A stretch of DNA of 64,000 bases from NCBI GenBank assembly GCA_963674745.2, contig CAXXDV010000003.1, positions 1,376,001-1,440,000 of the forward strand, read 5' to 3'. The position numbers and the translations under genes were made by a program. The notes beneath the pieces were generated by a model, which saw only the letters and a list, made by a program, of their open reading frames with translations, was not told the DNA's origin and did no database searches. Below, one piece after another: positions 1 to 64,000 of the stretch; the first letter of the stretch is position 1, and each line of letters begins with the position of its first letter. This DNA comes from Desulfosudaceae bacterium. Lineage in GTDB: Bacteria > Desulfobacterota > Desulfobacteria > Desulfobacterales > Desulfosudaceae.

Positions 1-564
1 AAAGTCCGGATGACCGACGGATGAATGCCAGTACCAGGCATTGGCGCCGCCATAAACCGCGGCCAGCTGGTCTTGAAGGCCGCAGGGAATCCGGGCCACG
101 GCTTCTTCTATGGCATGGGCGACGAGCGCGATTTGTTTGCGTGAAAGGGCATCTTTCGGGTTAATCGAAGCCAGGGCGCAGACAAGGGCCACGGCAGCTG
201 CTGATGATCCGCCCAGAGCGCTTTTTGGCGGAGAAGTCGAATTGATGGTAATATGCAGGCCGGATACATTAAAATAGTCGGCAATGGCAAACATCAGACC
301 GAGTGGATGTTGATACGGTGCCGCACCGGAAGAAAATTCGACGCTTTCAAATCCCCGGGAAGAAATTTTAACCACCCCTTCGGTATAAGGCAAAAGGGTT
401 ACTTCCGTACGGAGATCAATGGCCAGGTTAAAGGTCGCCGGCAACAGATTCTGCATGGGCAGGTAAATCGTTTTAATGTCCAAGGTTCCCCCCATATCGA
501 CACGGCATGGCGCGGATGTCGTCAGCGGGGATTTTTCAAGATACTTTTTTATATTTTGTGACAT
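1..564 (-). CDS. GHMP-family sugar kinase (galactokinase/heptose-7-P kinase-like), 3' end runs off the window
   Basis: Manual minus-strand translation from ATG at 564 (not in the ORF track): MSQNIKKYLEKSPLTTSAPCRVDMGGTLDI...TSPPKSALGGSSAAAVAL...CGLQDQLAAVYGG. Contains GHMP motif I (APxRVDxGG), a PxxxGLGSSAA-like ATP motif and GxQDQ. Overlaps the recO stop. Confidence 0.85.
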   Translation of the reverse strand, partial: MSQNIKKYLEKSPLTTSAPCRVDMGGTLDIKTIYLPMQNLLPATFNLAIDLRTEVTLLPYTEGVVKISSRGFESVEFSSGAAPYQHPLGLMFAIADYFNVSGLHITINSTSPPKSALGGSSAAAVALVCALASINPKDALSRKQIALVAHAIEEAVARIPCGLQDQLAAVYGGANAWYWHSSVGHPDF

Positions 565-1351
565 TGTCTTTCTGTCTCCATTCTCTCAGACTACGCAGGA
601 CCTTAAGGCTTTTAATGTCCGTAGAAAGATGAAAGGGCACAAACAATTCCATGGCAGCCAGACCTTCCCGTTTGGCAGCGGGCGTAAGCTGGATTCTCCC
701 GGCTTTCTGGAGGTTGCCCTCTTTTAACCACAACAGCTGTTTTATGGCTCCTTTGGAAATCATCACGTACCGGGTCACCCGGGCGGAAGAAAAGCATGTA
801 CCGCAGACCAGCCCGCCCATGGCAATATCAAACGCCATCTGCGCTTCGGCCAGATCTTCCAACGGTTTATGGCAGACCCGGCAACCGGTCAACCCGGGCG
901 ACATCCCCGCCAGGCTCATAAAGCGGATCTGGAACAAAAGGCTGATGGTCTCTCTGGTCGCCATATCCTTGTCCAGCATGGTCAGGGCGTGAAAAAAAAG
1001 AGCGAACAGATTATTCTGAAAGCCGCCACTGACGACCCAGCGATTGATCATTTCCGACCAGTAGCTGGCGTAGGCAATTTTTTCAGCGTCGTTTCTCATG
1101 CCGGCAAAAGGATGCGTTAAAACGACTTCTTTTAGCAACAGCAGGTTTCCCCGGCCGTTTTTAGGAACCGCAAAATTGGCGTCCAGGCAGGAAAACGGTT
1201 CTAAAACACCGGCAAAACGTTTTTTGCTTTTTTTGGCGTTTTTAGCGATGGCGGAAATTTTTCCGTGATCCCGGGTCAGAAAATCAATGATGTAATCATA
1301 TTCGGAAAAATCCATCCGCCTGAGTATAATTGAAGCTGTAGCCAGGGACAT
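536..1351 (-). CDS. recO: DNA repair protein RecO
   Basis: N-terminal OB-fold (ILRRMDFSEYDYIIDFLTRDHGKISAIAKNAKKSKKRF...LEPF) and Zn-finger CRVC...GGLVCGTC. Confidence 0.93.
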   Translation of the reverse strand: MSLATASIILRRMDFSEYDYIIDFLTRDHGKISAIAKNAKKSKKRFAGVLEPFSCLDANFAVPKNGRGNLLLLKEVVLTHPFAGMRNDAEKIAYASYWSEMINRWVVSGGFQNNLFALFFHALTMLDKDMATRETISLLFQIRFMSLAGMSPGLTGCRVCHKPLEDLAEAQMAFDIAMGGLVCGTCFSSARVTRYVMISKGAIKQLLWLKEGNLQKAGRIQLTPAAKREGLAAMELFVPFHLSTDIKSLKVLRSLREWRQKDNVTKYKKVS

Positions 1352-1354
1352 AAA

Positions 1355-2722
1355 TTATATTCCGAGGATTGTTGTCGCCGCTATAAAATAAAAAAATACG
1401 CTGATGATATCGATAAAGGTGGTCACAAACGGGCCGGTCGCAACCGCGGGATCGATTTTCAACCGGGCAAACGTCATGGGGAACAGCGAGCCGACCAGGG
1501 CGGCAATGGACATGGATGAAACAACGGATGTTCCGACCGCCAGGCTAAAACCCGACATGCCGTATTGCACCTGGGCAACAGCGCCGATGATGGCGCCGTA
1601 AAAAAGGCCCAGCAGCAGACCGACTGCGATCTCCTTGAAAATGACGGCACTAAAGTCACTGATACTCAATCTGTTTGTCGCCAGCCCGCGGACAACAATG
1701 GTGCATGACTGGGTGCCGATATTCCCGCCCATCCCCATGATGACCGGAATAAAAGCGGCGATATAAGCAAACGTGCGCAGATGTTCTTCGAAATGGCCGA
1801 TTATAAAAAAAGCCACAATCCCGCCGAAACAACTGGCAAACAGCCATGGCAGACGGATGCGGATACTGCGGAAAACGGTCTGCGTTTCCACAAAGGTTTC
1901 GCCGACACCGGCCATTTTCAGGATGTCTTCCGTGGCTTCTTCCCGGAAAACATCGATGACATCGTCAACCGTGACAATTCCCACCAGGACATTGGACCTG
2001 TCTATAACGGGAACGGCCAGAAAGTCATAACGCTCTACGATTTTTGCCACATCTTCCTGGTGGGTATCGGTTGTCACGGAATAGACATCCGTGGTCATAA
2101 ACTCTTTTAGCGGTGTATGTCCGGGTACCACAACCAGCTGACGCAAAGAGACCACTCCCACCAGTCGCTTGTATTCATCCACGACATACAGATAAAACGG
2201 CATTTCCACATTAATATATTCACTCTGCAAAGACTGGATAGCCTCACTGGCGGTAACGTCCTGCTGCAGGGCTATAAAATCCGGCAGCATGATCGCGCCG
2301 GCGGTATCATCTTCATAAGCCAGCAGCTCTTCCACGTCCTCCGATGCTTCGCGCTGCATTTTTTCAAGCAGTTCAGTGGATTTTGTTTCAGGCAGACACC
2401 CCAGCAGGGCAGCGACATCATCGGGGGACATCTCCATCAGCACCTCAACGACGTCGTTCACATCCAGTTTGTCGATAAGACTGGGCACAATAGATTCATC
2501 CAGGGTGGCGAACAGCACCCCTTTATGTTCCACTGCATCAAGCATATTAAACAGTTTTACCTGATTAACCAGGGGTATATCCTTAAACACAAGCGCCAGG
2601 TCGGCAGCATGCGTTTTATTGACCATTTTTCGCAGGTGGGTAATCGCATTTCGCCTCAGGAGCCGCTTAATGCTTTCAACAAGTATTCTGTTTCGATGAC
2701 TGAGCCGGCCGATGTCAACCAT
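1355..2722 (-). CDS. mgtE: Magnesium transporter MgtE
   Basis: MgtE N-domain, CBS pair (LVGVVSLRQL; VGIVTVDDVID), TM region with RLPWL, GGNIGTQS and IDPAVATGPFVTTFIDI. Confidence 0.95.
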   Translation of the reverse strand: MVDIGRLSHRNRILVESIKRLLRRNAITHLRKMVNKTHAADLALVFKDIPLVNQVKLFNMLDAVEHKGVLFATLDESIVPSLIDKLDVNDVVEVLMEMSPDDVAALLGCLPETKSTELLEKMQREASEDVEELLAYEDDTAGAIMLPDFIALQQDVTASEAIQSLQSEYINVEMPFYLYVVDEYKRLVGVVSLRQLVVVPGHTPLKEFMTTDVYSVTTDTHQEDVAKIVERYDFLAVPVIDRSNVLVGIVTVDDVIDVFREEATEDILKMAGVGETFVETQTVFRSIRIRLPWLFASCFGGIVAFFIIGHFEEHLRTFAYIAAFIPVIMGMGGNIGTQSCTIVVRGLATNRLSISDFSAVIFKEIAVGLLLGLFYGAIIGAVAQVQYGMSGFSLAVGTSVVSSMSIAALVGSLFPMTFARLKIDPAVATGPFVTTFIDIISVFFYFIAATTILGI

Positions 2723-2753
2723 TTTTCCATCCCTTGTAAAAAAAGCAGTACAA

Positions 2754-3527
2754 TCAGGGAATATCGATATTTACGACTTTTCCCTGTTCCCGGGGAAGTT
2801 CAACCGGAACATCATTGGCAAAAAGTTTTATGCCGGCGGCATTCCCGATGAGCAGGTTATATCTCCTGAGCGCTTCAAATTCAAGACGGTCTCCCGGTCG
2901 AAGTGTATATTCCCTGTTTTTGTTATTATCAATGTTAATTTTTAACCAGGTGTCCGCCACGGCAACTACGGATAAACGAATCGTTTTTGTATCAGTATCG
3001 CCCGGCAATACACTACCGGTATCATTTATTTCATCACCACAATCAGCGGGTGGCGTTAAAACCGGTTCCGAGGTGACCGCTACCCTGCCCTTATCCGTTT
3101 GCTTTTGATGTCTTACCTGCTCTTCATGCCGGGTTGAAAGAAAAACAGTCAGTGAAATAAGGATAAAAATGACAGTCCCGGACATGATCAGTTTTTTCCA
3201 GAACAAATCATTTTCCCTGACCAGGTTCTCGCTTGACACAATTGTCTGCTTAAACTGGTTTAATCGTTGCAGATAATCCTGAATAACCCTGGCTTCATCA
3301 GCATCTACGAGTCGGGCAAATCCCCTTAAAAAGCCTTTGGCAAATACCGGCTCCGGCATCCTTGACAAATCTTCATTCTCAATCGCTTTTAAGACGCTTG
3401 TACCGATTTTTAAGTCCAGCGCAACAACCTCCAGGTTCAGATTTTTCGTTTTTCTGCACCATTGAAGATAGCGGCCAAAAGACATTTGCGTTTGACTACC
3501 GGTAAGGGCCATGTCAGTTTTTTTCAA
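2754..3527 (-). CDS. rodZ: RodZ-like cell-shape protein (HTH + TM + DUF4115)
   Basis: HTH 'FGRYLQWCR...LKAIENED...PEPVFAKGFLRGFARLV', single TM, C-terminal 'DTWLKINID...LLIGNAAGIKL'. True start may be a downstream ATG. Confidence 0.85.
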   Translation of the reverse strand: MKKTDMALTGSQTQMSFGRYLQWCRKTKNLNLEVVALDLKIGTSVLKAIENEDLSRMPEPVFAKGFLRGFARLVDADEARVIQDYLQRLNQFKQTIVSSENLVRENDLFWKKLIMSGTVIFILISLTVFLSTRHEEQVRHQKQTDKGRVAVTSEPVLTPPADCGDEINDTGSVLPGDTDTKTIRLSVVAVADTWLKINIDNNKNREYTLRPGDRLEFEALRRYNLLIGNAAGIKLFANDVPVELPREQGKVVNIDIP

Positions 3528-3555
3528 CCATAGGGTGGTCAGGCATTAATATTGT

Positions 3556-4608
3556 TTATTCAAGAATTTTAATATGGGCCGAATCACGCAATTCACTAAT
3601 CCAGGCATTAAATTTATCATCCAGTTTTTTCTCATAAAGTTTTTTGTGAATCCTGCCGGCTGTTTCATCATCAAGATTACCGTCATTGTTTATGACCGAG
3701 TGGACATAAAAAATCTGATATCCAAAACCCGTTTCAATCACGGGGGTTATATCACCTTCAGCCGTATTGATAATTGCCTCTTTAATGGTATCGGCCAGAT
3801 CGTTTTCAGCAAATAGACCGAGATCTCCGCCTGTCTCGGCCACGGACGACTGCGAGTATTGCCTGGCCATGTCTTCAAAAGAAGCGCCCGCTTTAATCTG
3901 CTGATGGATTTCTTCCATTTTTGCAAGAACCGCCTCCCTTTGATCCGGTTCAGCCCCTTTTGGCGTTAAAAGGACGATCTGTTTCAAATGATACCAGGTC
4001 CCGGTGGCGAACTCTTCAGGATGATCCTGATAATAATGCTCGACTTCCTCTCTGGTGACAACGATTTTTGACTTGACCTCATGACTCAATAACTTGTTTT
4101 TAATAAGCTGATTTTTTACATTTTCTCGATACTCATCAACCGTCTGGCCGATTTCAGAAAGGTATGATTGAAAAGCGTCATCAGAGTAAAGCATAGATTG
4201 TTTCATTTGATCCAGGGCTTCGGTAACCTCCTGGTCACTCACGATAATGCCCAGATCCGCTGCTTGCTGTCTGCCCAACTTTTCGTTGATCAGGCCGGCC
4301 AGAATTTCATTTCGCGCCTGGGCAAGGACATTTTTTTCGGTTTCTTCCGGCAGATGCTGCTGCATGATATTCATTTTGTATGGAACCAGGGCCTTGTCAA
4401 TATCAGACAATAAAACAATATCGTTGTTGACAATGGCGACTATCCTGTCCACCACTTTTTCAGGCTTGTTCTGTTGTGCCGGGGATGGATAGACGAATAA
4501 CCCTGAAATGATGACCACCGTTCCAATCAAAAAAAAGCGCTCGATGGCTTTTGTCAAACGGGTTATCCGCCTGCGTGATTTGTGCTTTACTTGTAAATTT
4601 TTTCCCAT
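3556..4608 (-). CDS. surA: SurA-like peptidyl-prolyl isomerase/chaperone
   Basis: 'VVDRIVAIVNNDIVLLSD' SurA N-domain; parvulin motif 'SFEDMARQYSQ...GGDLG'. Confidence 0.85.
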   Translation of the reverse strand: MGKNLQVKHKSRRRITRLTKAIERFFLIGTVVIISGLFVYPSPAQQNKPEKVVDRIVAIVNNDIVLLSDIDKALVPYKMNIMQQHLPEETEKNVLAQARNEILAGLINEKLGRQQAADLGIIVSDQEVTEALDQMKQSMLYSDDAFQSYLSEIGQTVDEYRENVKNQLIKNKLLSHEVKSKIVVTREEVEHYYQDHPEEFATGTWYHLKQIVLLTPKGAEPDQREAVLAKMEEIHQQIKAGASFEDMARQYSQSSVAETGGDLGLFAENDLADTIKEAIINTAEGDITPVIETGFGYQIFYVHSVINNDGNLDDETAGRIHKKLYEKKLDDKFNAWISELRDSAHIKILE

Positions 4609-5267
4609 TGTTGCTCATTCAATTCTATGTCGTATTGTTGTTGCAGACTGCTCATCCATTGTGGATAAAGCGCCTGTGCTTTTTCCCTGCGTAATTGTTT
4701 TACAAAAGAAGCGTCAATCTTATGCGAAAGAGATGCTTCATCTTCCTGATCAACGGGAAGACAGGCACGAAAATGCCGCCTGACCTCTTCCGGTGACAGG
4801 TTGATTTTGATGACCAGCTCATGATCGATCACTTTTTCCGTCAACAATCGGATGGCCACCCTTTTTTTCCAGGCGTCAAAAGGAATCGCCCTTTCCTGTA
4901 AGGTCTTATTAAAAACACCATCCGGATAATCATCCTTGACCTCTTTAACCGCGTTTTCCAATTCTGCGGGCGATACAGACAACCCCAGTTCCTCGGCCCT
5001 TTTGGTCAGGATAAGCTCTTCGGTCAACTGCTTCAGAAGCCGGGTTTTCAATTTATCAACCACCGGTTTTTCCTGAAGGGCTTCATAGGGATAGGAGGCC
5101 TTCATTACTTCCAGAGCGTCCAGGTAGTCTTCAACGGTTACAGCTGTATTGTCGATTCGAACAAGATAATTTTTATTTGTGTCGTTATCGAAAATACTGC
5201 AACCGATGATGAGCATGAAAGGCAGAACAACCCCGAGCACCACTTTTTTAAGAAATTGAAAAGCCAT
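4587..5267 (-). CDS. SurA N-terminal-domain lipoprotein (PrsA/PpiD-like, no complete rotamase domain)
   Basis: Lipobox-like 'LIIGC'; 'LTEELILTKRAEELGLSVS' SurA_N helix pattern; lies between mfd and surA. Confidence 0.75.
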   Translation of the reverse strand: MAFQFLKKVVLGVVLPFMLIIGCSIFDNDTNKNYLVRIDNTAVTVEDYLDALEVMKASYPYEALQEKPVVDKLKTRLLKQLTEELILTKRAEELGLSVSPAELENAVKEVKDDYPDGVFNKTLQERAIPFDAWKKRVAIRLLTEKVIDHELVIKINLSPEEVRRHFRACLPVDQEDEASLSHKIDASFVKQLRREKAQALYPQWMSSLQQQYDIELNEQQWEKIYK

Positions 5268-5311
5268 TATTCCCCTGATTTTCCCACCTGAATAAGAACA
5301 TATACTATAAA

Positions 5312-8300
5312 TTATTTATTGTTAACACGATAAGTTATGTCTTTCAAGAGATTTCTGGCAAAGACAATACCGTTTCGACGCTTTTTCGGAGGAAGATTTA
5401 CCTTGAAGGCCTGTTCGGAGAGCGTTTCAAAAGGCAACTGCTTTTCTGATAAGATCTCCTGGATGACCGGATGTGACGACAAACGGTCCGGACCAAGATA
5501 AAGGGCCAGGTATGAATCTGTTAATTCCACTCTTTTTATCCCGGCCCTGACGGCAAAGACCTTAAGAAGGATTTTTAAAAGCAGGTTCTCTGTTTCTACC
5601 GGCATCCGGCCGTACCGGTCGGTCAATTCTTCTTTTACGCTGTTAATGTCACCGGTTGTCCGGGCTCTGGCCAGGCGTCTGTAAATCGACATCCGCTGGT
5701 CAATGGCCGGGATATATTCATCGCTGATAAAGGCTGAAAGCGGGATGTTGATCTCGGCGTCAACCGGTCCTTCGGCCGGCTCCCCTTTTAATTCAGCCAC
5801 TGTTTTTTCCATCAATTGCAGGAACATATCATATCCGACAGCCGCTATATGTCCGGACTGGGAAACACCCAGAACCGAACCGCCGCCGCGAATCTGCAAG
5901 TCGTTCATCGCGATCTGAAAACCGGAACCAAGATCGCTGTGCTCCATCAGTACTTTCAGCCGTTTCTGGGCGTCCTTGCTCAAAGCCGTGTCTTTGGGAA
6001 TGAACAGGTAAGCATAGGCCTGTTCATCCGAGCGCCCCACTCTTCCACGCAACTGGTAAATCTGGGCCAGACCGAACTTGTCGGCACGATTGACAAAAAT
6101 GGTGTTGGCCGACGGGATATCCAGGCCGGATTCAATAATACGGGTGCAGACAAGCATATCAATTTCTTTGTTCACGAATTTCAGCATTTCCTGTTCCAGC
6201 TTATCACTTCCCAGCCGTCCGTGGGCGACACCGATTCTTACCTCCGGCACCAGCTTCTGCAGGTGATTGGCGATATACCATATTTTATTGATATTGTTAT
6301 GAACAAAATAGATCTGGCCGCCGCGTTTGAGCTCTCTTCGGACGGCCGCTTTTATAATGCCATCGTCAAACTCGCAGACATAGGTTTTGACAGCCAGGCG
6401 GTCTTCCGGCGGCGTGTTGATTACGCTGATATCTCTGACGCCGATCAGGGACATATGCAGGGTCCTGGGAATGGGCGTTGCAGTCAAAGAAAGTACATCC
6501 ACCGTGCTTCTAAGTGTTTTCAGCTTTTCTTTGTGTTTGACACCGAATCGCTGTTCTTCATCCATTATGACCAACCCCAGGTCTTTAAAAGAGACATCCT
6601 TGGATAATAAGCGATGGGTCCCGATAACAATATCGATCTTTCCGTCACTGACATCACGGACGATCTGCTTCTGCCTGGCAGGCGACCGGAAACGATTCAA
6701 ACACGCGATCTGTACCGGATAATCCGAAAACCGGTTTTTGAATGTGGCCAGATGCTGTTCAGCCAGAACTGTGGTGGGTACCAGAACCGCTATCTGCTTG
6801 CCGTCGCAGACAGCCTTGAATGTGGCTCTCATGGCGATTTCGGTTTTTCCGAACCCGACATCGCCACAAACCAGACGGTCCATGGGTTTTGTCATCTCCA
6901 TATCGGACAACACCTCTTCAATTACGTTGAGCTGATCGTCTGTCTCATCGTAGGGGAAGCTTGCCTCAAAATCGTCAAAGTAGGCGTCGGCCGGGCTGAA
7001 AGAATACCCCTGGTTGACTTTACGCCGGGCGTAAAGCGTTAACAGTTCCTTGGCGATTCTTTCCGCTTCTTTTTTGGCCTTTGCTTTTGCCGTTTGCCAT
7101 GATTTACCACCCATCTTGTCCAGCTCTGGAACGATATCGTCGACCCCGATATATTTTCTGGCCATATCCATCCGGTCGACGGACAAATAAAGACGGTCAT
7201 CATATTTGTATCGGATCAGCAGAAAATCACCATAAACGTTTTCTACTTTAATTTTCCGCATACCGTCATAACGGCCAATACCGTGATCAACATGAACGAT
7301 AAAATCACCTTTTTTCAGTTCTTCGAGCTCCAGGATTTCCGCCCGGGTCGTCGGCCGCCGGACGCGTCTGCGCTTACGGTTGCTGCCGAAAATATCTGAT
7401 TCGCAGATCAAAGACAATCCGCAACCGGGGCATATAAATCCGGTTGATACCTGACCCGGGACCAGTCGTATCAGTCCGGCAGAACCTGAAAGAACATCGG
7501 GGAACCCGTCAACATGAACCGGTTTGATGCCATACGGCGCCAACAGGGCCTGTATCCGTTCCTCCCGGGAAAGATTACTGCAGGTGATTACGGTGGTCTG
7601 TCCCGCCTGTTGATTGTTTGTCAACCATTCCGCAAAAGGTTTTAACGGGTTGTCTGTGTCATGGTTGTACTTTAAGGTTGCCGGCAGGCTGTTTACCGAC
7701 TTGACGTCCATGTGGATCCGGTTTTTGGCCTGTTTGTCTTCCGGTAATCCCGGAGATTCTTCCTTTGCCAGCGCACGAAGCAAAATCGTACGCCTTTGGA
7801 AAACCATCTCTTTTGCTTCTTCCCAGTCGAGGAACAGGTCCTCCGGCGGAACACACAGTTTTCTTTCGTTTTCCGAAGCCTCGTAATTCTCAGCAATCTG
7901 TTGCCGATGGTAAGCGGCAGCGCTTTCTATATCTTCCGGGATTGCCAGGACGAAACAGGTATTGCCGGGAAGATAATCAAACAGCGTGGATAAATGGTTG
8001 TACAACAGCGGCGTCATTCTATGGATATCGTCACCGGCGGATCCGGTGGTGACCCGCTCCACCATTTCCCTGACGGCAGACAGGGGTAAATCGAGTTCAG
8101 CGGCCCGTTTTTTGATGGCTGCGATATATCGGCCGGTATGCTCTTTTTTCAGAATTGTTTCTCTGGCCGGCAACAATATGATCTCTTCAGCTGTTTTGGT
8201 CCGGCGCTGGGAAACCGGTGAAAAAAAGTGGAGGGTGTCTACTGTATCTCCGAAAAAATCCACCCGCACGGGATCATCGTAAAAGGGTGAAAACACGTCC

Positions 8301-8845
8301 AGAATACCGCCACGTAAAGAGAAATCACCCGGTTCCTCTACGATGGCGCTCCGGGAATAGCCGCCATTGGTCAGTTTCTCCAGCAGTCCCGATAAATCAA
8401 CATCTTCGCCGACCATCAGGATTTCAGCAAAATCACACAATTCGGTTTTCGGTAGAAGCCGTTGCAGCAATCCTTCAAGGGACAGAACGAGTACCGACGG
8501 CATAACGCCCTGGGTCATCTGGTATAAAAGGCGAACTCTCGCAGCCGACGTTCGGTTGTGATATGACAGGTGGGTATATGGCAGAATGCTGTAACCCGGG
8601 AAAACTTCCAGAGACCGGTCCCGGGAATCACCCAGAAAAAATGACAGGTCGCTTGACAGTCGCTCGGCTTCGCGGGCATCGGCTGTAACAACGACCACGG
8701 GTGCTCCGGTAAAGTCGGCGATCCGAAAAGCAATATAAGCATCAGCCGAACCGTTTATGCCGCTACATTCAATATGAGAAGCGGACCCCTGAACGGCATC
8801 GAGGAGCTGCTGTATTTTTTTCTCTTGATTTTGAAACATACTCAC
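5312..8845 (-). CDS. mfd: Transcription-repair coupling factor Mfd
   Basis: UvrB-like N-part, CarD-like RID 'VHVDHGIGRY', helicase motifs CGDVGFGKTE, DEEQRFGV, TATPIPRT, QLRGRVGRS, C-terminal TRCF domain. Confidence 0.98.
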   Translation of the reverse strand: MSMFQNQEKKIQQLLDAVQGSASHIECSGINGSADAYIAFRIADFTGAPVVVVTADAREAERLSSDLSFFLGDSRDRSLEVFPGYSILPYTHLSYHNRTSAARVRLLYQMTQGVMPSVLVLSLEGLLQRLLPKTELCDFAEILMVGEDVDLSGLLEKLTNGGYSRSAIVEEPGDFSLRGGILDVFSPFYDDPVRVDFFGDTVDTLHFFSPVSQRRTKTAEEIILLPARETILKKEHTGRYIAAIKKRAAELDLPLSAVREMVERVTTGSAGDDIHRMTPLLYNHLSTLFDYLPGNTCFVLAIPEDIESAAAYHRQQIAENYEASENERKLCVPPEDLFLDWEEAKEMVFQRRTILLRALAKEESPGLPEDKQAKNRIHMDVKSVNSLPATLKYNHDTDNPLKPFAEWLTNNQQAGQTTVITCSNLSREERIQALLAPYGIKPVHVDGFPDVLSGSAGLIRLVPGQVSTGFICPGCGLSLICESDIFGSNRKRRRVRRPTTRAEILELEELKKGDFIVHVDHGIGRYDGMRKIKVENVYGDFLLIRYKYDDRLYLSVDRMDMARKYIGVDDIVPELDKMGGKSWQTAKAKAKKEAERIAKELLTLYARRKVNQGYSFSPADAYFDDFEASFPYDETDDQLNVIEEVLSDMEMTKPMDRLVCGDVGFGKTEIAMRATFKAVCDGKQIAVLVPTTVLAEQHLATFKNRFSDYPVQIACLNRFRSPARQKQIVRDVSDGKIDIVIGTHRLLSKDVSFKDLGLVIMDEEQRFGVKHKEKLKTLRSTVDVLSLTATPIPRTLHMSLIGVRDISVINTPPEDRLAVKTYVCEFDDGIIKAAVRRELKRGGQIYFVHNNINKIWYIANHLQKLVPEVRIGVAHGRLGSDKLEQEMLKFVNKEIDMLVCTRIIESGLDIPSANTIFVNRADKFGLAQIYQLRGRVGRSDEQAYAYLFIPKDTALSKDAQKRLKVLMEHSDLGSGFQIAMNDLQIRGGGSVLGVSQSGHIAAVGYDMFLQLMEKTVAELKGEPAEGPVDAEINIPLSAFISDEYIPAIDQRMSIYRRLARARTTGDINSVKEELTDRYGRMPVETENLLLKILLKVFAVRAGIKRVELTDSYLALYLGPDRLSSHPVIQEILSEKQLPFETLSEQAFKVNLPPKKRRNGIVFARNLLKDITYRVNNK

Positions 8846-8880
8846 GTTATTTTCTTTTTCTATTATGATAAGTCAGATCG

Positions 8881-8956
<76 letters not shown>

Positions 8957-9109
8957 TCTTTTCTTCGTCCTTTATCCAGTAAACTCAATCCATTTCTTCC
9001 GCACCAATAACCTGTCGCATGAAAGATATTATTGCCATCCGGGCAAATGTGAATTATGATAATGGATTAATGATGAATGATCATCAACCATAAAAAATAA
9101 ATACTGAAA

Positions 9110-11287
9110 ATGAATCGTTTTGCCTATCGCACTACAGGGCTGGCCATCAAAACGCTTTCCGGGCTGATTAAACCGAGGGTCAGGATCTACGAACAGGAGA
9201 ATATCCCCACGGATAGCTCTATTATCTTTGTCATTAATCATTTCACCCGAGCAGAAACGCTTCTGCTACCCTATTACATCAATAAAATTACCGGCCGGCA
9301 AATCTGGTCTCTGGCCGATCATGGCCTTTTCAGGGGTGGCCTGGGCATGTTTCTTGAGAGGGTTGGTGCCGTTTCCACCGGTGATCCGGACCGGGACAAG
9401 CTGATCGTCAAAACCCTGCTGACAAATGAAGCCTCGTGGATCATTTTCCCAGAAGGCCGAATGGTCAAAAATAAAAAAATTTATGATGTTGTCGATCAGA
9501 AGGGTCAGTATATCGTTTCCTCTTCGGTAGGGAAGCACCCACCCCATACCGGTGCGGCTACCCTTGCTTTGAGAACCGAATTCTACAGAAACCGCATCGG
9601 AAAAATGCTGGAAATTTATCCGGATGAGGCCCGGCGGCTTCTGGATCTTTATCAGATTGATTCCTTCGAGAGCATAAAAGAAAACAAAACCCTGATCGTT
9701 CCGGTAAACATTACCTATTACCCCATCAGGGCCAAAGAAAATATCGTCAGCAGCCTGGCCGGCCGGCTGTTTGAGAACCTTTCCTTACGTGCTGTTGACG
9801 AGTTGCAGGCCGAAGGTACCCTGCTGCTTTCCGACACGGACATTGATATCCGATTTGGCGAACCCATTGACGTCAGCGGTTTTTTAAAAGCGAAAATCAT
9901 CCAGGAAAACATCGCGTTACGGGCGAAAATCGGTTTTAACGACTCCATCGCCGCCAAGAATATGTTGCGCGCCATCGCGGTCGAAATCATGGAACGATAC
10001 ATGTCGTCGATTTACAATATGACGACGGTTAACCATGATCATATTTTCGCGTCGATTTTAAAACATATTTCCGGAGACCGGATCCAGGAAGACGATTTGA
10101 AGCGAAGAGCCTTTCTGGCCATTACGGCAGTTGATTCACTGACCACCCGGACATTCAAACACTCTTCATTAATGCAGGACCAGAGTCATCTGCTGACCGA
10201 TGACAGGCACAAGAAATACGCCAATTTTGTTGCTATTGCGGAAGAAACCGGGGCTGTTAAAAGAGAAGACGGCTGGGTAATCAAAGCGGTTGACATGGAT
10301 GCTCTGCCGGATTTTCACAGTGCCCGCATGACCAATCCCATAACGGTCATTGCCAATGAAGTGGAGCCATTGGCAGATCTTCAGGATTCCATTAATGACC
10401 TGGCCGGAGCCACTTACCAGGAAATAAGGCAGCTGATATCCACCCACCTGATAACAACTGCTGATTTCGAGTTTGAAAAAGATTACGCCAATTTTTCCAT
10501 TCAAGGTGAATCCAAGAAAAAGAACGTTGGCCGGCCATATTTATTAAAAGGCGCCTCTCCGCGCCTGGGGGTCGTTCTGGTACATGGATACATGGCCGCA
10601 CCGCTGGAGGTAAGGGCCCTGGCCACCTACTTGAATGATATGGGCATTACCGTTTATGCCCCCCGTTTAAAGGGTCACGGTACTTCTCCTGTGGATCTGG
10701 CAAAATGTCAGTTTACCGAATGGATAGAATCCGTGGAAAAAGGCTACGCCATCATCAGGAACCGTTGCGACAAGGTGATTGCCGGCGGATTTTCCATGGG
10801 TGCCGGTCTTGTGATTGATCTGACGTCAAGAGTGACCGATCTTTCCGGAATGTTCGCTATTGCGCCGCCACTCAAGCTCCAGAACTTCTCCAGTAATTTC
10901 GTCCCAGCCGTAAACCTGTGGAACCGGCTGCTCAAACGGATCAACATTGATCGAAACAGAATGGAGTATGTTGAAAATACGCCTGAAAACCCGGCTATCA
11001 ATTATATCCGTAACCCCATTGCCGCAGTCGCCGAAATGGGCCGCTTGATGGATACGTTGGAATCAAAACTGTCTTCGATTACCGTCCCGGCACTGGTCAT
11101 CCAGTCCCAGGCGGACCCGGTGGTCGACCCTAAAGGATCCAGAACGATTTTCAAAAAACTCGCTTCAGTTGATAAAGAATATCTCCTGATCAATTATCCA
11201 CACCACGGTATTGTCAATGGGGAAGGATCGGAACGCGTCTTTAAGGCAGTCGGCGATTTTGTCAAGAAACTGATGACAGACGCTTGA
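9110..11287 (+). CDS. Glycerolipid acyltransferase (PlsB/PlsC-like) fused to an alpha/beta carboxylesterase
   Basis: NHFTRAE (HX4D-like, with E), IIFPEGR; C-terminal VHGY oxyanion motif, GFSMG nucleophile, DPVV and HHG triad candidates. Confidence 0.8.
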   Translation: MNRFAYRTTGLAIKTLSGLIKPRVRIYEQENIPTDSSIIFVINHFTRAETLLLPYYINKITGRQIWSLADHGLFRGGLGMFLERVGAVSTGDPDRDKLIVKTLLTNEASWIIFPEGRMVKNKKIYDVVDQKGQYIVSSSVGKHPPHTGAATLALRTEFYRNRIGKMLEIYPDEARRLLDLYQIDSFESIKENKTLIVPVNITYYPIRAKENIVSSLAGRLFENLSLRAVDELQAEGTLLLSDTDIDIRFGEPIDVSGFLKAKIIQENIALRAKIGFNDSIAAKNMLRAIAVEIMERYMSSIYNMTTVNHDHIFASILKHISGDRIQEDDLKRRAFLAITAVDSLTTRTFKHSSLMQDQSHLLTDDRHKKYANFVAIAEETGAVKREDGWVIKAVDMDALPDFHSARMTNPITVIANEVEPLADLQDSINDLAGATYQEIRQLISTHLITTADFEFEKDYANFSIQGESKKKNVGRPYLLKGASPRLGVVLVHGYMAAPLEVRALATYLNDMGITVYAPRLKGHGTSPVDLAKCQFTEWIESVEKGYAIIRNRCDKVIAGGFSMGAGLVIDLTSRVTDLSGMFAIAPPLKLQNFSSNFVPAVNLWNRLLKRINIDRNRMEYVENTPENPAINYIRNPIAAVAEMGRLMDTLESKLSSITVPALVIQSQADPVVDPKGSRTIFKKLASVDKEYLLINYPHHGIVNGEGSERVFKAVGDFVKKLMTDA

Positions 11288-11389
11288 ACCGGGACGTCAC
11301 CACCTGCCTGCCTGACCGTTAAGAATTCACCTGAGAAAAACAATTAAAACAAAACGATGTCATAAGAATACATTCAAAGGAGGAAACAT

Positions 11390-13081
11390 ATGAAGTTGTT
11401 AATTATCGGCGGCGTCGCCGGCGGAGCCACAGCAGCTGCCAGAGCACGCAGACTGAACGAAGATGCCGAGATCGTTCTTTTTGAACGCGGTGAGTTTATC
11501 TCTTTTGCCAATTGCGGGCTGCCCTATTACATCGGTCAGATTATCAAGGAGCAGGAAGACCTGCTGGTGATCACGGTCGAGGATTTTGTTAAACGTTATG
11601 CGGTTGATGTCCGGGTATTTACAGAAGTAACGGCTATTGATCGGGAAAATCGACAGGTCGCAATCAAAAATCTCAAAACAGGAGAAACCTATCAGGAGTC
11701 TTTTGATAAAATAATTCTCTCTCCGGGCGCTGAGCCGATAAAACCACCCCTTGAGGGGATTGATCTGGACAATATCTTTAACCTTCGTAACATTCCCGAT
11801 TCCGTAAAAATTAAAAACTTTGTCGATACCCATAGCCCGGAAGCTGCTGTTGTCGTGGGCGGCGGGTTTATCGGCCTGGAAATGGCGGAAAACCTGGCCA
11901 TCCGCGGTATTAAAACCACTATTGTAGAAAAGTTGGACCAGGTGATGCCCTCACTCGATGTGGAGATGGCGGCGTTCATGTCCGCCCATCTAAAAGAAAA
12001 AAACGTGGAGTGTATCCTCGGTGACGGCATCAGCGCCTTTTCAAAGGACAATGGACGTTTGGTCGTACATACGGAAAAAGGACAGAAACTGTCCTGTGAC
12101 CTGGTGATACTGTCCATCGGTGTCCGTCCTGAAAACCGGCTGGCAAGAGAAGCCGGGCTGGAAATCAGCGGTCGTGGCGGTGTCAAGGTCAGCGCCACCA
12201 TGCAGACATCGGATCCGGATATTTTTGCCGTCGGCGATGCGGTTGAAATAATGGATCACGTCACCGGCTTTCGTACCATGACGCCGCTGGCCGGCCCGGC
12301 CAATAAACAGGGGCGTATCGCGGCTGACAATGTTATGGGACGACGAAGTATTTTCCGCGGGACACTGGGCACGTCAGTCGTAAAACTGTTTGACATGACC
12401 GTGGCTTCTACCGGTGCCAATGAGCGTTTTTTGACCGCTAACAATGTTCCCTTTCTGGTCAGTTACACCCATTCCGGCTCCCATGCCTCATATTATCCGG
12501 GTGCGGAAATGATGGCCATCAAGCTGTTTTTCTCTCCGGGCAGCGGGAAGGTTCTGGGCGCCCAGATTATCGGTCAGGACGGCGTGGATAAACGGATCGA
12601 TGTCATTGCCACCGCCATTCATGGATCCATGACGGTTTACGATCTGGAAGAACTGGAACTGGCCTACGCGCCGCCTTATTCATCCGCCAAGGATCCGGTC
12701 AATATTGCCGGCTTTGTGGCATCCAATTTACTCAAGGGTGATGTACGGAATATCAACTGGCATGAATTTATCGACATTGATCCGGAAGGCATTGAGTTGA
12801 TCGACCTCAGAAACAAGGATGAACTGGAAGAAGCCGGCGTCGTCCCCGGGGCGATGCATATCCCCCTGCCTGAACTCAGAAACCATTTAAGTAAACTGGA
12901 TCCGCACAAGCAATACATAACGTTCTGCGCCATTGGTTTGCGGGGATACGTGGCTTACCGCATCATGTCACAGAAGGGATACAATGTTCAGAACTTAAGT
13001 GGCGGATATAAAACCCTTATGGGTGCCAAGGGGAAAATTATGGCCGAGTCCGCCCGGACTCAGCTCTGGCGTTCGGAATAG
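11390..13081 (+). CDS. CoA-disulfide/persulfide reductase with C-terminal rhodanese domain
   Basis: GGVAGG FAD motif, SFANCGLPY redox Cys, GGGFIGLE NADH motif, YAPPYS, rhodanese 'FCAIGLRG...NLSGGY'; SD AAGGAGG upstream. Confidence 0.92.
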   Translation: MKLLIIGGVAGGATAAARARRLNEDAEIVLFERGEFISFANCGLPYYIGQIIKEQEDLLVITVEDFVKRYAVDVRVFTEVTAIDRENRQVAIKNLKTGETYQESFDKIILSPGAEPIKPPLEGIDLDNIFNLRNIPDSVKIKNFVDTHSPEAAVVVGGGFIGLEMAENLAIRGIKTTIVEKLDQVMPSLDVEMAAFMSAHLKEKNVECILGDGISAFSKDNGRLVVHTEKGQKLSCDLVILSIGVRPENRLAREAGLEISGRGGVKVSATMQTSDPDIFAVGDAVEIMDHVTGFRTMTPLAGPANKQGRIAADNVMGRRSIFRGTLGTSVVKLFDMTVASTGANERFLTANNVPFLVSYTHSGSHASYYPGAEMMAIKLFFSPGSGKVLGAQIIGQDGVDKRIDVIATAIHGSMTVYDLEELELAYAPPYSSAKDPVNIAGFVASNLLKGDVRNINWHEFIDIDPEGIELIDLRNKDELEEAGVVPGAMHIPLPELRNHLSKLDPHKQYITFCAIGLRGYVAYRIMSQKGYNVQNLSGGYKTLMGAKGKIMAESARTQLWRSE

Positions 13082-13101
13082 TTTTAGCGGACATTTCACT
13101 T

Positions 13102-13125
13102 ATAGGCCCCCCCCTGTGGGTGCCC
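13102..13125. repeat. Degenerate copy of the GTAG-type REP found at 28633-28691
   Basis: ATAGGCCCCCCCCTGTGGGTGCCC resembles GTAGGGGCAACCCCCTGTGGTTGCCC; lies between convergent genes. Confidence 0.45.
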
Positions 13126-13188
13126 TTTGATTTCGCCCGGCGGGTGAGATATCCGGATTATGCCGAAGTTTACTGGTTACTGGACCGG

Positions 13189-14688
13189 CTACCGTCTGGT
13201 CTCTGATTTCTTTCTGAACCCATCCCAAAAACCTGAAAATTGGCATCTGCTTTTTAAAATGAGGTACATCATTTTTAAAGCATTTTGAGCAAGCGGGATG
13301 AAATTGCCGGAATGCTTTGATTGTCCGCCCATCCGTCTTCGATACGTTACAGGGATCTCGATAACTCTGCTTCGGCAGATCAGCATAGCGATGATCATTT
13401 CCGGAGAAAATTCGGGGCCTGGTGCATTCAAGTAGGGTTTAATTCGTATATAACTGTTTCTCCAAAGGGCACGATACGTGCACCCCACATCCGTAAAGCG
13501 TGGTTCCTGCCCCCACCAGAGAACTTCAATAATCTTACCGTAAAACACATTACCCCATCTGACAAGGCTCCTCATATTCGCGCCCTGCTCGATCATCTGA
13601 CGGGTGGTCCGTGTGCCGATGACCATATCGCAATCTTTTAGATATTCCAGAAACTTCGGAATATCATTGGCAGTAAAACTGCCGTCAGCCTCAGTGATTA
13701 TAATAATATCTCCGTTGGCTTCCTCAAGCCCACGCCTGATAGCGTTCCCATATCCCTGGCGGGTCTCAGTAATCACATGGGCACCCGCCTCTAAGGAGAT
13801 TTCTTTCGTGCGATCACTTGAATTGTTATCCACAACCAGGACTTCGTTAACCTGGTTATGAACACTGAAATCCGCTATAACGCTGGCAATGGTTTCTTCT
13901 TCGTTGTAAGCCGGTATCAGAACGGTAACATTTTTTTGATCAAAATCGGACGAGCGAACGAGATAATTGGCTTTGTTAAGATCATCTAGATTGTTGATAT
14001 TCATATAGTGACCCGTCAGAATCTCCGCCATTACCTTTTCATGGCGGGCCATCTCTGAAAGCGCATCAGTCAATTCCACTTCATGCCTGAGGCTGGAAGG
14101 CGGGGTCCTACGGATATAGTCAAACACCTTCGGTGTCAACAGGTAGGTGCCGACGCCCATCAGTTCAGTCCGGGTGTTGACCGGTTTTTCAATTAAGGCG
14201 CGAATACGCCCGTCATGGATATCTCCAGTATAGTTATCGGAGATTCTGCTATGGTCATTCTCCTTTTTAAACATAATGACGCCGTCACAAGTTCGCATAT
14301 CATATTCAAGCAGCGTATCATGATTTGTCTCCAAATACAGTTCATCCCCCAGCATGACAAGGAAATGTCCGGGCTGAAGAATGTAGGGTTCTGCCATTAG
14401 TAAGGCATGACCTACGCCTCCTGGCTCCTTCTGTTCGGCAAAAACAAACTCCAGGCCAAAATCCCGTGAAGACAAATGCGCAACAAGCTGATCACCGCAA
14501 TGCCCGATCACGACGATGACCCGACGCACACGGCACTGGCTTTTCATTATAGAAAGCGTTCGTTCAATAAGCGGTATACCGGCTATTTCCATGAGCGCTT
14601 TTGGTATATAGTGTGAAGCGGGGTAAGCCCGGACCCCTCTTCCGGCGGCAAGAATAACACCGGTCATATCATTTTCAGTTGAGGGCAT
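13189..14688 (-). CDS. Sugar-phosphate nucleotidyltransferase fused to a GT2 glycosyltransferase
   Basis: ILAAGRGVR...PKALM, LGD, EKP (RmlA-like); then LIPAYNEE, VVDNNSSD, EADGS (DPM1-like GT2). Confidence 0.88.
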   Translation of the reverse strand: MPSTENDMTGVILAAGRGVRAYPASHYIPKALMEIAGIPLIERTLSIMKSQCRVRRVIVVIGHCGDQLVAHLSSRDFGLEFVFAEQKEPGGVGHALLMAEPYILQPGHFLVMLGDELYLETNHDTLLEYDMRTCDGVIMFKKENDHSRISDNYTGDIHDGRIRALIEKPVNTRTELMGVGTYLLTPKVFDYIRRTPPSSLRHEVELTDALSEMARHEKVMAEILTGHYMNINNLDDLNKANYLVRSSDFDQKNVTVLIPAYNEEETIASVIADFSVHNQVNEVLVVDNNSSDRTKEISLEAGAHVITETRQGYGNAIRRGLEEANGDIIIITEADGSFTANDIPKFLEYLKDCDMVIGTRTTRQMIEQGANMRSLVRWGNVFYGKIIEVLWWGQEPRFTDVGCTYRALWRNSYIRIKPYLNAPGPEFSPEMIIAMLICRSRVIEIPVTYRRRMGGQSKHSGNFIPLAQNALKMMYLILKSRCQFSGFWDGFRKKSETRR

Positions 14689-14730
14689 TATTCGCTCACA
14701 TTAATTTAGACGGGAGGGTGAATATTCGGA

Positions 14731-15435
14731 CTATACGGTATCGACGTCCAGCAACATCGTTGACGGATTTAAATACAGGCCCGGATCGGAAGCCGCTGTT
14801 TCTTTTGTCGGCAGGGCTCTGACCCGGATTTTTTTATTCTCCGGCAACAACTCCCAGGCAACGTCAAACAGATCGGCCAGGCCGGCAAATCCGGCCGGGC
14901 GGTTCTGGTCATCCCGTTCTGCCTCTCGATGTGACGGGATAGAGAGCCATGCGCCAAAAGACAATTCCCGGCCGAGTTCCTTGATCCCGGTGATCGTGTC
15001 GGGCGCTGAGGCGTCGAGAAAAAAACCGTCTAGGATAACCATTTGCGGTGAGAAGACACTCTGCTCCACGAAGTCCATCAGTCTCTCCCTGACACCGTCA
15101 ATGGAAAAGCCTGGGGCTTTCATGGTCATAATCAAGCGGCGGGAAAGCAGTGGAGAAAGCGACAAGTTTTCCCCGGTTTTTCCGCCATGGGCCTTCACCA
15201 GATTAAAGACCTCGTTATACCACAAGGCGGTCTTCTTTACCGAATCGGACAAATTGATATGCAGCACGTTTTTCCCGGTCATCATGGCATATATAGCGGA
15301 CTGGACCAAAAAAGAGGTTTTACCGACACCGGCGCGAGCCACCACGGCTCCGAGTTTGCCGTCAGACAGGGCGTCATTAATGATACCGGCCACGGGAGCC
15401 AGTGATTCTGGTATGGTTACGGTTTGCTCCTGCAT
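14731..15435 (-). CDS. RecA/KaiC/DnaB-like P-loop protein of unknown function
   Basis: Walker A 'ARAGVGKT', Walker B-like 'MVILDG'; start codon directly abuts the fusA stop. Confidence 0.7.
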   Translation of the reverse strand: MQEQTVTIPESLAPVAGIINDALSDGKLGAVVARAGVGKTSFLVQSAIYAMMTGKNVLHINLSDSVKKTALWYNEVFNLVKAHGGKTGENLSLSPLLSRRLIMTMKAPGFSIDGVRERLMDFVEQSVFSPQMVILDGFFLDASAPDTITGIKELGRELSFGAWLSIPSHREAERDDQNRPAGFAGLADLFDVAWELLPENKKIRVRALPTKETAASDPGLYLNPSTMLLDVDTV

Positions 15436-17517
15436 TTATTTCTCCTGCTTTTTATTTTTCATTTTTTCAATTTCTTCGGCAATGGCCGCCGGCACCTGCT
15501 GGTAAGCCATAAACTCCATGGCGAATTGTGCCTGTCCCTGGGTAGATGACCGCAGAACGTTTGAGAAACCGAACATTTCAGCCAACGGTACCTGGGCTTC
15601 AATCGCACAGGAAACGCCTTCGTCCTGGGTACCGACAATGATACCGCGCCGCTGGTTTAACAGCTTCATTACGCCGCCCTGAAATTCCGGCGGGGTTTCA
15701 ACCGTTACTTTCATTATGGGTTCATGAATAATCGGACCGGCCTTTCTGTAAGCTTCGAGAAAGGCGCCTCGGGCCGCGGCCTCAAAAGCCATTTCCGATG
15801 AATCAACCGAATGAAAGGCGCCGTCATTGATTTCAATTTTGACATCCACCACCGGGAATTCCAGCCAGGGCCCCTTATCCATGCACTTTGAAAAGCTTTT
15901 TTCACAGGATGGAATATATTGGGTCGGTATGGCACCCCCGGTTATTTTGTTTTCAAACACGAAACCCTCTCCGGGAGCGGGTTCCATGTATCCCGCGACG
16001 CGCCCGAACTGACCTGCCCCACCCGTCTGTTTTTTATGGGTATAATTAAATTCAACCCGGCGGGTGATTGTTTCCCGGTAAGCCACCTGGGGGCTACCGA
16101 TGGAGATGGCGGCGTCATATTCACGGCGCATACGTTCCAGATAGACATCCAAATGCAGTTCGCCCATACCCTGGATAATTGTTTCGTTGGTCTCTTTGTC
16201 CACAAACGTTTGAAAGGTCGGATCTTCCCTGGTAAACCGGCCGATGGCTTTGGACATGGCGATTTCCGACTTGTTGTCCTTGGGCTTGATGGCCAGAGAG
16301 ACGACCGGATCGGGCACGAAAATAGATGTCATCGTCAGCCTTAAGCCGTCACTGGTAAACGTGTCGCCGGAAGCACAATCGATCCCGAACAAAGCGCCGA
16401 TACCGCCGGCCGATATTCGTTCGATATCTTCCATCTGGTCGGCATGCATGCGTACCAGCCGGCCGATGCGGACTTTCTTACCCGTTCTGACATTGATGAC
16501 GTTATCCCCTTTTGATAAGGTTCCCTGGTATACGCGCACATAGGTCAACTGACCGTAACGCCCGTCTTCCAGTTTAAACGCCAGGGCGACGACGGGCTGG
16601 CCCGGGTCGTGGGACAGGGTCACCTGCGACTGATCATTATCCAGGTCAATAGCCGTGTTCTGTGCGTCTTCAGGGGCCGGCATATAAGTGATAATCGCGT
16701 CCAGCAGGGGTTGTACACCCTTATTTTTGTAAGCCGATCCCACGAAAACCGGCGTCAATTCCCGGGCAAAAGCGCCCTTCCGGATGGCTTCAGCCAGCAT
16801 CGCTTCGGTAATTTCCGTTTCTTCCAGAACGGCATCGGTCAGTTCTTCCGAAAAGGCTGATGCGGCATCGATCAGCACTTCACGCTGTTCTGCCGCCCGA
16901 TCTTTAAGGTCATCCGGAATTTCAGTGGTTTTGATTGTCTCACCGTTGTCACCCTCGAAATAAACGGCTTTCATGGTTACCAGGTCCACAACGCCATTAA
17001 AATCCGCTTCCAGGCCAATGGGAATCTGTATCAGCACGGCATTGTGGCCGAGTTTATCTTTGAGTTGTCGGGTTACGCGAAAGGGATCGGCCCCGCTGCG
17101 GTCACATTTATTGACAAAGGCCAGGCAGGGAACCTTATACCGCTTCATCTGCCGGTCCACGGTAATCGACTGGGATTGGACCCCGCCCACGGCGCACAAG
17201 ACCAGGACGGCACTGTCCAGGACCCGAAGTGACCGCTCAACTTCAATAGTAAAATCCACATGGCCCGGTGTGTCGATAATATTGACGCTATACCCCTTCC
17301 ACTCACAAAAGGTCGCCGCCGAGGCGATGGTAATCCCCCGCTCTTTTTCAAGCTCCATGAAATCCATGGTCGCACCCACGCCGTCTTTTCCCTTAACGTC
17401 ATGGATAGAATGAATCCGTTGGGTATAGAACAGTATCCGTTCGGTCAGTGTGGTTTTTCCCGAATCAATATGGGCGCTGATGCCGATGTTTCTCAGTTTC
17501 TGTTTTGCAGGTTTCAT
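15436..17517 (-). CDS. fusA: Elongation factor G (mtEFG1-like/spdEFG1 subtype)
   Basis: [42 protein letters not shown]; '[17 protein letters not shown]' insert typical of the mtEFG1-like clade. Confidence 0.96.
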
Positions 17518-17694
17518 TTTTCAGTAATACCCTATTTTAATAATCTTTCATCAATCTCTTGGATTAAAACAATAAAACGGTAAAAGCCGGTTTATGAGTC
17601 GCGCTCCGGGTGTCATACGGATAACTTAAGCAGCATGATTACAGAAAACAGTTCAGGGATACTTAGTCTTTTCCATTCCCGAAAAAATCTGTTG

Positions 17695-17723
17695 TATATA
17701 TCAGGTTGTTTTTCATGGTGCAA
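17695..17723 (-). promoter_or_regulatory. Candidate sigma70 promoter for fusA
   Basis: Minus strand TTGCAC-17 bp-TATATA. Confidence 0.4.
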
Positions 17724-17874
17724 GAGAAAAGATGTGAACACAAGATAATTATCGTTCGCCTCAAGAGCGATCACAGATCCCCTTAAATCGCCGACTGTTT
17801 CCTCCGCCTCTCTGGTTACACCTGATAAATGTCATCCCAAAGCCACTTGACAACATGTGGTACCCTCAAAAATA

Positions 17875-17906
17875 TTGACACACAAGATGCTCTTGCTATA
17901 TATAAT
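17875..17906 (+). promoter_or_regulatory. Candidate sigma70 promoter of the radical-SAM operon
   Basis: TTGACA (17875-80) followed by TATATA at 16 or 18 bp and TATAAT at 20 bp; dyad CAAGA-tgc-TCTTG inside the spacer. Confidence 0.55.
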
Positions 17907-17932
17907 ACCCATAAAAGCAGATTCTTACATAA

Positions 17933-19300
17933 ATGCAGCCTCTTCCTCCACATATGCATGTCTACATCATACCCTTCCAGGATAAGTTTGTCGTCTACAG
18001 ACCTTTAAAAAGATTAGCCTTTATTGCTAATTCGGCCATGGTTAATCTTATTGCGAAGATACAGGAGAAGTCACATTTTAAGGGCCTGCCGACGCACAGT
18101 GAAGCCATGGCCTTTCTCGATGCCGTCGGTTTTTTTGAACCCGACCCCCGGCCTACCCAACCGCCGCCAGTTCAAGAACCGTATTTACCGACAGTCGCGG
18201 TCGTGTTTTTAACCACTGACTGTAATTGTAAATGTGTTTATTGTTATGCTTCAGCAGGCGGTGTGCCGGCCACGGAAACGCTTCCCGTCAGGCTGGGATA
18301 TCGCACCATTGATGTTGTCTGTGAAAATGCCCTGCTGACCGGAAAAAACAAATTCACGTTGAGCTTTCATGGCGGCGGCGAACCGACGATGGCGTCGAAA
18401 AAAATGAAACAGCTGATAAATTACGCCAGAAAAAAAGAAGTACCCTGTCATGCCAATCTTACAACCAACGGTTGCTGGTCTGCGGCTGACAGGGAGTGGA
18501 TTCTGAACAATTTTGACGATGTCAGCCTCTCTTTTGACGGTTTGCGTGAAATTCAGGACCGCCAGCGTCCGCTTGCAAGCGGTAGAGGAACATATGACCT
18601 GGTTATGGCGAGCATTACGGCCATGGACCAGCGGCAGTTGTCTTATGGTATCCGAATGACGGTAACAGAGGACTCTGTCGATCAATTGCCGGAAAACATG
18701 AAATTCCTTTGCAGCAGCACGGATTGCCGGGTTTTCCAGGTGGAGCCGGCGTCCAATCATGGACGGGCAATGCAGGGCCATAATGCCCTGACCCAATACG
18801 ATCGATTTGCCCGGGCCTTTCTTAAAGCATATGATATTGCCGTGGCTGCGGGCAGGCACATGTATTATTCAGGCGCAAGGCCCTGGGTGATTACCCCACG
18901 TTTTTGTCAGGCCCCGGAAAATGCTTTGATTGTGGGTACGGACGGGTTTCTCACGGCATGTTATGAAGTGTGCAGTAGAGACCACGAACTGGCGGGGCTG
19001 TTTTGCTTTGGTGATATCTCCGAAAACGGGATAATGTCCGTGCACGAAAAGACCCGGCAGGCGCTTTTTGAAAAAATTGAACAGCGAAAAAAACAGTGCC
19101 GGGACTGCTTTTGTTTCTGGCATTGTGCCGGAGACTGCCCGTCCAAGACAATGACGGCGGATGGCAGGGGGCACCTTCGGTTTGACCGACGGTGTGATTT
19201 GAACCGCCATATTACCCGGGAACTGATTATACGCAACATTACAAACGGTAACGGTATCTGGCAGGGGGCATCAGAAGAACAGATGCTTGTCGCCTGTTAG
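17933..19300 (+). CDS. Radical SAM/SPASM peptide-maturase-like enzyme 1
   Basis: CNCKCVYC (CxxxCxxC), FHGGGEP, TTNG, SFDG; SPASM: FC...DGFLTAC...CRDCFCFWHCAGDC...C. Confidence 0.92.
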   Translation: MQPLPPHMHVYIIPFQDKFVVYRPLKRLAFIANSAMVNLIAKIQEKSHFKGLPTHSEAMAFLDAVGFFEPDPRPTQPPPVQEPYLPTVAVVFLTTDCNCKCVYCYASAGGVPATETLPVRLGYRTIDVVCENALLTGKNKFTLSFHGGGEPTMASKKMKQLINYARKKEVPCHANLTTNGCWSAADREWILNNFDDVSLSFDGLREIQDRQRPLASGRGTYDLVMASITAMDQRQLSYGIRMTVTEDSVDQLPENMKFLCSSTDCRVFQVEPASNHGRAMQGHNALTQYDRFARAFLKAYDIAVAAGRHMYYSGARPWVITPRFCQAPENALIVGTDGFLTACYEVCSRDHELAGLFCFGDISENGIMSVHEKTRQALFEKIEQRKKQCRDCFCFWHCAGDCPSKTMTADGRGHLRFDRRCDLNRHITRELIIRNITNGNGIWQGASEEQMLVAC

Positions 19301-19327
19301 GGCAGTTAACACCAAAAGGAATCGACG

Positions 19328-19780
19328 ATGGAAAAGAGAAGGAATCCTGGCGCTGCGACAACATCCCGCCGGAACTTTTTCCGTCGTTTTTTTACTGAAA
19401 CGATAAGCCTTATTGAGGAAGCCAGGGGAACCCCCCAGCTCAACCTGAATGATATCGCAGCGCTCCCGGATGAGATTTTCGGTAGTATCATTCCGGTTTT
19501 CAGTGAACATACCCGGTATCGGATTGAAGGTGATCGGCTACTCATCGTCGATGAAAAGAGCGCTATTTTCAGAAAAGCCTATCAATTTACGCCTCGAGAG
19601 CTGTATGTTTTGAATCAATTTGACGGACATAATACATTAAATTCAATTGTTTATGTAATTATAAACCAGTTTGACCAAGATGCCGAAGCAGCGTTTCAGC
19701 AGGTAAAAAATCTGTTCTGCACCATGGCCGGATACGCGGTATGCCATCCGCTGCATGAAACACCGGAGCAGCAAAAATGA
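19328..19780 (+). CDS. PqqD/RRE-like protein with an N-terminal SRRNFF extension
   Basis: C-terminal 'RLLIVDEK...YQFTPRELYVLNQFDGHNTLNSIVYVIINQFDQDAEAAFQQVKNLFCTM' fits the PqqD/RRE winged-helix pattern; SD AAGGA; ATGA overlap with the next gene. Confidence 0.7.
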   Translation: MEKRRNPGAATTSRRNFFRRFFTETISLIEEARGTPQLNLNDIAALPDEIFGSIIPVFSEHTRYRIEGDRLLIVDEKSAIFRKAYQFTPRELYVLNQFDGHNTLNSIVYVIINQFDQDAEAAFQQVKNLFCTMAGYAVCHPLHETPEQQK

Positions 19781-21162
19781 ACCGGGCAGATATTGCCGAT
19801 ATTTACGCCATTTCCTTACCAGAAGAGAAGTTTCTGCTATATTCCCCGTTAAGGGGTTTTTCCGCGCTCGTAAACCGGAAAGCCCTTGATGAATCCGCCC
19901 GGTTTGTAACGGGAAAACCATGCCGAAACAGGGGGGCGTCACCGCTTGACGCTATTTTCAATGCGCTTTCAACGCCTGCTTTACCCCCTCCATTTGAACC
20001 GGATAAGCTGCTGGCTCCTTTTTTTCTGGGTATTATTCCCACGCGGGCCTGTAACATGTCCTGCCGTTATTGCGATTTCGGGGACCAATCGCCGGGTTCG
20101 CAGTCCATGGATTTACGGACTGCTGTAGCTGCTGTGGACTGGATGGCGGACCATGTTTATCGGACAGGCCGGGATAAACTGGAAATCCACTTTTTCGGCG
20201 GAGAGCCGTTTGTCGCCCCAGATGTCGTGGACGCCGCCGTTTACCGGGCGCGGGCTGTTGCCGGGGAAAAAGGGATACCCCTTCATCTGGAAGTGTCCAC
20301 CAACGGTCTATTTGATGAGAACAGGGCCGTTTTTGTGGGGGATTACTTTAATTCAGCTGTTATTTCCCTGGATGGATTCCGGGAAACACATGACCGTCAC
20401 CGCCCCCTAGACGGGAGCAGAGGTAGTTTTGATGGTGTCGTAGAGTCAATTCGGCGGCTTTCGATGACGCCGGCAGAGGTTTGTCTGCGGTGTTGTATAT
20501 CGCATATAAACGTGGACAGGATGGAAGCGATTGCCCGGTGGTTCTGTGAAGAATTAAAACCATCTGTCGTAAACTTTGAAATCGTAAGTTCAAATTCAAA
20601 ATCAGATGCGGCGGGATTGTTTCCGCCCGACCCGTATCGTTTTGCCGGTAATTGCGTTCGGGCCTGTCGTCTTGTCCGACAATTCGGGATTCAAGCGGTT
20701 TACGCGTCGGCATCTATTGATACCGTGCGTCGAAGTTTTTGTCCCATGGGAAAGGATACCTTGATCGTTTCTCCCGATGGACGGATCAGCAGTTGTTATC
20801 TGCCGGACAGGGACTGGAAGAAAAAGGGACTGGATCTTGATGTGGGACGTCTGAGAACGGATGGTTCAATGGATATTGACATGGCTGCAATCCAGCGTCT
20901 GCGCCGGATAACCGCCGATAAGCCCGGCTGTGAAAAATGCTTTTGCAAATGGACTTGCGCCGGAGGCTGTCATGTCAGGCAATACGATCAGGCAGCTGTT
21001 TCTACAAAAAATGATTTTTGTGTTCAGACGCGCCTTATTACCGCCTGTTCTCTGCTGGACAACCTTGGATTCCGCGATCTGGCCGATTCGCTTCTGGCGG
21101 ATATGGACGCGATGGAAACTCTGGCGTTGAATCCATCGGATTATTTGGTACAATTCACATGA
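19777..21162 (+). CDS. Radical SAM/SPASM peptide-maturase-like enzyme 2
   Basis: CNMSCRYC, FFGGEPF, STNG, ISLDG; SPASM FC...PDGRISSC...CEKCFCKWTCAGGC...FC. Confidence 0.92.
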   Translation: MNRADIADIYAISLPEEKFLLYSPLRGFSALVNRKALDESARFVTGKPCRNRGASPLDAIFNALSTPALPPPFEPDKLLAPFFLGIIPTRACNMSCRYCDFGDQSPGSQSMDLRTAVAAVDWMADHVYRTGRDKLEIHFFGGEPFVAPDVVDAAVYRARAVAGEKGIPLHLEVSTNGLFDENRAVFVGDYFNSAVISLDGFRETHDRHRPLDGSRGSFDGVVESIRRLSMTPAEVCLRCCISHINVDRMEAIARWFCEELKPSVVNFEIVSSNSKSDAAGLFPPDPYRFAGNCVRACRLVRQFGIQAVYASASIDTVRRSFCPMGKDTLIVSPDGRISSCYLPDRDWKKKGLDLDVGRLRTDGSMDIDMAAIQRLRRITADKPGCEKCFCKWTCAGGCHVRQYDQAAVSTKNDFCVQTRLITACSLLDNLGFRDLADSLLADMDAMETLALNPSDYLVQFT

Positions 21163-21196
21163 TGTATGGAAATTAAACCATAACGAAAGAGGCCAT

Positions 21197-22822
21197 ATGG
21201 ATGACTCTAGAAAAGATGATCGCTTGAAGCAAGTGCCCGAGAATCCGGATGAAAAACCTGAGGTGTACGCGGTCTCAATGAAAAAAAAGAGGGTTTCATT
21301 AAGCCGTCGTGCTTTTTTGGGCAGTATCGGTACCGGCGCGCTGCTGACCGCCTGTGCTGAACTAAATCCTCAAAAAAACGGATGTGTCGACAAAACAGCC
21401 GGCCGGCCGGGGGGTGTTTCACAATTACCGTCGGAACCGGTAAAAGAAGTGTATGAGTGGTGCGAAAATTTTAATACCCATTCAAATTCCGTCAATGCCC
21501 TGGCTGTCAGCCCGAATGGCCGGATGCTGGTGTCGGGAAGCGCCGACACAACGATCAAATTATGGTCTCTCCCCGGGGGAAAGCTCCTGAAAATCTTAAA
21601 GGGGCATTCAAATGTTGTAAATACGGTAGCCGTCAGTCCGGACGGCAAGCTGCTGGCTTCCGGAAGCGGCGGTAAGACTGTCAGGCTGTGGTCTCTTAAA
21701 AATGGCCGGGGGCTGCTTTCTTTGAAAGGGCATTCAGCGTTTGTCAAGTCTGTTGCCTTCAGCCCGGATGGCCGGCTGCTGGCTTCCGGAAGCGGAGACA
21801 AAACCATTAAGTTGTGGTCTCTGCCGGAGGGGAAACTGCTGAAAACCCTGACGGGACATTCGAGTTATGTGTATGCGGTTGCCTTCAGCCCGGACGGTAA
21901 ATTTCTAATATCCGGAAGCGCTGACAAAACCATCCGGTTGTGGTCTTTGCCGGACGCAATGCTGTCACAAACCCTGACAGGGCATTCCGACTATGTCAAC
22001 TCACTGGTTGTCGGTTCGGACAGCCGGCTCCTGATATCGGGAAGCTGTGACAGAACGATTAAACTGTGGTCTTTGCCGGACGGGGGGCTGTTGCAAACCC
22101 TGGCAGGTCATTCCGGCTGGATCAATACTTTAGCGATCAGCCTGTGCGGACATCTGCTGGCGTCGGGAAGTGCTGATAAAACGGTAAGAATATGGTCCCT
22201 GCCGGAGGGTAAACCGCTTCTGGTGATGATGGGCCAGGATTTGCCGATAAAATCCGTGGTAATCAACCCGGAAGGGAATTTGTTAATATCGGCCGGTAGT
22301 GACAAAACCATTACCGTATGGACGCTTCCGGATGGATCCCCCAGTTGGTGCTTTTCCGATCCTGCCTTAACCGCGCCGCAGGAGATGAAAACCTTTCGTC
22401 AGATGGGATTTTGCACCCGGATCCTGCCCTGTGGCGCACAGATACCGCCGGGGGCTGTTTGCACTTGTAATTGTGTGGCAGCGGCCTCTATCCACAAGGG
22501 GCCTGAAACGATCTGTATTTGTGATACCATCGCCGTCCCGGCCTTCAAAACGCTGCCGGGAAATACGGTGTGTGTCTGCAACACAATTTTAGTCGGCACG
22601 GGTTGTATCCCCAAGAATCATGAACGGCACATGTCAGGGAAGTCCTGTACCTGCAATACTATTTGTACCTGTGATACGGTGTCGAGGGCCGGTCTTCCTT
22701 GTTCCCGTTATGCTGTAGGCGGCCACACAAAACAGACGACCGGAACGACTTGTACCTGCGATACCATCTGCACCTGCGATACGGTTTCAACAGGAGGCGG
22801 GCATTACTGGTATCCCACTTAA
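21197..22822 (+). CDS. Tat-lipoprotein WD40 beta-propeller with a Cys-rich repeat tail (candidate substrate of the rSAM operon)
   Basis: SRRAFL + hydrophobic stretch + LTAC lipobox (Cys53); seven 42-aa GH...W repeats; tail with 7 CxC[DN]x[IV] units ending GGGHYWYPT; SD GAGG. Confidence 0.88.
   Translation: MDDSRKDDRLKQVPENPDEKPEVYAVSMKKKRVSLSRRAFLGSIGTGALLTACAELNPQKNGCVDKTAGRPGGVSQLPSEPVKEVYEWCENFNTHSNSVNALAVSPNGRMLVSGSADTTIKLWSLPGGKLLKILKGHSNVVNTVAVSPDGKLLASGSGGKTVRLWSLKNGRGLLSLKGHSAFVKSVAFSPDGRLLASGSGDKTIKLWSLPEGKLLKTLTGHSSYVYAVAFSPDGKFLISGSADKTIRLWSLPDAMLSQTLTGHSDYVNSLVVGSDSRLLISGSCDRTIKLWSLPDGGLLQTLAGHSGWINTLAISLCGHLLASGSADKTVRIWSLPEGKPLLVMMGQDLPIKSVVINPEGNLLISAGSDKTITVWTLPDGSPSWCFSDPALTAPQEMKTFRQMGFCTRILPCGAQIPPGAVCTCNCVAAASIHKGPETICICDTIAVPAFKTLPGNTVCVCNTILVGTGCIPKNHERHMSGKSCTCNTICTCDTVSRAGLPCSRYAVGGHTKQTTGTTCTCDTICTCDTVSTGGGHYWYPT
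21479..22360 (+). repeat. Seven tandem 126-bp WD40 coding repeats
   Basis: Units such as HSxxVxxVAFSPDGxLLASGSxDKTIKLWSLPxGxLLxTLxG at 42-aa period. Confidence 0.93.
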
Positions 22823-22834
22823 GCCGGACGGCAG

Positions 22835-25672
22835 ATGAATATTTTAACTCCTGCGAATAAAAACGACATAACCGACGATTTCACGGCAGCGGACACTTTT
22901 TCTGTCGGCAATTTTATGCTTAAGGGGAAGGTCCATCCGAAACTGCCTCTGTTTGAACTGCGTTCGGGCGGTCAAAGCGTATTGTATGCGCCCGGAAAAG
23001 TTGCCGTTGTAGATTATCCGAATGCCGAAGCGATCTGCCGGGCATGGTCCGGAGACGGTGTCCTGTCTCCGGGCAGCATTTCCGGTCAGACGGCCCGATG
23101 GCTTGAAACGCATGCGGAAAATGCCCTGAAAAAATGGAAGGCTGTTACCGGCATGCCTTTCCAGCCCGAATGCCTGACCATTTACCCGGGTATTCAGTGC
23201 AACCTGAAATGTGGTTATTGTTACGCGCGGAACCGTGACGTTGATGAAACAGCGGGAAGCAGGTCAGGCCGTCCGGTTATGGCTGATTCGGTTGTGGCTT
23301 CCGCTGCCGCGATTGTAGCGAAAAACTGCGCCGACAAAGGACTTCCGTTTCATCTGGTTCTGCACGGCGGTGGAGAGCCCTCATACTACTTTGATCAGGT
23401 GCGCCGTTATACGGCGATAACCCGCCAGGCTGCCCGGCAGCTCGGGCTGGACTGGTTCGGGTATATCGCCACCAATGGGGTAATGCCTGAAAAAAATGCC
23501 CGGTGGCTGGCTGAAAATTTTACGCGGATCGGACTGTCGTGCGACGGCCCTCCAGATATTCAGGACAGGCAGCGGCCGCTTAAAACTGGCGGCAGAACCT
23601 CGCCACAGGTAAAACAGACCGCGCGTATTTTAACTGAACATGGCGCGGATATGGTTGTCCGCGCCACCCTGACACCCTGGTCTTTTTCTCGTCAGACTGA
23701 AATTGTCACCTATTTTTATGAGCATTTAAATCCATCCGCCATACGTTTTGAACCGGCTTTTCGACTTCGGGATAATGGGCATCCGGGATTCACCGCAGAC
23801 GATGCGTCAATTTTTGTCGAGCATTTTCTGGCTGCCAGGAAGACAGCAGAATCCATGGGATGCCATCTTTCCTTATCCGGTATCCGGCCCGAAGAGATCC
23901 ACGGCCCTTTTTGCGATGTCCTGCGGAATGTCCTGCGTCTGGGACCGGACGGTTCGGCTACGGCCTGTTTTCTGATATCAGATGAAACGGTACCTGTCAG
24001 TTCGCCTTTTTTGATTGGCCGGGCGGACCCGGACACGGGTGATTTTATTTTAGACACCAAAAAGATAGAGGCATTCCGGCGTTCCGTCGCCGTCATACCT
24101 GCCGAATGTGAACAATGCATCAATATCTGTCATTGCGCCCGGGGATGTCCGGACCGGTGTCCGGTTTTAACCGGGTCGCCCGTTGATCCGGAGAATAAAA
24201 ATAATAATAATTTTCTGTGCCGGTTGTATCAAAAACTGGCGCCGGCCCTCATTATGGACGCAGCGGACAGGTTGATAAACAGAGAACAAAAAAAGGCGGT
24301 GACGATACTACCCGATATCGGCATCTCCGATGAAGCCGGCCTTAACCTGAATGATCTGCCGGCTGCCGTAAACAGGGAAGAGATCAGAAAACAGTATGAC
24401 GCGGTGGGCGGTACCTATGATATTACAGCCGGCCGCTTGCCGGAGCCTGCCTGGCGGAAAAAGGGGTTTACCTTCAATGGCCCTGATGCCTGGCATTATC
24501 TGCGTCGGGTTTTACCGGATACGGATCACGCCCGACCGGTGTCTATTTATTTCCATGTCCCGTTTTGTGAACACCGGTGTGCCTTTTGTGACTGCTATGC
24601 CTTTCCCTTCGGGAAAAAAAGGTCCGTAAAAGAAGAGGCCTTTTGCCGGGCGCTTGTAGCTGAAATGCGTTTTTGGTCGGATATTTACCCGATCAGCCGA
24701 CGCCGGGTTACGACCGTCCATTTCGGCGGAGGGACCCCGGGGTGTTTGAATGCTCCTGTGTTTGATCGAATTCTGACGGAATGCCGCGATCTTTTTAAAG
24801 TCCATGAGCAGACGGAATGGGCGCTGGAAACAACCGTTTCTCACATCAGGCAGGAAGATTTGAACCGGTTGGGAAAATTGGGCTTTTCCCGGCTGCATGT
24901 TGGGGTTCAGACCTTAAATGAGGATTTAAGGCAATCCATTGGGAGAAGGACTTCAGCCAAGGATGCTGTCTTCAGGCTGAAAAAGGCCATGGGGGCAGGT
25001 TTTGTTGTTTCCGTAGATATTTTATATGGCCTCCCCGGACAGCGCTTATCGGATGTGCTGAATACCCTGTCGATCCTGATTGACATGGAGATTCACGGTC
25101 TGTCGCTTTACCGTTTCAATGTATCAAAACGGAATCGATGGTATATTAAGCGTTGCCGGGAGTTTAACCCGGATCCGCGTCGTGATTACTTGATGTTTCA
25201 GGCCGCGGAGCAAATGCTGACCAAAGCCGGTTATCGGAAAAACCATTTTGCGCATTTTGCAAAACAAGCGGATCGCAACCTGTATTTCACCTGTCCGCTG
25301 AGGGGGGAAGACCTGCTGGCCATGGGGCCGACGGCAGACGGTTTTTTCGGTAATTATCGATACCGTAACGCGGAATATGCAAGGTATATGAACCAGTTGC
25401 AAAACAAATCAGGCATGCCGGTGCTGCAAGGCTGTCTTGAGGAATCAGACCTTGAGGTCAGGGCGCGTCCGGCGATCCTCGACATTATGGGCAGCCATAT
25501 CCGGAGAAGCGTTCATGAACATCTGGGTATCGACAGTCTGATCAAGAAATGGGAAGACTGTCTGCTGATCGAAAATTTATCCGGCGGAAATGATTTTGCG
25601 TTAACACCGAACGGCTCCTGGTTTGTTAATCAAATGATTGCTGATGTTTTACATGATCTTGAAAGCAGGTGA
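22835..25672 (+). CDS. Double radical-SAM fusion: N-terminal rSAM/SPASM + C-terminal HemN/class C methyltransferase-like rSAM
   Basis: CNLKCGYC, LHGGGEP, SPASM (FC...C; CEQCINICHCARGC); second domain SIYFHVPFCEHRCAFC, TVHFGGGTP, RLHVGVQT, DILYGLPGQ. Confidence 0.9.
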   Translation: MNILTPANKNDITDDFTAADTFSVGNFMLKGKVHPKLPLFELRSGGQSVLYAPGKVAVVDYPNAEAICRAWSGDGVLSPGSISGQTARWLETHAENALKKWKAVTGMPFQPECLTIYPGIQCNLKCGYCYARNRDVDETAGSRSGRPVMADSVVASAAAIVAKNCADKGLPFHLVLHGGGEPSYYFDQVRRYTAITRQAARQLGLDWFGYIATNGVMPEKNARWLAENFTRIGLSCDGPPDIQDRQRPLKTGGRTSPQVKQTARILTEHGADMVVRATLTPWSFSRQTEIVTYFYEHLNPSAIRFEPAFRLRDNGHPGFTADDASIFVEHFLAARKTAESMGCHLSLSGIRPEEIHGPFCDVLRNVLRLGPDGSATACFLISDETVPVSSPFLIGRADPDTGDFILDTKKIEAFRRSVAVIPAECEQCINICHCARGCPDRCPVLTGSPVDPENKNNNNFLCRLYQKLAPALIMDAADRLINREQKKAVTILPDIGISDEAGLNLNDLPAAVNREEIRKQYDAVGGTYDITAGRLPEPAWRKKGFTFNGPDAWHYLRRVLPDTDHARPVSIYFHVPFCEHRCAFCDCYAFPFGKKRSVKEEAFCRALVAEMRFWSDIYPISRRRVTTVHFGGGTPGCLNAPVFDRILTECRDLFKVHEQTEWALETTVSHIRQEDLNRLGKLGFSRLHVGVQTLNEDLRQSIGRRTSAKDAVFRLKKAMGAGFVVSVDILYGLPGQRLSDVLNTLSILIDMEIHGLSLYRFNVSKRNRWYIKRCREFNPDPRRDYLMFQAAEQMLTKAGYRKNHFAHFAKQADRNLYFTCPLRGEDLLAMGPTADGFFGNYRYRNAEYARYMNQLQNKSGMPVLQGCLEESDLEVRARPAILDIMGSHIRRSVHEHLGIDSLIKKWEDCLLIENLSGGNDFALTPNGSWFVNQMIADVLHDLESR

Positions 25673-25946
25673 AGATGGTTCACTTTGATCCTGATGTCGT
25701 CTGGTCTGTTGACTGCCGCGGTTTGTCGCTGGTTCACCGTAAAACAGGTGACCGCGCTTGCCTGGTTTATCCCCAAGCCGCTTTATGGGATCTGTTGAGC
25801 AGAGAGGTGGAAATGACGAGGATCATCCGGATCATGACGGCTCTGACGGCGTTGAGGACCCGGCTGTCCGGCTATGGTGCCGCCGGACCGTCCAGGGCTG
25901 GATTGACGCGGGCTGGATGCTCGAAGACGGGGAAACCGCATCATGA
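25669..25946 (+). pseudogene. PqqD/RRE-like protein interrupted by a 1-nt frameshift near 25848 (real lesion or assembly error)
   Basis: Joining ORF 25669 (to ...IMTALT) with the -1 frame (GVEDPAVRLWCRRTVQGWIDAGWMLEDGETAS*) gives a 92-aa RRE-sized protein with a GTGA overlap upstream and an ATGA overlap downstream. Confidence 0.72.
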
Positions 25947-27940
25947 CGAATCTTTCCCTTACCTCTGAATGTAACCAGAATTGTTCATACTGCTTTGCCG
26001 GGAATATAACGGAAGTCAGCCGTTTTCCCCGCCGGGAGTATGATGGGTTCCTCGCGTTTTTGAGGCGGTCAGGGATCAAGCAGGTCCGGTTGCTGGGCGG
26101 TGAACCCACGCTTCATCCGGACTTTATTTTTTTTGTAGAAGAGGCTTTCCGTCAGGGCTTTCATGTGCTGGTATTTTCAAACGGCATGATGCCTGAAAGC
26201 GCCGTAAAATGTCTTGAAATCCTGCCCCCGGACAAGCTACTGGTTCTGGTAAATACCACCCCTTCCCGGCGTTGGAACATGAACCTACGTGGTCGCCGGA
26301 TCGAGATATTGAAACGTTTGAATCAGAGGGTAATGATCGGTTTAACCATTCACACAACGAACCCTGATATTGATTCCATCTGTTCGTATATTGAAATATT
26401 GAATTTACGCCCCGCCATCCGCCTGGGTCTGGCCCATCCCTGCCCGGACAGCACCAATCAATGGTTGCCTCCCAAGCATTATTGTCTGGTCGGACAAATC
26501 ATAGCCGATTTTATCATTCGGCACCCGGATCTGTCGATCGAGTTTGATTGCGGCTTCGTGCCCTGCATGTTCCCGGACTGGTTTTTTTCACAGTCTGTTT
26601 TCAAACCGGAGGACATCGGGCGCCGCTGCGGGCCGATACCGGACATCTTACCCGATGGCTCAGTAGTGCACTGTTTTCCGTTACGTGCCATATCGAAACT
26701 GACACTGGATCAACTGGCCTGTGCCCGGGCGGCAGGAAAAGAATTGTCGCGAATGGTTGCACCGTATCAGCATACGGGTATTTTCCCGGAATGCGGCTGC
26801 TGTGAATATCGGACGGCGGATCAGTGCTCCGGCGGTTGTATTGCGGCAGCCGGCCGGCGCTTGAGAAGTTCGTCTCAATGCTTTTCTCTGTCAATTCCGC
26901 TCAGCACATCCCTTGCGTCGGATTTTACCGGCAATGAGCCGTCCCCCGGTAACGGGACGCTGGAAGATGTGAACGATGCCAGGGTGGACAAAGATTTCAT
27001 CATTCCGTATATCGATCAGCCACCGCGTTTCTGGGAGGAAATTTATAGCGCCTTTGGCCGGTTTATCAAAAAGGTGTATTGTCCCCTGCCCGGCAGTAAA
27101 ATCGGTTCCGGGCGTCCGCCTCAACCCGATGACCATTTACATCAATTTTTATGTTCCGGTTATTTTGAGACGGATATCCTTATCAACTCGCCTTTTGTTA
27201 AAGAACCGCTGGACGATTTTACAAGCCGTGTCATCAGGGAATTGAGGCTGTTTTCGGAGAAATACCCTTTATCGGGCGTGACGATTGCCAATCGTAAGGT
27301 CGGCAGACGGATCCGGGAGGTATTTCCTGACCTGACCCTGACGGCTTCGGTGTTGATGGATGTTTACGGGCCTGATCAGATAAAACGGATGGGGGATACT
27401 TTTGACTGCCTGGTTCCGTCCAGCAGGATTATGCGTAATATCAATGCCCTGATGCGGATCAGGCAGGCTTTTGCCGGGAAGATACGGTTGATCGCCAATG
27501 AAGCGTGCCTTCCGGGCTGCCCCTACCGTGATCAGCATTTTTACGAGATGAATTCCGACCGTTCGTACCCTGAATCGCTCTGTACCGACCTTCTCGAGGA
27601 AAAACCATGGCTGCGCTTAACCGGTGCCTGGGTTCTTCCGCAGCACCTGTCTTTTTTCGATACCATCTATGATGAACTCAAACTGGCGGGCCGCGTTACC
27701 TTAAAAGATCCGGCAAAGTATATGAAGGTGCTGAATGCTTATATTACCGGGACGCCGCTGACCCCGGATGAAATCGGCGGCGGGCCGGCGTCTGTCCTAG
27801 ACCCTGTTTATATTGATTCTGATTTTTATTTTTCCACGTTAAATTGTGATAAACAATGCCATCAATGCGATATCTGCAGCACATATTATGAAATGCAGAC
27901 CAATCCGGTAGAAAATGAAACAGAAAAAGTGCCTGTATGA
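25943..27940 (+). CDS. Radical SAM/SPASM fused to a peptidase-U32-like Fe-S domain
   Basis: CNQNCSYC, LLGGEPTLHP, SPASM-like C...C...CGCC...CSGGC; from ~aa 352 a U32-like barrel: GVTIAN, LTASV, IANEACLPGCPYRDQH, C, LKLAGR, terminal CDKQCHQCDIC. Confidence 0.8.
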   Translation: MTNLSLTSECNQNCSYCFAGNITEVSRFPRREYDGFLAFLRRSGIKQVRLLGGEPTLHPDFIFFVEEAFRQGFHVLVFSNGMMPESAVKCLEILPPDKLLVLVNTTPSRRWNMNLRGRRIEILKRLNQRVMIGLTIHTTNPDIDSICSYIEILNLRPAIRLGLAHPCPDSTNQWLPPKHYCLVGQIIADFIIRHPDLSIEFDCGFVPCMFPDWFFSQSVFKPEDIGRRCGPIPDILPDGSVVHCFPLRAISKLTLDQLACARAAGKELSRMVAPYQHTGIFPECGCCEYRTADQCSGGCIAAAGRRLRSSSQCFSLSIPLSTSLASDFTGNEPSPGNGTLEDVNDARVDKDFIIPYIDQPPRFWEEIYSAFGRFIKKVYCPLPGSKIGSGRPPQPDDHLHQFLCSGYFETDILINSPFVKEPLDDFTSRVIRELRLFSEKYPLSGVTIANRKVGRRIREVFPDLTLTASVLMDVYGPDQIKRMGDTFDCLVPSSRIMRNINALMRIRQAFAGKIRLIANEACLPGCPYRDQHFYEMNSDRSYPESLCTDLLEEKPWLRLTGAWVLPQHLSFFDTIYDELKLAGRVTLKDPAKYMKVLNAYITGTPLTPDEIGGGPASVLDPVYIDSDFYFSTLNCDKQCHQCDICSTYYEMQTNPVENETEKVPV

Positions 27941-28049
27941 AAACAGAGGGGGTGATAATGACAGATAGTGCCCTTTTATTTTTCTGGACAAGAATGATCG
28001 TCCGGTGAATGGATCGGAAATGCCTTGCAAAGGATGCTTTTACAGTTTG

Positions 28050-28496
28050 TTATCCAAATATATCGATTTTACTTTCACCGCTCATATATCTGAAATAGTC
28101 AGACAAAATACGCCCGTGATCAAAAGCCAGGGTTTCCGGCAAGGTGTCTTTGGTATAAACAACGGCCCTGGCGGCATCGTCTGCAGCAATGGGCGTACCT
28201 TCGGCTTCGGCGATAAAAACGACGCTGGCCGTATGGTGACGGGGGTCACGGGCTGGATCGGAATAAACGTGAAACTGCTCTTTCAGGCTCACATTCAGCC
28301 CGGTTTCTTCAGCCGCCTCGCGAACAGCAGCCCTTTCCACCGATTCACCGTAATCGACAAACCCGCCCGGCAAAGCCCAGCCATAGGGCGGATTTTTGCG
28401 TTCAATCAGAATGATACCGCCATTGATTTGAATAATGATATCAACAGTCAAAAAGGGGTTGCGGGGATTGTTCATATACGGATTCTTCCCTTTCAA
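28050..28496 (-). CDS. NUDIX hydrolase (ADP-ribose pyrophosphatase-like)
   Basis: Nudix box [33 protein letters not shown]. Confidence 0.93.
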
Positions 28497-28540
28497 AGCC
28501 AGGCCGGTGTTTTTGTTATTTAAGAGGCTGGGTTGTTCAA

Positions 28541-28860
28541 GGTGTTTATGTGGTTAAGTGTTTATGTGATTAAGGTATCAGGGTGTTACGTGTTATTTAT
28601 TTTTGGTTAAGGTGTTGTCGCTCGCGAATGTTGTAGGGGCGGCCCCCTGTGGCCGCCCGGCAAAAGGGCAACCACAGGGGGTTGCCCCTACAGGAGTTCG
28701 GGGCCCTCGCCTATCATCACTCAACCTCCGAACCTACAACCCTCGCAATGACGCAATCAACTAAAACTCTAACACTTTAAAACCTAAAACTTAAGTCTTT
28801 AATGCCTCAACAAACCAATCAACCACGATATCCACTTAATCACTTAATCACATAAACACC
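28541..28860. repeat. Inverted CAC(A/T)TAAN octamer arrays flanking the REP doublet
   Basis: GGTGTTTATGTGGTTAAGTGTTTATGTGATTAAG (28541-74) is largely the reverse complement of CACTTAATCACTTAATCACATAAACACC (28833-60). Confidence 0.7.
28633..28691. repeat. GTAG-family REP doublet (REPIN-like)
   Basis: GTAGGGGCGGCCCCCTGTGGCCGCCC (28633-58) and inverted GGGCAACCACAGGGGGTTGCCCCTAC (28666-91), 22/26 identical, each with an internal hairpin. Confidence 0.85.
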
Positions 28861-28955
28861 TTCTAAGTAACTTAACAAAAAAACGCCATATGTTGTGTTA
28901 TATACACGCCGAAGCACAACCCACGAAACAACCCAGTGTAAGAAAGTTATTTGTA

Positions 28956-28987
28956 GGTTTGGTTCCGGGCCGTGCCCGGTTGGAACG
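28956..28987. repeat. Dispersed hairpin repeat, copy 1
   Basis: GGTTTGGTTCCGGGCcgtGCCCGGTTGGAACG; second copy at 58916-58947. Confidence 0.75.
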
Positions 28988-29109
28988 CTAATCACCCGCT
29001 CACCAAGTCATTATTTTAAACCCGTTGATTTCAATTGCTTTTTGTAAATACAGCGTTATATAGAGAGTATCCGAAATAAACGCCTTTCTAATTTGAGCAA
29101 AGAGGTTTT

Positions 29110-29529
29110 TTGATGGGAGACTGGATGTCCGAGTTGTTTCGACTGAAATCAGTCTTTAAACCGTTGGTTATTGTTATGCTGGGGGGCGGTCTGGGCGCGG
29201 CCAGCCGATATCTGGTCGGTTTATTGAGCGCCAGGATATGGGGGACTCATTTTCCCTGGGGAACGCTTATCGTTAATCTGGCGGGTTGTTTTCTGATCGG
29301 TTTTTTTTTCGCCCTTTCGGACCGGGCCCGACTGCTGACACCGGAAATGCGCCTTCTGTTGATCACCGGATTTCTGGGCGCACTGACCACATTTTCTACG
29401 TTTTCTCTTGAAACCACCAACGCCGCTCGAGCCGGCATGACGCTTCAGCCGGTTGTTAATATTCTGGTCAACAACCTGGGCGGTATCGGCTTGACCTTTC
29501 TGGGGTTATGGCTGGGAAGCCTTAAATAG
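29110..29529 (+). CDS. crcB: Fluoride channel CrcB/Fluc
   Basis: GGGLGAASRY, FPWGTLIVNLAGCF, TGFLGALTTFSTF; true start may be ATG 29125. Confidence 0.95.
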   Translation: MMGDWMSELFRLKSVFKPLVIVMLGGGLGAASRYLVGLLSARIWGTHFPWGTLIVNLAGCFLIGFFFALSDRARLLTPEMRLLLITGFLGALTTFSTFSLETTNAARAGMTLQPVVNILVNNLGGIGLTFLGLWLGSLK

Positions 29530-29537
29530 GGGGGGGA

Positions 29538-30827
29538 ATGCTTAATTACAAAGCGATCGAGATTTTTACCAGCGAAGAAGCACGTTACCGGAAAAAGCCG
29601 TTAGTCGATACGGTCCTGCAATATATCAAAGACTTGAAGATTGCCGCCCGCTGTATCGTCACCCGGGGTATTGCCGGTTGTTACGAAAGCGGTGAATTGA
29701 CGACTACCCGCCTGGAAATCCTCTCTTTCAACCTGCCGGTCCGAATCTATATCGTTCTTCCAGACGCTGAAGCCGAACGGGTGCTCGACGGACTGAACGA
29801 GATGATCACCGACGGCATCGTGGCGCTGCATGATCTGAACGTACTCTGTCACCGGACGCAAAATGCCTTTTTTCCCAGGCAGCTCCTGGTTCGGGACGTC
29901 ATGACCCGCGATCCGGAATGTGTGACAGCCGGCACCGCTTTGAGCGATGTGGTTCGCCTGCTTTTATCCTCGATTTTTTCAGGGTTGCCCGTAGTCGATG
30001 AGTTCAACCGTCCCGTGGGTGTCATCACCCAGGGGGATTTGATTAAAAAAGGCGGCCTTCCCCTGCGTTTGGGGCTGCTGGCAGAGTCCGATCAGAACCG
30101 CCTGGCGTCTGTTTTAAACCGGCTTTCTTCCCGAACGGCCAGCGAAGTCATGACGACACCGGCGGTGATGATTGCCGCCGACCAGCCATTAACCAAAGCA
30201 GTGGAACTGATGTTGAACAAAGGCGTTAAACGCCTGCCGGTAGTCGATAAGAACGGCGGAATCTCAGGCATGCTGTCGCGGCTGGATATCTTCCGGACGG
30301 TCATGCGGGAGGCGCCGGACTGGGACACATTCAAGGCGCAAAAAATAGAAGTAAAACAGCTAAAACGCGTAGGGGACATTTTACACCGGGACGTGCACGC
30401 CGTCTCACCGGAGACGACGATTGATGAAGTTATCCGGTTTATCGATGACAACGCCATTCAACGGGTGGCCGTTGTTGACACCGGGGGAAAACTGCTGGGG
30501 TTGATTTCGGATCGTGATTTGCTGCGATACTTCAAGCCGGAGCAGGAAGGTGTCTGGCGTATATTGGCAAAGATGAAAAACCCCTTCAAGCAGGAGACTT
30601 CCGATTCCGGAGATATTCAAAAGCGCCTGTCCGAGATAACCGCAGGAGCGGTCATGACAACAACGGTGATTACGGTTGATGAGGACATGAAAATCGAAAC
30701 GGCCATCGGTTTGATGCTTGACAAGGGGCTAAAACGGCTTCCCGTAATTAACCGGGATGGCCGGTTCCAGGGCATGATCAGTCGGGACGCGCTGTTGCGG
30801 ACGGGGTATGGAAGCCAGGCGTCTTGA
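29538..30827 (+). CDS. DUF190 (PII-like) domain + two CBS pairs
   Basis: 'IFTSEEARY...VTRGIAG...ILSFNLPVRI' DUF190; four CBS repeats (GLPVVD, KRLPVVD, RVAVVD, KRLPVIN). Confidence 0.85.
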   Translation: MLNYKAIEIFTSEEARYRKKPLVDTVLQYIKDLKIAARCIVTRGIAGCYESGELTTTRLEILSFNLPVRIYIVLPDAEAERVLDGLNEMITDGIVALHDLNVLCHRTQNAFFPRQLLVRDVMTRDPECVTAGTALSDVVRLLLSSIFSGLPVVDEFNRPVGVITQGDLIKKGGLPLRLGLLAESDQNRLASVLNRLSSRTASEVMTTPAVMIAADQPLTKAVELMLNKGVKRLPVVDKNGGISGMLSRLDIFRTVMREAPDWDTFKAQKIEVKQLKRVGDILHRDVHAVSPETTIDEVIRFIDDNAIQRVAVVDTGGKLLGLISDRDLLRYFKPEQEGVWRILAKMKNPFKQETSDSGDIQKRLSEITAGAVMTTTVITVDEDMKIETAIGLMLDKGLKRLPVINRDGRFQGMISRDALLRTGYGSQAS

Positions 30828-30842
30828 ACGCCTGATGTCTGT

Positions 30843-31529
30843 TTATACCCCTCCCCTGTTCAAGGCATCCAGCAAAGGTGCGATATCTTCTTTATATTCC
30901 GGTTCAATCAGTAAATTTCTGGCCGGGAAATTGGGGATAAACGGTTGACCATGCACCGACAAGTACCCCTCTCTGTATCGCATTCTGTTTTCCGCCGATT
31001 GCATGAAAATCAGCACATCTGTCATGTTGCCGGTAAAACCGTATGAATCAATATGTTCAATATACTGCAACATGACATGATTAACCGATACGGTCAGCGG
31101 TGACATGCGCGCGTATTCCCCTCGCCGGCAAGTCTTCTGGGAAACCAGGCAACGGCAGGCAAAAGGACGCACATCATATATCGGGCACTGGTTCTCGCTC
31201 AACAAAGGGCAATCTCCCCAGGCCGGATCAATAACCTCTTCCGGCACTTCCTCCTCTTTGACAATCATTTCCGTCAACCGGTTAAACGTGAACTGAGGGA
31301 TAAAACGCTTTCTTAATAAGTATGCTTGCAACTGATCCGGAACAGCCACCCGGCCTGCCCGTTCCAATGCCTCGACAATCAGAAAGCCCTCCAGAGAAGT
31401 TATGGTTACATTAATGGTGCAGCAGGTGGCGCACCCGGCCCGGCAAGCCAGGTCAAGCGAGTCGACATGCTCATCATACACTTTGCAAATATGATTATAA
31501 GCAGTTGTTTTATCATCGATATTAAACAT
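30843..31529 (-). CDS. YkgJ-family (CxxxCxxCC) putative Zn/Fe-chelating protein
   Basis: CRAGCATCC; CPLLSENQCPIYDVRPFACR. Confidence 0.85.
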   Translation of the reverse strand: MFNIDDKTTAYNHICKVYDEHVDSLDLACRAGCATCCTINVTITSLEGFLIVEALERAGRVAVPDQLQAYLLRKRFIPQFTFNRLTEMIVKEEEVPEEVIDPAWGDCPLLSENQCPIYDVRPFACRCLVSQKTCRRGEYARMSPLTVSVNHVMLQYIEHIDSYGFTGNMTDVLIFMQSAENRMRYREGYLSVHGQPFIPNFPARNLLIEPEYKEDIAPLLDALNRGGV

Positions 31530-31762
31530 AATTTATGCACCTGGCCGTTTCGCATTTGTCGATTTTCCCCGTTATCTCCAATCGGAAAAGCATCTACTTA
31601 AATTTCCGGAATTTCACGAACGGCAAAGCGACCTGGTTCCTTCAAAACTTGCGCGCCGTAATCTTGAATTTTATGCCTCCATGAAGCTTGTTTTTCTTAC
31701 TTCATACCATGAGGCACACCCCCCATTCAATACTATTACGCCTCAAGTTGATAGAATAAGCA

Positions 31763-31791
31763 TTGACACTTAAAAGCCGGGTTGGTAAAAT
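31763..31791 (+). promoter_or_regulatory. sigma70 promoter upstream of the 1170-aa gene
   Basis: TTGACA-17 bp-TAAAAT with a TG extended -10. Confidence 0.65.
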
Positions 31792-31920
31792 AATCGAATA
31801 AAAAAAGGAACTTGATGCCACACTGAGGCACATATCACCATAATTACAAAATTTTATGAGGGCCACATGCTTGGAAAAATGCTGAAACTGCCTCAGAAAC
31901 CCCATCAACCGGAGTAATTT

Positions 31921-34900
31921 GTGACAAAAAACAATAAATTCAAGATGCTTATAATATTTCTGCTGGTCTTCCCCCTTTTTCCCGTCGACGTCACCGCCAA
32001 TGCGGATAAATATGAACTGGTCCTGCGTCAAACCGCTTCCGACTTAGGATTTGATCCGGCTGTTAACCGGGAGGGAACGGAAGATGAGATTTTTTACTCT
32101 ATTACCGCTTACAACCCGGACATGATGGGGCTGCAATTCAAGGTCATGGTCTATAAAAGCAAAAAGATCAAACAGGGTGTCTTGGAAATGGGCAATGCCT
32201 TTATGCAAACAGCCAAAGCCCAGGCCGGTTCACTGCCCTCAAAATCCTCGTCCACACGGATCTTTGACGGAATCAGTGTAGAACAGGTGTCGTGGGCGCC
32301 CCACAACTACAGCGGCCCAGTTACCGCCGGCGCCACGCTTAAAACCACCACCCTGACGGTAGAGCCCGATCCACTGATTGTTTTTTCGGTCCTGGTCCAG
32401 GGCGATCGCAATCCCGACCCCTATATGTCGGCCTTGATCAAGAATCTTAAAAATGCCGGGCTGTTCGGACCGGTGGATGAAGGTGTGGCCTTTACGGTCC
32501 AGGTCCGAAAAGACGGCTGGCTGCCTGTTGATCGGCCGGTGGCCACAGGCAATGCCTCCCCTTCCTCCATCACATTGACAGGGCGCGTACTGGACCCGGC
32601 CGGGCAACCCGTCACCGGCGCGCGACTGCACATCCCGTCGCTAAACCTCTCGACTGACACCAACATGGATGGTTCGTTCCGGCTTTATACGGCAACCCAA
32701 GGGAAAGACCCTTTTACACTGGATTTCAATATTACCATGCAGCAGCCCGTATCCGGCACACGGGTCACCATAACCGGGCCGGATTTTCAAACATTGCCGG
32801 TGCCTTATAACACACAGTTAACCATTTCCGCGACTGACCGGAACGGCCAACCAATCTCAAAGGCGGCGGTCGGCCTGAACTGGACCATTCCCGGTTTTGT
32901 CAGGGCCCCGGTAGCATCCACCATGCTCGACACCCTGGGGCAAGCGAAAATCCCCCTGGAAATCCATAGGCCGGGCCCCATAAACAGCAATGTTTTGGCC
33001 GCCGAAATGCTGACCGTCAAAGTGGAAGCCGTCGTCAAACCCCGGGACGGCGGCGAAACCGCCCGGGGCATCTATACCTCCCCGCTTAACCTGGCCCTGA
33101 TTTCAGGCTTGACTGTGGGGCCGGACATGCAGCCTCGAGAGGAAGCCGAAGCGCCCCGCATAACAGGGGTATCACAGAAAATGTGTGTCGACCGCTGGAA
33201 AGATGAAACCGGACGGTTCGGCATTTTGGTCCACCCGCTTCATCCGGTTTCTTTGAAACCCATGGACAACTGGGAGTTGTTCTGGAACGAGAACAACCAC
33301 CTGCCGCTCAATTATCCAATGGCAACAAGCCCCCAACCCGGTCAGGTTCTTGAAGTGGGAAAAATTGACGTGCTGACGCCCCAAGAACACATCCAACGAT
33401 TGACCGGCGTTTTAAAAGAATTCTGCTCTGCCATGGCGCTGACACCGACAGAACAGTCCGGCATTCAGAACGCCATTCTCAGGCTGGTGTTTCAGCCCGG
33501 TTCTTCAAATGATGTTCCCGTTTACCTGGACAACTATACGGATGATTCCGGAATTATCACCACACCCGGAAAAGCAGAAGCATACTGGGGCAACAACCTG
33601 AACGTGGGCGATGACCCGGCTTACCAGATCATTCCCCATGAGCTGGGTCATTTTGTCCACCATCATCTCGTCGAAAAGCACGCCTTCATCCATATGTGCT
33701 ACAACAAGCTGTCCACCGGAGATCATGAGACATGGAAAGTGCCGTCCACGGCACGATTCAAGGCCCCCTATCTGAGTTTTTCCGAAAACACCGCCGATTT
33801 CTTCGCCCTGGTATTCCGGAATTTCTGGGCGTCCCGTCACCCGGAAATCAAAGAGTCCCCTTATTTTATGCGGCCGGGGTACATGCCGGAGTTTAAAACA
33901 GACGAAAAGGCCATGGCGGTGGTCGGTTCCGGTACTCCCGGTTACCTGGTCGAAGGCGTACAAACACGTTTTCTGCGGGCGTTTTACGGCAACGCGGTAA
34001 ACACCCGGCCGGCGGTTGTCTTCAACGACTATCTCAACACCATGCTGCTTCACCTCGACCGGCAAAGCGGCTGGGCGGGCACCTTGACCAACCGGCCGGC
34101 ACGGACCATCTCCCAGTGGGTGCAGACCAAACAAAGTTTACCCAGAGGGCTCGGTTCTGCTGATGTCAGCGCCCTGGCAGGCCGGTACCGCCTGTTTGAG
34201 GGTGCCGAACCGGAACCGACCGCGACACCCGAATTCGGCAAAAAAGAGTCCCGCATCATCATCTATGGCCATAAAGAAGACTTCAGCGCTTTTCCGGTTG
34301 TGACGATTCCATTCAACCAGATTATCCAGGTCACGGCCGGGTTGATCAATATCGATCTCTCGGACGCGACCGTCACGCGCACACTGGTGGTTAAGGCCCC
34401 GGCCCGGATAAAACTGTACTCCCGCACCAGAATAAAGGTTTACATGGGAATGGTCGGTGCGGATTTTCCGATAGAAATCGAAACGCCGGGCGGCATTATC
34501 AAACCAACAGGCACCGTGGTCCAGGTTCATGTCGATGATCAGGAACAGACCGACGTGAGCACCCTGCACGGGAGTGTCCAGGTCACGTCAAACACCGGCC
34601 GGATTACATCTCTGGGTGCCGGGCAATCGATTCAAATGACCGCCGATGGCGCTTTTTCCGCTGTTAATGCCTTCAACCCGGAAGCGCGTCTGTCTGCGTT
34701 CCTGCCCGACCTGGAATTGCCCCCCCTCCCCCGGCAGGGATCCGGATCTTCGCCGGGATTAATCCTGAATCAAATTCAGGAGCGCATCAAAGACTTTCCC
34801 TGGACGAACCCGGACCGGGTCAGGGAAAGGATAAAAAACCTTCCCCGGTGGGCACTGCCGGCTGCGGCCCTGCTGGCCGCCATCCTGGGAGCCATTTCGC

Positions 34901-35433
34901 TATGGCTGATTCGACGCCTGCTGATTGCACTGGTTGTCGGGCCCGTAATGACCATCATCGTGGCCGGTATCGGCTGGGCCATTATTACCGGCAACGCCCT
35001 GGACATCACAGCCTTTTTCCGGTTCCTGCTGTCTCCGTTATCGGCCTGGCAGAACGCCGGGCAGGGATTACCGGCCGTGGCCTGGCTGGCCGGCGGCCTG
35101 GCTGGCGGAATGATTGTGGGCAGACGGATTCAAAGTCTTGTTGCCGGGCTGCTGATCCCGATCATTCCCTGGCTGCTGATTCAGCAACCGCTTAAAATTT
35201 CTGACATCGGCAGTGGTCAGGAAGTCCAAATTCTGAAGAAAGCTGTCATGGCCGCCCCCAAAGACCTGATGGTGGTACTGGCAGCAACGGCCCTGGGCGC
35301 ATTTCTGGGGGGACTGATACTTCCCCGCCGTAAGAAAGCAAAAAGATCCCGAAGGCGCAGCAGCCGGCATCATTATGATGACAACTATGATGATGACCTG
35401 GATGATCCGGGCGGTTTTGACGGAGATGATTAG
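31921..35433 (+). CDS. Large exported, membrane-anchored protein: Ig/carboxypeptidase-regulatory-like domains, HExxH zincin-like region, FecR-like domain, multi-TM C-terminus
   Basis: Signal peptide; 'LTGRVLDPAGQPVTGARL'; IIPHELGHFVHH and SFSENTADFFA; 'IETPGGIIKPTGTVVQV...VSTLHGSVQV'; ~5 hydrophobic segments; basic then acidic tail. Confidence 0.7.
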   Translation: MTKNNKFKMLIIFLLVFPLFPVDVTANADKYELVLRQTASDLGFDPAVNREGTEDEIFYSITAYNPDMMGLQFKVMVYKSKKIKQGVLEMGNAFMQTAKAQAGSLPSKSSSTRIFDGISVEQVSWAPHNYSGPVTAGATLKTTTLTVEPDPLIVFSVLVQGDRNPDPYMSALIKNLKNAGLFGPVDEGVAFTVQVRKDGWLPVDRPVATGNASPSSITLTGRVLDPAGQPVTGARLHIPSLNLSTDTNMDGSFRLYTATQGKDPFTLDFNITMQQPVSGTRVTITGPDFQTLPVPYNTQLTISATDRNGQPISKAAVGLNWTIPGFVRAPVASTMLDTLGQAKIPLEIHRPGPINSNVLAAEMLTVKVEAVVKPRDGGETARGIYTSPLNLALISGLTVGPDMQPREEAEAPRITGVSQKMCVDRWKDETGRFGILVHPLHPVSLKPMDNWELFWNENNHLPLNYPMATSPQPGQVLEVGKIDVLTPQEHIQRLTGVLKEFCSAMALTPTEQSGIQNAILRLVFQPGSSNDVPVYLDNYTDDSGIITTPGKAEAYWGNNLNVGDDPAYQIIPHELGHFVHHHLVEKHAFIHMCYNKLSTGDHETWKVPSTARFKAPYLSFSENTADFFALVFRNFWASRHPEIKESPYFMRPGYMPEFKTDEKAMAVVGSGTPGYLVEGVQTRFLRAFYGNAVNTRPAVVFNDYLNTMLLHLDRQSGWAGTLTNRPARTISQWVQTKQSLPRGLGSADVSALAGRYRLFEGAEPEPTATPEFGKKESRIIIYGHKEDFSAFPVVTIPFNQIIQVTAGLINIDLSDATVTRTLVVKAPARIKLYSRTRIKVYMGMVGADFPIEIETPGGIIKPTGTVVQVHVDDQEQTDVSTLHGSVQVTSNTGRITSLGAGQSIQMTADGAFSAVNAFNPEARLSAFLPDLELPPLPRQGSGSSPGLILNQIQERIKDFPWTNPDRVRERIKNLPRWALPAAALLAAILGAISLWLIRRLLIALVVGPVMTIIVAGIGWAIITGNALDITAFFRFLLSPLSAWQNAGQGLPAVAWLAGGLAGGMIVGRRIQSLVAGLLIPIIPWLLIQQPLKISDIGSGQEVQILKKAVMAAPKDLMVVLAATALGAFLGGLILPRRKKAKRSRRRSSRHHYDDNYDDDLDDPGGFDGDD

Positions 35434-35455
35434 ATATATCATGAGGGGGTTTTAA

Positions 35456-36814
35456 ATGCTGGAAACATTGAATTCCATCAGCGGTTTTGTGTGGGGACCC
35501 ATAACAATTGTTTTACTGGTCGGGACAGGGATTTTTATTACACTTCTTTGCCGGGTGATTCAGGTTCGAAAATTCTTTTATGCCTGGCGACTTATTTCCG
35601 GCAAGTTTGACAACCCTGATGACAAGGGGGAGATCACCCACTTCCAGGCGCTGTCGGCCGCTTTGTCTGCTACCCTGGGAACCGGTAATATTGCCGGTGT
35701 GGGTACGGCCATCGCCCTGGGCGGGCCCGGAGCGGTCTTCTGGATGTGGATTACCGCCATTTTCGGTATGTCCCTGAAATACGGCGAATGCCTGCTGTCT
35801 CTCAAATACCGGGTAATCCATCCTGACGGCGTTGTCGGTGCGGGTCCCATGTATTACCTGGAAAAAGGGCTGAAACAGAAATGGCTGGGTGTGCTTTTCG
35901 CCTTTTTTGCGGCCATTGCTTCTTTCGGAATCGGAAACATGGTCCAGGCCAATTCCGTGGCCGAACCGGTGGAAACCTATTTCGGCATCCCCAAGATCGT
36001 TACCGGCCTGGTTATCGGCGGCCTGGTTTTTCTGGTTATTGTCGGCGGCATTAAAAGAATCGGTCAGGTAGCCAGCAAAATGGTGCCTTTTATGACCGTC
36101 TTTTACGTGCTGGGATGCCTGGTAATCATCATCCTCAATATCAAAACGATTCCCCACGCATTTTCCCTGATATTTCACGACGCCTTTACCGGCACGGCCG
36201 CTGCCGGCGGTTTCGCCGGGGCCACCCTGGCCCAGGCGATTCGTTTCGGTGTCGCCAGAGGCGTATTTTCCAATGAGTCCGGCCTGGGAAGCGCACCCAT
36301 TGCGCATGGTGCGGCCAGGACCAAAGAACCGGTCAGGGAAGGCCTGGTGGCCATGCTGGGGCCGTTTATCGACACAATTGTCGTATGCACCATGACCGCC
36401 CTGGTAATCGTGCTGACCGGTGCTTTTGAAAGCGGCACCACCGGAGCCGACCTGACCGCCAAAGCCTTCAACCTCGGCCTGCCCGGACCCGGCGGCTTCA
36501 TTGTGGCCTTCGGTATCATCTTTTTCGCCTTCTCGACGGCCATCAGCTGGTCCTATTATGGCGATCGCTGTGTGGATTATCTGCTGGGTGAAAAAATGGT
36601 CATGCCCTACCGGGTGCTGTTCTGTATTTTGTTGCCGGTGGGCGCCTATATCAAACTGGAAACGGTCTGGCTGATCTCGGATATTTTTAACGCCCTCATG
36701 GCCTGGCCCAACCTGATCGGTCTGATTTTATTAAGCCCGGTAATCATTAAATCGACCAAAGAATATTTCAGTGATCCTTCCCGGGTATCTCCACCGGACA
36801 GAACCCGTTCATAA
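35456..36814 (+). CDS. Alanine/glycine:cation symporter (AGCS family)
   Basis: ATLGTGNIAGV, GGPGAVFWMW, GIGNMVQ, FSNESGLGS, FIDTIVVCT. Confidence 0.95.
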   Translation: MLETLNSISGFVWGPITIVLLVGTGIFITLLCRVIQVRKFFYAWRLISGKFDNPDDKGEITHFQALSAALSATLGTGNIAGVGTAIALGGPGAVFWMWITAIFGMSLKYGECLLSLKYRVIHPDGVVGAGPMYYLEKGLKQKWLGVLFAFFAAIASFGIGNMVQANSVAEPVETYFGIPKIVTGLVIGGLVFLVIVGGIKRIGQVASKMVPFMTVFYVLGCLVIIILNIKTIPHAFSLIFHDAFTGTAAAGGFAGATLAQAIRFGVARGVFSNESGLGSAPIAHGAARTKEPVREGLVAMLGPFIDTIVVCTMTALVIVLTGAFESGTTGADLTAKAFNLGLPGPGGFIVAFGIIFFAFSTAISWSYYGDRCVDYLLGEKMVMPYRVLFCILLPVGAYIKLETVWLISDIFNALMAWPNLIGLILLSPVIIKSTKEYFSDPSRVSPPDRTRS

Positions 36815-36869
36815 TGTGCTATTAGCCGGGAAAATAATTGCAAACGCCCCTAAAGGTGCGCCTTGAGCG

Positions 36870-37379
36870 TCAGCGACCGTTGGCAACGCCGGAAACGGGT
36901 CGGGGATGCCGTTTCAAGTAAGATCTCAAAGCACTTCGTGAGGCCCGATCTACAAGCGAAAAAATTTCATCAATACGATGCCGGCAACCCGACGGCATAT
37001 GCCCGCTTAACAGATGAAACTGTATATCAAACTTCTCGGTGCAATCGAAAAATGCTTTATAAAGCGCGTGATTTTTTATCCGTCGCCCTTTGTTCGAACA
37101 GTATTGATTCTTTACCAGTCTGTCCTTCCGGAAAAGCAACCCTGCAATATTCTGAGAATCAGTGTAAGCGACGATCTTTCTTTCAGATATTTCAGACAAT
37201 GCCCAGAGCAGTGTCTGCAGTTCCAGCTTAGTGGATGATGTGTTTTCAAAACGTTTGGTCTTAATCAGATCGCTCAGCACGCTGATATTCTCAGGCGCGT
37301 TGGTAAATGCCAGATATGCGCCAAAGCCAATGCCTTGCCTGGGGCTCACACTACCGTCGGAAAACAGAAAAAGATTCAT
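36870..37379 (-). CDS. Ribonuclease H (RNase HI-like)
   Basis: FSDGS...GIGFGAY, TKLELQ, AYTDSQ, IKNHALY, SGH, D. Start placed at ATG 37379 (MNLFLFSDGS) rather than the longer ORF-track start. Confidence 0.82.
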   Translation of the reverse strand: MNLFLFSDGSVSPRQGIGFGAYLAFTNAPENISVLSDLIKTKRFENTSSTKLELQTLLWALSEISERKIVAYTDSQNIAGLLFRKDRLVKNQYCSNKGRRIKNHALYKAFFDCTEKFDIQFHLLSGHMPSGCRHRIDEIFSLVDRASRSALRSYLKRHPRPVSGVANGR

Positions 37380-37661
37380 AAAAAAATTAATGATGATTAT
37401 TAATAAGTGGGGCCTATCCCTAAGAATGTGTTTTAAGGCTTGATATATCACTTTATGCTATCACCTACTGCAGTCCAAGCAAAAAGAACGGTTTAAAACG
37501 AAAACCGTGAAACCTTCCGCCCCATAAAACGCCTGCCCTTTGCGGAAAATTGACGGGTTTGCAGTATGTGATAAGGATTGAAATCTAAGGCAAAATTTGG
37601 TATTATTTAAAAATTAACTTAACAGCAGCCTGCAATTCCCTTTTTACCAAAAAGTTGATAG

Positions 37662-39848
37662 GTGATGAAAAAGACTTTTCAAAACAGAACCAGGCCCTGT
37701 TTCCTTATCATCACCGTTATATCTCTGTTTGCTGTTTATGCCGATTTGAGTGGTTTTTATGGCACCTGGGAGCGGCAAACCATTGACATGAGAACCCGCC
37801 TGATCAGAAAAGACACCCCCCTGCCCCCGAAAATAGCCATAATTGTGGTTGATGAAGCATCCCTCAATTATGTCAACTATATCGCCGGGCGATGGCCATG
37901 GCCGAGAAGCATCCATGCGGATCTTATTGAAGCGTTAACGCAATGGGGAGCTGAGAATATCGTTATTGACTATCTGTTTACGGAAAATCAGTTTGATACC
38001 GATACATCCAGCAGCGAGCTTGGTGCTGACGATACCCGGCTGTCTGCAGCCACCGCTGCTGCCGGCAATGTCTTTCATGCCGTTCAGCTGGTCGAGGATA
38101 CGGAAGATGAAGTCAACAAAACCCAGTTGGACCGTGATATGCCGGATGATTTTCTTAACACTTTTGCCGTGGATGTGACAACCGACACCGTTTACGCCGG
38201 TTACAACAACTATTATCTTCCCTTCCCGTCACTGTATCAGGCGGCCAAAGGCATCGGCGTGATCACATTCGACCCCGATCGGGACGGTGTTCTGCGTGAA
38301 GAGCGGCTCTTGTTCAATTATAAGGGGCGTTATTTCCCGGGCCTTTCCCTGTCCCCGGTATTAAGCGGATATGCAAATGAGAAGATCATCCAGACGGATA
38401 AAGCGCTTCATCTTCCCGATGTGATAATCCCGTTACGGGACAAACAGTATTATGTCAATATGTACGGTCAATATGATAATAATGTCTATTCCTATGGCGG
38501 CGCACTGGTAACCATCGGAAAGCTTCATGACGGAATTCTTGATGATCTGCCCGTCAGGCCGGAAGAGTTTGATGGCAAAACCGTGTTTGTCGGGGCGGCC
38601 GCTGTCGGAGTGGAAGATTTGAAACATACGTCCATTGCCACCAAAACCCCCGGGGTATTTCTGCACGCGTCTATTTTCGGTAATATTATTACCCGGGACT
38701 TTTTGCTGTTTGTTTCCCGTCCCCTGTCTCTGGCCGTCATCTTCCTGCTGGTTATCGTGACCGTGATGCCGATTTTTTATATTAAAAAAGTTTTTGCCCA
38801 GGTGCTCATTCCCCTTTCCGCCATCTCTCTGTACCTTGTGACTGCTTTGGCGGTGTTTAAAAGCAATACCGTTGTGATGATGATCAACCCCTTGTTCTCG
38901 TTTGTCGGTGCCTATATTCTCAGCTTTACGTATATCGGCCTGACCGAAGGCCGGGACAAACGCAAAATCAAAAACATCCTGGGCCAGTATGTCTCCCCCG
39001 ACATGCTCAACGAGGTACTGGAAAAGCACAAGGACGATTACTTCAAGGCGGAAGTCGGCACCAGGGAAGAGCTGACCATGTTTTTCTCTGATATCCGCGG
39101 CTTTACGTCCCTGTCCGAAAAGCTCAGGGAAGAACAGGTGGTGGAAATGCTTAACGCTTACCTGTCACGCATGGTCAACATTATTCATGAAAATGAAGGG
39201 ACCCTGGATAAATTCATCGGTGACGCGGTGGTCGCCTTCTGGGGCGCGCCTTTGCCTCATGACGACGATCACTACCGGGCCGTGAAATCGGCCCTGGAGA
39301 TGCTGGACTCCCTGGAAGGGATTAACCGCTACAACCGGAAAAACGACCTCCCCGAACTGGCCATCGGGATCGGCATCCATACCGGCAGCGTCATCCTCGG
39401 CAATATCGGTTCCGAGAAAAAACTGGACTACACGGTTATCGGCGACAATGTCAATCTCACCTCACGTCTTGAAGGGTTGACCAAAGGCTATCAATGCCGG
39501 GTTATAATATCCGGGGAGACGTATCAGCATGTTAAAGACAAAGTGCTTTGCCGAATCGTCGATTATGTGGTGGTCAAGGGGAAAAACAAACCGATCATGA
39601 TTTATTCGGTCCTGTGCCATCGTGAAGCAGCAACTCAGGAAGATATGGACGTTGCCTTCTTTTCGCTTCAGGCGTTTGAATTTTATCAAAAAAAACAATT
39701 CACCGATGCCATTGCCTGTTATGAAAAAATTTTAAAGATCAGGCCGGAAGATTATCTGGCGAACATGTTTATAGAACGTATCAGAGGGCATATGACGTCC
39801 CCGCCGCCGGACGACTGGGACGGGGCCTTTATTCAGACAACCAAATAA
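37662..39848 (+). CDS. CHASE2-domain class III adenylate cyclase
   Basis: CHASE2 (GRWPWPRSIHA, DRDGVLR, PGVFLHA), 3 TMs, FSDIRGFT, DKFIGDAV, DYTVIGDNVNLTSRLE (Lys/Asp residues of ATP-specific cyclases), TPR-like tail. Confidence 0.93.
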   Translation: MMKKTFQNRTRPCFLIITVISLFAVYADLSGFYGTWERQTIDMRTRLIRKDTPLPPKIAIIVVDEASLNYVNYIAGRWPWPRSIHADLIEALTQWGAENIVIDYLFTENQFDTDTSSSELGADDTRLSAATAAAGNVFHAVQLVEDTEDEVNKTQLDRDMPDDFLNTFAVDVTTDTVYAGYNNYYLPFPSLYQAAKGIGVITFDPDRDGVLREERLLFNYKGRYFPGLSLSPVLSGYANEKIIQTDKALHLPDVIIPLRDKQYYVNMYGQYDNNVYSYGGALVTIGKLHDGILDDLPVRPEEFDGKTVFVGAAAVGVEDLKHTSIATKTPGVFLHASIFGNIITRDFLLFVSRPLSLAVIFLLVIVTVMPIFYIKKVFAQVLIPLSAISLYLVTALAVFKSNTVVMMINPLFSFVGAYILSFTYIGLTEGRDKRKIKNILGQYVSPDMLNEVLEKHKDDYFKAEVGTREELTMFFSDIRGFTSLSEKLREEQVVEMLNAYLSRMVNIIHENEGTLDKFIGDAVVAFWGAPLPHDDDHYRAVKSALEMLDSLEGINRYNRKNDLPELAIGIGIHTGSVILGNIGSEKKLDYTVIGDNVNLTSRLEGLTKGYQCRVIISGETYQHVKDKVLCRIVDYVVVKGKNKPIMIYSVLCHREAATQEDMDVAFFSLQAFEFYQKKQFTDAIACYEKILKIRPEDYLANMFIERIRGHMTSPPPDDWDGAFIQTTK

Positions 39849-39877
39849 TTCGATAAAAACAAGGAGCAAACTGTTTT

Positions 39878-40375
39878 ATGCCAAGAAAAACGCTGATGTT
39901 TCTTATTTGCGCACTTGTTGTCCCGGCAGTTGTTTCGGCTTATGACCTGTATGTCAAAAGCGTCAAAGCGCCGGTATATGCCATGCCGGATACGGCTTCA
40001 GGCCTCATGGTCACATATGAGAAAGGAACGAAACTGGCCGGGGTTGAGAACAAGGGCAACTGGCATATGATCAGGGTAAAAGATGGCACCGGCTGGGTAT
40101 ACCGGTTTCTGGTCGGCGACAAGCCGCCCCTGAACGCCGAAGAAAACGATGCCCTGATCAATCAGTACAAAACGTTTTCCTCCAAAGCCAGGCGGCGGCC
40201 GTCATCTTACACGGCGGCGGCGGCGGCAAGAGGGCTCAGGGAAAAACGCAAACGTTTTGCTGAAAAATACAACCTTGACTATAAAACACTGGAAAAAGTT
40301 GAAGCGGTTCAGATTTCCGAGGCCGAACTGATGTCATTCATCAAACAGGGGATTGAAAATGCGCACAAGGATTAA
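39878..40375 (+). CDS. Exported SH3-domain protein
   Basis: Signal peptide; 'KGTKL...ENKGNWHMIRVKDGTGWV' bacterial SH3 pattern; TAAAAARGL. Confidence 0.75.
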   Translation: MPRKTLMFLICALVVPAVVSAYDLYVKSVKAPVYAMPDTASGLMVTYEKGTKLAGVENKGNWHMIRVKDGTGWVYRFLVGDKPPLNAEENDALINQYKTFSSKARRRPSSYTAAAAARGLREKRKRFAEKYNLDYKTLEKVEAVQISEAELMSFIKQGIENAHKD

Positions 40376-41192
40376 TGTCGTTCTCTTTATTTTAATATTC
40401 GCTCTTTTGACCGTAAGCTTCGTTTTCGCGGGTGAAGGGAGAAGGCGGCTGTCCGCCCTTGATGAAAATTATGATGACCAGAGCGATCTGGAAGCGGAAA
40501 TCAGTTTCGGCCGGGACCTGGCCGCCAGGATTCTTGGTAACTACACGCTCCTGGACAATGTCGGGGTCAATCACTATGTCAACCTGGTGGGAAACGCCGT
40601 AGCCCTCTATTCCGGAAGACCGGAGTTGAAATTCCATTTTGCCGTTCTGGATGCCGGTGAATGCAATGCTTTCGCCGCCCCGGGAGGCTATGTGTTCATC
40701 ACCCGGGGGGCCCTCGATCTCATGGAGAACGAGGCGCAACTGGCGGGTGTGCTGTCCCATGAAATTGCCCATATCACTGAAAAACACATCGTCAAAGAGC
40801 TCAATATCCGGGGAGCGGACGATTCGATCACCGCTGGTCTGGCCAACCTGATCGGGGGATCTACTGACACCATGCGAAAAACGCTGGAGCAGGCGCTGGA
40901 AACAGCCGCTGATATCCTTTTTAACCGGGGTTATAAAATCAAAGATGAACTGGAAGCCGATCAGATCGGCATCCTCATGTCTGCCGTGGCGGGATATAGC
41001 CCAGACGGACTGAAAAATTTTCTGTCCAAAGTCAAACACTTTGAGCCCGAAGACGCCACCTATAAAAACAAAGAACACCCCATGCATATGGTACGCCTTG
41101 AAACAATTGATCAGACCATAAAGATAAACGGCCTGACCCAAAACCTTAACGCCACGATGAAAGGGAGGTTTAATGAACACATCAACCCTTAA
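40353..41192 (+). CDS. M48 family metallopeptidase (BepA/LoiP-like)
   Basis: NAFAAPGGYVFITRG, EAQLAGVLSHEIAH, ELEADQIG, HP. Confidence 0.92.
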   Translation: MKMRTRINVVLFILIFALLTVSFVFAGEGRRRLSALDENYDDQSDLEAEISFGRDLAARILGNYTLLDNVGVNHYVNLVGNAVALYSGRPELKFHFAVLDAGECNAFAAPGGYVFITRGALDLMENEAQLAGVLSHEIAHITEKHIVKELNIRGADDSITAGLANLIGGSTDTMRKTLEQALETAADILFNRGYKIKDELEADQIGILMSAVAGYSPDGLKNFLSKVKHFEPEDATYKNKEHPMHMVRLETIDQTIKINGLTQNLNATMKGRFNEHINP

Positions 41193-42456
41193 ATATCTGT
41201 TGATATTACTGGTCTTTCTGGTACCGAACAGCGTACTGGCCGACGACTTTCATTATGTCAATATGATCGTGGGAAACAGAGCCGCCGGTTTGGGCGGGGC
41301 ATACAGCGCCGTCTCCGATGACCCTTCCGGGTGTTATTACAACCCGGCCGGCATCGCCTTTGCGCCGGAAATGAGCCTTTCGGCCAGTGTCAATGTTTTC
41401 GGTACGTCGGAAAAAACCTACAAGGACGTGCTTACCAGGGTGAACGGCGGTAAGCTTGACTGGAAGCAGGAATCGTCCAGCCTGTTACCCAACTACTTCG
41501 GTGTTGTCCGAAAGATCGGCCGTGGCAGGCTCGGTTTGTCATATGCGGTTCCGGATTCGACCCACCGCCGGCAGAAACAGTACTTCAAAGACATTGCCAC
41601 TGTTTATGAAGACAATCCGGTCGAGTCCTATCTGATTCACATCAACGACAGTGACAAGGAATACCTGTTCGGCCCCTCCTATGCCATGTCGCTGTCCGAC
41701 TCCTTGTCGGTGGGCGCGACCATGTATTTTTATTACCGGGACATGGAAATCATCCGCAGCCAGCTGCTGCAGTTTCAACAGGGGGAACATTATTTTATTA
41801 ATTACTACAAAACCCGTAAAGATCGGGGCATTAAACCGATCCTGGGGCTGATCTGGGAACCCTATGATACGGTCGCCATCGGTCTTTCGGTCTCACAAAC
41901 GATTATTCTCGACAACGATACCCATACCACCGATATCTTCCGTGAAACCATTTCCGGCGGCTTTACCCTGGTTGACGGACAGGAATACGATTTTTCCGAC
42001 ACCGACAGTATTCACTTCCAGAGCCAGGACCAGGATAACAAGGAAGATTATCCCTGGTCCGGTTCACTCGGACTGGCCTGGTTTGTTTCCCCGAGCCTCC
42101 TGTTCACCGGGGACATCACCTTTCACGGCTCAGAAAAGGATAAAGAATCCGTGGTCAATTTTGCCCTTGGTACAGAATATTATTTTTCACGCAATCTGGC
42201 CTGGCGATGCGGCCTGTATACCGACTTTGCCAATACGGACAAGATATCGGACGGTGACACCAACCAGAAAGAGAATATTGATGTTTACGGCTTGAACACC
42301 AGCCTGACATTGTTCCACAAGCTGTCCAACATCACCATGGGTGTGTCCTACGGATACGGAAAAGGCGAGGCCCAGATGATAACCGACAGCACATTGATTC
42401 AGGACGCGGAAATCGAAAACATCTCCTTCTATCTGTCGGCCGCATACAAATATTGA
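41173..42456 (+). CDS. FadL/OmpP1-like outer-membrane beta-barrel
   Basis: GNRAAGLGGAYSAVSDDPSGCYYNPAG hatch motif; alternating beta-strand pattern; aromatic C-terminus (AYKY). Confidence 0.8.
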   Translation: MNTSTLKYLLILLVFLVPNSVLADDFHYVNMIVGNRAAGLGGAYSAVSDDPSGCYYNPAGIAFAPEMSLSASVNVFGTSEKTYKDVLTRVNGGKLDWKQESSSLLPNYFGVVRKIGRGRLGLSYAVPDSTHRRQKQYFKDIATVYEDNPVESYLIHINDSDKEYLFGPSYAMSLSDSLSVGATMYFYYRDMEIIRSQLLQFQQGEHYFINYYKTRKDRGIKPILGLIWEPYDTVAIGLSVSQTIILDNDTHTTDIFRETISGGFTLVDGQEYDFSDTDSIHFQSQDQDNKEDYPWSGSLGLAWFVSPSLLFTGDITFHGSEKDKESVVNFALGTEYYFSRNLAWRCGLYTDFANTDKISDGDTNQKENIDVYGLNTSLTLFHKLSNITMGVSYGYGKGEAQMITDSTLIQDAEIENISFYLSAAYKY

Positions 42457-42531
42457 TGGACTTGCAAATAATCAGTAACCGGATGGCATCCATACTGACA
42501 AGGCAATCAACATTCTCTCAAAGGAGAAAAC

Positions 42532-45171
42532 ATGCTGATTAATACAAGAAAAACCACACAACCGGGACGAAGAACGATCATCGTCGGTATCGTTATCTGG
42601 TGTGCCGCATGCCTGTTGGCAGGTTGCGACAGTACACCCTCCTATAACGCCCTGAGCAACAGCGGTGAGACAACCCAGGACGACTCTCAGACAGGCACCA
42701 CCCTGGCCCGTTTCACCCTGCCCAATGAAATCTCCGCCGTGCCGGCCGGCGTGGACAGTAATGGCAACACAACCGCCAGTGTCATTTACAGGGCGGCCAT
42801 GAATCCGGGAACGGATTATACCAATGCGGTCACACAACGATATATCGAGGAAAAGAGCCTTCATCATTGTGAAACCCTGGAATCCATTCTGGAACTGCTC
42901 GCCCAGACAAACTACACCGACGAAATTGACCAGGGGCCATATCGGGTCATCGTCGCCATCCGGGAAGCAGAAGGCGGGCGCATGTATACGCACCTCAAGG
43001 AGTGGGTTGTTCAATCGGATTCAATTCGCGAAAACGGCCGCAACGCGCTCAGGATCCGCATCTGGATGGAAGTTGAATATGCTTATTTAAAAGGGGAATT
43101 CAAGGTCTTTACCCCTCCGACCCGCAATGACGACGGTTCTTATGAAAACTACGGCGAATGGACGATTAACCTGAAATATGATGAAACCGGCGAAGAAGAC
43201 TATATCACTGCCTCCTGCACAACAACCGCCGACGGGCTTTCCCTGATCAAGCTCTACGAAAAGTTTTCCGGCCATAGCGAAGAGGGCGGAGAAGACCAGC
43301 CCACCCGGGTAAAAGCCATTATGTACCGTTCGGCCTCCAGCGGGTACGGAAAAGTGTTTTATCCCGATCTTGACGAATACTACTGTCCGGATTTTGAGAC
43401 CGGCTCCGAAATTCCCCACAAAACGTCAGTTTATGCCTACGACCAAGACACCCTTGCCGTTCAAGTGGGAAGCGGCAGCGTGGTCTATAAAGACAGAAAT
43501 ACCATCGTGCCGGTAACGCTTCAATATGGCGTGTATGATTCGGAAACCGGCAATGATGTCTTGAAAACCAGAAACTTCGGTTTCCCGGTCAAGTATACCG
43601 AAAACAACATGACCCGTCATGCATACTACGCCGCGTTCGACGGTCGTCATGAATTAATAAATGAACAAGGACTTCCGCTTTCTCAAGGGACCGTTGTTAC
43701 CCGCGAAGATACGCCTCCGGACCAGACACCGGTTACATACACAGTCGGTGAAACATTTGAAGGGGTCCTGGTTAAAAGCAATTATGAAGAAGCCCGGCTC
43801 GATGATATTAAAGGCGTCCCCCTGGAATGCTGGGTGGATCAGGAATTCAATCTGCACTATAATTTTGACGCTGAGAAATGGTATTACTGTCCCCGCGTGG
43901 ACTGGTCCACAGACCCGCCCACCTGTTTATCCGGAGATGAACCATTTGACAATATCGTCGGCCTGAGAACACTGATCGTTGGTAAAAACAACTTCATGAA
44001 AATGGTGGAAATCTGGGGCTGGGATGAAACGGATCAGCAAGAGGTGCAGTTCGTTTACGAAGCGGCCGATACCGCCAACGGCATTACCGCCGGGTTCTAT
44101 GAAGCCGAAACCGTCTTAAACGACAAGCTGGAACCGATCACGCAGGCAAAAATACCACGGGTCAAGCTCGATACGGAAAATATCACCCACCTTTATATTT
44201 ATATCGGCGGCAGTATTTACATCGAATATCAGGGGAGTGTTGTCGGATGGGTTGAAAAGCAGCTTGATTATTTCGATCAACGCGTCTGGAAACCGGTTTT
44301 CGTCAAAGACGGCGATCAGCCATTTGTTATGCCGGAGGGTAAAGAGTTTTATATCAACTCCCAGGGCGTCAATTATGTCGTTGCAAAAACCGCCGACGGA
44401 TTTGAAGTCTCCAAAGAACTCCAGACGGTATGCAATCCGGTCAATGCCGATAAAATAGTGCCTGACGGTACGGTTTTTTATGATTCCTGGAACCCCGATT
44501 ACAACTCGACTTATGAATTTATCACCGATCCGTCCAGTCAATATTATCTCATGCTGGTATACAGGTCCATTGGCGACAATGACCGGGACGTAAACGGAGA
44601 ACCTCTTGAGGGCGCGGAAGTTGGCAAACCGGCCAGGAGTATCTGGGGGCTTGAAGCCGAAATTGACGGGGAAAACGAATGGTTCAACTGGGAGCGGCCT
44701 GAATTTGACGGTGACTGGGGAACCGTCACATTTCTGATGAACGGCGCCACCTACATTTTGATCGATGACCCCATGATTTTCAGCCCGATTACCGTTACCC
44801 GGCTTGACGGCTCAACCCGGAAACTGACCCTGATGTACGACGGATGGTTAAGCGGGGTCCCTTACGCGGAAGATCTTCTGGAAGAAGCCGGGTGGCAGAT
44901 GACCGATGCCATAAAAGAAAAAGTCATTAACCTGCCGGCCGGCACAACGGTTCAGGAATCGTCAACCGGCATCAGCTATCTCATAAAACCCCTGGAGATC
45001 AGCCTGTTTTTAACACTGACCGGTGATCCCGGAAATCTGAATATTATCGACGCCCAGAACCTGGATCTGGCTGAAGTCCCGATTTATGCCGAACACGGCA
45101 TGGGTAATATGCCGGAAAACGCGGAACTTAAATATATTGAAGGGGTGCCTCTGGAAGAAGATGATACATAA
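42532..45171 (+). CDS. Large acidic lipoprotein of unknown function
   Basis: Lipobox LLAGC, 879 aa, Tyr/Asp/Glu/Thr-rich; SD AAGGAG. Confidence 0.75.
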   Translation: MLINTRKTTQPGRRTIIVGIVIWCAACLLAGCDSTPSYNALSNSGETTQDDSQTGTTLARFTLPNEISAVPAGVDSNGNTTASVIYRAAMNPGTDYTNAVTQRYIEEKSLHHCETLESILELLAQTNYTDEIDQGPYRVIVAIREAEGGRMYTHLKEWVVQSDSIRENGRNALRIRIWMEVEYAYLKGEFKVFTPPTRNDDGSYENYGEWTINLKYDETGEEDYITASCTTTADGLSLIKLYEKFSGHSEEGGEDQPTRVKAIMYRSASSGYGKVFYPDLDEYYCPDFETGSEIPHKTSVYAYDQDTLAVQVGSGSVVYKDRNTIVPVTLQYGVYDSETGNDVLKTRNFGFPVKYTENNMTRHAYYAAFDGRHELINEQGLPLSQGTVVTREDTPPDQTPVTYTVGETFEGVLVKSNYEEARLDDIKGVPLECWVDQEFNLHYNFDAEKWYYCPRVDWSTDPPTCLSGDEPFDNIVGLRTLIVGKNNFMKMVEIWGWDETDQQEVQFVYEAADTANGITAGFYEAETVLNDKLEPITQAKIPRVKLDTENITHLYIYIGGSIYIEYQGSVVGWVEKQLDYFDQRVWKPVFVKDGDQPFVMPEGKEFYINSQGVNYVVAKTADGFEVSKELQTVCNPVNADKIVPDGTVFYDSWNPDYNSTYEFITDPSSQYYLMLVYRSIGDNDRDVNGEPLEGAEVGKPARSIWGLEAEIDGENEWFNWERPEFDGDWGTVTFLMNGATYILIDDPMIFSPITVTRLDGSTRKLTLMYDGWLSGVPYAEDLLEEAGWQMTDAIKEKVINLPAGTTVQESSTGISYLIKPLEISLFLTLTGDPGNLNIIDAQNLDLAEVPIYAEHGMGNMPENAELKYIEGVPLEEDDT

Positions 45172-45178
45172 CCGTTTA

Positions 45179-46384
45179 TCATCTGCCCGCTTCGCCGGTT
45201 GAAAATAACATTTTCAAATCCACCCCTGTCCAGTCCTGAAAACCGGGCACTTTAACCCAGAGTGCCCGGTCTTCGGGAACGGCTATGATCTGGTAAACCG
45301 TTCGTATGCCGCCTTCCAGCGGCCAGGTGGCACCGCCACCGGCCATGGGCGTATCCAGGATTTTCATCATGATTGACGGCCCAAAACGGCCCTTATTCTT
45401 TTGCCCCAGTGCCAGAAGGTTCTCCCGCCGCAAAACTGATTTAAAGCCCGTATTCTGCTGCAGCACAACACCCCAGGACGGGTCGACAAAGTGATTGGTC
45501 TCTACCAGCAGGCCCTCAACGTCACCACAACGTTTTTTAAGCCCAAACGGTGGCCATTCGTAAGCACAGGCGGACTCGCTGTCGGCAACATTGATAATAA
45601 AAGTAAAATCGGGACGGGTGGTTTGAAACGCTGCGTCAAGCTGCTTCCTGGTGTCGCAGTCTATCAGAAAAGCCAAAAGGTTGGCAATCGCCGGTACCCG
45701 GTTTGAGAAGCTGAGGCCGCCTCCCGAAGGCAGGCCATTGTTCAACTCCAGAAACAGGCTCTTTTCATTTATGCCCGTGGTAACATAAATCACTCCGGCG
45801 AATGTGACAATAGCCGTAGAAATACCGGAATCCGGATGAAAAACAGTGACCGTCAGGTTGCGGGCAAAATCAGCATAGCTGTCAAACCAGTCATAGTTCC
45901 GGCCGGCGATCAAAGGGCCGTGTTTCGTATAGTCCCCCCAGGCAAATATGCCGGAACATCCTGACATCGTGCCGTACAGCTCCAGCGCATTGAGAAGGAG
46001 CTGCTGATCCAGAAAAAGCCCTGAAGTTTCTGCCATGCCGAGAATTATGTCTTTGAAACGCTGGGGATAAAATTGAAATAATCCTTCTGCTGCCTGTTTC
46101 ATGGTCTCCTGTGAAAGGCCTTTTTCCTCCATAAAATATTTGACCACGGCCCGGGAATAAAGGTCCTGCAGTTCTTCAGCCAACAGGTAGCCGTACTGAC
46201 GCCCCATCTGCCGCCAGGTGCCATGCAGGTCCAGCACGGGGATCTTACCGGAGCGATAAAGGGTCCCGCCCTCAAAAACTTTAACCGGTCCAGATAAAGG
46301 TAAATTGCCAGCACGGCTGGTTTCAATCATGAATCCGATCAGGGTCAGACAGACAACAAATAAAATCCACCGGGATTTTTTCAT
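45179..46384 (-). CDS. C45-family Ntn hydrolase/acyltransferase, exported
   Basis: Signal peptide; G|CSG autoprocessing site, GRNYDW, TGINE, TNHF. Confidence 0.85.
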   Translation of the reverse strand: MKKSRWILFVVCLTLIGFMIETSRAGNLPLSGPVKVFEGGTLYRSGKIPVLDLHGTWRQMGRQYGYLLAEELQDLYSRAVVKYFMEEKGLSQETMKQAAEGLFQFYPQRFKDIILGMAETSGLFLDQQLLLNALELYGTMSGCSGIFAWGDYTKHGPLIAGRNYDWFDSYADFARNLTVTVFHPDSGISTAIVTFAGVIYVTTGINEKSLFLELNNGLPSGGGLSFSNRVPAIANLLAFLIDCDTRKQLDAAFQTTRPDFTFIINVADSESACAYEWPPFGLKKRCGDVEGLLVETNHFVDPSWGVVLQQNTGFKSVLRRENLLALGQKNKGRFGPSIMMKILDTPMAGGGATWPLEGGIRTVYQIIAVPEDRALWVKVPGFQDWTGVDLKMLFSTGEAGR

Positions 46385-46425
46385 TTTTCCCCTCTTTCAT
46401 CTGTTCTTTTTTTAAAAGGCATTGA

Positions 46426-46502
46426 GGGTATCTCTAAAAATTAGAATTTTGGTTTGAGCACAACGCCGACATCGGGCCAAAAGGCAATTTTTAGAGGTGC
46501 CC
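46426..46502. mobile_element. 77-bp MITE-like element
   Basis: 17-bp terminal inverted repeats GGGTATCTCTAAAAATT / AATTTTTAGAGGTGCCC (15/17) flanked by a TTGA direct repeat (46422-25, 46503-06). Confidence 0.7.
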
Positions 46503-46812
46503 TTGAGTCTTAATTGATTACCACTCAATAACACGCCGAATCGCGGATGATCAATTATAATTCTGTCCGGCTTTGTTTCCGTACTTTTTCATTTATTTCC
46601 GACCAGCAGCCGCAACAACTTGTTTTTACATTGTGTGTAGTATATATTAAGCAGAAATTTATCACGGGATATACCAACCCGGATATTTCATGAAATTTTC
46701 GGGCTAATTATCCTGCCCCGATACAAACGACCTTAAGAAGATATAGGCAAGTGACACGTCATTATTTCTTTATTGACGCGACTCGCCAAAATACTGAGCA
46801 GGATCCAGTAAT

Positions 46813-47412
46813 ATGATTATTGCCTGTCACGAATGTGATCTGCTGAATTCCGTAATTGATATTCCGGTCGGCACCACTGCCCGGTGCGCGCGCTGTGGGG
46901 TCGCGTTATATTCCAGAAAAAAGAACAGCATTGAACGCACGCTGGCCTGGGCCATAGCCGGCCTGGTATTTTTTGTCCTGGCCAACGCATATCCCATACT
47001 GATAATGAAAAGCGAAGGCGTTCTTTCTGAGACCACTTTATTTGAAAGCGTAAAAGCCCTTTACGCTCAGAATATGTGGGGTGTCGCGGCACTTGTTTTC
47101 ATTACCTGTATTCTTGTTCCCTTCATCCAGCTTGCAGGTCTGCTGTATATTCTCATACCCATACGGTTGAATCATTCGGCATGGCAAGCGCCATTGCTCT
47201 TTCGCTTTTTACGAAAACTGCAGCCATGGGGAATGATGGAAGTGTTTATGCTGGGTATCCTGGTTTCCATTGTAAAACTATCCGATATGGCGGCGGTCAT
47301 GCCGGGGTTCTCTTTATACGCATTTGCCGCGCTCGTCCTGGTTCTGACCGCGACTGTTTCATCTATGGATCCCTATCTGATCTGGGAAAAAACAGGAGTC
47401 CGGCATGACTGA
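46813..47412 (+). CDS. pqiA: Paraquat-inducible protein A (split, first half)
   Basis: CHECD...CARCG, ANAYP, PWGMMEVF. Confidence 0.92.
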   Translation: MIIACHECDLLNSVIDIPVGTTARCARCGVALYSRKKNSIERTLAWAIAGLVFFVLANAYPILIMKSEGVLSETTLFESVKALYAQNMWGVAALVFITCILVPFIQLAGLLYILIPIRLNHSAWQAPLLFRFLRKLQPWGMMEVFMLGILVSIVKLSDMAAVMPGFSLYAFAALVLVLTATVSSMDPYLIWEKTGVRHD

Positions 47413-48043
47413 GACGTCCATGATCGCCATGAATTCGTCCCTGACATCATGTCAATCCTGCCATCTTTTATGTCAGATGCCAGAGGTCGATAACTGGCAT
47501 CATGCTACCTGCCCCCGTTGTGGAGAAAGGCTTCATGTCCGTAAACCCAACAGTATCGTACGCACCTGGGCCTTATTGCTGGCGGCCTATATTCTTTATG
47601 TTCCCGCCAATGTATTTCCCATCATGAAGGTCACTACTTTGGGCTACACTGAAAGCGATACCATTCTTTCAGGTGTTTTTTATTTCATTGAAACCGGTTC
47701 CTGGCTTATTGCCATTATTATCTTTACCGCCAGTATTTTTATCCCCCTGTTAAAGCTGTTGACACTGACGGGTTTGCTGATTTCGGTCAGAAGAAAATCT
47801 CGGTGGCGGCCACGTGACCGGGCCCGGCTTTACCGGTTGATCGAGGGCATCGGTCGATGGTCAATGGTTGATATTTATGTGGTGACCCTGATGGTGGCAA
47901 TTGTAAAGATCGGTGCCATTGCTTCGATTGAAGCGGCTCCTGCGGCTGTTTATTTCGCGGCAGTGGTGGTCATTACCATGTTTGCCGCTACGAGCTTTGA
48001 TCCCCGCTTGATATGGGATAATTTGGAGGATACGGATGAGTGA
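47405..48043 (+). CDS. pqiA: Paraquat-inducible protein A (split, second half)
   Basis: CQSCH...CPRCG, YVPANVFP, GRWSMVDIY, SFDPRLIWD. Confidence 0.92.
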   Translation: MTETSMIAMNSSLTSCQSCHLLCQMPEVDNWHHATCPRCGERLHVRKPNSIVRTWALLLAAYILYVPANVFPIMKVTTLGYTESDTILSGVFYFIETGSWLIAIIIFTASIFIPLLKLLTLTGLLISVRRKSRWRPRDRARLYRLIEGIGRWSMVDIYVVTLMVAIVKIGAIASIEAAPAAVYFAAVVVITMFAATSFDPRLIWDNLEDTDE

Positions 48044-49664
48044 TACAGGCTACACGGCAGGCCACGTACCAGAGGCTGCTGAAGCGAATGTCAGCAAAAA
48101 TCAATCCATATCCATCGTATGGATTGTCCCACTGGTGGCGCTGATTCTCGCCGGCTGGCTGGTGTTTAAGGCCCTTACTGAAAAAGGGCCGGAAATTACA
48201 ATAACCTTTAAGAATGCGCAGGGCCTTGAAGCAGGTACCACCAAAATCAAATTCAAGGATGTTGAAATTGGACGGGTCGAGGCGATTAATCTGAGTGAGG
48301 ATTTGTCTCATGTGGTTTTGAAGGCCAGGTTGGTTAAGGGCTCAGAGCATTACCTGACCGATCACACAAAATTCTGGGTGGTCCGCGCCCGTTTGTCCGC
48401 CCGGGAAGTCACCGGTTTGAACACGCTTTTTGAAGGCGCCTACATTACCCTTGACCCCGGGAAAATCGGAAAGTTCTGTGAAAACTTTGAGGGTCTCGAA
48501 CGGCCGCCGGTAGTCACAACGGATCTGCCCGGAAAACATTTTACATTAAAATCAGAACAGCTGGGTTCCATCGATATCGGATCCCCGGTTCACTTTAAAC
48601 AGATCAATGTCGGGCAGGTCGCCAATTACAAACTGGATGATGACGGCCGGCATGTGACCATAACCGTTTTTATCAATGCGCCTCACGATAAGCTGGTTTA
48701 CAAATCCACCCGCTTCTGGAACGCCTCAGGTGTGGATGTGAAAATGGATGTGGGTGGTATAAAAATTGACACCCAGTCCCTGGTCAGCATGATGATCGGT
48801 GGCGTTGCCTTTTATACGCCTATAAGCGCAGAGCAACTTCAGCCCGCATCAAGTGATGACATTTTTGTCCTCTATGAAAACCGCCAGAAGGCACGGGAAC
48901 AGGCTTATCCCATAAAACATTACTGGATGCTCAACTTTACAGGTTCCGTAAGAGGCCTTTCGCCGGAATCAACGGTGGAGTTCAAAGGCATTACCATCGG
49001 CAAAGTCGTGAGCGTCGCTTCTCATTTTAACATCAACACGGACGATCTTTCTTATGCCATCCCGGTCCTGATTGAAACCGAACCGCAACGGTATTTGAAC
49101 CTGGAAAACATGAAAAACGAGAAGGAAATGTATCATTTTGCCGATCGTCTGGTGGACAAGGGGCTGCGGGCACAATTGAAAACAGACAACCTGCTCACCG
49201 GCCAGTTGTATGTAGACCTGGATTTTCACCCCGAAGCACCGGAGGCAACAATTGACTGGAGCGGCACGTATCCGATACTCCCGACCGTTCCCAAGCCGCT
49301 GGATGAACTGACAACTTCCTTGAACCGCATGATTGCCCGTATTGAAAATATGCCCTTTGAGGAAATCGGACAGGAAGCACGGCTATCACTCAAGAACCTG
49401 GGCGACGCCATCGGGTCAGCTAAGAATGTACTGAAAAAACTTGATTCCCAGATCGGCCCTGAGGCGGTTTCAGCACTTTCCCAGGCAAATAAAACCCTGG
49501 TTTCCATAGAAGAAGTCCTGTCTTCCGATTCACCGTTGAACACCGAGGCGATTCGCATGTTGGAAGAGCTGGCAGATACAGCCCGTTCAATTCGATTTCT
49601 GGCTGACTATCTTGAACAGCATCCGGATGCACTGATTTATGGAAAAGGAATGGATAATGAATAA
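48036..49664 (+). CDS. pqiB: Intermembrane transport protein PqiB (three MCE domains)
   Basis: SIVWIVPLVAL, GPEITITF, FWVVRARL, FWNASG, SVRGL, LEQHPDALIYGK. Confidence 0.95.
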   Translation: MSDTGYTAGHVPEAAEANVSKNQSISIVWIVPLVALILAGWLVFKALTEKGPEITITFKNAQGLEAGTTKIKFKDVEIGRVEAINLSEDLSHVVLKARLVKGSEHYLTDHTKFWVVRARLSAREVTGLNTLFEGAYITLDPGKIGKFCENFEGLERPPVVTTDLPGKHFTLKSEQLGSIDIGSPVHFKQINVGQVANYKLDDDGRHVTITVFINAPHDKLVYKSTRFWNASGVDVKMDVGGIKIDTQSLVSMMIGGVAFYTPISAEQLQPASSDDIFVLYENRQKAREQAYPIKHYWMLNFTGSVRGLSPESTVEFKGITIGKVVSVASHFNINTDDLSYAIPVLIETEPQRYLNLENMKNEKEMYHFADRLVDKGLRAQLKTDNLLTGQLYVDLDFHPEAPEATIDWSGTYPILPTVPKPLDELTTSLNRMIARIENMPFEEIGQEARLSLKNLGDAIGSAKNVLKKLDSQIGPEAVSALSQANKTLVSIEEVLSSDSPLNTEAIRMLEELADTARSIRFLADYLEQHPDALIYGKGMDNE

Positions 49665-50289
49665 AATTGATGATCAACGGCTCCGCCGAATATGGCACCC
49701 GGCAATAATCATATTGATTGTCCTCGTTACTCTGGCCGGCTGTCGGGGAAAAACCCGGCCGATTTCTTATTATACCCTGTCTCCGATTCAGTCGACGGTA
49801 TCAGATGCCTCCCAACAGCCAGAAAACGATGTTTCAATCGGCGTCGGGCCGATCAGTTTTCCGGAATATATCAACAAACCCCGGATCGCGATCCGCGACA
49901 GTTCCACAAAAATCCTGTATTCTGAATTTCATCGCTGGGCGGGGTTTTTGGAAAAAACGTTTCTAAGGGTAGTCGCCGAAGACCTGTCCGTTATTCTCGA
50001 CACCGACCTGATCGGCATATATCCCTGGAACGGTTCTTTTGAACCCCGATACCAGGTCAAGCTCGATGTTAAACAGTTTGACGGACAATTAAATGGTCAG
50101 GTAACGTTAAATGTCGTCTGGCAGGTTGTTGATAATTCTGAAAGCGGCCCTCCCATTGTCCGGCGTTCAGTCATCACTGAACCGGCAGGCGGTCAGGGCC
50201 CGGATGATTATACGGCGATGGTTTCGGCCCAGAGCCGAACACTGGAGCAGCTGAGCAGGGAAATTGCCGGTGTGATCAGCAAGGAGTAA
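49657..50289 (+). CDS. pqiC: PqiC family lipoprotein
   Basis: LAGC lipobox, YYTL, GVGPISFPEYI, HRWA; start placed at ATG 49657 overlapping the pqiB end. Confidence 0.9.
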   Translation: MNKIDDQRLRRIWHPAIIILIVLVTLAGCRGKTRPISYYTLSPIQSTVSDASQQPENDVSIGVGPISFPEYINKPRIAIRDSSTKILYSEFHRWAGFLEKTFLRVVAEDLSVILDTDLIGIYPWNGSFEPRYQVKLDVKQFDGQLNGQVTLNVVWQVVDNSESGPPIVRRSVITEPAGGQGPDDYTAMVSAQSRTLEQLSREIAGVISKE

Positions 50290-50314
50290 ACCGGGCGATT
50301 TTCCGGATGATTGG

Positions 50315-51949
50315 TTATTGAACCATGATGCCGCGGCGTTCCATCAGGCTGCCCTCGGCCAGGTAAAGTTTTACCAGGGCGATGCGATAATTTATGACCG
50401 CCCGGACTTCGGCGATGCGGCTGATCAGCAGGTCACGCTGGGCCTGGGCCACCAGGAGCGATGTACCGGCGCCGACCTCGAATCGCTCCTTTTCAGCATT
50501 GAGCTTTTCCTCTTCGAGTAAACGGGTGGCGTTACTGGCACTGATCTGCTTCCGGGCACGTTCAACTTCATTTGCGGCCAGCCGGACATTCAACTCAACC
50601 ACCTGTCGCAGATTGGCGACGGATTCCGCTGCCTGCCGGTAAGAAATCCGGGCCGCGTAATCCCTGGCTCTGGCCGTCCGGTCACCGATCAGGCCGTTCA
50701 GGCTGACACCGGCAGTGTAATCATAGGTATTTCCATCCAGTTCTTGAAAGGTATCAAAAAAGTTATCAGCGAATCCGGTCCGTCCCAGGCCGACAAAAAA
50801 ATCCAGTTGCGGCAGCAGCCCGTTCGCCGTCACGATGGTTTCCAGGCGATTCTGCATAAGCCGCAGGCGGGCTTCATTCAAATCGGGTCTGGATTGATCG
50901 GCCAGAAGAATACGATCCGCAAGGTCTTTTATCGGTTCAGCCGAAACAAACGGTTCAGAAACCGCTTTGATGTCAAGATCAAAACGGCCGTTTGTACCCG
51001 GGCTGATCTTGCGTAAAAGTCGCAGGCGCCTTTCCTCCAGGAGGCTTCGCGCGTCAATCAATGACTGTTCGTGGGTGGCCACCTGGGCACGGGCCGCGGC
51101 GGCCTCAGTCTCGGGCAGCAGGCCGACCTCTATTTTCTGTTCAATTTCATCCCGTTGCTGTTTCACCACGGCCAGGGAACTTTCAAAAATAGCGATTTCT
51201 TCTTCCGCAAGTACATATTGCCAATAAGCGATTTCACTGTCGGCCAGCAACGTCTCGATGTAGGCCCTGAGTTCGTAGATACTGGCACTTACACCCAGTT
51301 CCGCCTGACGTACACCGGCCAGGTTAACCATCGGGCTGAAGCCACGCAACAGGGCCTGGGTAATACTCAAACCGATCCGGGCGGTCTGCTGGTCCGGCGC
51401 CCGGTCAGATGTTTCCCGCTCATGACTGACAGTCGTTTCAATGGTGGTACCGGTCGGCAATTGCTGCCGAATCCCGATAAGGCTTTCGGTTTCAGTCCCT
51501 TTTACACCGAACTGTTCTCCGGTGGCCCGAGACGTTTCACTGGCTTTTTCTTTAAAATAGGTCCACTGAGCGAACCATTCCGGATCATAGGCACCACGTT
51601 CGATCTGTTCGAACGCCCCGGCCAGCGCCGGGTTTAATCTATTCACCCTGAGGTCCCGATTGTTTTGCAGGGTCAATATGGCCATCTGCTCAATGGTCAG
51701 TTTTAAGGTACCATCGGCCGAAGATATTTCCGGTAGCAGTTCCGCCGAGGCAGGGGTTTTCACGTATTCCGGAACATCCACTGCCGCAGCGGCCGGCGTG
51801 CCCGCATCAAGCCCTTTGATATCTTCGAGGGGGGGGCGGGAAGCGGTTTTAAAAACAGTCCATTGATCCACCGGCGCACATCCGATGATCAACATTGATA
51901 ATAAAAACAGTATTCCGGCAACCGGGCCGTTACAATGCATCAGCTTCAC
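50315..51949 (-). CDS. TolC-family outer-membrane efflux protein
   Basis: Lipobox IIGC; 'TLQNNRDL', two OEP helical repeats, 'ERFEVGAGT...VAQAQRDL'. Confidence 0.9.
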   Translation of the reverse strand: MKLMHCNGPVAGILFLLSMLIIGCAPVDQWTVFKTASRPPLEDIKGLDAGTPAAAAVDVPEYVKTPASAELLPEISSADGTLKLTIEQMAILTLQNNRDLRVNRLNPALAGAFEQIERGAYDPEWFAQWTYFKEKASETSRATGEQFGVKGTETESLIGIRQQLPTGTTIETTVSHERETSDRAPDQQTARIGLSITQALLRGFSPMVNLAGVRQAELGVSASIYELRAYIETLLADSEIAYWQYVLAEEEIAIFESSLAVVKQQRDEIEQKIEVGLLPETEAAAARAQVATHEQSLIDARSLLEERRLRLLRKISPGTNGRFDLDIKAVSEPFVSAEPIKDLADRILLADQSRPDLNEARLRLMQNRLETIVTANGLLPQLDFFVGLGRTGFADNFFDTFQELDGNTYDYTAGVSLNGLIGDRTARARDYAARISYRQAAESVANLRQVVELNVRLAANEVERARKQISASNATRLLEEEKLNAEKERFEVGAGTSLLVAQAQRDLLISRIAEVRAVINYRIALVKLYLAEGSLMERRGIMVQ

Positions 51950-51952
51950 TTT

Positions 51953-54900
51953 TCAACGCTCCGCATATTTTTGGTGAAATAATGAATAAATGGTCGGGAT
52001 CAGCAGTAACGTAATGAGGGTGGAAGCTGTCAGTCCGCCGACCACGGCTCTTGCCAGTGGCGCCTGGGCTTCGGCCCCCTCGCCTATTCCCATGGCCAGT
52101 GGCAGTAAGCCGAGAATTGTCGTCAGAGTTGTCATCAGAATCGGCCGCAATCTCCTGCGTCCGGCTTCCAGAAGGGCTTCCCGGATATCCAGGCCCTGCC
52201 TGTTGAGCCGTTCAGCCTGATCCACCAGCAGGATGGCGTTATTGACGACGATGCCTCCCAGCATAATACAACCGATATAGGATTGAACGTTCAAGGTTGT
52301 GCCGGTAAGAAAAAGCGTCAGTAACACGCCAACCGCCGCAACCGGAACGGAAAACATCACCACCAGTGGATTGACAAAAGATTCATACTGACAGGCCAGC
52401 ACCATATACACCAGTATCAGGGCCAGCAGGAACGAAATCATCAGTTCCCGGGATGCTTTTTTCTGTTCTTCGAAATTTCCGGCCACCGCCAGATCGTAAC
52501 CGACCGGCCGTGCCAGGGTGCCCAGCACGGATTCCACATCCGCGGCAACGGATCCAAGGTCACGGTTGGAGACATTGGCGGAAACCGTCACCAGTCGCTG
52601 CTGGTCTTTGCGATTAATGACAACCGGGCCGAGGCTTTTTTCGGTGGTCACGAAATTGCGCAGGGCGACCTGGTGACCGTCCGGCGAGGTCAGTGTCAAA
52701 TCGAGGATGTCATCCAAAGAGGTTTTTTCCACGTCTTTTAACTGGACGAAAATACGATAAGCGTTTCCTTCCGACCGGAACTCGCCTACTTTTGATCCCG
52801 CGACGGCGGTTTCAAGAATACCGGTCACATCGCGGATACTCAGTCCCAGATCGGCGATCTTGTCCCGATCCACATGAAAGGACTGCTGGGGCATGCCGCT
52901 GTCCCGGCTGATTTCCACGTCGGTGATGCCAGGCACGTCAACAATTGACTTCGCTACCCGGTCAGAAAGGGCCTTGAGGATATCAAGATCGTTTCCACGG
53001 ATTTCTATGACCAACCCCTCATCACCGCCGACAAGCCGATCCAGAAGAAACTGGCCCTGGGGTGCGCGGACACGGATCTTCATGCCTGCAATTTTACCTG
53101 TCAGCCGCTGTCGAAGATCATCGGCTATTTCCACGTTGGACCGTTTCCGTTGGGAAGATGACGTCAGTGAAAGTCGGATTTCCCCGGACGAATCCCTTCC
53201 ACCCCTGACACTGACAACAGAAGAAACGATTTCCGGAACAGCCGAAAATACCAGCTGTTCCATCAAGCGGGTCTGTCGGTCGAGAAGGCTCAGGCGTGTC
53301 CCGATTTCCATCTCACCGGAAATTCGCACTTCTCCCTCATCACTGGGCGGCAGGAACTCGCTGCCGATCAACGGCAGTAACAGCAGGCTGGCTGCGACAA
53401 TTAACGCTGCGGTGGTAACGGTTAAAAGACGGTTGTCGAGGACCCGAACCAGGGCGGATCGATAGTTGGCGTTCACCCGGGAGAAAAATGATTCCGAAAC
53501 TCCTGAAAACATTTCAAACAGTCGCTTGACCCCGGAAAACCTTTTCCCATACGCATCATGAGAAGCACCAAACAGCCTGGCGGTCATCATGGGTACCAGG
53601 CTCAGGGATACCAGTAGTGAGCAGGACAGGGAAAAGATGATCACGTAAGCAAGTTCCGTAAACAGTATACCGGAAACACCGCGCACAAAAACCAGGGGCA
53701 GAAAAATCACCAGGGTCGTGATGGTACTGGCCACAATGGCGGGTGCGACCTCTCCGGCCCCTTCGACAGCCGCGACTTCAGATGTCTCGCCGTTTTCCGT
53801 GTGCCGCCGGAAAATATTTTCCAGTACCACGATAGAGCTGTCCACCATCATGCCGACACCCAGAGCCAGTCCGCCCAGGGTCATCAGGTTGAGGGTGAAA
53901 CTACCGAAATATATCAATGTAAAGGTGGCCACGATGGATATGGGAATGGACAGGGAAATAACAATGGTGCTGCGGATGTTTCTTAAAAAAAACAGCAGGA
54001 CCAAAACGGCCAGCAGGCCACCATACAAGACGGAACGGGCCACATTGGCGATGGAACGTTCGATGAAATTTCCCTGGTTAATAACCGGTACAATATTCAT
54101 CTGGGGAAAAGCGCGATTGGCGGATTCTATTTCCGCCAGAACCCGTTTGGTCACCTCTACCGTGTTGGCATCCCCCTGCTTCCGGATAGCGACTCTTATA
54201 CCCCTGACATGATTGACCCGGATAACCCGGGAAATCTTTTCATAGGTGTCTTTAACGATGGCAATCTGACCCAGGGTCACAGCAGCACCGTCCTGCAGGT
54301 CGACAACGGTGTTGCGGATCTCATCGATATTGGTGAATTCTGCTGGCGCGCGGAGCGTAATCTCATAACGGCCCTGCTCGATAGTGCCGGCCGGGAGATC
54401 AAGGTTGGCGTTCCTGATGGCTGAAACAATTCTGTCCAGGGGAATGCCCAGAGCCCGGATCCGTTCATGATCCAGCTCGATCCGTATTTCACGGTTGTAT
54501 CCGCCCCACAGATCCACCTGCGCCACACCCGGAATACGGGCAAAACGATACCGGATACGATCTTCAATCAACCGGGTCAATTCCACCGGATCAAGGCTGC
54601 TGGAAATGCCCAGCAACATGACCGGAAAACTGTTGATGTCGAATTTCCGGATGCTGGGACGGACGACATCCTCCGGCAGTTCGTTTAATTCGTTTTCAAT
54701 AATCGATTGAACATCAAGAGCGGCGGTGTCGATATCCGTGCCCCAGGAAAACGTGATGCGGATGGCGCTTCGGCCTTCGGTTGATTCAGAGGTTAGTTCG
54801 GCCACTCCCGGAACAGTGGCAATAATCTCTTCTAAAATCTGTGTCACCAGCTTTTCCATCACCTCGGGGCTGGCCCCTTCGTATTCCGTGCGAACCGACA

Positions 54901-55033
54901 TTGTCGGCATTTCGATGTCGGGAAGCATATCAATACGAAGCCGACTCAGCGAAACGACCCCGAGAACGACAACAATAAGGGTGACCATGATGGTGAATAT
55001 CGGTCGATGAACGCTGAAACGCGGCAGATTCAT
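51953..55033 (-). CDS. RND efflux permease (AcrB/AcrD/AcrF family)
   Basis: [44 protein letters not shown]. Confidence 0.96.
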
Positions 55034-56253
55034 TATTGTGGCGTCTCCCTGCTGCCGGTATTCATTTTTTCCACTGACTCGGAAATGGTAATAACTGAGC
55101 CATCGTTTAAAAGCTGCTGGCCAAGCGTAACAACCTTTTGAGGAAGTTTCAGGTCGGACAAAAAACGGTCATCTATCTGCACCATGCCACTGTCAAGGAT
55201 GCCTGTCTTCACCAGTCGCCAGGAAACCGTCTGGCCACCGTTATCGACCACGAAAATGCCGGTTTTGTCATCCCGGCTGGTCAGGGCCTGTTCCGGTACG
55301 ATAACCGCATTTTCGATCCGGTCCAATACAATCGTCACCCGGATAAACATTCCCGGTTTCAGCAGGCCCTGATTGTTTTCGATTTTCAATTCGACTTTTG
55401 CCTGTCGAGAATTTCTACCAAATACCGGTGAAATCCGGTCAATAAGGGCCTTAAACCGGGTATCCGCAAAGGCATCTGTGACCAGGGAAGCCATTTGCCC
55501 TACCTTGAGGCTGGCATAGTCCTTTTCCGTTACATAGATGACACCAATCATGGGATCCAGCGAAACGATGGAAAGCAAGGGGGCATTGGCGGCCACGGTT
55601 TCTCCTTCGTCTACAAACCGCTCGGACACGATGCGGGAGCTACCTTCATCCGCCCAGGAAGCGCTGATTTCGGTATATCCAAGGCGAATCCTGGCGGTTT
55701 CCAGCAAAGCCTCCGCCCTGTTCACCCGGGCACGGGCCACTTCACGGGCGGCCTGTTTGGAAAGCTGATCGGCTTTAGCACCGTCAAACTGAGAGTCGGA
55801 CGCGACACCCCTGGAACGAAGGGTATCAAACCTTTTTAACTCACGCGCTGCGATTTCCAGTGCATTTTCCGCCTCCACCAGGTTGGCTTTAGCCACCTGC
55901 AAATCGGCTTCCGCCAGGGCGACCGACTGGAGGAACTCATCATTGTCCATCTGGGCCACCACCTGCCCTTTCTCAACGATATCTCCAAGGTCCGCGTATA
56001 CCCGCTCCACGCGGCCACTGACCTTTGGTGCGATCACAAATTCAGCAACCGGTTCCAAAGATCCGCTGAATATGCGGCGCAGCTCGATGGGGCCTCTTTT
56101 GATGACGCCGATCTCTACTGGAGCGGAATCCCTTTGTCCGGCCTGGCCGGTTGTTTCCCGATCATTGTACAACCGGTTGATAATGATTAAAAAAAAGCCG
56201 GCCGCCAGAATACAGGTGATGATGATTGTTTTTCGAAAAGAACGTGATTCCAT
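55033..56253 (-). CDS. RND periplasmic adaptor (MFP)
   Basis: APKVSGRV, coiled-coil hairpin, LKPGMF, VPEQAL. Confidence 0.94.
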
Positions 56254-56438
56254 GAATATTTATCTTTTCTTGTTTTAGTTATTCACAAGCAGAAGGGAAA
56301 AACCGTAATCCCAAAATGCACTAAAGAGATTGATATGTATTTTATTGAATTAGGTTGATTTTTAAAAGCATTTACTTAATATATTTTGTCAGACACATTT
56401 TGAGAAAACAAGAACCTCACAGAAACGAAAGGGAGATC

Positions 56439-56903
56439 ATGACCGATTCTGCAAGCGATATCATGGTTCGGGATTTTGATTCTATTGATGAAAACGCCCC
56501 GGTAGTAGAAGCCATCACAAAAATTATGGCCGGCAAACTGCGCCAAACCGGTTATAAAACCGTCAGCCTGATGGTAATCAACGAGTTGGGACAATTGGTG
56601 GGCGTGATTACCATGTTTGATATTCTATACCATTTAAGACCCGGCTTTTTAAACTACGATCTCGGGGGAAACGCCGTGCCCTGGGAAGGACTTTTTGAAC
56701 CGGCCCAGCGTGAACTAAAAGGAAAACGGGTCAAACAGATCATGAGCCAGGGCGTCGTTACCGCCAACCCGGATGACCATGTCATGGCCCTGCTCGACCG
56801 CATGGTGAAAAACAAATACCGCCGGCTGCCGGTGGTGAAAAACGGCCGCCTTGAAGGTGTTGTCTATATCGGGGATATTTTTCATTATCTCTTTAATCGG
56901 TAA
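56439..56903 (+). CDS. CBS-pair protein
   Basis: ASDIMVRD...LVGVITMFDIL; VKQIMS...RRLPVVKNGRLEGVV; start at ATG 56439 after GGGAG. Confidence 0.85.
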   Translation: MTDSASDIMVRDFDSIDENAPVVEAITKIMAGKLRQTGYKTVSLMVINELGQLVGVITMFDILYHLRPGFLNYDLGGNAVPWEGLFEPAQRELKGKRVKQIMSQGVVTANPDDHVMALLDRMVKNKYRRLPVVKNGRLEGVVYIGDIFHYLFNR

Positions 56904-56960
56904 CGGCTTGTCTTTATGAACATTTGGAAATTTTGGCCTTTCTCAATTCTTAGGTACCGG

Positions 56961-57240
56961 GTGGTTAAGTGTTTATTAGTCATCTCCATCCGCAAGCCTC
57001 GATCACATAATCATTTAACCACATAATAACCTCTACCTAAAACTTTAAAACGCTAACACCATAAACCTTAACCACAAAGTTTAAACTCCGATCTGGCCCC
57101 AGCGAAGCTGGCTAAACACTGTCCTTAAGCCCCGATCACTTAACCACATAAACACATAATCACATAACCACTTAACCTAAATCCCTAACACCTAACACCT
57201 TAATCACCTAATACCCTAACACTCTAAAACCCTAAAACCT
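56961..57240. repeat. Strand-biased CAC(A/T)TAAN / CCTAA(A)AC short-repeat tract
   Basis: Five in-register octamers at 57137-57176 (CACTTAAC CACATAAA CACATAAT CACATAAC CACTTAAC); inverted copy GTGGTTAAGTGTTTAT at 56961. Confidence 0.75.
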
Positions 57241-57241
57241 T

Positions 57242-58606
57242 CTAAAAGAATACCTGCCACCGCATCTGGTAAATATCCGCTTCCGCGTCCTCAATACCTG
57301 CCGCGGCAAGGCTGTCTTCTACATCAATATGAACATAGTTAAAACTCCAGCGAAGGTTCTGGTTGATATACCAGTTCAATGCCAGGGTAACATCTTTCAT
57401 CTCACCGCCGTAAAGCAGATGGTCGTTTAAATCAACATCCGCATATCGCACCGCCGCTTCCCAGGCACCCCAACCGCCCCGATCCGGTTCAAAAGGTGAT
57501 GTGACATCCACCAGGGAAAACTCGGCCCCGTCATTCCCTTTTAATTTATACTTTTTGTGTTCCCCGGTTAAAAAATAACTGGCCGTCAGGTAATATCCCT
57601 TCAACTCAGGATCATCAAAAGCTTCCGAATCAACACGGGTATACCAGTATTCTGCTTGAAGGCAGAAAGGCCCCAGTACAATCGCTGCTTCCGGTCCCAG
57701 CATGTCGGCGCTGTCGGCGGGTATATTACCGGTGTCAATGGGTCGAAAATCAGAAACGTGAAGTTCAGGTCGTTTGCGGAACCGCAGACCGTCATCAGCG
57801 ATCTTATGGCTGTAACCAAGGCCCAGATGCAATAGTTTACTACCGTCGTCCGCATACCAGGGCGTGATGGTGACCCGGCCGGTTATATTGTAATCGCCGT
57901 TCTTGGTGTACCCCTCGGCACCGGCATCGGTCTCCTTGAAAATACCCAGGCTCCAGCTTACACGTGGATGATCAAAAAAATTCAAAAAACGGATGCCGAT
58001 GTTCCTGCCGGGAACGATGCCATCCGGAAGCGCCCGCTCCATAACCGGCATATAAAGCCGACTGTCCAGTCTCTCCAGTGAAAACGGCTCCTTGGTATGA
58101 CCGATCCGCATCCGGCCCAGATAGGCAAGGCGCTGGAATTCAATCCAGTTCTCCTGAAAAGCCACATCGCCGGCTGAAAAATCAAATTCATTGCTGAAAG
58201 CAAATCTGTCATAAATCAATCCGGTGATGTGAAGCCGTGTCTGCCGGAACTCGACGCCGGTTCCCTCAAAAGCATTGCCGTTTGCATCCGCCGCCGCTTC
58301 CATTTGCCTGTCACTGCTGACATGTGCCGCGTCGATCATGATCCGGCCGCCGATCTGGAATTTAAAAAGACCGTCATCCGAATCGACATGAAGTACTTTA
58401 TCAAAGGTTGTTGAAAATCCCCGGTCTTCTTTTGCGGCCTTTTGTTTCAGTTCTTCATACTTTTCATCTGTGATGTCTCCACGAGAATGCAGAATCTCCA
58501 ATATTTCCTGCGTTATCTCAGCGCCGTTCGCTTCCGGCAGGCTGGGGAAAAGAATAAACATACCGAATAAAACCGTTACGCCCGCAATAAACAGAATCCT
58601 TTGCAT
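57242..58606 (-). CDS. OprO/OprP-family (phosphate-selective-type) porin
   Basis: Signal peptide; GGRIMID, EFRQTRL, KEPFSLE, MERAL, SYFLTGE, GAWEAAVRY, LNWY, C-terminal Phe. Confidence 0.9.
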   Translation of the reverse strand: MQRILFIAGVTVLFGMFILFPSLPEANGAEITQEILEILHSRGDITDEKYEELKQKAAKEDRGFSTTFDKVLHVDSDDGLFKFQIGGRIMIDAAHVSSDRQMEAAADANGNAFEGTGVEFRQTRLHITGLIYDRFAFSNEFDFSAGDVAFQENWIEFQRLAYLGRMRIGHTKEPFSLERLDSRLYMPVMERALPDGIVPGRNIGIRFLNFFDHPRVSWSLGIFKETDAGAEGYTKNGDYNITGRVTITPWYADDGSKLLHLGLGYSHKIADDGLRFRKRPELHVSDFRPIDTGNIPADSADMLGPEAAIVLGPFCLQAEYWYTRVDSEAFDDPELKGYYLTASYFLTGEHKKYKLKGNDGAEFSLVDVTSPFEPDRGGWGAWEAAVRYADVDLNDHLLYGGEMKDVTLALNWYINQNLRWSFNYVHIDVEDSLAAAGIEDAEADIYQMRWQVFF

Positions 58607-58810
58607 CAGTTTTCTCCTTAAATGTAAAAACGTGGTGTAACATAACCTTACAATCTGTCAAACAATAATAATGAAATATCTTTTTGTTCAATTCTAAATC
58701 GCTAACGTCAGGCTGTCCCCGGACAGATACAACTTACTCAAATTAATAAGTAATAATCGATATTGTAAGTTCACTCATATCTCTTCATGAATTGTTCTTT
58801 TCAGTAATAG

Positions 58811-58827
58811 TGCATTTGCCGTGCCAA
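58811..58827 (-). promoter_or_regulatory. sigma54 (-24/-12) promoter upstream of the porin
   Basis: Minus strand TTGGCACGGCAAATGCA: TGGCACG...TGCA with GG-N10-GC spacing, ~200 bp above the start. Confidence 0.65.
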
Positions 58828-58915
58828 CCCTCACCCTTCCGATTTTGATCAAAACCTCTCAGCCTGAAAAATTAACGCTTCCAACGAACAAGAGTACAAT
58901 CCATTGTTATTTATC

Positions 58916-58947
58916 GGTTTGGTTCCGGACCCGGTCCGGTTGGGACG
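58916..58947. repeat. Dispersed hairpin repeat, copy 2
   Basis: GGTTTGGTTCCGGACccgGTCCGGTTGGGACG; compensatory stem change relative to 28956-28987. Confidence 0.75.
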
Positions 58948-58980
58948 TTTAAAACCTTTTATCCTTCTGCACCCCATACC

Positions 58981-59085
58981 CACTTAATCACTTAAACACC
59001 TAAACACTAATCCATTAATGCCTTTCCATCACAAACAACAAAAAGGCTAAATCTTTAATACATAACACTTTAAAACCTAAAACCT
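58981..59085. repeat. Third CAC(T/C)TAAN tract
   Basis: CACTTAAT CACTTAAA CACCTAAA; TAACACTTTAAAACCTAAAAC (59063-83) is identical to 28770-28790. Confidence 0.7.
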
Positions 59086-59168
59086 GTTTTCAATCACCTT
59101 TTCATTGACACCCCGACGTTTTCATCATACTAACGGGATTAAAATCTCAATCTCAGGAACACCCCAGA

Positions 59169-61241
59169 ATGTTTGAAAAAACAAAAATAAAAGAGATCTT
59201 AAACGAATTTCCGGATCTATCCCGGGAGATGGCCGAAAGGATATATACCTCCCGCCTTATCGGGGAAAAACCCGAATGGGTCCTCCACGGCGGCGGCAAC
59301 ACTTCAATCAAGCTGACAGGCCCTGACCTGTTCGGTGAAGACCGTGACGTTATTTTTGTCAAAGGCAGCGGTGTTGACATGGCGGCCATTAAAGCCGACG
59401 ATTTTACCGGACTTGACCTTGCTTCCCTCAAACGACTTCGTCAATTACCCCGGTTAAGCGACGATGAGATGGACAACCAGCTGAGGCTGAGCAAGCTGCG
59501 GGCAGACGCACCGGATCCCTCGGTGGAAGCCTTGCTGCACGCGTTTTTACCTCACAGATTCATCGACCATACCCATGCCGATGCCATACTGGCTATGACC
59601 AGCCGGGATGAAGCCGAAAGCCTGATCGTGAGTGTTCTGGGCGATAAGGTATGCGTCATCCCTTATGAAAAATCAGGACTCCCACTGGCATCAGCCGCGG
59701 TAACCGCCTGGGAAAAAAACCCTGAAGCCGAAGCCATTATCGTACTGCATCACGGCATCTTTACTTTTGGAGAAGATGCCGAAACCGCTTTTCAGCGTAT
59801 GGCCGACTATGTTGCCCGGGCTGAAAAATGGCTGGCGGAACAGTCACCTGTGGAATTGAAATGGTCTGCCGTTATCCGGAATGACAGCGCCATTCCCAGA
59901 ATCGCCCAGATTATTCGCAGCACATGTGCCGTAACGGAAAGCCCTGATCATGTCAATACGCTGCTGGTCGATATTCGCGATCATGATGAGATAATCGAAA
60001 TTTCTTTAAGCTGGGAAGTTGAAAATATCTGTTCTTCCGGGGTGTTGACACCCGACCATGTCATCCGGACCAAAAATCGGTACGTGTATATTGATTATGT
60101 GCCTGATGACGACGAAGAACTGACGGCCCTGATTACAAAAAGAATCAATGCTTTCAAGGCCGATTACGAAACATATTTTAAAACGTTTCAAGAAGATCCC
60201 GACAAAACCATGCTGGATCCAAAGCCCCGGGTGTTTCTGGTGGCCGGAGCCGGGTTGTTTGCTCTGGGCGAGACAAGAAAGGCGGCAAAAATCGCTGCTG
60301 ATATTGCCGAACATACCATCATCACCAAATTTCGGGCAGGCATGGAATCTTATACGCCAATTGATGAGGCCCATATATTTGACATGGAATACTGGCCTCT
60401 CCAGTTGAAAAAATTGAAAACAAAAGCCCCTCCCCCCCTGCAGGGGAAAATCGGCCTTGTCACAGGCGCTGCCGGCGCCATTGGATTCGGCATTGCCGAC
60501 CGTCTCCTGGCAGCGGGAGCGGCAGTGGTCGTCTCAGATATTGATGAAACCGGACTGGAAAATGTGCGTCGGATCCTGGCTGACCGGTATGACAAAGACC
60601 GGGTCGCCGCCATTCATTTTGACGTTACCCGGGAAGAAAGTGTCCGGTCCGGCATGGAAAAAGCCTGCCTGGCATTTGGTGGAATGGACATCCTGGTGCC
60701 CAATGCCGGGACAGCTCATGTGGCAAAAATAGAAGATCTTGATTTCGATAAATTTCAAAATGTTACAAACGTAAACCTCATGGGTACGTTCAATGTAATA
60801 AAGGCCGTAATACCCGTCTTCAAACGACAAAACACCGGCGGCAACATCGTGGTCATCAGCACCAAAAATGTGTTTGACCCTGGTGCTGCTTTTGGCGCCT
60901 ACAGCGCCTCAAAGGCGGGAGCCCATCAGATGGCCCGGATCGCCGCCCTGGAGCTGGCCGAACTGGGCGTTCGGGTCAATATGATTAATCCTGATGCTGT
61001 TTTCGGGGATGAAGCCGTCCCTTCGAAACTCTGGGAAATGATCGGCCCCGACCGGATGAAAGCCCGTGGACTTGATCCAGAGGGACTGAAAGCCTATTAT
61101 CGGCAACGAAACCTGTTGAAAATTACGGTAACAGCAGAACATGTCGGCAATGCCGTGGTATTTTTCGCCACCAACCAGACACCTACAACCGGGGCCGCGC
61201 TTCCGGTGGACGGTGGCGTACCGGCGGCGTTCCCGAGATAA
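59169..61241 (+). CDS. Bifunctional class II aldolase / short-chain dehydrogenase (RhaEW/YuxG-like)
   Basis: HGGGNTSIK, KGSG, PSVEALLH, HTHAD, HHG; SDR VTGAAGAIG, NAG, YSASK. Confidence 0.92.
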   Translation: MFEKTKIKEILNEFPDLSREMAERIYTSRLIGEKPEWVLHGGGNTSIKLTGPDLFGEDRDVIFVKGSGVDMAAIKADDFTGLDLASLKRLRQLPRLSDDEMDNQLRLSKLRADAPDPSVEALLHAFLPHRFIDHTHADAILAMTSRDEAESLIVSVLGDKVCVIPYEKSGLPLASAAVTAWEKNPEAEAIIVLHHGIFTFGEDAETAFQRMADYVARAEKWLAEQSPVELKWSAVIRNDSAIPRIAQIIRSTCAVTESPDHVNTLLVDIRDHDEIIEISLSWEVENICSSGVLTPDHVIRTKNRYVYIDYVPDDDEELTALITKRINAFKADYETYFKTFQEDPDKTMLDPKPRVFLVAGAGLFALGETRKAAKIAADIAEHTIITKFRAGMESYTPIDEAHIFDMEYWPLQLKKLKTKAPPPLQGKIGLVTGAAGAIGFGIADRLLAAGAAVVVSDIDETGLENVRRILADRYDKDRVAAIHFDVTREESVRSGMEKACLAFGGMDILVPNAGTAHVAKIEDLDFDKFQNVTNVNLMGTFNVIKAVIPVFKRQNTGGNIVVISTKNVFDPGAAFGAYSASKAGAHQMARIAALELAELGVRVNMINPDAVFGDEAVPSKLWEMIGPDRMKARGLDPEGLKAYYRQRNLLKITVTAEHVGNAVVFFATNQTPTTGAALPVDGGVPAAFPR

Positions 61242-61253
61242 TAAAGGTACAAA

Positions 61254-61628
61254 ATGGAACTGCTTCACATCGCCCTTGTCAATTCCTCAGAGAAAAACAG
61301 CGATTTGTTTTACAAAGACTTGTTGGGATGTGAAAAAAAACCACCGCGCCAGGTTCCGGCCACCCTGATGAAATCGTTGTTCAACCAGGATGAAGTCGCC
61401 ACCATTATCAATTATGTTCACAAAGATGGCCTTGTTTTTGAAGTTTTTATCATGGCCGTCAGGGAACTCACCCCTGTCTCTCATGCCTGCCTGAAGGTAA
61501 AAGCGCACGATGGTTTTTTGACAACCTGTAAAAAAATGAACATTTCCATCCGCCGTTTTGTAAAAGATGACGGCGACAGTATCGTTTTTATAGAGGATTT
61601 TGATCAAAATTTATTTGAAATAAAATAG
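61254..61628 (+). CDS. VOC/glyoxalase-family protein
   Basis: LHIAL...FYKDLLG; HACL; FIEDFDQNLFEI. Confidence 0.85.
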   Translation: MELLHIALVNSSEKNSDLFYKDLLGCEKKPPRQVPATLMKSLFNQDEVATIINYVHKDGLVFEVFIMAVRELTPVSHACLKVKAHDGFLTTCKKMNISIRRFVKDDGDSIVFIEDFDQNLFEIK

Positions 61629-61665
61629 AAAACTTCAATAATTACTCATTGTAAGGAGGTATACC

Positions 61666-62547
61666 ATGCCTGATGTTGATGATGTCAAAGAAGGGAAAAA
61701 CTATTATACGGACAAACCCCAGGAATGTGACGGCTTTTTTCTTAAAGGCTGCAACTCCCTGGACTGGGGAATGAAAAACCGGCTGGCCCGGATATTCAAC
61801 CCGGAAAGCGGCCGAACCGTCATGCTGGCCGTCGATCACGGTTACTTTCAGGGGCCGACCACCGGCCTGGAACGGATCGATATCAACATCCTGCCCCTGG
61901 TTCCTTATGCCGATACCCTCATGCTCACCCGGGGCATCCTCCGGAGCATCGTGCCGCCATCTTCAACCATTCCCATTGTACTGCGGGCTTCCGGCGGCAC
62001 CAGTATTCTTTCTGAACTGTCCAACGAAAAAATTGCCGTGGACATCGAAGATTCCATCCGACTCAATGTCTGCGCCATGGCCGTGCAGGTGTTTATCGGC
62101 GGGGAATACGAGCGCCAATCCATCATTAACATGACCAATCTGGTGGATCTGGGAAATCGCTACGGTATTCCCACCCTGGCCGTTACCGCAGTGGGTAAGG
62201 ACATGGCCAGAGACGCCCGCTACTTCCGGCTGGCCACCCGCATCTGCGCCGAACTGGGGGCGACCTACATCAAATCCTACTATATTGAAGAAGGCTTTGA
62301 GACCGTCACCTCATCCTGCCCTGTCCCCATCGTCATGGCCGGCGGTAAAAAAATCCCCGAACTGGATGCCCTGACCATGGCCTACAACGCGGTTCAACAG
62401 GGCGCCGCCGGTGTGGATATGGGTCGTAATATCTTTCAGTCAGAAGACCCCATTGCCATGATCCAGGCCGTTCACAGCGTTGTGCATAAACTGGAGAAAC
62501 CGGAAAAAGCCTTTGATATGTATAATACGTTGAAGAATGAAAAATGA
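61666..62547 (+). CDS. lsrF: LsrF-type DhnA-family thiolase/aldolase
   Basis: [14 protein letters not shown]...[36 protein letters not shown] as in LsrF; SD AAGGAGG. Confidence 0.9.
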
Positions 62548-62657
62548 CCTGAAAAATATTGACATCAAAGGAAGCTGTTGTTAGAAACAAAGTTTGCTGA
62601 TTTGACTTTTTATTTAACCTTTGAACCAATTTTTGAATGAAAAAGGAGCTTCTGTAA

Positions 62658-62918
62658 ATGACGAAACATGTCCCTCTGCCCAAAGATACCAAGGCTTTTC
62701 ACTGTGCCAACTGCGGTGCTGTAGCACTTGATCAGAATAATATATGCAATCCTGCCGGAAGAATAACAAAAATTGACTGGTGCGGCTCCAAGGACCTGCC
62801 GCCCCCTCAGGCCTGCCACAACCGTGTCAACAATGACCGCTATTCATGTAAAAAATGTGGTAAAACCGCCATCAACCCGGCCCTGCTCTGTGAACCGGAA
62901 AAAATGGAACTGGCATAA
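62658..62918 (+). CDS. Small Cys-rich protein with two CxxCG-x9-CxP units
   Basis: FHCANCGAVALDQNNICNP and YSCKKCGKTAINPALLCEP; SD AAGGAG; own terminator. Confidence 0.8.
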   Translation: MTKHVPLPKDTKAFHCANCGAVALDQNNICNPAGRITKIDWCGSKDLPPPQACHNRVNNDRYSCKKCGKTAINPALLCEPEKMELA

Positions 62919-62929
62919 TAAATAATACG

Positions 62930-62968
62930 ATACCGGGAGAGATATGCTTCTCTCCCGGTATTTTGTTT
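62930..62968 (+). terminator. Rho-independent terminator
   Basis: 13-bp stem ATACCGGGAGAGA/TCTCTCCCGGTAT, 6-nt loop, then TTTGTTT. Confidence 0.85.
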
Positions 62969-63254
62969 CTCCCGCAATCGTTTCACCCCATTTTCATCAC
63001 GAATTTTTCAAACCGTTAACACCACCTTTATCCCGACCTGGTCCAGGTTGTCGATATCAATAATATATCCGTTATAAAAAAGATATTTTCTTCATTTCGA
63101 GATTGTTATATAAAAATGATCATAAGGGGGGCATATTTAACCACATCTTATTCCTCTTTATTTTCGTCTCAGACATTCAATCGCCTCTTTTGTTTGTTGA
63201 TCGATAAGCGGAATGACGGACAGCCGCTTTAATCTCAATAGCGTGAGGTGAAAA

Positions 63255-64000
63255 ATGAACAATATGGCGCTCAATTTGGCGCTCGTTCACGATAAAACCC
63301 ATTCATTCGGCGATTTCCGCAGATTGTTTTTAAAAATCTTTTTTGTTTTTCCTGTTGTGTTTTTTTTATTCGTTCTGACAGGCCTGGCCGAAGACACAAC
63401 TATCGGGAAATTATATGATTTCCAGGGCCGGGTAAGTATCTCGAAAAATAACGGCCAATCCTTTCTTCCGGCTGAAAAAGAAGCCGGGCTGCACGAAGGG
63501 AATATTGTCAGGACCGGGCCTAAAAGCCGCGCGTTTATTCTTCTGGCTGATCAGAGCCTGATGACACTGGCCGAACAGAGTGAAGTTGCCTTAACCCGAG
63601 TGATGATTTCCGGCAATACCGGTTGGGGCCAGATGATCAACACCGCCCTGACCAGAGCCGTTTATTCAGCCTACAAACTGTTCAACGGGAAAATGCGCAT
63701 ACGCGCCTTTTATGCCATGGATATTGAGACCCCGACATCGGTAATCGGCGTTCGAGGCACCGAATTCGGCCTGGAAGTCACGCCAACCGGCGATACCATG
63801 CTGGCCATGCTGGAAGGAAGCGCCAGAATGTCAAACGACTATGGTTCGGTAATGGTCAATTCCGGTGAACAGGGCATGGCTGAAAAGGGTAAGGCACCTG
63901 TCAAACGGATTCTGGTAAACCCGGCGGATGCCGTGCAATGGTCCCTTCACTACCCGGTTGCACCTTATTTAAAAGACTATGCCCTGGTTTCAGGCAACCG
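63255..64000 (+). CDS. FecR-domain exported protein (runs off the window)
   Basis: Manual translation from ATG 63255 (SD GAGGTG): TM/signal, GNIVRTGPKSRAFILLAD, IETPTSVIGVRGTEF, MLEGSARM, PADAVQWSLHYP; no stop before 64000. Confidence 0.85.
   Translation, partial: MNNMALNLALVHDKTHSFGDFRRLFLKIFFVFPVVFFLFVLTGLAEDTTIGKLYDFQGRVSISKNNGQSFLPAEKEAGLHEGNIVRTGPKSRAFILLADQSLMTLAEQSEVALTRVMISGNTGWGQMINTALTRAVYSAYKLFNGKMRIRAFYAMDIETPTSVIGVRGTEFGLEVTPTGDTMLAMLEGSARMSNDYGSVMVNSGEQGMAEKGKAPVKRILVNPADAVQWSLHYPVAPYLKDYALVSGN

Follow-up and report, generated by a model that had tools for sequence, protein, structure and literature searches.

The window analysed here, a stretch of 64,000 nucleotides of a Desulfosudaceae bacterium (contig CAXXDV010000003.1, positions 1,376,001 to 1,440,000), encodes a radical SAM enzyme continued by a domain that resembles the U32 family, and the question it raises is what such a domain might do to a protein substrate. 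UbiU and UbiV (YhbU and YhbV in E. coli), the genetically best-characterised U32 pair, replace flavin mono-oxygenases in the O2-free hydroxylation of aromatic rings, and to our knowledge U32 proteins are the only candidates for this kind of reaction, water-dependent molybdenum enzymes aside.

The analysis of the window's ORFs showed that the fusion claimed in the preliminary description is one reading frame of 665 aa (25943..27940; this and all other features given here lie on the forward strand). The motifs listed there were all located as described: the Ser/Pro linker, NEACLPGCPYRDQH (residues 519-532, nt 27497-27538), a further Cys behind it (C547), LKLAGR (residues 579-584, nt 27677-27694) and the terminal CxxxCxxCxxC, which reads CDKQCHQCDIC (C635, C639, C642 and C645; residues 635-645, nt 27845-27877). 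The radical SAM core and a SPASM-type auxiliary Cys region take up residues 1 to about 304 (25943..26854), as defined by PF04055, invariant Cys and fold. The disordered, Ser/Pro-rich interdomain linker (residues 305-339, 26855..26959) was delimited by its composition, by low pLDDT in the AF2 model (<50 at residues 311-313 and 319-335) and by the separation of the two halves in 36 other loci. It is followed by a U32-like TIM barrel (residues 347-590, 26981..27712), delimited by AF2, 5d88, hhalign and column mapping and containing NEACx3C (C522, C526), C547 and KLAGR, and by a C-terminal extension of the U32-like domain with an invariant CX3CX2CX2C (27713..27937), outside the part aligned with Mk0906. 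The gene encodes a radical SAM enzyme, probably of a peptide-modifying kind, joined to a divergent U32 relative.

The N-terminal half belongs to the radical SAM superfamily. In the Pfam search of the target protein, Radical_SAM (PF04055) scored 46 bits against a cut-off of 29.5 and Fer4_12 was also matched; the CX3CX2C of the core is formed by C10, C14 and C17 (nt 25970-25993). For residues 1-335, the AF2 model (pLDDT 88.8) has its closest folds in SkfB, SuiB, anSME, CteB and PqqE, with E values from 2e-9 to 7e-9 for the first three. When the target profile was compared with PDB sequences, residues 8-305 aligned to anSME, and the whole-length profile retrieved radical SAM chains only. Within the SPASM-type region (residues 202-299, nt 26546-26839), eight Cys (C203, C208, C229, C244, C284, C287, C295 and C299) are invariant in 36 sequences, and several target homologs among the matches listed bear the JGI name SPASM protein. 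For the SPASM part of the earlier label the evidence points both ways: the eight invariant Cys and the folds of SPASM enzymes speak for it, whereas the SPASM family of Pfam (PF13186) gave no match in the target protein at E<=0.1.

The U32 assignment of residues 340-665 had been made from motifs and was borne out by fold and profile comparison, so that homology to the U32 superfamily is practically certain. The AF2 model of the domain (pLDDT 90.5) gave the U32 peptidase Mk0906 of Methanopyrus kandleri (PDB 5d88) as the best Foldseek match with an E value of 2.9e-8, followed by generic TIM barrels at 5.6e-5 or above. VIA-align also placed 5d88 first, both in a second comparison and in a search of 48,161 chains made independently of Foldseek: Z is 17.8 against 12.1-12.3 for the chains that follow, and 219 of 247 residues (model residues 8-251) superpose with an rmsd of 3.1 A. 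The identity to Mk0906 is 12%, and the target is extended at its C-terminus by 75 residues, which hold four invariant Cys and fall outside the match; the literature search on Mk0906 returned only unrelated accession numbers. The hhalign comparison with canonical U32 proteins (n = 33 sequences) gave 96.65% and an E value of 5.6e-10 over 314 columns. Bridging homologs that carry PF01136 also support the assignment: 34 of 45 distant stand-alone homologs match it at E<=0.01, and 28 of these reach its cut-off. An ESM Atlas cluster is named 'putative Peptidase family U32' at 0.95. The PF01136 HMM itself remained unmatched, both by the whole protein at E<=0.1 and by residues 340-665 at E<=10. Precomputed PF01136 matches were absent from the 120 homologs listed, and searches of residues 340-665 against Pfam, NCBIfam and PDB sequences gave no matches in any of the three. 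By the family HMM gathering score the domain lies outside Peptidase_U32 (PF01136), and it is a divergent, non-canonical member of the superfamily. A genome-wide search with PF01136 matched two other genes and not the target gene. A distant U32-like paralog in the same genome adjoins genes for a WYL regulator and an amidase, which offers no functional lead.

Homologs and conservation show that the motifs go beyond chance. Residues 340-665 were matched by 215 proteins at E<=1e-3 and by 384 cluster representatives in a library of 1.84 billion proteins. In an alignment of 79 U32-like domains from many phyla, about 50 positions are at least 95% conserved, many of them polar or aromatic (among them Y356, D358, W364, Y379, R391, N415, S469, Q479, R498, Q531, E535, W556 and Y600). 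N519, E520, R529, H532, K580, G583 and R584 are kept in all 79 domains, and seven Cys (C522, C526, C547, C635, C639, C642 and C645) in 78-79 of them. The conserved columns common to the target and canonical U32 proteins are VY, N415, P462, S469, C522, C547, K580, G583, R584 and Y593; when LKLAGR is set against the KIEGR motif of the family, K580, G583 and R584 coincide, while Glu is replaced by Ala in the target.

In UbiU as in UbiV, four conserved Cys (CX6CX15CX3/4C) hold a [4Fe-4S] cluster, and both proteins are required for O2-independent hydroxylation, as outlined in PMC6747719; genetics and labelling underpin this hydroxylase role. Profile-profile alignment places the target domain in the same superfamily as these two proteins, RlhA and TrhP, and it shares with UbiU/UbiV the elements VY, N, P-x-L-x-x-S, cluster Cys 1 and 3 and K-x-x-G-R, as well as conserved Cys in the loop following the seventh strand. 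In contrast to UbiU/UbiV, the target is unmatched by PF01136 and has CX3CX20C together with the C-terminal CX3CX2CX2C in place of the canonical motif. Column mapping showed that U32 Cys1 and Cys3 correspond to C522 and C547, whereas Cys2 is displaced by three residues (C526) and Cys4 is replaced by Leu551. Because the canonical cluster motif is not kept, transferring the cluster type and chemistry of UbiU/UbiV to the target is uncertain. The seven invariant Cys are numerous enough to ligate a single [4Fe-4S] cluster or two, and an iron site may be left open in one of these; judged from its conserved Cys, the domain is probably an Fe-S protein. This Cys arrangement also bears on whether the domain could be another kind of catalyst with a site-differentiated cluster, bound by the three barrel Cys or by a radical-SAM-like CX3CX2C within CX3CX2CX2C, and performing dehydration, sulfur transfer, non-canonical SAM cleavage or C-C/C-S coupling. 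The invariant Cys number seven rather than eight and are split 3 + 4, and the same signature of NExCx3C and C-terminal CX3CX2CX2C recurs in a wider stand-alone clade of U32-like proteins (n = 76), where the C-terminal motif is present in 62, NExCx3C in 43 and the canonical U32 motif in none. The domain has no sequence or fold match to such enzyme classes, however, and U32 is its only specific relative; we therefore regard a catalyst of this kind as decidedly unlikely.

The target is the last gene of a cassette spanning 17933-27940. It begins with radical SAM/SPASM enzyme 1 (17933..19300), whose best matches, below cut-off, are PapB- and SCIFF-maturase-like, and continues with a 150-aa PqqD-like protein (19328..19780) with a weak ScmD match (E 3.4e-4, 20.8 bits against a cut-off of 100) and with radical SAM/SPASM enzyme 2 (19777..21162), whose best match is PapB-like. 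In NCBIfam both enzymes match PapB best, with E values from 1e-31 to 8e-34 and scores far below the family cut-offs. The probable substrate, a 541-aa WD40 propeller protein with a Cys-repeat tail (WD40 269 bits), is encoded at 21197..22822. Next comes a 945-aa fusion of a SPASM-type (about residues 109-450) and a HemN/ChuW-like (about residues 555-940) radical SAM domain (22835..25672), which occur fused or split in other loci. A 99-aa ORF of a small PqqD-like (RRE-type) family (25669..25968) overlaps the target start by 26 nt. Eight of 21 members of this family match PqqD (PF05402) at E<=0.1, three of them at or above the cut-off, and the window's own ORF gave no PF05402 match. The cassette as a whole comprises four SPASM-type radical SAM domains, a HemN-like domain, two PqqD-like proteins and tailed exported substrates. 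The Pfam search found no flavoprotein match among the seven cassette proteins and no UbiT-like SCP2 partner in the cassette.

The Cys-repeat tail of the WD40 protein (nt 22382-22819) follows the pattern (C-x-C-[DN]-x-[VI])n ... H-Y-W-Y-P-T and ends in HYWYPT (nt 22802-22819); at its N-terminus the protein carries an SRRAFL signal that looks Tat-like by eye. The tail of exported substrates across loci has the form (CxCDxV)n…HYWYPN. At least one ORF ending in YW[YHRF][PYQ]x was found in 62 of 80 loci, and in the 91 tails of these loci Y stands at -5 in 90, W at -4 in 90 and P at -2 in 89; 16 of the 18 loci that lack a tail are shorter than 17 kb. A YWYPN-stop pattern found no site in the window's own genome, because the tail in the window ends in T. 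The relaxed pattern, YWYPx-stop, found one site there, the WD40 protein, and it is noisy, since the reversed control also gave one match per strand. The WD40 protein is the probable substrate of the cassette. A complex prediction of the U32-like domain with a 45-residue tail (score 0.04, mark 0.32) gave no answer either way. The nature of these substrates bears on another reading, in which the domain would be a true U32 peptidase that trims the leader, signal or C-terminus of the substrate. The U32 family owes its name to a reported collagenase activity, proteases are common in RiPP-type pathways, and two of the 120 homologs listed carry the JGI name 'collagenase-like PrtC family protease'. 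The substrates are, however, whole folded or Tat-type signal proteins with the motif at the extreme C-terminus, for which the removal of a leader is unneeded; the seven invariant Cys and the Fe-S precedent of U32 proteins also argue against proteolysis, and we know of no catalytic residues of U32 'peptidases'. We consider a peptidase very improbable.

System membership was counted in 80 loci on genome contigs from many phyla. Partner radical SAM genes are present in 72-75 of these loci, homologs of the 150-aa PqqD-like protein in 44-46, and a member of the 99-aa family stands directly upstream of the target homolog in 60. Some of the loci come from Bryobacterales, which are not strict anaerobes; this counts against the reading proposed below. 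Radical SAM enzyme 2 was found at E<=1e-60 in its own genome only among 401 sampled genomes of the phylum, and a metagenome scan anchored on it yielded only two short loci, too few to show cassettes without the U32-like gene. The U32-like domain is free-standing in 36 loci, joined to the radical SAM half in 32, joined to this half with HemN-like extensions in three (L022, L069 and L031) and to the HemN-like domain alone in one (L056). As it occurs on its own or in various fusions, the domain is very probably a separable catalytic module of a tail-maturation system. Fusions with one or the other of two radical SAM partners, like the seven invariant Cys, would also fit a domain without chemistry of its own, which serves the radical SAM and HemN-like domains as an Fe-S electron-transfer or docking module, or holds the tail. 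Yet a TIM barrel of 300 residues with about 50 near-invariant positions goes far beyond the needs of a wire, many of these positions are polar and line motifs common to U32 proteins, and auxiliary clusters are already present in the SPASM domains. Such a role therefore appears unlikely.

That the protein is a two-module maturase of an exported-protein tail, whose U32 part oxidises or hydroxylates this tail, has in our judgement an even chance of being right. The protein substrate claimed in the preliminary description is supported by the context: the cassette is conserved, it includes a PqqD-like partner, and proteins with the tail are encoded nearby. Beyond the observed homology, fold, conservation, gene neighbourhood and fusions, all of the chemistry is what we infer: the cassette would modify the C-terminal tail of the exported WD40 protein (21197-22822) in the cytoplasm. 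In module 1 (residues 1 to about 304), the substrate, probably held by the small PqqD-like protein encoded upstream, would lose an H atom from its tail, so that a residue is cross-linked or oxidised. The TIM barrel of module 2 (residues 340-665), whose invariant polar residues resemble an active site, would hydroxylate the tail or oxidise it by two electrons without O2, as suggested by the analogy with UbiU/UbiV. Its most likely target would be the invariant Tyr-Trp pair, and the O atom may derive from prephenate, which PMC10990095 gives as the O donor. It could also act on the Cys repeats rather than on Tyr-Trp, and the context favours neither. The four other radical SAM domains of the cassette could account for all of the chemistry, and the more specific claim that the U32-like domain is a hydroxylase or oxidase acting on the tail, made by analogy, is tentative and somewhat short of even.

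Differences from the known systems concern both partners and substrates. Unlike UbiU/UbiV, the target domain occurs in fusion with radical SAM enzymes or next to their genes, the cassette holds no UbiT-like SCP2 partner, and its probable substrate is a protein tail and not a quinone precursor or RNA. The biogenesis of quinohemoprotein amine dehydrogenase by QhpD, QhpG and QhpC is similar in that a radical SAM/SPASM enzyme and a hydroxylase act on a Cys-rich protein. In the part of PMC7876137 that concerns this system, QhpD (radical SAM) and QhpG (hydroxylase) form a ternary complex with one thioether-stapled protein substrate. This Cys-rich protein contains a Trp to be modified as well as Cys-Asp/Glu motifs; the two enzymes act on it in the cytoplasm, and export follows. 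QhpG is an O2-dependent flavoprotein, whereas a U32-like putative Fe-S domain is present here. The single radical SAM domain of the Qhp system contrasts with four or five in the cassette, whose substrate tail is attached to WD40 or other domains and has HYWYPN as its end; heme subunit, protease and ABC exporter are absent from the cassette. The QhpD model (TIGR03906), with a cut-off of 453 bits, gives weak matches of 73-79 bits to radical SAM enzymes 1 and 2, and by the QhpD equivalog and the QhpG flavoprotein the cassette is not a QHNDH biogenesis system. Ranthipeptide, sactipeptide and other Cys-repeat systems (PapB, SCIFF, CefB, CXXX-repeat) resemble the cassette in its PapB-type best matches, its Cys-repeat substrate with Asp/Asn and its PqqD-like recognition proteins. 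We know of no U32-like or HemN-like partner or HYWYPN C-terminus described for the PapB, SCIFF, CefB or CXXX-repeat systems, and the literature search found no paper giving them one. The search likewise found no published description of a cassette with the HYWYPN tail, which is widespread and apparently undescribed. The most far-reaching form of the proposal, which we think quite improbable, makes the U32-like domain a peptidyl-tryptophan/tyrosine hydroxylase that works without O2, an anaerobic counterpart of QhpG. Together with the radical SAM cross-linkers it would assemble an aromatic cofactor, of quinone type or oxygenated in another way, on a tail that is stapled by thioethers, exported by Tat and fused to or partnered with a beta-propeller.

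PMC10990095 lists quinone precursors and RNA bases as the U32 substrates to date and describes an in vitro hydroxylase assay of any U32 protein as still awaited. The target domain represents a distinct U32 clade, fused at the gene level to radical SAM and tied to a defined protein tail, within a cassette in which five radical SAM domains would act on exported proteins with HYWYPN tails in many phyla, and it would extend the family to protein modification. As a compact, co-expressible enzyme with a genetically encoded substrate, it could make U32 chemistry assayable by mass spectrometry. If the hydroxylase reading is true, the tail would be the first protein substrate of the U32 family and the cassette an O2-free route to protein-derived quinone-like cofactors, and the strong oxidant still missing from the proposed U32 mechanism might come from the fused radical SAM domain. 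The finding also bears on the origin of hydroxylated aromatic residues in strict anaerobes, such as the 6- and 7-hydroxy-tryptophans reported in methyl-CoM reductases (listed in PMC11951088).

The target is a single 665-aa ORF that spans window positions 25943-27940 (+), and every motif listed for it in the preliminary description was found when positions were mapped on the ORF: CX3CX2C (C10/C14/C17), a Cys-rich auxiliary region (residues 202-299), a Ser/Pro linker (305-339), NEACLPGCPYRDQH (519-532), a further Cys (C547), LKLAGR (579-584) and CDKQCHQCDIC (635-645). The only Pfam matches, Radical_SAM (46 bits) and Fer4_12, are both N-terminal, and NCBIfam gave weak matches to many radical SAM families, again at the N-terminus only and all far under the cut-offs. 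Apart from those of the radical SAM motif, eight Cys in this half are invariant in an alignment of 36 sequences. Residues 1-335 were modelled by AF2 with a pLDDT of 88.8 (linker <50), and the closest Foldseek match of the model was SkfB (2.0e-9), followed by SuiB, anSME, CteB and PqqE; moreover, the family profile aligned with anSME across positions 8-305. Based on the invariant Cys, the structural neighbours and the anSME alignment, the N-terminal half is therefore assigned to the peptide-type radical SAM enzymes, probably with a SPASM-like auxiliary domain. The Pfam SPASM model gave no score on the target.

The C-terminal half (residues 340-665) had been related to U32 from motifs only. Direct sequence searches with it retrieved no Pfam family at E<=10, no NCBIfam family and no PDB sequence. 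The AF2 model (40-row alignment) had a pLDDT of 90.5 and a pTM of 0.89, and its top Foldseek match was the U32 domain of Mk0906 from Methanopyrus kandleri (PDB 5d88; E 2.9e-8), the runners-up being generic TIM barrels at 5.6e-5 or weaker. VIA-align of the model with 5d88 gave Z 17.8 and rmsd 3.1 A over 219/247 residues, while the next-best chain scored Z 12.1 in a second look and 12.3 in a Foldseek-independent search of 48,161 chains. Likewise, aligning the family profile with 33 canonical U32 proteins (two encoded in the window's genome, 29 others from its phylum, plus UbiU and UbiV of E. coli) by hhalign gave 96.65 %, E 5.6e-10, over 314 columns. A phmmer search of 1.84 billion representatives yielded 384 matches, the distant ones being stand-alone proteins of ~330 aa; 34 of the 45 scanned carry PF01136 (Peptidase_U32) at E<=0.01, 28 of these reaching the gathering score. 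The ESM Atlas has a cluster named 'putative Peptidase family U32' at 0.95, and two among the 120 homologs listed bear the JGI name 'collagenase-like PrtC family protease'. By these four independent lines (fold, profile-profile comparison, bridging homologs and labels), the C-terminal half is placed in the U32 superfamily. That the domain is a peptidase, as the names would have it, is very improbable.

According to Pelosi et al. (PMC6747719), UbiU and UbiV each hold one [4Fe-4S] cluster with four Cys ligands, and the pattern CX6CX15CX3/4C is common to most U32 groups. When the target was compared with canonical U32 by hhalign column mapping, canonical Cys1 and Cys3 aligned with C522 and C547, the Cys2 column held Arg529, with C526 in the same loop but three residues before it, and Cys4 was replaced by Leu551. 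Unlike Mk0906, the domain has a 75-residue C-terminal extension with CX3CX2CX2C, outside the matched part. Its seven Cys are each kept in 78-79 of 79 domains, and V378/Y379, N415, P462, S469, K580, G583, R584 and Y593 are conserved columns common to it and canonical U32. The bridging stand-alone proteins likewise bear the NExCx3C and CX3CX2CX2C signature; among 76 proteins of at least 280 aa, the C-terminal motif is present in 62, NExCx3C in 43 and the canonical U32 motif in none. NCBIfam holds no model for this clade. The altered Cys pattern, the common signature and the lack of an NCBIfam model therefore mark the domain as a member of a distinct, uncurated branch of the superfamily. The signature is also present in one distant paralog of the window's genome, a 352-aa stand-alone protein (G000:C3:1098708-1099766; L116:6709-7767; 25 % identity, E 1.5e-5) that has the motifs NEGCx3C and KICGR, CX3CX2CX2C at the C-terminus and no Pfam or NCBIfam match. 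It follows a WYL/WCX/HTH regulator, and ~5 kb upstream are genes for an AAA ATPase and a radical SAM/SPASM protein.

When one genome per species was scanned by alignment, 89 relatives came up; the 80 loci kept are from Acidobacteriota, Chloroflexota, Bacteroidales, Planctomycetota, Desulfobacterota, Coriobacteriia, Verrucomicrobiota, Armatimonadota, KSB1 and others. The U32-like domain is free-standing in 36 loci and fused to the radical SAM half, as in the window, in 32. Three loci (L022, L069 and L031) add a HemN-like domain or the entire SPASM-HemN enzyme to this fusion, one (L056) joins the domain to a HemN-like domain alone, and in six the N-terminus is unclear, probably from crude ORF calls. 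Given this range of forms, the window's fusion is one among several arrangements of the same modules, and the barrel is a separable unit with more than one kind of radical SAM partner.

When all ORFs of the 80 loci were searched by BLAST with the seven proteins of the window's cassette and also clustered all against all, a single conserved cassette emerged. The U32-like domain occurs in 77/80 loci, the cluster of radical SAM/SPASM enzymes 1 and 2 (17933-19300 and 19777-21162, both +) in 72 (154 ORFs), the small ORF upstream of the target (25669-25968, +) in 60, WD40 proteins in 50, the 150-aa PqqD-like protein (19328-19780, +) in 46, the target's radical SAM half as its own gene in 37, the fused SPASM + HemN-like enzyme in 25 and the HemN-like half alone in 19. 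In the small-ORF family, 8 of 21 members match PqqD at E<=0.1, and 3 of these reach the cut-off; the member in the window has no PqqD match at E<=0.1. In the window the cassette extends over 17933-27940, and its neighbours on the other strand are a NUDIX gene and, directly upstream, an EF-G-like GTPase gene (15436-17517, -) that is probably an EF-G paralog. At E<=1e-60, radical SAM enzyme 2 was found in the window's genome only, among 401 sampled genomes of the phylum, and the cassette is, by this search, rare there. In 24/80 loci, mostly split-gene loci, the cassette includes an extra gene of ~350-430 aa whose radical SAM motif is of the CNLNCSFCC type (e.g., L046:14216-15376, L027:10899-12101 and L049:12477-13634); the window's cassette lacks this gene. 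The ORF at 31921-35433 (1170 aa) gives a weak CarboxypepD_reg-like match; by eye it also contains HELGH, a motif of the HExxH type, and its C-terminal region is hydrophobic and charged.

The probable substrate is the WD40 protein (21197-22822), in which SRRAFL, Tat-like by eye, lies close to the N-terminus and C-x-C-[DN]-x-[VI] repeats make up a C-terminal tail with HYWYPT at its end; its gene is the only one with a YWYPx-stop site in the window's genome. In 62/80 loci, one or more neighbouring ORFs end in YW[YHRF][PYQ]x, and 16 of the 18 loci without such an ORF are under 17 kb. In the 91 tails, Tyr at -5 and Trp at -4 are each conserved in 90 and Pro at -2 in 89; all three are invariant among 40 aligned tails. 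The preceding part varies between WD40 propellers, short signal-bearing leaders (135-206 aa) and other domains. Exported proteins that differ in their N-terminal parts (the window's WD40 protein and those of loci L003-L082) have a common C-terminal module, (C-x-C-[DN]-x-[VI])n and then a near-invariant terminal HYWYPN, and several loci have 2-4 tail-bearing genes apiece. Full-text literature, mostly outside subscription journals, held nothing relevant on U32 with radical SAM/SPASM or RiPP, on a WD40 precursor with radical SAM/SPASM, or on HYWYPN.

From the homology, fold, conservation, neighbourhood and fusions established here, we infer a mechanism in which the radical SAM half and the PqqD-like protein would bind the tail and perform hydrogen-abstraction chemistry. 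Because of its ~50 near-invariant positions and seven Cys, the U32-like half is taken to be a catalyst, not a linker; an electron-transfer or docking module is a minor possibility. UbiU/UbiV stand in for flavin mono-oxygenases in O2-free aromatic hydroxylation (PMC6747719), with prephenate as the O donor (PMC10990095), and QhpD and QhpG form a ternary complex and act jointly on a thioether-stapled, Trp-bearing protein (PMC7876137). By analogy with both systems, the leading, still tentative reading is that the U32-like half would oxidise or hydroxylate the tail without O2, the invariant Tyr-Trp being the obvious aromatic target. Other cluster-dependent catalysis by the domain is improbable.

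The 945-aa fusion of SPASM radical SAM and HemN/ChuW-like parts (22835-25672, +), whose best NCBIfam match is ChuW/HutW (186 bits vs a cut-off of 400), may act on the same tail in a step of the class C methyltransferase type. In TTQ/CTQ dehydrogenases, a propeller subunit with seven blades is paired with a small, cross-linked quinone subunit, and this pairing makes it attractive to read the tail as a possible quinone cofactor.
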